Assembly (NCBI GenBank): GCA_015056545.1
Contig: SVGE01000002.1
Coordinates: forward strand, 92,575-124,574
Direction of reading: 5' to 3'
DNA: 32,000 bases
Source: Clostridiales bacterium
Lineage (GTDB): Bacteria; Bacillota; Clostridia; TANB77; SIG350
Part shown: positions 1-32,000 of the stretch, in pieces
How positions within the stretch are numbered: position 1 is the stretch's first letter
How the letters are laid out: each line of letters begins with the position of its first letter
Program-made: the position numbers and the translations under genes
Notes under the pieces: model-generated
What the model was told of the DNA's origin: nothing
The model's input: only the letters and a program-made list of their open reading frames with translations
Database searches by the model: none

Positions 1-1011
1 TATATAAAACAAGCAGATATTACAAATATAAATGATGTAACAAATTATGTTGAAAAGACTTATGATAAACCAATAAATTTATCTTGGGATTATGTGTATA
101 GCCAAACTCCAGATAGAAGTATGGAAATGCCAATTGAAGGTGTTAATATAATGTCACCAACTTGGTATGAATTAGTAGAAAAAAATACTGAAATAAAAAG
201 TAAAGTTGATGAAGAGTATATTTCATGGGCAAGAGAGAATGGATATGATTTATGGGTATTAGTAAGTAATGAAGGAAGAATAGAAACAACACATAATATA
301 TTAAATGATAGTAAATTAAGAGAAAAAATAATAAATGATTTAATTACTGAATATACTAAATATGGTTTTGATGGAATAAATGTAGATTTTGAAAACATGT
401 ATAAAGAAGATGCTATAATGTATGCACAATTTATAAGAGAATTAGCAGTTGTATTTAGAAATAATAATATATTTGTTTCAGTAGATATTACAGTTCCAGA
501 TGGAAGTGAAACATGGTCGTTATGCTATGATAGGGATGCACTTTCAGAAGCGGCAGACTATCTTGTATTAATGGGATATGATCAAACTAATGGAAGTAGT
601 CAAAAACCTGGTAGTGTAGCAGCTTGTAATTGGGTAGAAGCAAACCTTATAAAATTAAGAGATAATGAAGCTGTAAGAATGGACAAACTAATATTAGGAC
701 TTCCATTTTATACAAGAATTTGGACAACAAAATCTACAGGGGTTACTTCATCAACAATTGATATGAAAGATATAGATAATTATATTGTAAAAAATGGTCT
801 TACTAAACAATGGTTAGAAAATGAAAAACAAAATTATGTTGAATTTGAGAGAAATGGCAATAAAGTTCAAATGTGGATAGAAGATATTGAGTCAATTGAA
901 GAAAAATTAAAATTAGTTGAAAAATTTAATTTAGCAGGTGTTGCAAGTTGGGAAAAAGACAGGGAAGATGCAAGAGTTTGGGCTTTAATTAATAGTTATT
1001 TAAGTAAATAG
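1..1011 (+). CDS. Glycoside hydrolase family 18 (spore-cortex/peptidoglycan hydrolase-like, YdhD/YaaH-type), 5'-truncated by window edge
   Basis: The frame of ORF 94..1011 stays open back to nt 1, so the gene starts upstream of the window. Carries the GH18 catalytic motif GFDGINVDFE (DxxDxDxE) and is similar overall to GH18 proteins of spore formers. Confidence 0.8.
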   Translation, partial: YIKQADITNINDVTNYVEKTYDKPINLSWDYVYSQTPDRSMEMPIEGVNIMSPTWYELVEKNTEIKSKVDEEYISWARENGYDLWVLVSNEGRIETTHNILNDSKLREKIINDLITEYTKYGFDGINVDFENMYKEDAIMYAQFIRELAVVFRNNNIFVSVDITVPDGSETWSLCYDRDALSEAADYLVLMGYDQTNGSSQKPGSVAACNWVEANLIKLRDNEAVRMDKLILGLPFYTRIWTTKSTGVTSSTIDMKDIDNYIVKNGLTKQWLENEKQNYVEFERNGNKVQMWIEDIESIEEKLKLVEKFNLAGVASWEKDREDARVWALINSYLSK

Positions 1012-1082
1012 AATTAAAGATGAATAAAATAACCTTTATTTTCATATATTGTATAAAAGTATGAAAATGGAGGTTTTTTATT

Positions 1083-1994
1083 ATGTTAGGGATTATATTT
1101 TTAAAAAATGAAAGTAGTTATTTAAATAAGGTTTTTAAATTAAATAGTATTAATATTATGAATATTAATAATTGTACAAAAGTAATAAATTTATGTTTTA
1201 ATAATATTGAAAAAAAACAGCAACAAATTAAATTTGTAGAAAAAATTATAAATAAATTAAAAAAGAATAATATAGATAAAGTACTTATTCAAAAAGATAT
1301 TTATATTATATCTAAGGAGTTGATAAATAAATTTAGAGAAAGTGATATTCAAATAATTACAGGAAATAATATTTATGAAAAAAATCTTAATAATATTATA
1401 ACATATATATTAGATAATAATAGTAATTTACAAATTGAACAAGTTAATTTGGGAATATTAATTAATAAAATAACATATAAAAGATTAGAATATATAAAGC
1501 AAATGGCTTCAAAAGTTAAATGTATGACTATTATTACAGAAGACAAATTAAAATTTGAAAATACATGTACAAATATATTTGAAAATGAGGGACTTTCAAT
1601 TAAATTAAGTGATAATTTTAGAAGCGGATTAAAAGGAAGTACAATAATTGTTAATTTTGATATAGAGAATAAAAATATATTAGATAATATACCGAATAAT
1701 TGTATATATATTAATTTTGGAGATTGTGCAGAAAAAATGAAAAAAAGTTTTAAAGGTATTATTGTAAATGATATTAAAGTAAAAATAGATAAAGAAGAAA
1801 ATAATTTAATTCAATATTTAGATGAAAACAAATTTAGAAATTTAGCAATTGCTGAAGCAATAACAAGGGAAGATAATAATTATTTAATAACACATTTAGT
1901 AGGTATTAAAGGAAATATTCCTATAAGTGATATTCAAAATTTTGATGTTATCAAAAGAAATAAACAAAATAGGGGAAAAAAGAATAAAAAATGA
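1083..1994 (+). CDS. Hypothetical protein (303 aa, Asn/Ile/Lys-rich)
   Basis: Long ORF with GGAGG about 9 nt upstream of the ATG. No motif recognised. Confidence 0.5.
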   Translation: MLGIIFLKNESSYLNKVFKLNSINIMNINNCTKVINLCFNNIEKKQQQIKFVEKIINKLKKNNIDKVLIQKDIYIISKELINKFRESDIQIITGNNIYEKNLNNIITYILDNNSNLQIEQVNLGILINKITYKRLEYIKQMASKVKCMTIITEDKLKFENTCTNIFENEGLSIKLSDNFRSGLKGSTIIVNFDIENKNILDNIPNNCIYINFGDCAEKMKKSFKGIIVNDIKVKIDKEENNLIQYLDENKFRNLAIAEAITREDNNYLITHLVGIKGNIPISDIQNFDVIKRNKQNRGKKNKK

Positions 1995-2073
1995 AAAAAA
2001 TATAATAATATTATAATGTAAAAAAATAATAGTTATATGAATATTAAATTACATACAAAAATACAAAATACTA

Positions 2074-2102
2074 TTGACAAAAATTAAAAAATGGAATAAT
2101 AT
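2074..2102 (+). promoter_or_regulatory. Sigma-A type promoter upstream of greA
   Basis: TTGACA (2074-2079), 17-nt spacer, TAATAT (2097-2102). Confidence 0.5.
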
Positions 2103-2160
2103 ATCATAAGTTAATAAATATAGTATATTAACAGTATATTTCGTAAAGGAGAAATGTAAT

Positions 2161-2637
2161 ATGTCAAAGGAAATTATATTAACAGAAGATGGATATAAAA
2201 AGTTAGAAGAAGAATTAGATTATTTAAAAGGTGAAAAAAGACAAGAAATTGCTGAAAGAATAAAAGTTGCTTTAGGTTTTGGAGATATTTCTGAAAACTC
2301 AGAATATGATGAAGCTAAAAATGAGCAAGCACTTATTGAAATGAAAATTGCAGAATTAGAGAATAAAATAAGAAATGCGAAAGTTATAGATGAAAGTGAT
2401 ATATCTACTAGAACTGTTAGTGTTGGAACTAAAGTTAAATTATTAGATATTGAATATGATGAAGAAATTGAATATTCAATTGTTGGTATTACTGAAGTAG
2501 ATTTAGAAAATAACAAAATATCTAATGAATCACCAATTGCGGCTGGTTTAATTGGTAGAAAAAAAGGTGAAACTGTGGATATTGATGTTCCAGCAGGGAA
2601 AATATCTTTTAAAATACTTGGTATTTCAAAATTATAA
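2161..2637 (+). CDS. greA: Transcription elongation factor GreA
   Basis: 158 aa. N-terminal coiled-coil [17 protein letters not shown]...[11 protein letters not shown]...[13 protein letters not shown] is the classic GreA signature. AGGAG RBS. Confidence 0.95.
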
Positions 2638-2691
2638 TGCTTAATTATATTAGTAATAAAAAATATTTATATAAAAAATATATATAATTTA

Positions 2692-2721
2692 TTGACAGGT
2701 ATAAATTATATATGTTAATAT
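2692..2721 (+). promoter_or_regulatory. Promoter of the pyrG leader (extended -10)
   Basis: TTGACA (2692-2697), 18-nt spacer containing TGt, TAATAT (2716-2721). Confidence 0.5.
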
Positions 2722-2744
2722 TAGCACATATTAATTTTAATTAT

Positions 2745-2810
2745 AAAATAGATTAAAAAAAAACCCCTTTTTTCGGGAACTTTTTCTTAATCTATTTTTT
2801 GTTTTTTTTA
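2745..2810 (+). terminator. Leader hairpin plus U-tract between the pyrG promoter and pyrG (putative attenuator)
   Basis: AAAATAGATTAA (2745-2756) pairs with TTAATCTATTTT (2787-2798). Inner A-run/T-run pairing and CCC/GGG pairing (2764-2777). Followed by TTGTTTTTTTT. Confidence 0.5.
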
Positions 2811-2840
2811 AAATAAAAGGGGTGTGAAAGGAGTTAGATT

Positions 2841-4415
2841 ATGAATACAAAGTATATTTTTGTAACAGGTGGAGTAGTATCAGGTTTAGGAAAAGGAATA
2901 ACAGCTGCAGCATTGGGAAGATTACTTAAAAATAGAGGATATAAAGTTGTTATACAAAAATTTGACCAATACATAAATATTGATCCTGGTAAAATGAATC
3001 CAATAGAACATGGTGAAGTTTTTGTAACAGATGATGGAACAGAAACAGATTTAGATTTGGGGCATTATGAAAGATTTATTGATGAAAATTTAACTTGCAA
3101 ATCAAGTTTAACAACTGGAAAAATATATTCTAGCGTAATTAATAAAGAACGTAGTGGAGAATATGGAGGAAAAACTGTACAAGTTATACCACATATAACT
3201 AATGAGGTTAAAGAAAATATATATTCATTTAAAAATACAGATGTAGATATAGTAATTGTAGAAATAGGAGGAACTGTTGGAGATATAGAAGGTCTTTATT
3301 TAATAGAAGCAATAAGACAAATAGGTACTGAAAATTTAAAGGAAGATGTAGCATATGTTCATGTAACATTACTTCCATATATATCAGGGTCTAATGAATT
3401 AAAATCTAAACCAACACAACATTCAGTAAAAGAATTACAATCTTTTGGTATAAAACCAGATATATTAGTATGCAGAAGTGATGTTCCTATTCCTCATGAA
3501 TTAAAAGAAAAAATATCTCTTTTCTGTAATGTTACCCCAGATAATGTTATTGAAAATAAAACTGTAAACTGTTTATATGAAGTTCCATTAATGCTTGAAA
3601 AAGAAGGTTTAGGTAATCAAATATGTAAACATTTACAAATAGAAAATAAAGTGGATAATAAAAAATGGGAAGAAATAGTTAACAAATATATATATGCAGA
3701 AAAAGAAATTAATATAGCAATAGTAGGTAAATATACACAACTTGAAGATTCATATTTGTCTGTTATTGAAAGCATTACACATGCTGGTATTAACAATGAT
3801 GTTAAAGTAAATATAGAAATAATCAATTCAAATGAATTATTAGAAGAGAATGTAAAAGAAAAATTAAGTAAATTTAGTGGAATAATTGTTCCGGGAGGTT
3901 TTGGAAAAGAAGGAACTGAAGGAAAAATTATAGCAATAAAATATGCAAGAGAAAATAATATACCTTTTTTAGGTATTGGTTTAGGAATGCAACTTTCAGT
4001 AATTGAATTTGCTAGAAATGTTTTAAATATTAAAGATGCTACTACTGAAGAATTTGATAAAACAGCAGAAAATAAAATTATACATATAATAAGTGATAAT
4101 AGTAATACAATGAGATTAGGAAGTTATCCATGTTTATTAAAAGATAATTCACTTGCACATAACATATATAATGAGAAAACAATAAATGAACGTCATAGAA
4201 ATAAATATGAATTTAATAATAGCTATTTAGAAATTCTAGAAAATAATGGAATGATAGTTTCTGGAAAATCAGTAGATGGAAGATTTGTTGAAATAGTTGA
4301 AATACAAAATAATAAATTTTTTATAGGAACACAATTTCATCCAGAATTCAAATCAAGACCTAATAGACCAGCGCCTTTATTTGATAGTTTAATTAAAGCT
4401 TGTATAATTAAATAA
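2841..4415 (+). CDS. pyrG: CTP synthase
   Basis: 524 aa. N-terminal YIFVTGGVVSGLGKGI, and a C-terminal glutamine amidotransferase domain (GICLGMQ-like GIGLGMQ, FHPEF). Confidence 0.97.
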   Translation: MNTKYIFVTGGVVSGLGKGITAAALGRLLKNRGYKVVIQKFDQYINIDPGKMNPIEHGEVFVTDDGTETDLDLGHYERFIDENLTCKSSLTTGKIYSSVINKERSGEYGGKTVQVIPHITNEVKENIYSFKNTDVDIVIVEIGGTVGDIEGLYLIEAIRQIGTENLKEDVAYVHVTLLPYISGSNELKSKPTQHSVKELQSFGIKPDILVCRSDVPIPHELKEKISLFCNVTPDNVIENKTVNCLYEVPLMLEKEGLGNQICKHLQIENKVDNKKWEEIVNKYIYAEKEINIAIVGKYTQLEDSYLSVIESITHAGINNDVKVNIEIINSNELLEENVKEKLSKFSGIIVPGGFGKEGTEGKIIAIKYARENNIPFLGIGLGMQLSVIEFARNVLNIKDATTEEFDKTAENKIIHIISDNSNTMRLGSYPCLLKDNSLAHNIYNEKTINERHRNKYEFNNSYLEILENNGMIVSGKSVDGRFVEIVEIQNNKFFIGTQFHPEFKSRPNRPAPLFDSLIKACIIK

Positions 4416-4425
4416 ATATACACAA

Positions 4426-4467
4426 GGAACATATTGTGAATTATACAATATGTTTTCTTTTTTTTAT
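4426..4467 (+). terminator. Rho-independent terminator of pyrG
   Basis: AACATATTGT (4428-4437) pairs with ACAATATGTT (4445-4454), followed by TTCTTTTTTTT. Confidence 0.7.
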
Positions 4468-4537
4468 AAAAAAATACAAATTTAGACTTTATCTTTTGAA
4501 TAATATATGCTATAGTAATTTTGTGAGGAGAAGATTT

Positions 4538-6076
4538 ATGAAAAAAATAATAAAAATAATATTTTTAAGTATGATATTTTGTTTGATTTTTGTAATATCG
4601 TCTTTTGCAACAACAAATTATTTAATAGATGAAAAAGAATATGAATACACAGGAAAAGACGTTACAGTAAAATATAATGATGAGAAAATGGAATTTGATG
4701 TTCCACCAATAATACATAATGATAGAACTCTTTTGCCTATTAGAGCTTTAATTGAAAAATTAGATGGAACTGTTGAATGGGAAGAAAAAACAAGATTAAT
4801 TACTATAGAAGTTGATGATAAAAAAATAGGAATGCAAATAGGAAACAAAAAGGCTAGTGTAAATGGAAAAACAGTAGAGTTAGATGTTGTACCATGTATT
4901 GCTTATCAATTTGGAAATGCTGATTTAGGAAGAACTGTTGTCCCTATAAGATTTGTAATGGAAAATTTGGGTTTAGAAGTTAAATGGGATCAAGAAACAT
5001 ATACTGTTTTAGTTTTAAATGAAAATGATAAAAAAGATGAAAATAATTCTTCAGAAAATAATGAAAGCAACAATCAAGAGGAGCAAGAACCAGAGGAAGA
5101 AAAACCATTTGAATTTTCAAATACAGTTGAAAAAGTTAGTTATACATTAAACAATAATAATATTGTTATTAAGATAACTACTTCAAAAGCGATGGAATAT
5201 ACAGTATCAAATTACCATAACCCTGAGAGAACGGTTATAGATATTAATGGTGCACAATTTAATTGTTCACAAAAAGAGCAAAAAATTGAGCAAGGAACGG
5301 TGCAGAAAATACGTTTAGGACAAGGAGATAAATATGCAAGAGTGGTTATAGATTTAGCGGATGTATCTGTATATACTAAAACAACTAATACTGCAAAAAC
5401 AGAATTATATATTACATATAGAATAAAGAAAGATTATAGTGAAAAAGATGAATTTATTGTTGTTTTAGATCCAGGACATGCTGCTGGAACTGTTGGAGCA
5501 TATTATGGAGGAATTGCAGAAGAAGAAATTACAGCAGATGTTGTAAATAGAGCTTTAAAATTATTTGAAAAAGAAAAAAATATAAAAGTGTATAGTACAC
5601 AAAAAGATCAAAAGATACCAGGACTTCAAGATATAGCAAATTATGCTAATAATTTAAATGCAGATTTATTTGTTAGTGTACATTGTAATGCAGCAGCAGA
5701 TGATAAAGGTAATCCATTAGATACAGTATCTGGAACAGAAACTTTTTATGCTATACGTGATCAAGAAATTATTGATGGAGAAGATACAATTACATTAAAT
5801 ACAGATAAAGAGTATTATGGAATAACTAGTAAACAATTAGCTGACTATATACAAAAAGGTATTATAGGCAATTGTGAAAGTAATGATAGGACAATAAAAG
5901 AAAGAGGAACATTAGCTGTACTTAGATATACAAATATGCCAGCTTGTTTATGTGAATTAGAATTTATGACTTCTGAAGAATCTTTAAATAATTTAAAAGA
6001 TGAAGATTATAGACAAAAATGTGCACAAGGGTTATATGATGGAATTATGAATGCAATAAAATATATGCAAAAATAG
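4538..6076 (+). CDS. Secreted N-acetylmuramoyl-L-alanine amidase (copper-amine-oxidase-N-like stalk repeats plus Amidase_3 domain)
   Basis: The true start is probably ATG 4538, with GAGGAG RBS at 4525-4530; the ORF-track start 4436 lies inside the pyrG terminator. Signal peptide MKKIIKIIFLSMIFCLIFVISSFA. Repeats DRTLLPIRALIEKLDGTVEW and RTVVPIRFVMENLGLEVKW. Amidase_3 motifs VVLDPGHA and DLFVSVHCNA. Confidence 0.85.
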   Translation: MKKIIKIIFLSMIFCLIFVISSFATTNYLIDEKEYEYTGKDVTVKYNDEKMEFDVPPIIHNDRTLLPIRALIEKLDGTVEWEEKTRLITIEVDDKKIGMQIGNKKASVNGKTVELDVVPCIAYQFGNADLGRTVVPIRFVMENLGLEVKWDQETYTVLVLNENDKKDENNSSENNESNNQEEQEPEEEKPFEFSNTVEKVSYTLNNNNIVIKITTSKAMEYTVSNYHNPERTVIDINGAQFNCSQKEQKIEQGTVQKIRLGQGDKYARVVIDLADVSVYTKTTNTAKTELYITYRIKKDYSEKDEFIVVLDPGHAAGTVGAYYGGIAEEEITADVVNRALKLFEKEKNIKVYSTQKDQKIPGLQDIANYANNLNADLFVSVHCNAAADDKGNPLDTVSGTETFYAIRDQEIIDGEDTITLNTDKEYYGITSKQLADYIQKGIIGNCESNDRTIKERGTLAVLRYTNMPACLCELEFMTSEESLNNLKDEDYRQKCAQGLYDGIMNAIKYMQK

Positions 6077-6091
6077 TGGAGGTGTTTTGTA

Positions 6092-6565
6092 ATGAATGAA
6101 ATGGGAATATCTAAAGGTTTATTTGGTTTAGATAAAAATCAAGTAAATCAATATATAGCAGATTTAAAAGCAGATTATGATGTAATTATTTCACAAAAAA
6201 ATGATGAAATTGAGAAATTAAAAAAAGAGAACGAAAGATTAAATGAATTATTAAAAGAATTTGAAGAAAATAAAGAAAAAATAAAACAAGATAAAGAAGC
6301 AATTGCATGTGTTTTATTAAAAGCACAAGAACAGGCTAATCAAATTATTGATCAAACAAGAGTTGAATTTGAAAAAGAAAAAAATGATTTAGAAGTAATT
6401 GTTGAAAAAGAGAGAGAAAAATTATTAGATGTAAAAAAAGATTTAGGTACATTAAAATTAGCTGTTGTAACTACATTAGAAAAATATGCTAAAGAATTAG
6501 AAAAACTTGAAAATGGTACTGTTACTAAAAGTAAAAGAGTAACTAAAACAAAAGTTAAAGAATAA
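6092..6565 (+). CDS. DivIVA-domain coiled-coil protein
   Basis: The N-terminal segment FGLDKNQVNQYIADLK resembles the DivIVA GYDxxEVDxFL motif. The rest is Glu/Lys coiled coil. GGAGG RBS. Confidence 0.55.
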   Translation: MNEMGISKGLFGLDKNQVNQYIADLKADYDVIISQKNDEIEKLKKENERLNELLKEFEENKEKIKQDKEAIACVLLKAQEQANQIIDQTRVEFEKEKNDLEVIVEKEREKLLDVKKDLGTLKLAVVTTLEKYAKELEKLENGTVTKSKRVTKTKVKE

Positions 6566-6594
6566 AGAGTATAAAATACAAAGGAGAAATTGTT

Positions 6595-7716
6595 ATGAAT
6601 AAAGAATTATATGAAAAATTAGTAAAACCAAATGTTGTTGAATTAGATAACAAAATTGATCAAATTGATATGTCTAAAGCAGAAGGGAAAATAGAGGAAT
6701 ATGATTATCAAAAAGAATTATATAATATATTAACAGAAAAATTTAGTATTATTGAGGATATTGCACTTAAGCAAGTTAATAAAAATGTTAAAGAATTTGA
6801 AGAAAAAGAAAATATAAAAAATAGTGCTGAAGTTAGAGTTGTTCAATATGATAAGTTGCAAGAACAAGTAAAAAGTTCATATACAAAAATAACTAAAGCT
6901 TTAGAAAATGGTAAAAATATAAAATGTGAGTTAGATAGTTTAGACGAGACAGGAATGAATATATATAAAAATACTGTTAGTATTGAACAAATAAACAAAA
7001 ATATTGAAATACACAAAGAAGAGTATACTTCTAATTTGCCAGAGGCTCCTAGAACATTTATACAAAAAATTGGTGAATATTTTTCAAAAGAAAGAAGAGA
7101 ATATATAAAAGTATTAAAAGATTATCAAAAAATGATAAAGATACATGCTAATGAAGGAAATAAACTTGTAAAAACTCAATTTGATATTGAAAAAAGATTA
7201 TTAGATATTCATAATAATGCTTCAAATGTAGAAGAAAAAGAATTTATAGATGCAATAAAATTAGATGAAATAACAATTAGAATAATGAACAATAACAAGG
7301 AAGGTAATTCTAATGATAAATATATAGCAGATACTATAGGATTAATATTCCAAGGAATATTAAAACAAGAGATAGAAAAATGTATATTATCAGATAGTCA
7401 AATAAATGATAATGAAAAATATATAAATTATAACAATATATTTGAAAAAATAGAGTTTGCAAAAAATGATGTATCATATAATATAGAAAAAATTAATGAA
7501 TTAGATATTGAAAAAGCTAATCTAGAAATTAAAGAGAAAATAAATAATTTAATTATTAATTCTAACAAATTATTAATTGATACTAATAATATTATGGCAA
7601 GTAATATTAATCAAATACTTGAACTATTAAATGATATACCTAAAGATAAGAAAAATGATTATGAACAATTTATAGCAAAAATGTGTGGTAAATACCCACA
7701 ATTAATTCAAAAATAA
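6595..7716 (+). CDS. Hypothetical coiled-coil protein (373 aa)
   Basis: Long ORF with AAGGAG RBS. No motif recognised. Confidence 0.5.
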   Translation: MNKELYEKLVKPNVVELDNKIDQIDMSKAEGKIEEYDYQKELYNILTEKFSIIEDIALKQVNKNVKEFEEKENIKNSAEVRVVQYDKLQEQVKSSYTKITKALENGKNIKCELDSLDETGMNIYKNTVSIEQINKNIEIHKEEYTSNLPEAPRTFIQKIGEYFSKERREYIKVLKDYQKMIKIHANEGNKLVKTQFDIEKRLLDIHNNASNVEEKEFIDAIKLDEITIRIMNNNKEGNSNDKYIADTIGLIFQGILKQEIEKCILSDSQINDNEKYINYNNIFEKIEFAKNDVSYNIEKINELDIEKANLEIKEKINNLIINSNKLLIDTNNIMASNINQILELLNDIPKDKKNDYEQFIAKMCGKYPQLIQK

Positions 7717-7736
7717 ATCTTTTGTTAGAAGAAATA

Positions 7737-7765
7737 TTGACAGAATTAAAAAATAGTAGTAATAT
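7737..7765 (+). promoter_or_regulatory. Sigma-A promoter of the aspS T-box leader
   Basis: TTGACA (7737-7742), 17-nt spacer, TAATAT (7760-7765). Confidence 0.55.
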
Positions 7766-7780
7766 ATATTACATATGAAA

Positions 7781-8030
7781 AGCAATGATAAAGGAATGCA
7801 TATTAGTATATTTGTTTTTAGAGAGAAAGTATAATAGCTGAAATTACTTTTATTCAAATTAATATGTGGAACACCTTTGGAGCTAACTTATGCAAAGTAA
7901 GTTCGTAAAAACTGCGTTAAAGTTAAAGAGATAAATATATATTAGAAAGTATATTTATGAAGCTGGGTGGCACCACGAAAAAAAGTCTATTCGTCCCTAA
8001 TACATTATTTGTATTAGGGACTTATTGTAT
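7781..8030 (+). promoter_or_regulatory. T-box riboswitch leader controlling aspS
   Basis: Stem I base with GA/K-turn: AGC-AATGAT-AAAGG (7781-7794) pairs with CCTTT-GGA-GCT (7874-7884). AGTA S-turn element at 7805-7808, AGAGAGA box at 7820-7826, distal loop GCTGAAA at 7837-7843. T-box sequence AGCTGGGTGGCACCACG at 7961-7977. Terminator GTCCCTAATAC/GTATTAGGGAC at 7993-8021 followed by a T-rich tail. Confidence 0.85.
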
Positions 8031-8048
8031 ATATTAGGAGGTTATTTT

Positions 8049-9845
8049 ATGAAAACTGAAATGTTAAATGGATTAAAAAGAACACATATGTGTACAGAAG
8101 TTAGTGTAAAAAACTTAAATGAAGAAGTTACATTAATGGGATGGGTACAAACAAGAAGAGATATGGGTGGAATTATTTTTATCGATTTAAGAGATAGAAC
8201 TGGTTTAGTTCAAATTGTATTTAATAATTCTATATCTTCTGAATTATTAGAAAAAGCTGAAAAATTAAGAAGTGAATATGTAATAGCTATTAAAGGTATT
8301 GTAGAAAAAAGATCTGATGAAACTATTAACCCAAATATGAAAACAGGTGAAATAGAAGTAATAGTTAATGAATTAAGAATATTAAGTAAATCTGAAGCTC
8401 TACCATTCCAAATAGAAGATGGAATTCCTACAAATGAATTAGTAAGATTAAAAAATAGATGTTTAGATTTACGTAGAAATGAAATGAAAGAAAAATTAAT
8501 AACTAGATATAAAATTACTAAAATTGCAAGAGATTATTATGATGAAAATGGTTTCTTAGAAATTGAAACACCTATTTTAACTAAATCTACACCAGAAGGA
8601 GCAAGAGATTATTTAGTACCTAGTAGAGTTGTTCCTGGAACATTTTTTGCTCTTCCACAATCACCACAATTATTTAAACAAATGTTAATGGTGTCTGGTT
8701 ATGACAGATATATTCAAATAGCAAAATGTTTTAGAGATGAAGATTTAAGAGCAGATAGACAACCAGAATTCACACAAATAGACTTAGAGATGTCTTTTGT
8801 TGATGAAGAAGATGTTATGACACTAAATGAAGGCTTCTTAAAAAGAGTATTTAAGGAAATATTAAATGTAGATATTCCTACACCATTTATTCGTATGCCA
8901 TATAAAGAAGCTATGGATAGATTTGGTTCTGATAAACCAGATATTAGATTTGGTATGGAATTAGTAGATTTATCTGATATAGTAAAAGATTGTGACTTTA
9001 AAGTGTTCTCAGATGCAGTAGCAAGAGGAGGTTCTGTTAGAGCTATTAATGCAAAAGGCTGTGGAGATAAATTTAGTAGAAGAGAAATTGATGCATTAGG
9101 AGAATTTGCAAAAATATATAGAGCTAAAGGTTTAGCATGGATTTCACTTGAAAATGGTGAAATTAAATCAGCTATTACTAAATTCTTAAAACAAGAAGAA
9201 ATTGATAGCATTCTAAAAGCTATGGATGCTGAGTCAGGTGACTTAATATTATTTGCTGCAGATGTAAATGACATTGTTTATGATGTTTTAGGAAACTTAA
9301 GATTAGAAGTTGCTAGAAAATTAGATTTACTTAATAAAGATGATTATAAATTCTTATGGGTAACTGAATTCCCACAATTTGAATATAGTGAAGAAGAACA
9401 AAGATTAGTTGCTAAACATCATCCATTTACAATGCCAATGAATGAAGATATTCCACTGTTAGATACAAACCCAGCAAGTGTTAGAGCTAAAGCATATGAT
9501 GTTGTATTAAATGGTGTTGAAATAGGTGGTGGAAGTTTGCGTATATATAATAGTGAGCTTCAAGAAAAAATGTTCAATTTATTAGGAATTGATAGTGAAA
9601 CAGCACATGAAAGATTTGGTTTCCTATTAAATGCATTTAAATATGGTGTACCACCACATGGGGGAATGGCATATGGATTAGATAGATTAGTAATGCTAAT
9701 AACAAAAACTGATAATATTAAAGATGTTATTGCATTCCCTAAATTACAAAATTCATCTTGTCCATTAACAGATGCTCCATCTGTAGTTGATTATAAACAA
9801 TTAAGAGATTTACGTATTAAATCAACAGCAGAGGAAAAGAAATAG
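8049..9845 (+). CDS. aspS: Aspartate--tRNA ligase (bacterial type with GAD insertion domain)
   Basis: Start is ATG 8049 with AGGAGG at 8035-8040; the ORF-track TTG at 8025 is unlikely. Class II motifs FRDEDLRADRQPEFTQID, GGGSLRI and GLDRLVM. Confidence 0.97.
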   Translation: MKTEMLNGLKRTHMCTEVSVKNLNEEVTLMGWVQTRRDMGGIIFIDLRDRTGLVQIVFNNSISSELLEKAEKLRSEYVIAIKGIVEKRSDETINPNMKTGEIEVIVNELRILSKSEALPFQIEDGIPTNELVRLKNRCLDLRRNEMKEKLITRYKITKIARDYYDENGFLEIETPILTKSTPEGARDYLVPSRVVPGTFFALPQSPQLFKQMLMVSGYDRYIQIAKCFRDEDLRADRQPEFTQIDLEMSFVDEEDVMTLNEGFLKRVFKEILNVDIPTPFIRMPYKEAMDRFGSDKPDIRFGMELVDLSDIVKDCDFKVFSDAVARGGSVRAINAKGCGDKFSRREIDALGEFAKIYRAKGLAWISLENGEIKSAITKFLKQEEIDSILKAMDAESGDLILFAADVNDIVYDVLGNLRLEVARKLDLLNKDDYKFLWVTEFPQFEYSEEEQRLVAKHHPFTMPMNEDIPLLDTNPASVRAKAYDVVLNGVEIGGGSLRIYNSELQEKMFNLLGIDSETAHERFGFLLNAFKYGVPPHGGMAYGLDRLVMLITKTDNIKDVIAFPKLQNSSCPLTDAPSVVDYKQLRDLRIKSTAEEKK

Positions 9846-9862
9846 AAGATGTTTGTACAATA

Positions 9863-9891
9863 TTGACATAATTATATAAATATATTAAAAT
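9863..9891 (+). promoter_or_regulatory. Consensus sigma-A promoter 18 nt after the aspS stop (drives the putative antitoxin sRNA)
   Basis: TTGACA (9863-9868), 17-nt spacer, TAAAAT (9886-9891). Confidence 0.55.
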
Positions 9892-9897
9892 AAAAAT

Positions 9898-9988
9898 AGA
9901 TAAAAGGAATACCGCAAAAGCGGTTAGCCATTAAAACGTTATTAATCGCTTCTAAGGCCAAGACAGAAGCGATTAATTGTTATTTATG
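9898..9988 (+). ncRNA. Putative ~90-nt antisense sRNA (type I antitoxin candidate), complementary to the 3' end of the minus-strand small-ORF mRNA
   Basis: Lies between the promoter at 9863-9891 and the terminator at 9941-9977 (plus TTGTTATTTAT). Contains a 5' hairpin ACCGC-AAAA-GCGGT at 9911-9924. Ends are predicted, not measured. Confidence 0.4.
9941..9977. terminator. Bidirectional terminator shared by aspS/sRNA (+) and the small-ORF mRNA (-)
   Basis: Perfect 13-bp stem ATTAATCGCTTCT / AGAAGCGATTAAT with an 11-nt loop. T-rich on the + side (TGTTATTTAT) and TTTT on the - side. Confidence 0.65.
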
Positions 9989-10060
9989 AAATAATTTTTT
10001 GAAAATTATAGATAATACAATTATTTCAATAGTAAATATAATATTGTCTAATATAATCAT
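9980..10060 (-). CDS. 26-aa hydrophobic peptide MIILDNIIFTIEIIVLSIIFKKLFHK (type I toxin candidate)
   Basis: Too short for the ORF track; translated by hand. Strong SD AAGGGGGTGA (complement of 10065-10074) sits 5 nt before the ATG (complement of 10058-10060). Hydrophobic core with a basic KKLFHK tail. The stop abuts the terminator. Confidence 0.5.
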   Translation of the reverse strand: MIILDNIIFTIEIIVLSIIFKKLFHK

Positions 10061-10157
10061 ATTATCACCCCCTTATGAAATATATTTGTATATTATGTAA
10101 TAACTAGGTGTAAATATGGGGGCTAACCGCTCTGCTTAATTCCTTTTACCTGAAAGT

Positions 10158-10186
10158 ATTATATAACTAAAATAATGATTTGTAAA
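10158..10186 (-). promoter_or_regulatory. Consensus sigma-A promoter on the minus strand for the small-ORF mRNA
   Basis: On the minus strand: TTTACA (complement of 10181-10186), 17-nt spacer, TATAAT (complement of 10158-10163). Predicted TSS near 10151. Confidence 0.55.
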
Positions 10187-10228
10187 TAAAAAATATGGCA
10201 AAAAAACAAACAATTCATCGTAAAATCC

Positions 10229-10253
10229 GACAAATGCAAGTTTGTCTTTTTTT
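10229..10253 (+). terminator. Weak hairpin plus T7 tract upstream of rsmB
   Basis: GACAAA / TTTGTC 6-bp stem followed by TTTTTTT. May insulate rsmB from read-through. Confidence 0.3.
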
Positions 10254-10311
10254 ATTTCTTTTCTATTGAAAATTATACTATATTTGTGATATATTTAAAC
10301 AGGTGAGATAA

Positions 10312-11646
10312 ATGGAAAAAAATAATATAAATGCAAGAGAAATTGCATTAAAAATATTATATAAAATAGATAAAGAAAATGCATATTCTAATATAGTTTT
10401 AGATAGTTTTTTAAAAGAATATAATTTGGAAAATAGGGATAAAGCTTTTATTTCTCAGCTTGTTTATGGCAGTATTACATATAAAATTACATTAGATTAT
10501 ATTATTTCAAAACATTCTAAAATAAAACTAAAAAAAATTTCAGATTGGATACTTAATATACTAAGATTAGGTGTTTACCAAATAATGTTTTTAGATAAAA
10601 TACCTAAAAGAGCAATTGTTAATGAAAGCGTTAATTTAGCTAAAAAGTATGGACATATAAAATCTTCAGGTTTTGTAAATGCTATGTTAAAAAACATATC
10701 TGAAACTGAATTAGATGAATTAAGTTTTTCTAATGAAATAGACGAACTTTCAATTAAAACATCACATGAAAAATGGTTTATTGAAAAATTAATAAAAGAA
10801 TATGGATTAGATAATGCAAGAAAGATATGTGAATATAATAATATTGAGCCACCTGTATATATTAGAATTAATGTATTGAAAACAACGATTGATGAATTTA
10901 GAAATAAATTAGATAAATTAGAAATTAAATATGAAGATGGAATAGTTCCTAATACTTTAAAAATAGAAAAATTAAATGGCTTACTTGAAAGTGAATTATT
11001 TAAAAATGGATATTTTTCTATACAAGATAATGCGGCTAGTTTAGCTTCATATATTTTGAATGTAAAAGAAGGAGAAAATGTATTAGATATGTGTAGTTCA
11101 CCTGGTGGAAAAACTGCACATATGGCAGAAATGATGAAAGATAAAGGAACAATTACAGCTTGTGATGTTTATGAGAATAGACTTAGTTTAGTTAAAAAAA
11201 CAGCTAGAAGATTAGGTATAACTTGTATTAAAACTAAATTAAATGATGGTACTAAATTAAATAATGAATTTATTGATAAATTTGATAAAGTGTTAGTTGA
11301 TGCACCATGTAGTGGGTTAGGAGTTATTAGAAGAAAAATAGATATCAAGTATCAAAAGGCAGAAGAAGATATTGATGAAATAAAAAATATTCAATATTTG
11401 ATTTTGAAAAATGCAAGCCAATATGTAAAGCTAAATGGAGAGATTGTATATAGTACGTGTACAATATTTAAAGAAGAAAATGATGATATAATAAATAAAT
11501 TTTTAAAAGAGAACTCTAATTTTAGATTATTAGATATATCAGATAAAATAAAAGATAATATAAATAAAAATGGATGTATTCAAGTGCTTCCACATATACA
11601 TAATTTAGATGGCTTTTATATAGCAAAACTTGAAAGAATATCTTAA
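10312..11646 (+). CDS. rsmB: 16S rRNA (cytosine967-C5)-methyltransferase RsmB/Sun
   Basis: 444 aa. NusB-like N-terminal domain plus a SAM methyltransferase domain with DMCSSPGGKT and VDAPCSGLGVIRR. Confidence 0.9.
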   Translation: MEKNNINAREIALKILYKIDKENAYSNIVLDSFLKEYNLENRDKAFISQLVYGSITYKITLDYIISKHSKIKLKKISDWILNILRLGVYQIMFLDKIPKRAIVNESVNLAKKYGHIKSSGFVNAMLKNISETELDELSFSNEIDELSIKTSHEKWFIEKLIKEYGLDNARKICEYNNIEPPVYIRINVLKTTIDEFRNKLDKLEIKYEDGIVPNTLKIEKLNGLLESELFKNGYFSIQDNAASLASYILNVKEGENVLDMCSSPGGKTAHMAEMMKDKGTITACDVYENRLSLVKKTARRLGITCIKTKLNDGTKLNNEFIDKFDKVLVDAPCSGLGVIRRKIDIKYQKAEEDIDEIKNIQYLILKNASQYVKLNGEIVYSTCTIFKEENDDIINKFLKENSNFRLLDISDKIKDNINKNGCIQVLPHIHNLDGFYIAKLERIS

Positions 11647-11670
11647 AGATATAGATAGGGGGAATATAAA

Positions 11671-12363
11671 GTGTCTGAAAATAAAAAATATGTTATAGCA
11701 ATTGATGGGCCAGCTGGAACTGGTAAAGGTACAATTAGCAGGCTAGTTGCTAAAAGAATAGGTTTTGTCTTAGTTAAAACAGGAGATATGTTTAGAGCTA
11801 TTACATATAAAATGGTTAAAGAAAAAATTAAACTTGACGAAATAGATAAAATAATTAGTTTATTAGATAATATTGACTTAGAATTTAAGTATATAAATGG
11901 ACAACAAGTTTCTATCCTAGATGGTGAAGAATTAAATGACGAGCTAAGCATTAAAGAAGTACAAGATAATGTTTCACAAGTATCTGTTATAAAAGAAGTA
12001 AGAGATAAGGTATTAAAATATGAAAAAGATATTGCTAAAAAAGAAAATATAGTAATGGAAGGCAGAGATATTGGAACAACAGTGTTTCCAAATGCTGATG
12101 TGAAGATTTATTTAATTGCAGATTTAGAAGAAAGAGTTTTGAGAAGATATAATCAATTAAAAAAACAAGGGATAAATAATATATCAAAAGAAGAGGTTAA
12201 GCAAAATTTTATATTCCGTGATGAAAATGATAAAAATAAAAAATACGGTGCATTAAAACAAGCTGAAGATGCTGTTGTTGTGGATAATAGTCATAGAGAA
12301 ATAGAGGATACTGTTAATGAAATTATTAATATAATAAAAGAGAAGATAGGAGAGATTTGGTAA
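11671..12363 (+). CDS. cmk: Cytidylate kinase
   Basis: GTG start with a GGGGGA RBS. P-loop IAIDGPAGTGKGT. Typical length of 230 aa. Confidence 0.93.
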   Translation: MSENKKYVIAIDGPAGTGKGTISRLVAKRIGFVLVKTGDMFRAITYKMVKEKIKLDEIDKIISLLDNIDLEFKYINGQQVSILDGEELNDELSIKEVQDNVSQVSVIKEVRDKVLKYEKDIAKKENIVMEGRDIGTTVFPNADVKIYLIADLEERVLRRYNQLKKQGINNISKEEVKQNFIFRDENDKNKKYGALKQAEDAVVVDNSHREIEDTVNEIINIIKEKIGEIW

Positions 12364-12947
12364 TGATATTTTGGTTTATAGTAAAAAGTATTATTTGGTT
12401 TTTATACAAATTAGTTTTTCAAGTAAAAATAGAAGGAGTGAAAAATATACCTAAACAAGGAGGAGCATTAATTTGTCCTAATCATGTTCATTTTTTAGAT
12501 GGCCCTTTAGTTGTTGTTGCACTTAATAGAAGAGTTAATACAATGTCAAAAGCTGAAGCATTTAAGCCTGCACTATTAGGTTGGCTTATGAAAAAGATGG
12601 GCTGTTTCCCAGTTCAAAGAGATAAAAGAGATTTCGGCTCATTAAAAAAATGTATTACTATGTTAAAAAAAGGTGAATTAGTAACTGTATTTCCAGAAGG
12701 AACTAGAAATGGTTTAGAAAAAGGAAAAAAACTAGGAAAAGGTGCAGCATTTTTACTTATGTCAGCAAAAGTTCCTTTAATACCTGTTGGGATAACTGGT
12801 AAATATAAACCTTTTGGTAAACTAAAAATTAAATTTGGTGAACCAGTATCATTTGAAGAGTTTTATGGTATGGAGAAGGATAAAGAAGTTTATGAAAAAG
12901 TAAACGAAAAACTTTTATTAAATATTCAAAATCAATTGACAAATTAA
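12363..12947 (+). CDS. plsC: 1-acyl-sn-glycerol-3-phosphate acyltransferase
   Basis: Acyltransferase motifs NHVHFLD (HxxxxD) and FPEGTR. The likely ATG at 12363 overlaps the cmk stop (TAATG). Confidence 0.85.
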   Translation: MIFWFIVKSIIWFLYKLVFQVKIEGVKNIPKQGGALICPNHVHFLDGPLVVVALNRRVNTMSKAEAFKPALLGWLMKKMGCFPVQRDKRDFGSLKKCITMLKKGELVTVFPEGTRNGLEKGKKLGKGAAFLLMSAKVPLIPVGITGKYKPFGKLKIKFGEPVSFEEFYGMEKDKEVYEKVNEKLLLNIQNQLTN

Positions 12948-13013
12948 GAATAATATTAGATAATATAAAAGCGTTTGATACGCAATTTAGATTAAGGAAG
13001 GAAAGATTTAGAT

Positions 13014-14084
13014 ATGGAAAATTTTGAAGAAATGTTAGAAAATTCATTTAAGGCAATAGTGCCAGGAACAACAATTAAAGGAGAAGTTTTATCAGTAACT
13101 GATGATGAAATATTTGTTAATATCGGATATAAAGCTGATGGTATTGTAGCAAAATCTGATTTATCTTATGATGAAACAAAAAATCCAAATGATTTATACA
13201 AAGTAGGAGATACGATTGAAGTATATGTTGTTAAATTAAATGATGGTAGAGGAAATGTTGTTTTATCTACTAAAAAATTAGAAGAAAGTAAATTAAAAGA
13301 AAAATTTGATAATGCTGTAAATAGTAATGAAACTATTACTGTTAAAGTTTCTGAGATTTTAGAAAAAGGTGTTAGAGCAAATTACTTAGGTAATAGAATA
13401 TTTATACCAGCAAGTCAATTAGTAAATAGAGATGTTAATTTTTATCAAGGAAAAACTATTGAAATAAAAATAATAGAAAATCAAGATAGAAGAATTATTG
13501 GTTCTGAAAGAAAAGTTAATTCTGAATTAAAAGAAAAACAAGCACATGATACAATGTTATCTATAAGAGTTGGAGATATTGTTAAAGGAACTGTAAAAAG
13601 AATTAATGAATATGGTGCATTTGTAGATATTGGTGGAGTAGAAGGTTTATTGCATGTATCTCAAATGACATGGAAAAGAAATGTTGATCCAAAAGACGTA
13701 GTAAAAGAAGGACAAGTACTTGATGTTGAAATTATAGAATTAGATAAAGAAAAAGGAAGAATAGCTTTAAAATCTAAAAAAGATGAAGAAAATCCTTGGA
13801 ATGAAGTAGGAACTTCTGTAATAGTAGGTTCAGTATTAGATGTAACAGTATTAAGATTAGTTGCATTTGGTGCTTTTGTTGAAATTAAGCCAGGATTAGA
13901 AGGATTTATTCATATTTCACAAATTTCTACTGAAATGATTAAAGCTCCATCAGATGTTTTAGAAATTGGACAAACTGTTACCGCAAAAGTTGTTGTAATT
14001 GATACAGAAAAAAATAGAATTGAACTTAGTGTTAAAGCTTTAAGTGAAAAAGTAGAAGAAAAAGAAGAAACTGTAGAAGAATAA
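13014..14084 (+). CDS. rpsA: 30S ribosomal protein S1 (four S1 domains, short Firmicutes form)
   Basis: Repeated S1 OB-fold modules (G.V..V...G.FV.IG...G..H.S). The cmk-plsC-rpsA order is typical of Firmicutes. Confidence 0.9.
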   Translation: MENFEEMLENSFKAIVPGTTIKGEVLSVTDDEIFVNIGYKADGIVAKSDLSYDETKNPNDLYKVGDTIEVYVVKLNDGRGNVVLSTKKLEESKLKEKFDNAVNSNETITVKVSEILEKGVRANYLGNRIFIPASQLVNRDVNFYQGKTIEIKIIENQDRRIIGSERKVNSELKEKQAHDTMLSIRVGDIVKGTVKRINEYGAFVDIGGVEGLLHVSQMTWKRNVDPKDVVKEGQVLDVEIIELDKEKGRIALKSKKDEENPWNEVGTSVIVGSVLDVTVLRLVAFGAFVEIKPGLEGFIHISQISTEMIKAPSDVLEIGQTVTAKVVVIDTEKNRIELSVKALSEKVEEKEETVEE

Positions 14085-14092
14085 TATATTAT

Positions 14093-14138
14093 ACACTTCA
14101 AAATTATTGCCTTAAACAAGATTTTGAAGTGTTTTTTA
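14093..14138 (+). terminator. Rho-independent terminator of rpsA
   Basis: ACACTTCAAAAT (14093-14104) pairs with ATTTTGAAGTGT (14121-14132), followed by TTTTT. Confidence 0.75.
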
Positions 14139-14151
14139 TAGGAGGAAACAA

Positions 14152-15105
14152 ATGAAGAAAATAAAAATTATACCTATTTTAATAATATTTAGTATTTTAA
14201 TTTTTTCAATTTCTGTTAGTGCATTTGGAATTATTCATGAGAAGCTTGAAAATATAATTAATTATTTAAATAATGATAATGAAGACATATATTCATGTAT
14301 TGATACTTCTAATACAGTTTTATCGGATAATATTAATACATATATGGGTAGAGTTGAAATAGCATATAAGATATTAAAAAGTTCATATATGCAAAATGGG
14401 AAAGCTCAAGTTATTTGCAATACAGTTACTATTATAGATGGCAAAGAGATTGTTAGAGGAGAAGCATATTTTGATTTTATAGAAATTAATAATACATTTA
14501 TATTAACAGATACAGATTTATTTAGTTTGTTTAAGAAAACTAATAATGAAGAAAGAGAAGAACAGACACCTCATAAATCTTTTATGAATTTTATATCTCA
14601 TTTTAGAAATGGTGATATTGAAACATATGATTACATAGATAATAGTAATATTGAATTAGCTAATAATATAGATAAGTATATTGAAAATATAGATATTACA
14701 TGTTCTGATATGGATATTGATAAAATAGGTAATGATAAATATAAAATAGAATGTGAAATAAATGCAAAAGGTGAAAGATGGTCAACTAGCGGATTTAAAG
14801 TAGAATTTAAATTAATGAAACAAGATAATAAATACGTTATTTATGAAACTAATTTGTTTGAAATTATAGGACCAGAAAATATTGCAAATTTTGCAATAAA
14901 GTTGGTTGGTATAATAGTATTATTATCAATAGTATTACCATTTGTTTTCTTTATAGTAATTTTTATAACGATAAAAAAGCATAAAAATAAAATAGAAAAT
15001 ACTTTTAGTAATAATAGTTATGAAGAAATTATAGACAATAAAATCGAAGAAGATTATCAATCAGATAATAATTTTAATAATGATAATCCAATAAAATATG
15101 AATAA
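14152..15105 (+). CDS. Membrane-anchored hypothetical protein (N-terminal signal/TM, two related internal modules, C-terminal TM)
   Basis: AGGAGG RBS. N-terminal segment KIIPILIIFSILIFSISVSA and C-terminal TM LVGIIVLLSIVLPFVFFIVIFI. Confidence 0.55.
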   Translation: MKKIKIIPILIIFSILIFSISVSAFGIIHEKLENIINYLNNDNEDIYSCIDTSNTVLSDNINTYMGRVEIAYKILKSSYMQNGKAQVICNTVTIIDGKEIVRGEAYFDFIEINNTFILTDTDLFSLFKKTNNEEREEQTPHKSFMNFISHFRNGDIETYDYIDNSNIELANNIDKYIENIDITCSDMDIDKIGNDKYKIECEINAKGERWSTSGFKVEFKLMKQDNKYVIYETNLFEIIGPENIANFAIKLVGIIVLLSIVLPFVFFIVIFITIKKHKNKIENTFSNNSYEEIIDNKIEEDYQSDNNFNNDNPIKYE

Positions 15106-15146
15106 AAATAAAGGATAAACTAAATATTAAAGTTTATCCTTTTTAA
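15105..15146. terminator. Bidirectional terminator between convergent genes
   Basis: AAAGGATAAACT (15110-15121) pairs with AGTTTATCCTTT (15131-15142). Flanked by an A-run upstream and a T-run downstream. Confidence 0.7.
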
Positions 15147-15152
15147 TTATAT

Positions 15153-15695
15153 TTAAATATCAATACTATCATCATCATTTGTTAATAAATTTATGATTTG
15201 AGGATAATATTTAAGTGAATTATTTTTCCAGTTTTCAGCTATTTTTCTAGCTTGTTCCATAGTTCCAGCATAAATTTCTAAAGAAAACAATCTTGAACTA
15301 CCTTCATCAATATTACATTTTACATTTATTTTATTTGCATCAAGTATTATAAAATCTGTTGTTATAGATAATTCATATTTTAGACCTTTAATAATTTTTT
15401 GTATTGCATTATCTGCTGCAACACTCATAACACTTGGTATTAAATACATTAAATCAGTTAATGTAGATTTTCCTTTTTCAGTAATAATGTAATAATGTTT
15501 ATTATTTTCTTCAAATATATTTATAAATTCTTTATCTTTTAAATCAGAAAGAAATTGTTGAAAATAAAAATAATTAATTTCATTAATACTAAAATATATA
15601 TCTGTTAAATTACTTATAGTAACAGGAATATTTGCTTTATTTAAAATATATAATATTAATAGCCTGTTTTCAGGATTTGAGTTATCGTTTATCAT
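15153..15695 (-). CDS. DUF4364-family protein (putative PadR-like regulator common in Clostridia)
   Basis: NRLLILYILNKANIPVTISNLTDIYFSINEINYFYFQQFLSDL matches my recollection of the DUF4364 N-terminal pattern. ATG 15695 is preferred over the upstream TTG at 15713. Confidence 0.6.
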   Translation of the reverse strand: MINDNSNPENRLLILYILNKANIPVTISNLTDIYFSINEINYFYFQQFLSDLKDKEFINIFEENNKHYYIITEKGKSTLTDLMYLIPSVMSVAADNAIQKIIKGLKYELSITTDFIILDANKINVKCNIDEGSSRLFSLEIYAGTMEQARKIAENWKNNSLKYYPQIINLLTNDDDSIDI

Positions 15696-15746
15696 TATCA
15701 ATTTTATCACCAAAAAAATTATATCATACTTTTTTTCATTTTACTA

Positions 15747-15775
15747 TTGATTTTTTAAAAAATTAATGTTATTAT
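15747..15775 (+). promoter_or_regulatory. Promoter of tRNA-Trp
   Basis: TTGATT (15747-15752), 17-nt spacer, TATTAT (15770-15775). Confidence 0.45.
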
Positions 15776-15790
15776 ATAAAAGCGTTAGAT

Positions 15791-15864
15791 AGGGGTATAG
15801 TTCATCGGTAGAATAACGGTCTCCAAAACCGCTGAGCTAGGTTCGATTCCTAGTACCCCTGCCA
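15791..15864 (+). tRNA. trnW: tRNA-Trp (anticodon CCA), CCA end encoded
   Basis: Folded by hand. Acceptor AGGGGTA/TACCCCT, anticodon loop CTCCAAA, T-arm CTAGG-TTCGATT-CCTAG, discriminator G, 3' CCA. Length 74 nt. Confidence 0.93.
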
Positions 15865-15874
15865 ATAGAAAATA

Positions 15875-15908
15875 AAACCACTTGCATTTTTGTAGGTGGT
15901 TTTGTTGT
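15875..15908 (+). terminator. Terminator after tRNA-Trp
   Basis: AAACCACTTGCA / TGTAGGTGGTTT hairpin with wobble pairs, followed by a T-rich tail. Confidence 0.55.
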
Positions 15909-16026
15909 TAGGTTTAAAATTTAATTGTGTATTGCGAAAGTAGGGAATTTATATCTACTTTTTATTGTTGATTTATTGCTTTGTTGTTTCTTTTGTGATA
16001 GAGTATTCACATAAGGAGGAAAGGTT

Positions 16027-17121
16027 ATGAGCAATAAATTTGTTTTTTTCGCAATAATAGCAATAATAATTGGTGTAGTTATATCTTTAAATACAGGAAG
16101 TAGTGAAATAGAAAAAATAGAGTTATCAAATGAGTATAGTTATATAGGAAACTTTTCAGATGGACTAGCATATGTTGTGTCAGATAAAGATAATAAATGT
16201 GGTTATGTAGATGAAAATGGAAAAATTGTTATTCCATGCATTTATGATTCTGCAAATAAGTTTTCAGAAGGTTTAGCATTAGTAAAATATAATGGAGAAT
16301 TTAGCTTTATAGATAAAAGTGGAGAAACAATAATATCTAATGTTGATATAGATGATAATTTTGGAGAAAGTATTTCATATTTTTCAAATGGTAGAGCATT
16401 GGTAAGAAGAAATGAAAAATATGGTTATATAGATAAAATTGGTGAAGAGATTATTCCTTGTCAGTATTTATTGGCATTACCATTTGAAAATAATTTTGCT
16501 TTTGTTGTATATGAAAATAAAGAAAGAGCTTATATTAATACATATGGAGATGAAGTGATAACTTTTTATGATAGTGAAACACAAGCAGTTCCATTTTCAG
16601 AAGGTTTAGCAGTTATTGAAGAAAATGAAGAATGGAATGTTATAAATGAATATGGAGAAAGTGTAATTGAATATAAGGATGGATATAATATTCCTCATAT
16701 TTTAAATTATTTGTATAATGATTTTCAAGATGGTATGATATTAATTACACATAATGAAAAGGCTGGTTATATGAATTCACAAGGTGAGATAGTTATTCCT
16801 TGTATTTATGATGGTGGAACAAAATTTGAAAATGGTAAAGCCTTTGTTGGAAAAGATAATAAAATATTAGTTATAGATAAAGAAGGTAATGAAAATAAAA
16901 TAGCAGATAACAAATATATTGTTGAAGGCTTTAAAGATATTTTAATAGTTGCGAATACAAAAGAATATGGAATGTTAGTAGATAATGAAAAATATGGTTG
17001 TATTGATAAAGAAGGAAAAAAAATATTACCATGTGAATATGATGAGATAAGTGGATTTATTGATGGCGTTGCAACAGCAAAAAAAGATAATAAATGGTAT
17101 ATATTAAAAATAAAAGATTAG
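16027..17121 (+). CDS. WG-repeat (KWG-type) protein with N-terminal membrane anchor
   Basis: Repeated modules of the type KYGYIDKIGEEIIPCQY, KCGYVDENGKIVIPCIYD and KAGYMNSQGEIVIPCIYD. AAGGAGG RBS. Confidence 0.8.
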   Translation: MSNKFVFFAIIAIIIGVVISLNTGSSEIEKIELSNEYSYIGNFSDGLAYVVSDKDNKCGYVDENGKIVIPCIYDSANKFSEGLALVKYNGEFSFIDKSGETIISNVDIDDNFGESISYFSNGRALVRRNEKYGYIDKIGEEIIPCQYLLALPFENNFAFVVYENKERAYINTYGDEVITFYDSETQAVPFSEGLAVIEENEEWNVINEYGESVIEYKDGYNIPHILNYLYNDFQDGMILITHNEKAGYMNSQGEIVIPCIYDGGTKFENGKAFVGKDNKILVIDKEGNENKIADNKYIVEGFKDILIVANTKEYGMLVDNEKYGCIDKEGKKILPCEYDEISGFIDGVATAKKDNKWYILKIKD

Positions 17122-17163
17122 TGTAAATACATAAAGTTCATATTTGGGTATGTTTGTCCTGCC

Positions 17164-17197
17164 AAAAACTTGTTACAATTTGTAGCAAGTTTTTTTA
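17164..17197 (+). terminator. Terminator of the WG-repeat gene
   Basis: AAAAACTTGTTACA / TGTAGCAAGTTTTT hairpin followed by T's. Confidence 0.7.
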
Positions 17198-17210
17198 TGC
17201 TTTATATAAG

Positions 17211-17239
17211 TTGACAAAAAACTTTACATAATATATAAT
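17211..17239 (+). promoter_or_regulatory. Consensus sigma-A promoter of the orphan ORF at 17298
   Basis: TTGACA (17211-17216), 17-nt spacer, TATAAT (17234-17239). Confidence 0.6.
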
Positions 17240-17297
17240 GTTTCCATAAAATTTAATATTTAAAATTCAATCAAATTTTTTGAAGGGAGTAAATATA

Positions 17298-17972
17298 ATG
17301 CAAAAAAGTAAAGTTAAGTTAGAAGAATTTCTTGAAAAGGAAATGAAACCTTCTTTTATCATAAAGGAAGGATATGAAGAGCGGTATAAAGTAAGGTGCA
17401 GGCATGTTGTTACTAAGGTAGTAAATAAAGTATATGAAGTTTTGATAAATGATGACAAATGCATACATCATTATTTGGGTAGACCTAATGATTTTCTAAA
17501 AAAGGAATTACCTGAGTATGCTTTTGGACCTTGTGAATCATTACTTAATGATTTGTTCGATAATTATACAGTTGAACTTTTCGATATTTTCGAAACAGAT
17601 TTATTGGATGGTATTCAGAAAATCAAGGTTGAGATACAAAACCGTTTTATTGATTCTATGTTGGGATATTTCCATTCTTCAATTATCAGTAGATATAAAG
17701 AACGTAAGCAAGAAATTATGAAAAGTGAATTCTTTGATAATGTAATAGAATATGAGACTATAATAAGTCAATATATTTTATTAATTAATAATGAAAAAGC
17801 TGAAAAGAAAATCTGCTATAATAATTATGTAAGACATCTTGAAGATACAATTGATGAATTTATTGCAGAGTTAAGAAGATATGTAAGTCATAATGGAGAA
17901 GGGGATATTCATTTTATACGTGTAAGATATATCTATTATTACATAAAAGAAAATATTCTAACAAATTTTTAG
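17298..17972 (+). CDS. Hypothetical protein (224 aa), monocistronic
   Basis: ATG 17298 is preceded by GAAGGGAG; the ORF-track start 17280 is unlikely. Has its own promoter and terminator. No motif recognised. Confidence 0.6.
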   Translation: MQKSKVKLEEFLEKEMKPSFIIKEGYEERYKVRCRHVVTKVVNKVYEVLINDDKCIHHYLGRPNDFLKKELPEYAFGPCESLLNDLFDNYTVELFDIFETDLLDGIQKIKVEIQNRFIDSMLGYFHSSIISRYKERKQEIMKSEFFDNVIEYETIISQYILLINNEKAEKKICYNNYVRHLEDTIDEFIAELRRYVSHNGEGDIHFIRVRYIYYYIKENILTNF

Positions 17973-17976
17973 GATT

Positions 17977-18012
17977 AAAAGAAAGTTACAATTTTTATTG
18001 TAGCTTTCTTTT
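17977..18012 (+). terminator. Terminator of the orphan ORF
   Basis: AAAAGAAAGTTACAA / TTGTAGCTTTCTTTT hairpin. Confidence 0.7.
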
Positions 18013-18063
18013 AATTTGACAAAAAAATATATATGTGTTTTAATATTTTTATGAGGTGATTTT

Positions 18064-18720
18064 ATGTTTAAATCTGATGAAATATATGAAGATAAGTATA
18101 TACAAAAGATTTATGATGGTATTGAAGAATATGAAAAAAATGATTTTGCAACACATGGAAGAAAACACATATATAAAGTTACTAAAATTATTGAAACAAT
18201 TTTAACAAAATTAAATTATTCAGAAGATATTATTGAATGTGGAAAAATAGCAGCTCTACTGCATGATTTAGGATGCATGCAAGGGAAAAAAGAACATGAA
18301 ATTAGATCATATAATATTGCAAAACAATATCTAAAAGATAAACAATTAACAAAAAAGCAAAAAGAGGTTATATTAAATGCAATAATTAATCATAGAAATG
18401 TAAAAGAAGAAATGGACATTTTAGAAAGAGCTCTTGTTGTTTCAGATAAATTAGACTATACCAAAAATAGATTAACAAAAGAAAGTTTAAAAATTGAGGG
18501 ATTAAGTGAATTACAATATGTTAATGAAATTGTTATAGATATAACTGAAAATGAATTTATTGTTAGATTTATTACAGAAAAAGAGTTTAAAAAGGAATTG
18601 CTAGAAAAATACTATTTTACAGAAAAAGTATTTAAAGCAATTAATAGTTTTAGTGAATATATTAATAGAAAACCAGTTATATTAATAAATGATATAATTT
18701 GGATTTTTAGTATTAATTAA
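18064..18720 (+). CDS. HD-domain phosphohydrolase-like protein
   Basis: H..(HGRKH) followed by AALLHDLG, the HD signature. 218 aa. GAGGTGA RBS. Confidence 0.75.
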   Translation: MFKSDEIYEDKYIQKIYDGIEEYEKNDFATHGRKHIYKVTKIIETILTKLNYSEDIIECGKIAALLHDLGCMQGKKEHEIRSYNIAKQYLKDKQLTKKQKEVILNAIINHRNVKEEMDILERALVVSDKLDYTKNRLTKESLKIEGLSELQYVNEIVIDITENEFIVRFITEKEFKKELLEKYYFTEKVFKAINSFSEYINRKPVILINDIIWIFSIN

Positions 18721-18737
18721 GGAGGTTAAAATATATT

Positions 18738-19524
18738 TTGAGTGCATTTTATTATGTATTTTTATATTTTATTATATATAGTATTTTAGGGTGGATATGT
18801 GAAGTAATATATTGTTTTGTTTTAGATAAAAAAATAACTAATAGAGGCTTTTTAGAAGGTCCATATTGCCCTATTTATGGAACAGGTGGGTTAATAGTTG
18901 TATATTTTCTTTTACCAGTAAAAAATATGCCAATTGCAGTATTTGTTTTAGGAATGATACTTGCTAGTATATTAGAGTATATTACAAGTTTTGTTATGGA
19001 AAAGTTATTTGATACTAGATGGTGGGATTATTCAAATAATAGATTTAATATAAATCGGTAGAGTATGTTTATTAAATTCAATTTTATTTGGAATATTGTC
19101 TTTATTCGCTATGTATTTAATTCATCCATTTGTTGTTGATATAATTGAAATGATACCAACGATTATAATACCAATTATTTCAACTATTTTATTAGTAGTA
19201 TTTACTGCAGATTTAATCAAGACAATTCTTATTATGATAAATTTAAAACAAAGACTATTAAAATTAAAACAATTAAAAGAAGAATTAGATATGAAGTTAA
19301 CTGATTTTACTAAAAACGATTATACACATGTTATAGCTGAAATGTTAGAAAGACAAATAAATGATTTAATTGCTGAAAAAAGATATTTTGAAAATAGACT
19401 AATTAATTCTTTTAAACATATTAAATCTGACTCTTTTAGTGAGCAAATTAAAAAGATAAAAGAAGAGATAGAAAAAGTAAAAAATGAAAGAAAACAAGCC
19501 AAAAAATTAAGAAAGGAAGTATAA
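18738..19524 (+). pseudogene. PF06541-like (putative ABC-transporter type IV / DUF1113) membrane protein gene, split by a +1 frameshift near nt 19056
   Basis: ORFs 18738..19061 and 19096..19524 are two halves of one gene. Removing C19056 reads ...RWWDYSNNRFNINGRVCLLNSILFGILSLFAMYLIHP..., joining them seamlessly. The N-terminal segment YSILGWICEVIYCFV...GPYCPIYG is typical of the family. Confidence 0.7.
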
Positions 19525-19527
19525 AAT

Positions 19528-20196
19528 ATGGCATGTTACAGTATGCATTTAGCTTTTGCTAAAATTGTTAATGAAAAATTAAAAATGAATGAAAAAGATT
19601 TTTGTGTAGGAGCATTAGCAGCAGATATATGCAAAAAAGAGTTTTATACAAAAAGAATAACACATTTTGGAAATGAACATGTAAAGGTCAAATTAAATGA
19701 ATTTTTAAAAAAATACAATGAAAAACTTGATAACCCTTTTATAATGGGGTATTTAGTACATATATATTTAGACTATGTTTTTTTTGAAAGATTTTTATCT
19801 AACTTTTTTGATATTATTGAAGGTGAATATTATTCAGATATGACTTCTATTTTTAAAGAAAAAAAGTCTGGAAAAATATTAACAGCAAGAGAGTTATATA
19901 GTGAAAGATTTTATAATACATATACTAATATTAATAAAAAACTTGTGGAAAAATATAATCTTCCTGCTTTTTTTGAAATAACAGATGAAGATTTAAAAAG
20001 ATATAATGTTATAGACGAATATAATGTTAATAATTTATTAAATATAAATAATGAAATAGAAAAATTTATTAATTCAAAAGAACAAATTCCAGAAAATGAT
20101 GATATATATACTATAGATGAATTTGAAGAATTTATTAATAAGTATGCAAAGGAATTTATTAATGAATATGAAAATATTAATCTTAAAGCTAACTAA
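19528..20196 (+). CDS. Hypothetical protein, possibly of the zinc-dependent phospholipase C-like superfamily
   Basis: His-rich N-terminal pattern (SMHLAFA...ITHFG...GYLVHIYLDY) recalls Zn-PLC-like proteins of Clostridia. The assignment is tentative. Translationally coupled to the upstream gene by a 3-nt gap. Confidence 0.45.
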   Translation: MACYSMHLAFAKIVNEKLKMNEKDFCVGALAADICKKEFYTKRITHFGNEHVKVKLNEFLKKYNEKLDNPFIMGYLVHIYLDYVFFERFLSNFFDIIEGEYYSDMTSIFKEKKSGKILTARELYSERFYNTYTNINKKLVEKYNLPAFFEITDEDLKRYNVIDEYNVNNLLNINNEIEKFINSKEQIPENDDIYTIDEFEEFINKYAKEFINEYENINLKAN

Positions 20197-20212
20197 TAAA
20201 AGTTAGCTTTTT
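20185..20212 (+). terminator. Terminator of the HD/membrane/PLC-like operon
   Basis: AAAGCTAACT / AGTTAGCTTT hairpin overlapping the stop codon, followed by TT. Confidence 0.6.
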
Positions 20213-20423
20213 AAAATAAAATAATTATGTATATTTACATTAAACGGAAAATATGATATAAATACATTATCAAAATAATTATATGTTTCTTATGGAATAA
20301 TTCATTCCAAGTTTTCAAAAAATTAATTTATTCAAATAGAAAGTAGGTGATTAAATTAAATGCAATATTGACATATTGACAAAAGAAAAGATAGAGTATA
20401 CAATTAGTATAAGGAGGTAAAGT

Positions 20424-21344
20424 TTGAATAAAAAACATAAACCAAATAAAAGAGCAGATATAACATATGACTATATGTTTAAATATGTATTTGGTAATGA
20501 AAATAATAAAAAGTATACAGCAAAATTAATTGAATTAATTACAGGAATAAAAGTTTATAAAATTGAAATTGCTACTAATGTAGAGTTGGAGAAATTAAGA
20601 AAAAAAGAGAAAGTAAGTATATTAGATGTAAAAGCAAAAATAAATGATGGAATAGTTGTTAATATTGAGATGCAAAATAATAATGAATTAGATATGGCAG
20701 AGAGAACTGAAAGATATGGTAATAAAATATATTGTAATGAAATAAATAAAGGAAAGAAGTATAAAGATATTAAACAAGTTATATTAATAAATATATTAAA
20801 CTATAAATTAAATGAACATAAAGAGATTTTATCTAAAACAGTGTCTGTAATAGATAAACATAGAGAAACAGAAATTAAAACAAATATAAAGTATTATTTT
20901 TTAGAATTACCAAAAGCTAAAGGGAAAAATCTAGATTTAAATGATGAATTAACTGAGTGGGCAATTTATATGAGAGGAAAAGATATGGAGGTGATAGAAA
21001 TGATAAAAAAGAAGAATAAGGATATTAGGAGAATTGATAAAAAGATAAGAGAAGAAAAAAGGCGAGAAGAAAGACTAAGAATGGAAGAATTAAGATTTAA
21101 ATGGCAATATGATTGGGAATATACGAAAGCAAAAGCGGAAGAAAAAGGGGAAAAAAGAGGAAGAATAATTGGTAAAGAGGAAGGAATAAAAGAAGGAATA
21201 AAAGAAGGAATAAAAGAAGGAATAAAAGAAGGAATAAAAGATATTGCAATCAATATGATAAAAAATGGTTTTAAAATGGATGATATAATAATTGCCACAG
21301 GACTTGGAAATAGCGAATTAGAAGAATTGTATAATGGTATTTAA
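20424..21344 (+). CDS. Rpn-family (YhgA-like) PD-(D/E)XK recombination-promoting nuclease / putative transposase
   Basis: TTG start behind AAGGAGG. N-terminal YDYMFKYVFGNE and core ILDVKAKINDGIVVNIEMQ (D...ExQ) are hallmarks of the family. C-terminal helix IAINMIKNGFKMDDIIIATGL. Confidence 0.85.
   Translation: MNKKHKPNKRADITYDYMFKYVFGNENNKKYTAKLIELITGIKVYKIEIATNVELEKLRKKEKVSILDVKAKINDGIVVNIEMQNNNELDMAERTERYGNKIYCNEINKGKKYKDIKQVILINILNYKLNEHKEILSKTVSVIDKHRETEIKTNIKYYFLELPKAKGKNLDLNDELTEWAIYMRGKDMEVIEMIKKKNKDIRRIDKKIREEKRREERLRMEELRFKWQYDWEYTKAKAEEKGEKRGRIIGKEEGIKEGIKEGIKEGIKEGIKDIAINMIKNGFKMDDIIIATGLGNSELEELYNGI
21180..21239 (+). repeat. Perfect 12-bp tandem repeat (GAAGGAATAAAA) x5 encoding (EGIK)5 inside the Rpn gene
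   Basis: Read directly from the sequence. Confidence 0.95.
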
Positions 21345-21365
21345 TTACTTATTAAGGAGGTACAA

Positions 21366-21512
21366 ATGAGAAAAAGGAAAGAATATAATTTGAAATCTAA
21401 AATTAATAAATCTATAACAAAGTTTAAGAAAAAAATTGAAAGCAGAAAGAGAAAAGAATATGAAAAAGAAATTAATTTAAAACAAATAAGAGATATGTTT
21501 GATTATGAATAA
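21366..21512 (+). CDS. Small, highly basic protein (48 aa, MRKRKEYNLKSKINKSITKFKKKIESRKRKEYEKEINLKQIRDMFDYE)
   Basis: Not in the ORF track. AAGGAGG (21354-21360) lies 5 nt before the ATG. Confidence 0.4.
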   Translation: MRKRKEYNLKSKINKSITKFKKKIESRKRKEYEKEINLKQIRDMFDYE

Positions 21513-21547
21513 AATAAAGTAATTTATAGGGGATAGATAGGGGGAAT

Positions 21548-22144
21548 ATGAATTTATATATTTATCCATACATCTTTTGTATTATTATAGTTATATTTGT
21601 AGTAAGTATTTATTTAGTTTCATATGCTAATAATATAGTTTTTGATTCTACTTATTCATTAAAATTTGATAATATCCAATATAGTACATATGAATTAACT
21701 GGTAAATACCTTTGGCCAGTTATTGGATATAATAATATTACATCATATTATGGAAGAAGAAAAGCACCGACAGCTGGTGCGAGTACATTTCACAGAGGAA
21801 TAGACATAGGTGCTCCTACTGGAAGTAATTTAGTAAGTATTATGGATGGAATCGTTATAATGTCAAAATTTAATGGTGCGAATGGTTTTTCAATTATTGT
21901 TCAAAATGGAAATATGCAAGCTATATATGCTCATGTCCATGATAAATACCTTCCAGCATTAAATACAAAGGTAAAAAAAGGACAAGTAATAGGTAAGGTA
22001 GGTCCTAAAAATGTGTATAATGTGCCAAATAATCCATATAAAGATTCAAATGGTAATCCAACAAATGGAACAACAACAGGAGCGCATTTACATTTTTCAA
22101 TAAAAATAAATGGTGAATATGTTAATCCATTAGAATATATTTAA
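21548..22144 (+). CDS. M23-family (LytM-type) peptidoglycan endopeptidase with N-terminal TM anchor
   Basis: FHRGIDIGAPTGSNLVSIMDGIV and AHLHFSI motifs (HxxxD ... HxH). Confidence 0.88.
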   Translation: MNLYIYPYIFCIIIVIFVVSIYLVSYANNIVFDSTYSLKFDNIQYSTYELTGKYLWPVIGYNNITSYYGRRKAPTAGASTFHRGIDIGAPTGSNLVSIMDGIVIMSKFNGANGFSIIVQNGNMQAIYAHVHDKYLPALNTKVKKGQVIGKVGPKNVYNVPNNPYKDSNGNPTNGTTTGAHLHFSIKINGEYVNPLEYI

Positions 22145-22189
22145 TGAATATAAAATAATAATAAGGTTATAATATTGTTGGTGATATTT

Positions 22190-22327
22190 ATGGAACACGA
22201 AATAAATGAAAAAAGATTTATTAGGTCATATGAATTTATACCAGATTATCATAGATGGCTTACTATGTCTAAACAAAAAGAAATTGCAAATAAACTAGAA
22301 AATATTACAAAAGATAGAAAAAATTAA
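22190..22327 (+). CDS. Small ORF (45 aa, MEHEINEKRFIRSYEFIPDYHRWLTMSKQKEIANKLENITKDRKN)
   Basis: GGTGAT RBS-like element 5 nt upstream. Followed by a hairpin at 22339-22375. Weak call. Confidence 0.3.
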   Translation: MEHEINEKRFIRSYEFIPDYHRWLTMSKQKEIANKLENITKDRKN

Positions 22328-22379
22328 AGAAATTAAAGAAAAATCGAGTAAATTATATTTTTTTGCTCGATTTTTGATA

Positions 22380-22407
22380 TTGAATAAATTTAGAAATGTT
22401 ATATAAT
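22380..22407 (+). promoter_or_regulatory. Promoter of the ctsR operon
   Basis: TTGAAT (22380-22385), 16-nt spacer, TATAAT (22402-22407). Confidence 0.5.
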
Positions 22408-22413
22408 ATTAAT

Positions 22414-22430
22414 AGTCAAAGAAAGTCAAA
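22414..22430 (+). promoter_or_regulatory. CtsR operator (direct heptad repeat)
   Basis: AGTCAAA-GAA-AGTCAAA matches the CtsR box consensus (A/G)GTCAAAnAn(A/G)GTCAAA. Located just downstream of the -10. Confidence 0.85.
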
Positions 22431-22453
22431 GTAAGAAATGGAGATGAGATAAT

Positions 22454-22900
22454 ATGAGATTATCTGATTTAATTGAACAATGGATAAAAGAAAATATAAG
22501 TCAGCAAGAAGGATATATAGACCTTCAAAGAAATGAACTTGCTAGTAAATTTAATTGTGTACCTTCACAAATTAATTATGTAATAACAACAAGATTTAAT
22601 CCTAATAATGGTTATTATGTAGAAAGTAGACGTGGTGGCGGAGGATATATTAGAATTAAAAAAGTAGATTTTTCTAATTCTAATTATATTATGCATATTG
22701 TTAATGTAATAGGAGATACATTAACAGCTTATGAAAGTAATATTTTTATTAATAATTTATTAGATAAAAAAATAGTTACTGAAAAAGAAGCAAAATTAAT
22801 GAAAGTAGCAACAAATGACAAAGTTCTACAACTAGATTTTGATATAAAAGATATTGTAAGAGCAAATATATTAAAAAATATGTTAATTAATTTAATTTAG
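22454..22900 (+). CDS. ctsR: Class III stress-gene repressor CtsR
   Basis: Contains SDLIEQWIKE, CVPSQINYVITTRF and the glycine-rich loop RRGGGGYIRI. Confidence 0.95.
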   Translation: MRLSDLIEQWIKENISQQEGYIDLQRNELASKFNCVPSQINYVITTRFNPNNGYYVESRRGGGGYIRIKKVDFSNSNYIMHIVNVIGDTLTAYESNIFINNLLDKKIVTEKEAKLMKVATNDKVLQLDFDIKDIVRANILKNMLINLI

Positions 22901-22911
22901 GAGATGATTTT

Positions 22912-23448
22912 ATGAAATGTGATAAATGCAATAACCAAGCAACAGTTATATTTAAACAAAATATTAATGGTAAAATAACTCAGCAATATTTATGTGAAAA
23001 ATGTGCAAATGATATAAATATAGATATGGATATGAAAAAATTTAATGATGAATTTACAAATATTTTTGAAAATATGTTTAATTTGAATTTTGGTAATTAT
23101 TTAACAATAGATAAACCCAAAATAAAGAAGTGTGACACATGTGGAAACACATATGAAGATTTTATTCATAAAACAAAATTATCTTGTGAAAATTGCTATA
23201 AAACATTTAATAATGAATTAGATAATGTTATTAAAAAACTTCAAGGTTCTAATAAACATATTGGTAAACAATATGTTCAAATGGGAGATAATAAAGCTAA
23301 AGAAAAAGAAAAAGAAAAAGAAAAGAAAAAAGAAGATAAAGAAATAACAATTGATAAGTTAAAAGAAAAACTAAATCTGGCAATTAAAGAAGAAAGATAT
23401 GAAGATGCAGCAATTATCAGAGATGAGATAAAGAAAAGAGGTAACTAG
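22912..23448 (+). CDS. mcsA: McsA (zinc-finger / UVR-domain activator of McsB)
   Basis: CDKC...CEKC and CDTCG...CENC zinc-finger pairs. C-terminal UVR motif AIKEERYEDAAIIRDEI. Sits in the expected operon position. Confidence 0.85.
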   Translation: MKCDKCNNQATVIFKQNINGKITQQYLCEKCANDINIDMDMKKFNDEFTNIFENMFNLNFGNYLTIDKPKIKKCDTCGNTYEDFIHKTKLSCENCYKTFNNELDNVIKKLQGSNKHIGKQYVQMGDNKAKEKEKEKEKKKEDKEITIDKLKEKLNLAIKEERYEDAAIIRDEIKKRGN

Positions 23449-23450
23449 GT

Positions 23451-24464
23451 ATGAATTGGTATTTTAATGAAGGTAAAGATGGAGATATTGTAATTAGTAG
23501 TAGAGTAAGATTTGCACGTAATATACAAGGATTTAATTATACAAATAATTTAAATAAGACTAAACTTGAAGAAATTCTAAATATATTTGAAAATAATAAA
23601 CAGCTATTAAAAAAATATGGACTTAAGCTATTGCGTTTAGAAAATATGGATGATATAACTAAAGCTAGTTTAGTTGAAAAACATTTGATTAGTATTGAAC
23701 TTTTAAAATCTAAAGCATCAGCAATATTAATAAATGATGAAGAAAATATTTGTATAATGCTAAATGAAGAAGATCATTTAAGAATTCAGGTATTTTCAGC
23801 AGGTTTTGAAATATATAATATATATGAAATATTAAATAATATTGATGATGAATTTGGTAAATGTATAACATATCAATATAATAAGAATTATGGATATTTA
23901 ACATCATGTCCAAGCAATGTAGGTACAGGCTTTAGGTGTAGTGTAATGCTTCATCTGCCAGCACTTCAATTAAGTAGAAAACTTAATAAAATAATAGATA
24001 TAGCTAATAACTTAAATATTAATATTAGAGGAGCATATGGTGAAGGTACTAATTCATCTGGACATATGTATCAAATATCTAATAAAATAACTATTGGAGT
24101 TACTGAAAAAGAGATTTTAGATAATATAAATAATATTGTTTCTCAGCTAATTACATTAGAAAGAGAAGAAAGAAATAATCTTTTAAAAAATAAATTACAA
24201 TTAGAAGACAATATAAATCGAAAATATGGTATACTTAGTAATGCTAAAATTATTTCTTCACAAGAAATTAATGAATATATTTCATATATTCGTATGGGAA
24301 TATATATGAAGTTAATAGATAAAATAGATATTAAAAAATTAAATAAAATTGGTATATATACAAAAGTTGCATGTTTGCAAAAGTATTTTGGAAAAGTATT
24401 ATCTCCAAATGAAAGAGATGTATATAGAGCTAGAGTAATTAAGGATATATTAGAAGAAAAGTAA
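23451..24464 (+). CDS. mcsB: Protein arginine kinase McsB
   Basis: ATP:guanido phosphotransferase motifs: SSRVRFARN, EEDHLRIQ, CPSNVGTG.R.SVM.HLPAL. Confidence 0.93.
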   Translation: MNWYFNEGKDGDIVISSRVRFARNIQGFNYTNNLNKTKLEEILNIFENNKQLLKKYGLKLLRLENMDDITKASLVEKHLISIELLKSKASAILINDEENICIMLNEEDHLRIQVFSAGFEIYNIYEILNNIDDEFGKCITYQYNKNYGYLTSCPSNVGTGFRCSVMLHLPALQLSRKLNKIIDIANNLNINIRGAYGEGTNSSGHMYQISNKITIGVTEKEILDNINNIVSQLITLEREERNNLLKNKLQLEDNINRKYGILSNAKIISSQEINEYISYIRMGIYMKLIDKIDIKKLNKIGIYTKVACLQKYFGKVLSPNERDVYRARVIKDILEEK

Positions 24465-24476
24465 AGGAGGAATTTT

Positions 24477-26900
24477 ATGTATAAATATACAGAAAGAGCT
24501 GCACAAAGTATAAGAATAGCAGAGCAGTTAGCAACAGAATTAGGACATAATTATATAGGAACAGAACATATACTTTATGGATTGGTTCAAGAAGGAAGTG
24601 GTGTTGCATCAAGAGTTTTAGAAAATATAGGTGTTACAAGTAAAAAGGTTTATGAAACAATTGTTAATTTAATTGGTGTAGGGACACCTGGTGTAGAGAT
24701 TTTAGGATTTACACCAAGAGTCAAAAGAGTAATTGAACTTGCATATATTGAAGCTAGAAGGGATTCAAGTGGATATATTGGAACAGAACATATTTTACTT
24801 GGTATAATTCGTGAGGGAGAAAGTGTAGCAACAAGAATAATGATGGATTTAGGATTAGAACCACAAAGAATATTTGAAGAATTAGATAAAGTATTTACTG
24901 GAAAAGAAATGGATAATATGCAAATAGATACTAAGGAAGAAAAAGATACACCAACATTAAATCAATTTGGAAGAGACTTAACTAATATGGCTAAAGAAGG
25001 AAAATTAGATCCAGTTGTTGGTAGAGAAAATGAAATTCAAAGATTAATTCAAACATTAAGTAGAAGAACAAAAAACAATCCATGTTTAGTTGGAGAGCCT
25101 GGTGTTGGTAAAACTGCTGTTGTGGAAGGTCTAGCACAAAGAATTGTTTCAGGTAATGTTCCTGATGTATTGAAAGATAAAAGAATAGTTACATTAGATA
25201 TTTCTTCAATGGTAGCTGGTGCTAAATATAGAGGGGATTTTGAAGAAAGATTAAAAAAATCTCTTAAAGAAATAACTGCATCAGGAACTACAATAATATT
25301 TATTGATGAGCTACATACAATTGTTGGAGCAGGGGCTGCAGAAGGTGCAATAGATGCAGCAAATATTTTAAAACCAATGCTTGCAAGAGCTGAAATTCAA
25401 TTAATTGGTGCTACAACTTTAAATGAATATAAAAAATATATAGAAAAAGATTCAGCATTAGAAAGAAGATTTCAACCTGTAACTGTGGGAGAACCAACAG
25501 TTGATGAAGCAATTCAAATATTAATTGGAATTAAAGATAAATATGAAGCACATCATAAAGTAATAATATCTGATGAGGTTATTAAACAAGCTGTTTTGAT
25601 GTCAAATAGATATATTAATGATAGATTTTTGCCAGATAAAGCAATAGATTTAGTTGATGAAGCGGCTTCTAAGATTAAGTTAAAATCATATTCTGAGCCA
25701 GATAATATACGAAAAGCTAGTGAAAAGGTTGAAGAGATAAAAGCAGATAAAGAAAAAGCAATTAAGGAGCAAGATTTTGAAAAAGCAGCAAAATTAAGAG
25801 ATAAAGAAAATGAAGCTAAAAAAGCATTAACAGATTTGAAAGAAAAATGGAATTCAAATAAGCAAAAGAAAAAAGTTGAAGTTAAAGTTGAAGATATTGC
25901 AGATGTAATTAGTTTATGGACTGGTATTCCTACTAAACAATTAACCAAAACAGAACAAGAGAGATTAAAAAATCTTGAAAAAATTCTTCATCAGAGAGTG
26001 ATAGGGCAAGATGAAGCAGTTTCTGCTGTTGCTAAATCAATTAAAAGAGGAAGAGTTGGATTAAAAGATCCAAAAAGACCAACAGGTTCATTTATATTCC
26101 TTGGACCAACAGGTGTTGGTAAAACAGAACTTGCAAAAACATTAGCAGAAGAATTATTTGGTGATGAGAATTCAATTATTAGAGTAGACATGTCTGAATT
26201 TATGGAACAACATACAGTATCTAAATTAATAGGTTCACCACCAGGATATGTTGGATTTGAAGAAGGCGGTGGGTTAACTGAAAAAGTTAGAAGAAAACCG
26301 TATTCAGTAGTATTATTTGATGAGATAGAAAAAGCTCATCCAGATGTTTTAAATGTATTACTTCAAATATTAGATGATGGTATATTAACAGATGGGCAGG
26401 GTAAAAAAGTTAATTTTAAAAACTGTATAATAATTATGACTTCAAATATTGGTGCTAGAATTATTACAGATAAAAATACAATTGGATTTGAAAGCAAAGA
26501 AAGTGAAAATGAAAACTACAAAGATATTAAAAATAATGTAATGAAAGAAGTAAAAAAAGTATTAAAACCTGAGTTTTTAAACAGAGTTGATGAAATTATT
26601 GTATTCCATCAGTTAACAAAAGAAAATTTAGCAGATATTGTAGCAATTATGCTTAAACAATTTGAAAAAAGACTTGAAAATTTAGAGATTAAAATTAAAT
26701 TTGATAAAAAAGTTATAGAATTTATTATTGAAAAAGGATATGACAAAAACTATGGTGCTAGACCATTAAAAAGAGTTATACAAAACAATATTGAAGATAA
26801 ACTAGCAGAAGAAATGCTTAATAAAGATATTGAAAAAGGTGATAGCATTATTTGTAAAGTAAAAAACGATACAATTATTTTTTCAAAAAAAGAAGCATAA
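24477..26900 (+). CDS. clpC: ATP-dependent Clp protease ATP-binding subunit ClpC
   Basis: Two Clp_N repeats, two AAA+ modules (GEPGVGKT, GPTGVGKT) and a UVR-like linker (EQDFEKAAKLRDKE). Confidence 0.96.
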   Translation: MYKYTERAAQSIRIAEQLATELGHNYIGTEHILYGLVQEGSGVASRVLENIGVTSKKVYETIVNLIGVGTPGVEILGFTPRVKRVIELAYIEARRDSSGYIGTEHILLGIIREGESVATRIMMDLGLEPQRIFEELDKVFTGKEMDNMQIDTKEEKDTPTLNQFGRDLTNMAKEGKLDPVVGRENEIQRLIQTLSRRTKNNPCLVGEPGVGKTAVVEGLAQRIVSGNVPDVLKDKRIVTLDISSMVAGAKYRGDFEERLKKSLKEITASGTTIIFIDELHTIVGAGAAEGAIDAANILKPMLARAEIQLIGATTLNEYKKYIEKDSALERRFQPVTVGEPTVDEAIQILIGIKDKYEAHHKVIISDEVIKQAVLMSNRYINDRFLPDKAIDLVDEAASKIKLKSYSEPDNIRKASEKVEEIKADKEKAIKEQDFEKAAKLRDKENEAKKALTDLKEKWNSNKQKKKVEVKVEDIADVISLWTGIPTKQLTKTEQERLKNLEKILHQRVIGQDEAVSAVAKSIKRGRVGLKDPKRPTGSFIFLGPTGVGKTELAKTLAEELFGDENSIIRVDMSEFMEQHTVSKLIGSPPGYVGFEEGGGLTEKVRRKPYSVVLFDEIEKAHPDVLNVLLQILDDGILTDGQGKKVNFKNCIIIMTSNIGARIITDKNTIGFESKESENENYKDIKNNVMKEVKKVLKPEFLNRVDEIIVFHQLTKENLADIVAIMLKQFEKRLENLEIKIKFDKKVIEFIIEKGYDKNYGARPLKRVIQNNIEDKLAEEMLNKDIEKGDSIICKVKNDTIIFSKKEA

Positions 26901-26902
26901 TC

Positions 26903-26932
26903 TTGACAAAACTTATGTAACCTTGATATAAT
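26903..26932 (+). promoter_or_regulatory. Strong extended -10 promoter directly after the clpC stop
   Basis: TTGACA (26903-26908), 18-nt spacer ending TGa, TATAAT (26927-26932). No terminator lies between clpC and this promoter. Confidence 0.65.
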
Positions 26933-26978
26933 AATCGAGGCAAATCTCGAAATATTATAATAAGGAGGCATAGTTATT

Positions 26979-27581
26979 ATGCAAAACAGAATGGATGAAT
27001 TAATGAAATTGTCAGCATTTGAACTTCAGAAGCGGGCAGTAGCAGGTCTTATTGCAATAATTGAAGATACTGATGTTACTGCTAAGATTGTAGAAGAAGC
27101 AATTGAAACTTTACCGGAAGCGCTTAATCAGCTTAATATTGCAGCAGAATATTATAATGCTGTATATGATGAAGTATATGATGAAGCTGTTGAAGATTTT
27201 CTTGAAGATCTGGAAGAAATCGGTTTATGCGCTTGTGATGATGACTGCGATGAATGCGAATGTGAAGAATGTGAATGTGAAGGCGAGTCTTGTTGTTGTT
27301 TCAGAGAAGTTAAAGAAATTAATAACTCTTTTTGCCCTCATGGAGAATGTTTGTGTAAAGAACCATGTGAAGAGTGTCATCGCGAAGAAGATGAATGTAT
27401 AGGATATGAATGTGATTCATATGCTGTTCCTTGCGAAGAAGGAGAAGAGGACGGTTATTCAGATGAAAAACCGGAATTTTGCAAATGTGATAAAACATGC
27501 GTAGGCTGTGAAGAAAAACAGAAAGGATGTATGGGCTTAGACTGTCCCAATTGTCAAAATCCTCGTGAATGTGATGAATAA
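26979..27581 (+). CDS. Cysteine/acid-rich protein (200 aa, 26 Cys in the C-terminal ~125 aa), function unknown
   Basis: AAGGAGG (26962-26968) upstream of the ATG, with its own promoter and terminator. The sequence runs CACDDDCDECECEECECEGESCCC...CPHGECLCKEPCEECH...CKCDKTCVGCEEKQKGCMGLDCPNCQNPRECDE. Codons such as CCG, GCG, CGC, CAG, CTG and GGC are frequent here and rare in the neighbouring genes. Confidence 0.75.
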   Translation: MQNRMDELMKLSAFELQKRAVAGLIAIIEDTDVTAKIVEEAIETLPEALNQLNIAAEYYNAVYDEVYDEAVEDFLEDLEEIGLCACDDDCDECECEECECEGESCCCFREVKEINNSFCPHGECLCKEPCEECHREEDECIGYECDSYAVPCEEGEEDGYSDEKPEFCKCDKTCVGCEEKQKGCMGLDCPNCQNPRECDE

Positions 27582-27590
27582 TCACATATA

Positions 27591-27618
27591 ACCATGAGAG
27601 TGGTGAAGTCGTAACAAG
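27591..27618 (+). other. 28-nt 16S rRNA-like composite (5' and 3' strands flanking helix 44 fused head to tail)
   Basis: ACCATGAGAGT (27591-27601) is followed immediately by GGTGAAGTCGTAACAAG (27602-27618). From memory, both match the conserved 16S 3'-domain strings ...CACACCATGAGAGT... and ...GGGGTGAAGTCGTAACAAGGTA.... Confidence 0.7.
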
Positions 27619-27652
27619 AAAGAGACTAGGATATATTCCTAGTCTTTTTCTT
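27616..27652 (+). terminator. Terminator of the Cys-rich gene
   Basis: GAGACTAGGA (27622-27631) pairs with TCCTAGTCTT (27637-27646) around a 5-nt loop. The stem can extend to 27616/27652. Followed by a T-rich tail. Confidence 0.8.
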
Positions 27653-27676
27653 ATATAAGAAAAAATAAAAAAACTA

Positions 27677-27705
27677 TTGATAAGTTAATTTACATATGAT
27701 AATAT
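27677..27705 (+). promoter_or_regulatory. Extended -10 promoter of the G10 mini-gene
   Basis: TTGATA (27677-27682), 17-nt spacer ending TGa, TAATAT (27700-27705). Confidence 0.6.
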
Positions 27706-27727
27706 AACTACGAAAGAGGTGAGAAAA

Positions 27728-27862
27728 TTGTCAAATAAAACCAAAGTAATATGCCATAAAGTGCTAAATACTAGGGGGGGGGGTGTTTATAGAATAAGGA
27801 CATCTTTAATTGGCATGCCAAAAAATATAGAGAACTTAAGAATATATTACGAAAAAACGTAA
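27728..27862 (+). CDS. Candidate 44-codon mini-ORF (MSNKTKVICHKVLNTRGGGVYRIRTSLIGMPKNIENLRIYYEKT) containing the G10 tract
   Basis: TTG start 5 nt after AGAGGTGAG (27715-27723). The frame is open only at the present G10 length. The stop (27860-27862) lies inside the downstream terminator stem. Coding status is uncertain. Confidence 0.3.
   Translation: MSNKTKVICHKVLNTRGGGVYRIRTSLIGMPKNIENLRIYYEKT
27774..27783 (+). repeat. Homopolymeric G10 tract
   Basis: Read directly; the longest G/C run I saw in the window. Confidence 0.99.
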
Positions 27863-27887
27863 TGTAGTCTTAGGTTCTTTTAATTTG
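27832..27887 (+). terminator. Long hairpin plus U-tract (terminator/attenuator) ending the mini-gene transcript
   Basis: GAACTTAAGA (27832-27841) pairs with TCTTAGGTTC (27868-27877). Inner stem ATTACG/CGTAAT with an A6 loop. Followed by TTTTAATTTG. Confidence 0.65.
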
Positions 27888-27915
27888 CCAAAATTAAAAA
27901 GATACATTTTGGCAA
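27885..27915 (+). other. Perfect 10-bp hairpin in the leader of the pilin-like gene
   Basis: TTGCCAAAAT (27885-27894) pairs with ATTTTGGCAA (27906-27915). It overlaps the U-tract of the preceding terminator. Confidence 0.5.
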
Positions 27916-27973
27916 TAATAAAATAAAGAGCCGAGGAAGGGAGGAAATAAAAAGAAAAAATACAACAAAACAG

Positions 27974-28002
27974 TTGAAGTAAAACCAAAAGTGTTATACA
28001 AT
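27974..28002 (+). promoter_or_regulatory. Candidate proximal promoter of the pilin-like gene
   Basis: TTGAAG (27974-27979), 17-nt spacer, TACAAT (27997-28002). Confidence 0.45.
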
Positions 28003-28014
28003 AAAATTGTATAA
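27994..28014 (+). promoter_or_regulatory. Perfect 9-3-9 palindrome (candidate operator) overlapping the -10
   Basis: TTATACAAT-aaa-ATTGTATAA. Confidence 0.5.
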
Positions 28015-28046
28015 TAACAAATTTAAAATTCAAAGGAGGAAAAAAT

Positions 28047-29252
28047 ATGAAAAATTTAAAGAATAGTAAAACATCAGGTATAAGCTTAGTTGCACTAATA
28101 GTAACAATAATTGTGCTAATAATATTAACAGCTGCAGTTATTGTAACTTTTATGGAAGGTGGCATAATAGAAAAGGCAAAAGAGGCGGTATTTAAAAGTG
28201 ATATAAGAACATATCAAGAAATACTAGCAGTAAAGAATGCAGAAAAACAAATAGAATTAGCAACCGGAAATGGAGAAGGTGGATTATATAATGAAACAGA
28301 TTATGACAAAATCAAAGAAATAATTCCCGAATTTAAAGAAGAATATAAAGATTTAATAGCAATAAGTAATGGAGAAATAGTATTAGGAACAAGAAGTGAA
28401 GACCCATATAGCATATGGCTAGCCGATTTAGGAATAGGAGTAGCAAAAACATCAGTAGTAGCATTATTAGAAGTAGGAGACTATGTAAATTATGATATAC
28501 CAGGAGGAACATATGAAATACCGGCAGAAGATAGACGTTGGATATATAATAATGTTAATGGTGAAGAAAGTTATGAAATTGGTTATCAAGATATAATGTG
28601 GAAAGTATTAAAAAATGATGGAACAGAAGTAACTTTAGTAAGTGAAGAATCAGTTGAAAATATATACTTATTGATTGATGATGCGAATGCAGGAAAAAGC
28701 CGAGCTTATTTAAATGGACCAGACAGATTAGATGCAATATGTGAAACCGTATATGGAGGAAGAAACTTAAAAGTTGAAGATGTTAATGAAGTGCTTAAAA
28801 TAGAGCCAAAGCCATCGTACTATAATTCAGAAGGAACACAGGTATATAAAGAATTAGGAGCAACATTCGGAGATGCAATAGAAGAGGACGGATATGATGT
28901 AAGCGGATGGGATAAACCAGAAAATTATGAGAATATACCTTTATATTATAGCTATACAAAATCAGATTGTGTAAATGTAGGTGAAACAGAAAAAGATATG
29001 ATATTTGCACAAGATAATTACTGGTTATCATCATCAAGTATAATAGTATATTTTAATCATGTGTATGTAGAGTACCCATTGTTAGTTGTAGATAATGATA
29101 GTTTGACACAATGGGAGTTATATCCTACTGGTGATGGAGATTTATATGATGTTTGCGGTCTTCGTCCAGTTGTAACATTAAGTGCAAGTACACAAATAGC
29201 AGATGTTACAGGTGATGGTTCTAGTGCAGATAATGCATGGCAATTAAAATAA
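28047..29252 (+). CDS. Pilin-like / pseudopilin-like secreted protein (401 aa) with an atypical N-terminal segment
   Basis: AAAGGAGG RBS. The N-terminus MKNLKNSKTSG-ISLVALIVTIIVLIILTAAVIV resembles a class III (prepilin) signal but has Ala where Glu5 is expected. Large C-terminal globular part. Confidence 0.7.
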   Translation: MKNLKNSKTSGISLVALIVTIIVLIILTAAVIVTFMEGGIIEKAKEAVFKSDIRTYQEILAVKNAEKQIELATGNGEGGLYNETDYDKIKEIIPEFKEEYKDLIAISNGEIVLGTRSEDPYSIWLADLGIGVAKTSVVALLEVGDYVNYDIPGGTYEIPAEDRRWIYNNVNGEESYEIGYQDIMWKVLKNDGTEVTLVSEESVENIYLLIDDANAGKSRAYLNGPDRLDAICETVYGGRNLKVEDVNEVLKIEPKPSYYNSEGTQVYKELGATFGDAIEEDGYDVSGWDKPENYENIPLYYSYTKSDCVNVGETEKDMIFAQDNYWLSSSSIIVYFNHVYVEYPLLVVDNDSLTQWELYPTGDGDLYDVCGLRPVVTLSASTQIADVTGDGSSADNAWQLK

Positions 29253-29269
29253 TTTAATACAATATATAT

Positions 29270-29310
29270 ATAACCTTTTAATATATTTGTTAAAAGGTTA
29301 TTTTTCTTTT
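29270..29310 (+). terminator. Strong terminator of the pilin-like gene
   Basis: ATAACCTTTTAA (29270-29281) pairs with TTAAAAGGTTAT (29290-29301), followed by TTTTCTTTTCTTTTTTT. Confidence 0.8.
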
Positions 29311-29328
29311 CTTTTTTTATCAAATTCA

Positions 29329-29357
29329 TTGAAAAAAATATTGTATTAATATAAAAT
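29329..29357 (+). promoter_or_regulatory. Promoter of priA
   Basis: TTGAAA (29329-29334), 17-nt spacer, TAAAAT (29352-29357). Confidence 0.5.
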
Positions 29358-29393
29358 ACATATGTAATTATTTAATATATATGAAAGGAAAAG

Positions 29394-31649
29394 ATGATGT
29401 ATATAAATGTATTATTAAATACAAGTGTATCAAATTTAGATAGATATTTTTCATATAAAGTTCCAACTGAAATGGAAAAGTTAGTTAAAGTAGGTAAACG
29501 TGTAAAAGTTCCTTTTGGTGCTGGGAATAAAGAGCAAGTAGGTATTATAATTGAAATATTAGATAGTGTGTCTTATGATGAAAGTAAAGTGAAAAATATT
29601 ATTGAAGTTATACAAGATGAATACAGATTATCTAGTTTTAATATAAAGCTTGCTAAATGGATAAGTAAAAGATATTTATGTAATTTATCAGATAGTATTA
29701 GACTAATGTTACCACCTGGAATTACTAGAATGAGTAATGAAGTATATAATACTAAATCTGAAAAATGGATACATATTAAAGATAGAGAAAAAATATTAAA
29801 TGAATATACTGAGATAAAAGGGTTAACACCTAAAAGAAAAGAAGTATTAGATTTATTACTTGATTTAGACGAGATTAAACAAAGTGAATTATATAGTTTT
29901 TTCAATATAAATTTAGCTTTTCTTAAATGGTTTATAAAAGAAGAAATAATTGAAATAACTGAAGAAAAAGTATACAGAAATCCTTTCGAAAATTTTAATA
30001 TTTTAAAAGATGAACCATTTGAATTAAATAAAGCTCAAAAACAAGTATATGATAATATCATATCAGATATAGATGAGAATATTTTTAGTGAAATATTATT
30101 ACATGGAATAACAGGTAGTGGTAAAACAGAAATATATATGCAATTAATAGATTATGTACTTAAAAGTGGTAAAAATGCCATTGTTTTAGTTCCGGAAATA
30201 TCTTTAACACCACAAATAGTTAATAGGTTTTTAAATAGATTTGGAAATATTATTGCAGTACTTCATAGCAGATTATCTATTGGTGAAAGATTAGATGAAT
30301 TTAATAGAATAAATAGGGGTGAAGCCAAAATTGTTATAGGTGCTAGAAGTGCTATATTTGCTCCTTTAAAAAATATTGGTATTGTTATTGTTGATGAAGA
30401 ACATGATAGTTCATATAAATCTGAAATGTCACCTAAATATGATGCAAAAGAAGTTGCTAAAAAAATATGTGAAGTAAACAAATGTGTTTTACTTTTAGCT
30501 TCAGCAACACCTAGTGTATCTACATATTATTTAGCACAAAAAGGAGATATTAAATTACTTGAGTTAAATGTAAGAGCAAATCCATTTGCAAGTTTGCCTA
30601 GTATTGATGTTATTGATATGACCTCAAATAAGAAACAAAATGGATTTAGTAATATATCTGAAAAATTATATAATGAGATTAAATGTAATTTAGAAAAAGG
30701 AGAACAAACAATATTATTTTTAAATAAAAGAGGATATAAATCATCTATTATTTGCCAAAACTGTGGTAATGTATACAAATGTCCTAATTGTGATGTTTCA
30801 TTAACATATCATCATGATAAAAGAAAATTAATGTGTCATTATTGTGGACATAGTGAAAGTGTTCAAAAAAATTGTATAGTATGTGGAAGTTCTGAATTTG
30901 ATAGTAATGTTGTAGGTACACAAAAAATAGAGTATGAATTAAGTAATGCATTTCCAGAATGCAGAATTATTCGTATGGATTATGATACAACAAATAAAAA
31001 AGATGGACATTTAGAAATAATAAATAGATTTAAAAAAGAAAATATAGATATATTAATAGGAACACAAATGCTTGCTAAAGGACATGATTTTCCTAATGTT
31101 ACATTAGTTGGTATATTAAATGCAGATATGACATTAAATATGCAAGATTACAGGGCAAACGAGTATGCATATAACCTGCTTACACAAGTAGCAGGAAGAG
31201 CAGGTAGAAGTGATAAAGAAGGAAGAGTATATATTCAAGCATATGATAAAGATAATTTTGTATTAGAATGTATTAAAAATAATGATTACCAAAGATTATA
31301 CAAATCTGAAATTGAATATAGAAAAAACTTAACATATCCACCATTTTGTGATATAATACAAATTACTCTATTTGGGAAAAAAGAAGTAGATGTACAAAAT
31401 CTATCACTAGATGCATTTAATAAATTAAAAGAATATATGAGTGAATATACAAATAAAAAAATTATGCAAGTTTATCCACCAGTAGTTTCTGCTGTATCTA
31501 AAATAAATAATGAATATAGATGGAAAATATCTATTAAATGTAAATATAATGAAAAAATATCTAATAGTTTAAAAGAGTTTATTAAGGAATATCAGGATAA
31601 TGATAAAATTCGTTTATCTATTGATATTAATTCAAGAAATAATATATAG
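29394..31649 (+). CDS. priA: Primosomal protein N' (replication restart helicase PriA)
   Basis: Walker A GITGSGKT, DEEH box and a Cys-rich zinc-binding region CQNCG...CPNCD...CHYCG...CIVCGS. 751 aa. Confidence 0.95.
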   Translation: MMYINVLLNTSVSNLDRYFSYKVPTEMEKLVKVGKRVKVPFGAGNKEQVGIIIEILDSVSYDESKVKNIIEVIQDEYRLSSFNIKLAKWISKRYLCNLSDSIRLMLPPGITRMSNEVYNTKSEKWIHIKDREKILNEYTEIKGLTPKRKEVLDLLLDLDEIKQSELYSFFNINLAFLKWFIKEEIIEITEEKVYRNPFENFNILKDEPFELNKAQKQVYDNIISDIDENIFSEILLHGITGSGKTEIYMQLIDYVLKSGKNAIVLVPEISLTPQIVNRFLNRFGNIIAVLHSRLSIGERLDEFNRINRGEAKIVIGARSAIFAPLKNIGIVIVDEEHDSSYKSEMSPKYDAKEVAKKICEVNKCVLLLASATPSVSTYYLAQKGDIKLLELNVRANPFASLPSIDVIDMTSNKKQNGFSNISEKLYNEIKCNLEKGEQTILFLNKRGYKSSIICQNCGNVYKCPNCDVSLTYHHDKRKLMCHYCGHSESVQKNCIVCGSSEFDSNVVGTQKIEYELSNAFPECRIIRMDYDTTNKKDGHLEIINRFKKENIDILIGTQMLAKGHDFPNVTLVGILNADMTLNMQDYRANEYAYNLLTQVAGRAGRSDKEGRVYIQAYDKDNFVLECIKNNDYQRLYKSEIEYRKNLTYPPFCDIIQITLFGKKEVDVQNLSLDAFNKLKEYMSEYTNKKIMQVYPPVVSAVSKINNEYRWKISIKCKYNEKISNSLKEFIKEYQDNDKIRLSIDINSRNNI

Positions 31650-31658
31650 GGTGATTTT

Positions 31659-32000
31659 ATGATTTTTAATAAATTAATACCAGAACTTACTGTTTCAAAT
31701 TTACAAGAAAGTATAAATTTTTATGTAGGTTTATTAGGATTTGAAATTAAATATGAAAGAAAAGAAAATTTATTTACATTTCTTGAGCTTGAAGATATTC
31801 AAATTATGATACAAGAGCATAATAATGAAGATGAAGAAAAGTGGAATGTTGGAAAATTAGAATATCCTTATGGTAGAGGTATAAATTTTCAAATAGAATT
31901 AAATAATATTGATAATATATATAATAGGTTGATTGAAAATAATTATCCAATAGCTTTTGATATTGAAAAAAACTGGTATAGACAAAATGACATTTTGCTT
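31659..32000 (+). CDS. VOC-superfamily (glyoxalase/bleomycin-resistance-like) protein, 3'-truncated by window edge
   Basis: Absent from the ORF track because there is no stop in the window. GGGTGA RBS and ATG 31659. MIFNKLIPELTVSNLQESINFYVGLLGFEIKYE is a typical VOC/Ble-like N-terminus. Confidence 0.7.
   Translation, partial: MIFNKLIPELTVSNLQESINFYVGLLGFEIKYERKENLFTFLELEDIQIMIQEHNNEDEEKWNVGKLEYPYGRGINFQIELNNIDNIYNRLIENNYPIAFDIEKNWYRQNDILL

Follow-up and report, generated by a model that had tools for sequence, protein, structure and literature searches.

Why does a spacer of 466 nt (9846-10311) part aspS from rsmB in this Clostridiales bacterium, and what does it encode? The window, by which we mean the whole 32,000-nt stretch of DNA that was analysed, has a G+C content of about 25% and carries nearly all of its genes on the + strand. 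The spacer runs from the aspS stop at 9845 to the rsmB start at 10312, and the genes of the neighbourhood are housekeeping or core genes (greA, CTP synthase, cell-wall amidase, aspS, rsmB, cmk, plsC and an S1-domain protein). A preliminary description had read the spacer as a convergent type I toxin–antitoxin-like locus, and the promoters, hairpin, ORF and Shine-Dalgarno (SD) sequence on which it relied were all found where it had placed them. Comparison with chance expectation divided these features: the near-consensus promoters and the SD are rare, whereas the length and the hydrophobicity of the ORF are weak evidence alone. Our own answer, which we hold with moderate confidence and which draws on sequence comparison, is that the spacer harbours an orphan type I toxin–antitoxin-like module with 3′ overlap, inserted into a formerly contiguous aspS–rsmB pair.

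The insertion is seen by comparison with relatives, whose contigs were recovered through a large protein collection. GTDB species representatives included no close relative, and an RsmB scan of genome contigs gave a best relative of at most 47% identity, uninformative for the spacer; a search with the AspS C-terminus for further module-bearing contigs was swamped by fragments of 64-72% identity and added nothing new. An RsmB identical to that of the window (10312-11646) is present on 16-23 metagenome contigs. Only two to three close relatives carry the module: L086 (RsmB 82% identical) has all of it, in a spacer of 457 nt, and L090 (RsmB 85%) has it in part, as its contig stops inside the repeat that we call box R and leaves only the right-hand 190 nt visible. 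The module is absent from L087 (RsmB 66%, AspS 81%), in which a 90-nt spacer holds a simple terminator, from L101 (AspS 79%), in which the aspS–rsmB gap is 62 nt, and from L098 and L099/L100 (59-60%), in which aspS overlaps rsmB. In relatives with RsmB identity of 66% or less, then, the two genes are adjacent or overlapping, and because relatives keep them contiguous the module appears as a lineage-specific insertion of about 400 bp. This comparison indicates that the pair was originally contiguous and was split later by insertion of the module, whose absence from relatives fits a selfish insertion. A second copy was found neither in the window nor in the approximately 660 kb of retrieved loci. 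All comparative tests given below set the window against L086 (one complete orthologue, next to the partial one) and hence rest on two sequences; their neutral benchmark is the fourfold-degenerate sites of rsmB, which are 0.66 identical between the window and L086.

Scanned loosely for promoters, the AT-rich spacer returned 13 sites against 10.8 expected, a background value. When at most one mismatch and a 17-nt spacing were demanded, the two strands of the 32 kb together gave seven matches where 1.49 were expected, a number that none of the shuffles attained. Two of the seven face each other in the aspS–rsmB spacer. On the + strand, TTGACA-17-TAAAAT (9863..9891, 11/12 match) begins 18 nt past the aspS stop and would drive a small RNA starting at A9898 or G9899; on the minus strand, TTTACA-17-TATAAT (10158..10186, also 11/12) is the sole near-consensus match of that strand in the window and would drive a peptide mRNA starting at A10151, with a 5′ UTR of 91 nt. 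Four of the other five matches lie directly upstream of genes. Both facing promoters are conserved: L086 has TTGACA-16-TAAAAT on the + strand, with a segment identity of 0.86 and all 6 nt between the -10 box and +1 unchanged, and the minus promoter segment (10152-10186) is 0.89 identical, its -10 TATAAT being kept in L086 and L090. Compared with 0.66 at fourfold sites, these values bear out the two convergent transcription units that had been proposed, and we consider their presence in the spacer likely. Another promoter-like site on the + strand (10145-10173), a candidate for an RNA ending at 10256, was rejected because it is lost in L086 and L090; the leader of the peptide mRNA is faced by no conserved + promoter.

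The + unit is predicted to produce a non-coding RNA of about 90 nt (9898..9988, both ends placed by prediction), the candidate antitoxin. It would consist of a 5′ box with a small hairpin, a linker, a 13-bp terminator hairpin and a U-rich tail. Its fold reaches -26.6 kcal/mol (z -4.8), with 0 of 200 shuffles as good, and the consensus structure with L086 has 20 pairs, two of them with compensatory double changes and none broken. The linker is 0.30 identical to that of L086 and the terminator arms 0.85. The hairpin itself is perfect (9941-9953 paired with 9965-9977, arms 100% complementary, 11-nt loop), and the four differences that separate its stem from that of L086 all belong to two compensatory pairs, one from U-A to C-G and the other from C-G to U-A, so that no pair is broken. 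On its + side lies a U-rich tract, TGTTATTT in the window and TTTTTT in L086, while its minus side is followed by AACGTTTT (window) or ATTAACTT (L086); an adequate U-tract is found on the + side only. The earlier proposal that both transcripts end at this one bidirectional terminator therefore needs to be divided: the hairpin is indeed shared and its pairing has been kept through two double changes, but as a terminator, for aspS and for the + RNA, it is convincing on the + strand only, and on the minus strand it would be a weak terminator or a pause site. Because the aspS transcript crosses the sequence of the + RNA before terminating, the peptide mRNA would meet antisense sequence in aspS 3′ UTRs as well.

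A terminator scan of the minus strand flagged a different site, ACCGCTTTTGCGGT then ATTCCTTTTA, at the same place in the window and in L086. This second terminator-like hairpin (9924-9911; whole site 9897..9924, minus strand, ACCGCTTTTGCGGT then ATTCCTTTTATCT) is of a kind expected 0.0-0.1 times in shuffles, and the peptide mRNA more probably ends here than at the 13-bp hairpin. The site is the complement of a sequence that we call box L, which, with box R, forms an inverted repeat of about 32 nt (9898-9930 / 10151-10120) absent from the preliminary description. Box L (9898..9930, + strand, AGATAAAAGGAATACCGCAAAAGCGGTTAGCC) is the 5′ end of the predicted + RNA, and box R (10120..10151, minus strand, AGGTAAAAGGAATTAAGCAGAGCGGTTAGCC; read from 10151 to 10120 on that strand, AGGTAAAAGGAATTAAGC-AGAGCGGTTAGCC), its inverted copy, forms the 5′ end of the predicted peptide mRNA. 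By chance, 0.00 matches of this kind are expected. The identity of the boxes starts exactly at both predicted +1 positions, and the 6 nt between the -10 box and +1 differ from one unit to the other. As it runs from +1 in both units, the two convergent RNAs would share a 5′ sequence, and would not have complementary 5′ ends. Box L is the most conserved block of the spacer (31/33 positions identical to L086, 0.94); the identity of box R is 0.68.

The minus unit contains an ORF of 26 codons plus stop (9980..10060, read from 10060 to 9980), the product of which, MIILDNIIFTIEIIVLSIIFKKLFHK, is a candidate toxin or small membrane peptide. Its SD, AAGGGGGTGAT (10064..10074, minus strand), lies 3 nt before the ATG and matches AAGGAGGTGAT at 10 of 11 positions. 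We ranked all ATG, GTG and TTG triplets in the window by how strongly the 17 nt before them pair with the anti-SD: at -16.8 kcal/mol the peptide start takes rank 2 of 2830, and it is the lone minus-strand entry in the top 65, which are mostly real gene starts. L086 has an SD, AAGGAGGTGG, at the same place, followed from the aligned ATG by an orthologous peptide, MTQLSYINFIIKLIVLTLIIKVTISTKN.

The two ORFs are only 0.56 identical, with 35 of the 78 nt in the 26 aligned codons differing (45%), and the differences fall 13/9/13 over the three codon positions, that is, without excess at the third. Ten residues are nevertheless identical, five of them via synonymous changes, and where the frame of the ORF has a BLOSUM62 score of 35, the other five frames have -26, -7, +7, +3 and -20. 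Shuffling the residues gave a score this high with p = 0.002; in a neutral simulation with 35 random substitutions, 17% of trials left the frame open and 1.1% attained the score. BLASTP with composition adjustment gave no alignment between the peptides of the window and L086. The proposed coding function of the ORF thus gains from a constraint specific to its own frame, the only one both open and similar, which leads us to regard the ORF as probably a genuine coding sequence that evolves fast. Its product ends in the basic tail KKLFHK and has a best 19-residue hydropathy of 2.42, against a mean best-19 value of 1.35 for chance minus-strand ORFs, with charged residues (D5 and E12, the latter K12 in L086) inside the putative helix. 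The hydrophobic segment and basic tail of the preliminary description are present, but hydrophobicity carries little weight as evidence: the T-rich minus strand makes chance ORFs hydrophobic already, and 6% of those on this strand are equally so. The length of the ORF says little either.

How would translation of such a strongly primed ORF be held back? Directly 3′ of box R, in the 5′ UTR, lies the element GCCCCC (10118..10123, minus strand), which in partition-function calculations on the mRNA up to the first hairpin pairs with GGGGGU of the SD with a probability of 0.83-0.99. By the same calculation, CCACC of L086 pairs with its own GGUGG with a probability of 0.74-0.80. Each anti-SD element is perfect with its own SD only, which suggests co-evolution; in both genomes, the modelling suggests, the C-rich element co-varies with the SD that it masks. 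The leader alone folds no better than shuffles (z +0.43), and its middle part is 0.29 identical between the window and L086. In an mRNA extended to about 9893, the 5′ box is predicted to pair with the 3′ end, and the fold reaches -77.1 kcal/mol (z -8.6). In this closed form nt 1-13 of the window mRNA would be unpaired with a probability of 0.01 and the 5′ end 99% paired, values which depend on where the 3′ end is placed. The predicted closure is weaker in L086, with -53.1 kcal/mol against -36.4 kcal/mol without closure and a 5′ end 41% unpaired. For the 5′ part of the + RNA, no significant pairing with the leader or translation start of the mRNA was predicted: the best duplex has -14.9 kcal/mol, a value attained by 12.5% of shuffles.

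Membership of a known family was sought for the RNAs, the peptide and the module as a whole. At Rfam gathering scores the one match in the window was a tRNA outside the spacer, and a permissive search of the spacer gave matches all with E > 1, far under the family thresholds. The preliminary description had recognised no named family for the peptide and had suggested profile and tblastn searches; run with the peptide, these yielded no homologue or family, and its statement stands. The peptides had no match in Pfam or NCBIfam even at E = 10, the peptide had none in PHROGs, PADLOC or PDB sequences (0 matches), and a 30-aa extension of it had none among 1.84 billion representative proteins. Blastn of the module against plasmids and phages and tblastn of the peptide against plasmids found no match either. 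In viral contigs, 356 pattern matches to the peptide were obtained, none of them confirmed by alignment, and an exact 18-mer of box L was absent (0 matches). The box pattern had 4 matches in viral contigs, all attributable to chance and in GC-rich coding DNA, and 7 chance matches, at 40-63% GC, in a set of metagenome contigs that leaves out the organism of the window. A likeness to E. coli TisB (IIKLIVLTL against ILKLIVAAL) was discarded as compositional, its E value of 0.065 coming from a single comparison. As judged by these searches, the module belongs to none of Fst/Ldr, TxpA/BsrG, the other profiled families or the Rfam families.

The mechanism that we infer from these features, from the two transcripts and where they end to their pairing in the cell, the toxicity of the peptide and its neutralisation, would run as follows. 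The minus promoter (10186-10158) would give an mRNA from near 10151, in whose 91-nt leader the C-rich anti-SD would mask a very strong ribosome-binding site, and which would encode the 26-residue hydrophobic peptide with its basic tail. This mRNA would pass the weak side of the 13-bp hairpin and most likely stop at the second hairpin and its U-tract (9924-9897), and its 3′ end could then pair with its own 5′ box into a closed, stable and poorly translated form. The convergent + promoter (9863-9891) would give the RNA of about 90 nt, from 9898 to about 9988, perfectly complementary to the last ~90 nt of the mRNA, including the stop and the last codons; the resulting duplex would lead to degradation, of RNase III type, as for RatA/txpA and SR4/bsrG. 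Because both RNAs begin with the same box, the + RNA could in addition displace the mRNA 5′ end from its closure. One may go further and see the antitoxin RNA as a 5′-end mimic of the toxin mRNA, acting by strand displacement at the 5′–3′ panhandle, an extension that we think unlikely. In that scheme the 3′ strand of the panhandle, being the complement of the antitoxin 5′ end, would keep the toxin mRNA stable and silent until the antitoxin took the place of the mRNA 5′ end, which would leave the latter exposed to 5′ decay and create an RNase III substrate. To our knowledge, such mimicry and displacement logic is undescribed for type I systems.

Among described systems, the 3′-overlap class of B. 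subtilis, txpA/RatA and bsrG/SR4, is the closest functional analogy, and one that the preliminary description had also named. Antitoxins overlapping the 3′ end of the toxin mRNA are known; in RatA/txpA and SR4/bsrG such an RNA brings about decay that depends on RNase III, and it can strengthen the masking of a distant SD (PMC3834814). As far as the cited accounts of these systems go, they share with our locus the convergent arrangement of a peptide mRNA and an antisense RNA (PMC3834814; PMC3531473). The predicted + RNA (9898-9988) covers the stop codon and 3′ UTR of the ORF, so that, with the ends placed as here, it too would match the 3′ end of the toxin mRNA at a distance from the SD. As in those systems, part of the SD is predicted to be masked within the mRNA, and duplex-triggered decay would be expected. 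The module nevertheless has no sequence similarity to them, its peptide is of 26 aa against 38-59 there, it lies among core genes and not in a prophage, and its + RNA has only about 90 nt and opens with the 5′ sequence of the mRNA.

The analogy with par (fst/RNA II) of the E. faecalis plasmid pAD1, of the Fst/Ldr family, was not sustained. It extends to convergent promoters, a hairpin common to both RNAs, sequestration of the mRNA 5′ end and SD by intramolecular pairing, and a very small antitoxin RNA (PMC7472228). In par, however, the direct repeats DRa and DRb, transcribed in opposite directions, let the 5′ end of the antitoxin base-pair at the translation start of the toxin. Here there are no direct repeats and no 5′ complementarity to the translation start: because the repeats are inverted, the two RNAs are identical at the boxes and not complementary. 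The hairpin shared here has a U-tract on one side only. Neither the peptide of the window nor that of L086 contains P or G, hence no PXXXG(C), and the Pfam Fst/Ldr models were unmatched. With regard to mRNA closure the resemblance is to other systems. In hok mRNA, a fold-back inhibition element closes the mRNA ends. In full-length aapA1 toxin mRNA the 5′ and 3′ ends pair, and this closed form is translated poorly (PMC5416894), as we predict for the full-length mRNA here; in hok/sok and aapA1/IsoA1, though, the antisense RNA lies over the translation start or the 5′ region of the mRNA, whereas here it would overlap the 3′ end, and there is no sequence relation. Type I toxins are in general under 60 aa, with a transmembrane segment and a charged C-terminus, a description that covers the 26-aa peptide and its potential transmembrane segment, and CD2517.1/RCd8 and related modules of C. 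difficile, also of the class Clostridia, consist of convergent RNAs complementary over a long stretch, the toxins having a hydrophobic N-terminal part, a basic C-terminus and no resemblance to other toxin families (PMC6563280). We set the module beside the C. difficile toxins by description, PHROGs having given no match; those toxins are of 34-59 aa and lie beside CRISPR arrays or in prophages, whereas this peptide is of 26 aa and lies between housekeeping genes.

The evidence for translation, that is, the SD and the frame-specific constraint, is silent on toxicity, and many small hydrophobic proteins are non-toxins. The ORF might accordingly be a genuine small membrane-protein gene with a benign or regulatory role, the + element being either a small RNA in its own right or no more than the 3′ UTR and terminator of aspS, with convergent packing accounting for the antisense overlap; that the hairpin is chiefly a + terminator, which aspS requires, agrees with this. 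We consider it somewhat unlikely all the same, since termination has no need of a conserved near-consensus + promoter or of a box L conserved at 94%, and since it is typical of type I modules to have a strong SD whose mask co-varies with it, to encode a peptide that evolves fast, and to be inserted into a core operon in a single lineage.

Two further accounts start from the inverted repeat. It bounds the module, which is an insertion relative to related genomes, and the boxes could hence be the terminal inverted repeats of a small non-autonomous mobile element, of which the spacer would be a relic with incidental or decaying promoters and ORF. This is very improbable in our view: neither the window, the ~660 kb of retrieved loci, the phage and plasmid sets nor the viral and metagenome contigs held a further copy, no target-site duplication was identified, the conserved promoters lie outside the repeats, repeat identity starting at +1 is an RNA-level feature, and the inner ORF is under frame-specific constraint. 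The repeat would equally pair in a + read-through transcript, so that the box L/R stem could be a processing or attenuation structure in aspS read-through RNA, and the spacer a + strand regulatory or insulator element for aspS and rsmB with no functional minus-strand product. A conserved hairpin region (10199-10256) and a separate rsmB promoter show the spacer handling + transcription, in agreement with this last idea, which is nonetheless the one to which we assign the lowest probability. The terminator at 9941-9977 sits between the boxes and is strong in L086 (TTTTTT tail), the minus -10 box is conserved while the overlapping + promoter-like site is not, and the SD rank of 2/2830, the conserved ATG and the frame-specific constraint on the ORF would all be left unexplained.

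Were the type I reading confirmed, the module would represent an orphan toxin family from a deeply branching, uncultured Clostridiales lineage of 25% GC, in which we know of no type I systems. It would also provide a dated case of a module splitting the conserved aspS–rsmB operon, rsmB then having its own promoter, and its inverted 5′ boxes would be a compact natural test case for mRNA 5′–3′ closure against a 3′-overlapping antisense RNA. The general understanding of type I systems would stay unchanged. Gene callers skip ORFs of fewer than 30 codons; SD strength combined with frame-specific conservation can recover them.

A + strand ORF at 10195-10269 (MAKKQT...) was considered as coding and rejected, as it has no SD and is frameshifted in L086. 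In the window, as in L086 and L090, a hairpin region made of an A-tract, a stem and a T-tract (10199..10256; identity 0.78 to L086) separates the minus promoter from that of rsmB, possibly as an insulator or terminator against + read-through. Because the insertion parts rsmB from aspS, rsmB needs a promoter of its own, and one is found at 10266..10295 on the + strand (TTGAAA-18-TATATT, with a TG extension), in a region (10257-10300) that is 0.91 identical between the window and L086.

In more distant relatives that carry no module in this spacer, aspS and rsmB are closely packed, being either separated by a gap of 62-90 nt (junctions at 4298-4359 in contig L101 and 2911-3000 in L087) or overlapping by 8-20 nt (2501-2508 in L098 and 938-957 in L099). 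Because the two genes are this close or overlapping in these genomes, we infer that the ancestral state is an aspS-rsmB operon, which was split in the lineage of the window.

To the right, the insertion contains a hairpin region at 10199-10256, composed of an A-tract, a stem and a T-tract and located between the minus promoter (10158-10186) and the rsmB promoter (10266-10295, + strand). This region is kept in two close relatives, L086, which has the whole module, and L090, whose contig breaks off inside box R and shows just the right-hand 190 nt of the spacer. Its stems are alternative, with 6 bp in the window and 12 bp in L086 and L090. The region resembles an insulator, or a terminator acting in both directions, placed at the right edge of the insertion.

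Comparison of the window (9980-10119) with L086 (879-1010) yields an identity of 0.56 for the peptide ORF and 0.29 for its leader, so that the interior of the module is more diverged than the fourfold-degenerate sites of the flanking genes (0.66). The elements at the edges of the module are 0.86-0.94 identical. This contrast suggests that the peptide and its leader are turning over unusually fast.

Elsewhere in the window, no Pfam match was found for two long ORFs, 1083-1994 (303 aa) and 6595-7716 (373 aa). The latter is K/E/N-rich, lies immediately upstream of aspS and keeps the same position in L087. A Pfam search was likewise negative for the product of a 48-codon ORF on the + strand (21366-21512), which is preceded by a strong SD (AAGGAGGT, -12.5 kcal/mol) and may encode another unannotated small protein. 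The strongest SD of the entire window (GGAGGUGAU, -17.0 kcal/mol) is found upstream of an ATG at 21000, internal and in frame, 192 codons into a 306-codon ORF (20424-21344) that also has a good SD of its own at 20424; the ORF could be a merger of two genes, its start could be wrongly assigned, or translation could also initiate internally. The sole sizeable minus-strand gene (15153-15713) encodes a DUF4364/winged-helix protein and adjoins a tRNA with a CCA (Trp) anticodon loop (15791-15861, + strand). GC skew falls to approximately 0 in the kilobase containing both.

Follow-up and report, generated by a model that had tools for sequence, protein, structure and literature searches.

In the contingency loci of Campylobacter, Neisseria, and Helicobacter, poly-G or poly-C tracts lie either within the structural open reading frame (ORF) or between the -35 and -10 hexamers of its promoter, and in the vlp genes of Mycoplasma hyorhinis, a phase-variable surface family, a poly-A tract occupies the promoter spacer. 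The E. coli pyrBI leader is a ribosome-occlusion attenuator that senses UTP-dependent pausing of RNA polymerase. Closest to the locus considered here are pil1 and pil3 of Streptococcus gallolyticus, in which GCAGA repeats within a leader ORF shift its stop codon to a position far upstream of a terminator or inside it, with an effect that depends on translation, since a ribosome positioned over the hairpin permits read-through (Danne et al. 2014, PMC3894217). When the stop lies at least 28 nt upstream of that terminator expression is low, and when it lies within or near the terminator expression is high (PMC3894217); a poly-G ON/OFF example has been described in C. jejuni (PMC11955535). In the searchable literature, the experimental basis for phase variation by a leader repeat and a terminator is this single system, pil1/pil3, and a full-text literature search returned no homopolymer-based leader-attenuation switch.

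The DNA analyzed here, which we call the window, is a 32,000-nt stretch with a G+C content of 25%. It contains a single run of G or C longer than five, a G10 tract, when about 5e-4 such G10 runs would be expected in it by chance; the initial annotation's view that this tract is anomalous in its genome is borne out, and the promoter, SD, TTG start, and 44-codon ORF that it placed around the tract all match the sequence at the coordinates given (Table 1). We believe, with a probability of roughly 0.7, that positions 27677-27887 are the control module of a phase-variable transcription attenuator, a reading built on the anatomy of the region, its conservation among paralogs, the polymorphism of the tract, and the geometry of its reading frames. 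TTG 27728 is favored over GTG 27719 as the start of the leader ORF because paralogous copies have ATG in exactly that position. The tract begins 69 nt past the -10 hexamer of promoter P1 and ends 264 nt before the ATG at 28047, and the hairpin and T run that close the upstream gene are predicted to insulate the region from upstream transcription. Two other arrangements were considered and rejected: homopolymer phase variation in a promoter spacer, since neither strand offers a usable -35/-10 pair around the tract, and an in-ORF homopolymer switch of the structural gene, since the tract lies upstream of ATG 28047 and G or C runs within the 401-aa ORF do not exceed five.

Table 1. Features of the poly-G leader region and its surroundings (positions in the window)
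Feature	Position	Strand	Description
Hairpin and T run ending the upstream 200-aa gene	27623-27653	+	Stem AGACTAGGA/TCCTAGTCT, then TTTTTCTT
Promoter P1	27677-27705	+	TTGATA (27677-27682), 17 nt, TAATAT (27700-27705); extended -10 with TG at 27697-27698; promoter scan
SD of leader ORF	27716-27722	+	GAGGTGA; read directly from the sequence
Leader ORF	27728-27862	+	TTG start (ATG in paralogs), 44 codons, TAA stop at 27860-27862 in the terminator 3′ arm; ON frame at G10
Poly-G tract	27774-27783	+	G10; hypervariable; encodes Gly-Gly-Gly; sets the reading frame of the leader
Hairpin 2	27779-27807	+	Stem of the last Gs of the tract plus UGUUU paired with GGACAUCUUU; 9-nt loop AUAGAAUAA
Intrinsic terminator (attenuator)	27830-27887	+	Predicted in silico; 21-pair hairpin 27830-27879, loop AAAAAA, then U tract UUUUAAUUUG (27878-27887)
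Spacer / 5′ UTR of structural gene	27888-28046	+	Conserved; contains palindrome, P2-like site, and SD AAGGAGG (28033-28039)
Weak P2-like promoter site	27974-28002	+	TTGAAG, 17 nt, TACAAT; promoter scan
Perfect palindrome	27994-28014	+	TTATACAAT-AAA-ATTGTATAA; conserved
Structural gene	28047-29252	+	401 aa; large paralogous family

The hairpin of about 20 bp with a U tract that was first proposed as a terminator is present with 21 pairs; it is closed by the G-C pair 27832/27877, with outer pairs extending to 27830/27879. Its folding energy is -23.3 kcal/mol in the window and -21.6 to -23.3 kcal/mol over nine cassettes, as we call the repeated unit described below, and the predicted transcript as a whole folds better than 200 of 200 shuffles (z = -4). 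Across copies, the terminator changes only by one-sided G-U/A-U exchanges, with zero compensatory double changes in RNAalifold, so that its conservation could reflect recent homogenization. Hairpin 2 was compared by per-sequence folds; in the alignment, the stem of one copy (L027) is offset by one column. It folds in all cassettes at -7 to -11 kcal/mol with the last three or four Gs of the tract paired, one of its pairs varies among U-A, U.G, and C-G, and its fold is the same for G9, G10, and G11. Its loop holds the stop codons of both OFF frames. When RNAalifold was used to look for an antiterminator, it returned nothing beyond the terminator, hairpin 2, and one weak pairing between the start-codon region and TTGACAT, and compensatory changes were absent from all three. 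In Rfam 15 the sole gathering-level match in the window is a tRNA; for positions 27500-28150, searched at E up to 10, the best matches (E ~0.5) are to unrelated snoRNA and miRNA models, and no known RNA family was found there.

A 44-codon open frame has a chance of about 0.007 at this base composition, and its stop falls within the 3′ arm of the terminator, as the initial annotation had it. The early stops that it had translated by hand for one G fewer and one G more, both upstream of the hairpin, proved correct on recomputation: G9 gives ...GGVFIE* with a TAA at 27795-27797, and G11 gives ...GGGCL* with a TAG at 27790-27792, which places the two OFF stops 35 and 40 nt before the G-C closing pair at 27832. 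When the leader stop was computed for each cassette at its observed tract length and at ±1, every cassette had exactly one frame that extends as far as the terminator and stops 27-47 nt beyond the first nucleotide of a conserved TTAAGAAT motif, and two remaining frames that stop 26-44 nt before this motif, which lies near the 5′ end of the hairpin and in the window starts 4 nt inside the closing G-C pair. Most paralogs have GnA where the window has one extra G, and their G9 is equivalent to the window's G10. The geometry is kept in L015, in which the ON length is G10 and not G9 owing to a 1-nt deletion behind the tract; it is also kept in L024 and in leader peptides P0072-P0075, in which the frame across the hairpin is +1 (..RELKNILRKNVM*) or stays open until a stop beyond the U tract. 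Because its sequence is retained where it is read in another frame, the hairpin is conserved as nucleotides and not as codons.

The leader peptide itself appears to be free to change. Among six leaders of equal length, variable sites number 7, 13, and 11 at codon positions 1, 2, and 3, and 19 of 20 variable codons alter the amino acid. The ON frame remains without any stop despite 35 substitutions (P ~0.06 if random). An open frame that encodes an unconstrained peptide is the pattern to be expected of a regulatory leader ORF, and the basic 44-aa peptide that had been put forward as a product of the unit is unlikely to act, since its sequence is not conserved. The protein collection contains 14 in-frame versions of the leader as called genes. 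A profile search across 1.84 billion representative proteins recovered nothing beyond this family except a divergent, leader-like relative of 42 aa (P0079), and the leader has no match in Pfam or NCBIfam.

We suggest that the module would work as follows. P1 would transcribe the leader ORF, the strong intrinsic terminator, the 160-nt spacer, and the 401-aa gene, and replication slippage would alter the poly-G tract by ±1 nt. In the ON state (G10, with G7 or G13 equivalent), a ribosome would translate the 44 codons as far as the stop inside the 3′ arm at 27860-27862 and would occupy the hairpin as the polymerase moves over the U tract; termination would then fail, and the structural gene would be transcribed. 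In the OFF state (the other two frames), the ribosome would be released at TAG 27790 or TAA 27795, the 35-40 nt before 27832 would leave the terminator hairpin free to form, and transcription would stop at about 27885. Hairpin 2 may pause the polymerase so that the leader ribosome catches up. We infer the efficiency of termination and the ribosome dependence of read-through from sequence. Transcription-translation coupling is poor in Bacillus subtilis, and poor coupling, if it applies here, would weaken ribosome-mediated antitermination. Variation of the tract, conservation of the cassette, the geometry of its frames, and the experimental precedent of pil1/pil3 support the toggle that the initial annotation had proposed, by which slippage in the G tract would control translation into the terminator and hence read-through into the downstream gene; the most likely role of this toggle is a heritable, random ON/OFF switch of putative surface-protein genes.

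All structural features of pil1/pil3-type leader attenuation can be recognized in the predicted module: a promoter, a short leader ORF with a ribosome-binding site, a repeat within that ORF, and a stem-loop terminator before the structural genes. The low-expression threshold of at least 28 nt in pil1/pil3 fits the 35-40 nt measured here, where low expression is predicted from sequence alone. Both systems belong to Firmicutes, and as pil1/pil3 gate surface structures, so the present module would gate putative ones. The resemblance is one of mechanism and not of descent, as there is no sequence homology to the pil1 leader. The pil1/pil3 leaders carry 13-25 GCAGA units, whereas the tract here is a G8-G11 homopolymer in a leader without a GCAGA array; one frame of three would be ON here, but both out-of-frame repeat classes of pil1 give high expression; a conserved hairpin that holds the OFF-frame stops is present here, unlike in pil1/pil3; and at least nine, probably more than 20, paralogs in one genome carry the module, compared with two pilus operons in S. 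gallolyticus. A homopolymer in place of a pentanucleotide repeat, a single ON frame of three, the extra hairpin, and amplification across a family that includes a target of a diversity-generating retroelement (DGR) would be new.

With the poly-G/C contingency loci, the module shares a hypermutable G homopolymer of 8-11 nt, changes of ±1, and an effect on reading frame; it differs from them in that its tract belongs to a distinct leader ORF upstream, where it would act on termination and not on protein truncation. It would resemble pyrBI in having a leader ORF of some 44 codons whose translation extends through an attenuator hairpin that a close-following ribosome keeps from forming, but the input to pyrBI is UTP-dependent pausing, whereas here it would be a heritable frameshift. 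The likeness to vlp is one of organization, with many paralogs, a near-identical promoter, leader, and N-terminal region, and a homopolymer switch, predicted in the present case, for each copy, giving combinatorial surface variation; the vlp tract lies in the promoter spacer, and the present one in a translated leader upstream of a terminator.

A unit of about 390 nt, from the promoter to the downstream start codon, precedes at least nine paralogs of the 401-aa gene, each time with a tract of G8-G11. Loci were fetched for six paralogs (P0002, P0003, P0006, P0010, P0027, and P0033) and two leader peptides, and seven of the nine cassette loci were found through the structural protein with the leader disregarded. 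P1 and the SD are followed by ATG/TTG-TCAAAT, an invariant block AAAGTGCTAAATACTA, the G tract, and the small hairpin; then come the terminator hairpin and U tract, some 160 nt of spacer, another SD, and finally the member of the gene family. The cassette always has the same orientation and stands directly upstream of a family member, and the paralogs behind it include leucine-rich-repeat variants and one DGR target. The upstream neighbors of the fetched copies are unrelated, and copies other than the window's likewise follow a terminated gene. In about 150 kb of fetched loci, G runs of eight or more are confined to the cassette context. The equivalents of P1 (TTGAAA, TTGATA, TTGCAA, or TTGTAA, then 17 nt and TRTGnTA..) occur in nine of nine cassettes and in the divergent relative L038, and the leader SD, G(A/G)GGTG, is conserved in all cassettes. 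Gene conversion alone does not explain this conservation, because all nine copies retain P1, the SD, and the start codon even though leader codons 4-10 diverge freely. The hairpin, too, is intact in every copy. Beyond the fetched loci, an exact search for the cassette pattern GTGCTAAATACTAGGGGGG and a PriA-based scan gave zero matches among GTDB representative genomes, a collection from which the lineage is absent; a scan of the metagenome collection with the 21-nt hairpin arm found only an unrelated eukaryote-like contig (L017), and a search of viral contigs gave no match. The multiple copies of the cassette, hairpin 2, and the DGR link go beyond what the initial annotation had observed.

If the cassette is a switch, its tract should vary, and the comparison of related sequences that the initial annotation had proposed shows that it does, with G9, G10, and G11 in otherwise identical flanks. 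Contigs from JGI, ENA, and Logan metagenomes were found by exact-protein look-ups of two flanking genes; at the window locus they carry G9 (L002, L005), G10 (L003, L004, and the window), or G11 (L001, L008), and the 480-nt intergenic region is identical among them except for the tract, the contig end of L008 being of low quality. The tract is the one difference between the window and L001 in 8603 aligned nt, between the window and L002 in 5162 aligned nt, between L010 and L011 in 7209 nt, and between L035 and L037 in 5972 nt, and no A or T run changes length in any of these four comparisons. The only other homopolymer difference, A5 versus A4, is between L015 and L016, at a contig end. Samples differ between ON and OFF lengths at four of the seven loci found independently of the leader (the window locus, G9/G10/G11; P0002, G9/G8; P0010, G9/G10; and P0033, G9/G10), and at every locus lengths stay within ±1 of the ON length, with G8-G11 over all copies. 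Two leader peptides, P0069 and P0071, are identical but for one extra Gly, a difference that, judged from peptides and not DNA, would correspond to G9 versus G12. We infer that replication slippage causes the polymorphism.

These are comparisons of consensus sequences from separate assemblies, that is, between populations and not within them, and the sample names and identical sequences suggest that the samples come from related enrichments and not from independent populations. Some of the G9-G11 calls could be consensus errors or chimeras between paralogs, because the tract is flanked on either side by about 20-50 nt that reads from different paralogous cassettes have in common. It is even conceivable, though in our judgment improbable, that the length differences are sequencing or assembly errors throughout and that the tract is fixed in cells, in which case the cassette could still be constitutive or a ribosome-sensing attenuator. 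Long G runs raise the indel error rate of Illumina reads, contigs frequently break at or close to the cassette (L006, L008, L009, L021-L023, L030, and L033), and contig-end sequence is visibly poor in L008 and L033. Such errors would not be expected, however, to appear in mid-contig consensus and recur at four loci, to be the only difference in 5-8.6 kb of the cleanest comparisons while A and T runs keep their length there, to add a whole Gly codon in one pair of leader peptides, and to cluster within ±1 of the ON length at every locus. The occurrence of leaders in the protein collection is a further, population-level hint at a switch: the in-frame leaders of P0002, P0010, and P0033 are found on one contig each and their structural proteins on 13-21 contigs, and the in-frame leaders of most loci are found on one or two contigs, with the leaders P0075 on 15 and P0067 on 10. 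Most loci thus look mostly OFF and two mostly ON, with the qualification that 44-codon ORFs are called inconsistently and the samples are probably related.

A different reading starts from the spacer and from the history of the leader. In a homolog with 43% identity, from another sample (L038), a homologous block of promoter, SD, ATG, and 'AGT..TAAATACT' ('AGTTTTAAATACT') runs straight into the mature protein (MIKKSNKNYQLVLNTHKLG/ISLV..), and the G tract, hairpin, and spacer are missing. Because the block leads directly into the mature protein in this homolog, the leader ORF probably derives from the ancestral 5′ coding end of the family. On the contigs of the two distant homologs (L038 and L039), only about 100 nt of sequence precede the gene. 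The leader could then be a relic, the leftover original 5′ end (promoter, SD, and the first ~17 codons) of a gene whose paralogs have been homogenized by gene conversion and which is now expressed from a promoter in the spacer, with a G tract that has no regulatory effect. The P2-like site and the conserved palindrome, which could drive or regulate the window gene independently, fit this proposal, as do blocks such as AAAGTGCTAAATACTA that are conserved at the nucleotide level without synonymous change. We nevertheless consider it unlikely. The -35 hexamer of P2 is not conserved among paralogs, there is no promoter-like site between terminator and gene in L010, L031, or L024, and in L024 the conserved spacer and palindrome are missing and only 64 nt separate the two; P1 is thus alone in being conserved as a promoter, and any transcript that starts there has to cross the terminator. 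Placed between such a promoter and its gene, a strong terminator would be pointless in a relic. Moreover, P1, the SD, the start, the open frame, and the terminator have stayed intact in nine of nine copies as neighboring leader codons and the spacer diverged and acquired indels, and the geometry of one frame in and two frames out survives in the indel variants.

Less probable still is that the unit forms an independent gene whose product is a small RNA or a small basic protein, in which case the G tract would tune that product and the terminator would do no more than end the gene. The compact arrangement of promoter, ORF, and terminator, the well-folded transcript, and the calling of in-frame versions as genes would suit such a gene; the want of any Rfam match at the E limit of 10 or of a Pfam or NCBIfam match, a peptide so unconstrained that its C-terminus is read in two frames in different copies, and a unit that in the fetched loci is never alone but always stands before a family member in the same orientation would not. 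Action at the level of RNA, whether by RNA polymerase slippage on G9-G11 to give a fixed mixture of frames (a rheostat) or by tuning of hairpin 2 through tract length, draws on the known slippage at homopolymers and on the pairing of the last three or four Gs in hairpin 2 of all copies, but has as slight a prospect, given that length differences are seen directly in DNA, that hairpin 2 folds alike at all three lengths, and that the conserved three-frame pattern of stops points to reading-frame logic.

The genes that the proposed attenuator would gate form a large family. The ~100 aa at their N-termini hardly vary and contain a hydrophobic anchor (..KTSG/ISLVALIVTIIVLIIL..); their C-termini are variable. 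At least ten full-length paralogs with 45-66% identity are listed by NCBI under one MAG, 'Clostridiales bacterium' (locus tags E7311_*), and a dozen further paralogs share only the N-terminal ~130 aa and have other C-termini, some with BspA-type leucine-rich repeats. Neither the 401-aa protein nor the upstream 200-aa protein matches Pfam or NCBIfam, and an AF2 model of the 401-aa protein (pLDDT 83.6) gave no significant match by Foldseek of the PDB, nor did a PDB sequence-profile search. The 'pilin-like' label originally given to the downstream gene fails the Pfam and NCBIfam tests, and the protein does not show the signature of a type IV prepilin (G at -1, a hydrophobic helix, Glu at +5, and a match to the N_methyl or TIGR02532-type models): the segment ..KTSG/ISLVAL.. 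has Ala at +5 instead of Glu, and searches of Pfam and NCBIfam with the E limit raised to 1 gave no match. As a separate observation, the divergent homolog in L038 adjoins T2SSE/T2SSF genes, a hint in the direction of a prepilin.

At one locus (L024), the paralog behind the cassette is the variable protein of a DGR, with a 3′ variable region (VR) at 11213-11368 and a template repeat (TR) at 12334-12489 that are 79% identical and mismatched at TR adenines; P0003 and P0006 are plausible further variable proteins. The window's own 401-aa copy was considered as a target and rejected, since its equivalent region is AT-rich and no longer matches the TR. Taking these observations with the cassette, we offer a tentative proposal, in which our confidence falls somewhat short of even, for surface variation in two layers. 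More than 20 anchored, possibly pilin-like paralogs would each have their own poly-G leader-attenuator, which would decide which copies are ON, and the DGR would rewrite the ligand-binding C-terminus of at least one and possibly several of them; the switch itself would have arisen when an ancestral signal-peptide coding start became a leader ORF through an inserted terminator and a new start site.

The attenuator that we propose suggests that the logic of the S. gallolyticus switches arose a second time, independently, with a homopolymer, and that it appears to have spread as a portable cassette of about 390 nt over a putative surface-protein family of an uncultured gut or fermenter Clostridiales bacterium. 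The cassette is a compact design and is directly testable. If our reading holds, poly-G tracts between the genes of very AT-rich Firmicutes can serve as contingency switches, and annotation pipelines would miss such switches, since a leader is annotated as a gene only if it happens to be in frame. In a larger context, the DGR link makes it conceivable that one system combines stochastic ON/OFF control with targeted hypermutation.

In different assemblies the same leader cassette and gene are joined to different flanks, as shown by the metagenome contigs L031 versus L032, by L018 versus L019, and by L022. Identity between L031 and L032 starts exactly at the -35 hexamer of P1, the conserved extended -10 promoter of the cassette (junction at 2112); L018 and L019 have 10.5 kb in common and then split within the conserved N-terminal coding region (junction ~10553). 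These differing flanks stem either from recombination or inversion among copies of the cassette, or from chimeric assembly at the repeat.

A perfect palindrome in the cassette spacer is unchanged in seven of the ten aligned cassette sequences (L018 and L019 representing one common leader cassette), and it is missing from the copy in L024, the contig that carries a diversity-generating retroelement (DGR) next to its paralog. Possible roles for the palindrome are that of an operator bound by a dimeric regulator and that of a hairpin in the 5′ UTR. Elsewhere in L024 (866-900), an unrelated 294-aa ORF has at its start a G6 run and then AAGTGTTTATAT, with a faint resemblance to the post-tract sequence of the cassette; the likeness may reflect a degenerate copy or chance alone.

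Features of the window and of the L024 paralog locus, which lies outside it
Feature	Sequence	Position	Remarks
Spacer palindrome	window	27994-28014	perfect, TTATACAAT-AAA-ATTGTATAA; 33 nt upstream of structural start codon
200-aa protein locus	window	26903-27581	directly after clpC
Promoter of 200-aa gene	window	26903-26932	perfect sigma-70 type: TTGACA, 18 nt, TATAAT, with TG
tRNA gene	window	15791-15861	single Rfam match in window, 60.5 bits
DGR	L024	10220-13657	complete; adjoins one paralog
Variable region (VR)	L024	11213-11368	3′ end of 407-aa gene
Template repeat (TR)	L024	12334-12489	79% identity to VR, mismatches at TR adenines
bAvd gene	L024	11962-12306	
Reverse transcriptase gene	L024	12701-13657	

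The DGR also has a GC-rich hairpin 3′ of its VR. Between L024 and L025, each from a different sample, there are 35 mismatches in 14.6 kb, and since 10 of the 12 mismatches listed fall in the VR, the sequence comparison suggests that the element is active. Two paralogs of the window's 401-aa protein, P0003 and P0006, end in GC-rich, VR-like sequence matching the TR; in the window's own gene this end (about 29020-29200) is present as a degenerate, AT-rich version.

A divergent homolog, P0019 on contig L038 (43% identity), lacks a separate leader: what aligns with the leader cassette is the homolog's own promoter and SD together with roughly its first 17 codons (L038:1-200). Its neighbors, T2SSF, T2SSE and ParA/CbiA-like genes (L038:1619-5396), are Tad or type IV pilus-like machinery, and this neighborhood is the only support found for describing the family as "pilin-like." In the window, the 200-aa protein encoded after clpC is very acidic, with many Cys-x-x-Cys motifs; it matched no family in Pfam or NCBIfam, and its gene ends in its own terminator.

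Among the paralogs, the first ~100 residues are almost invariant, whereas the remainder of the protein is only 45-66% identical (window 28047-28350; alignment A4). The disparity suggests that the cassette and the N-terminal anchor domain are jointly subject to concerted evolution or to strong constraint.
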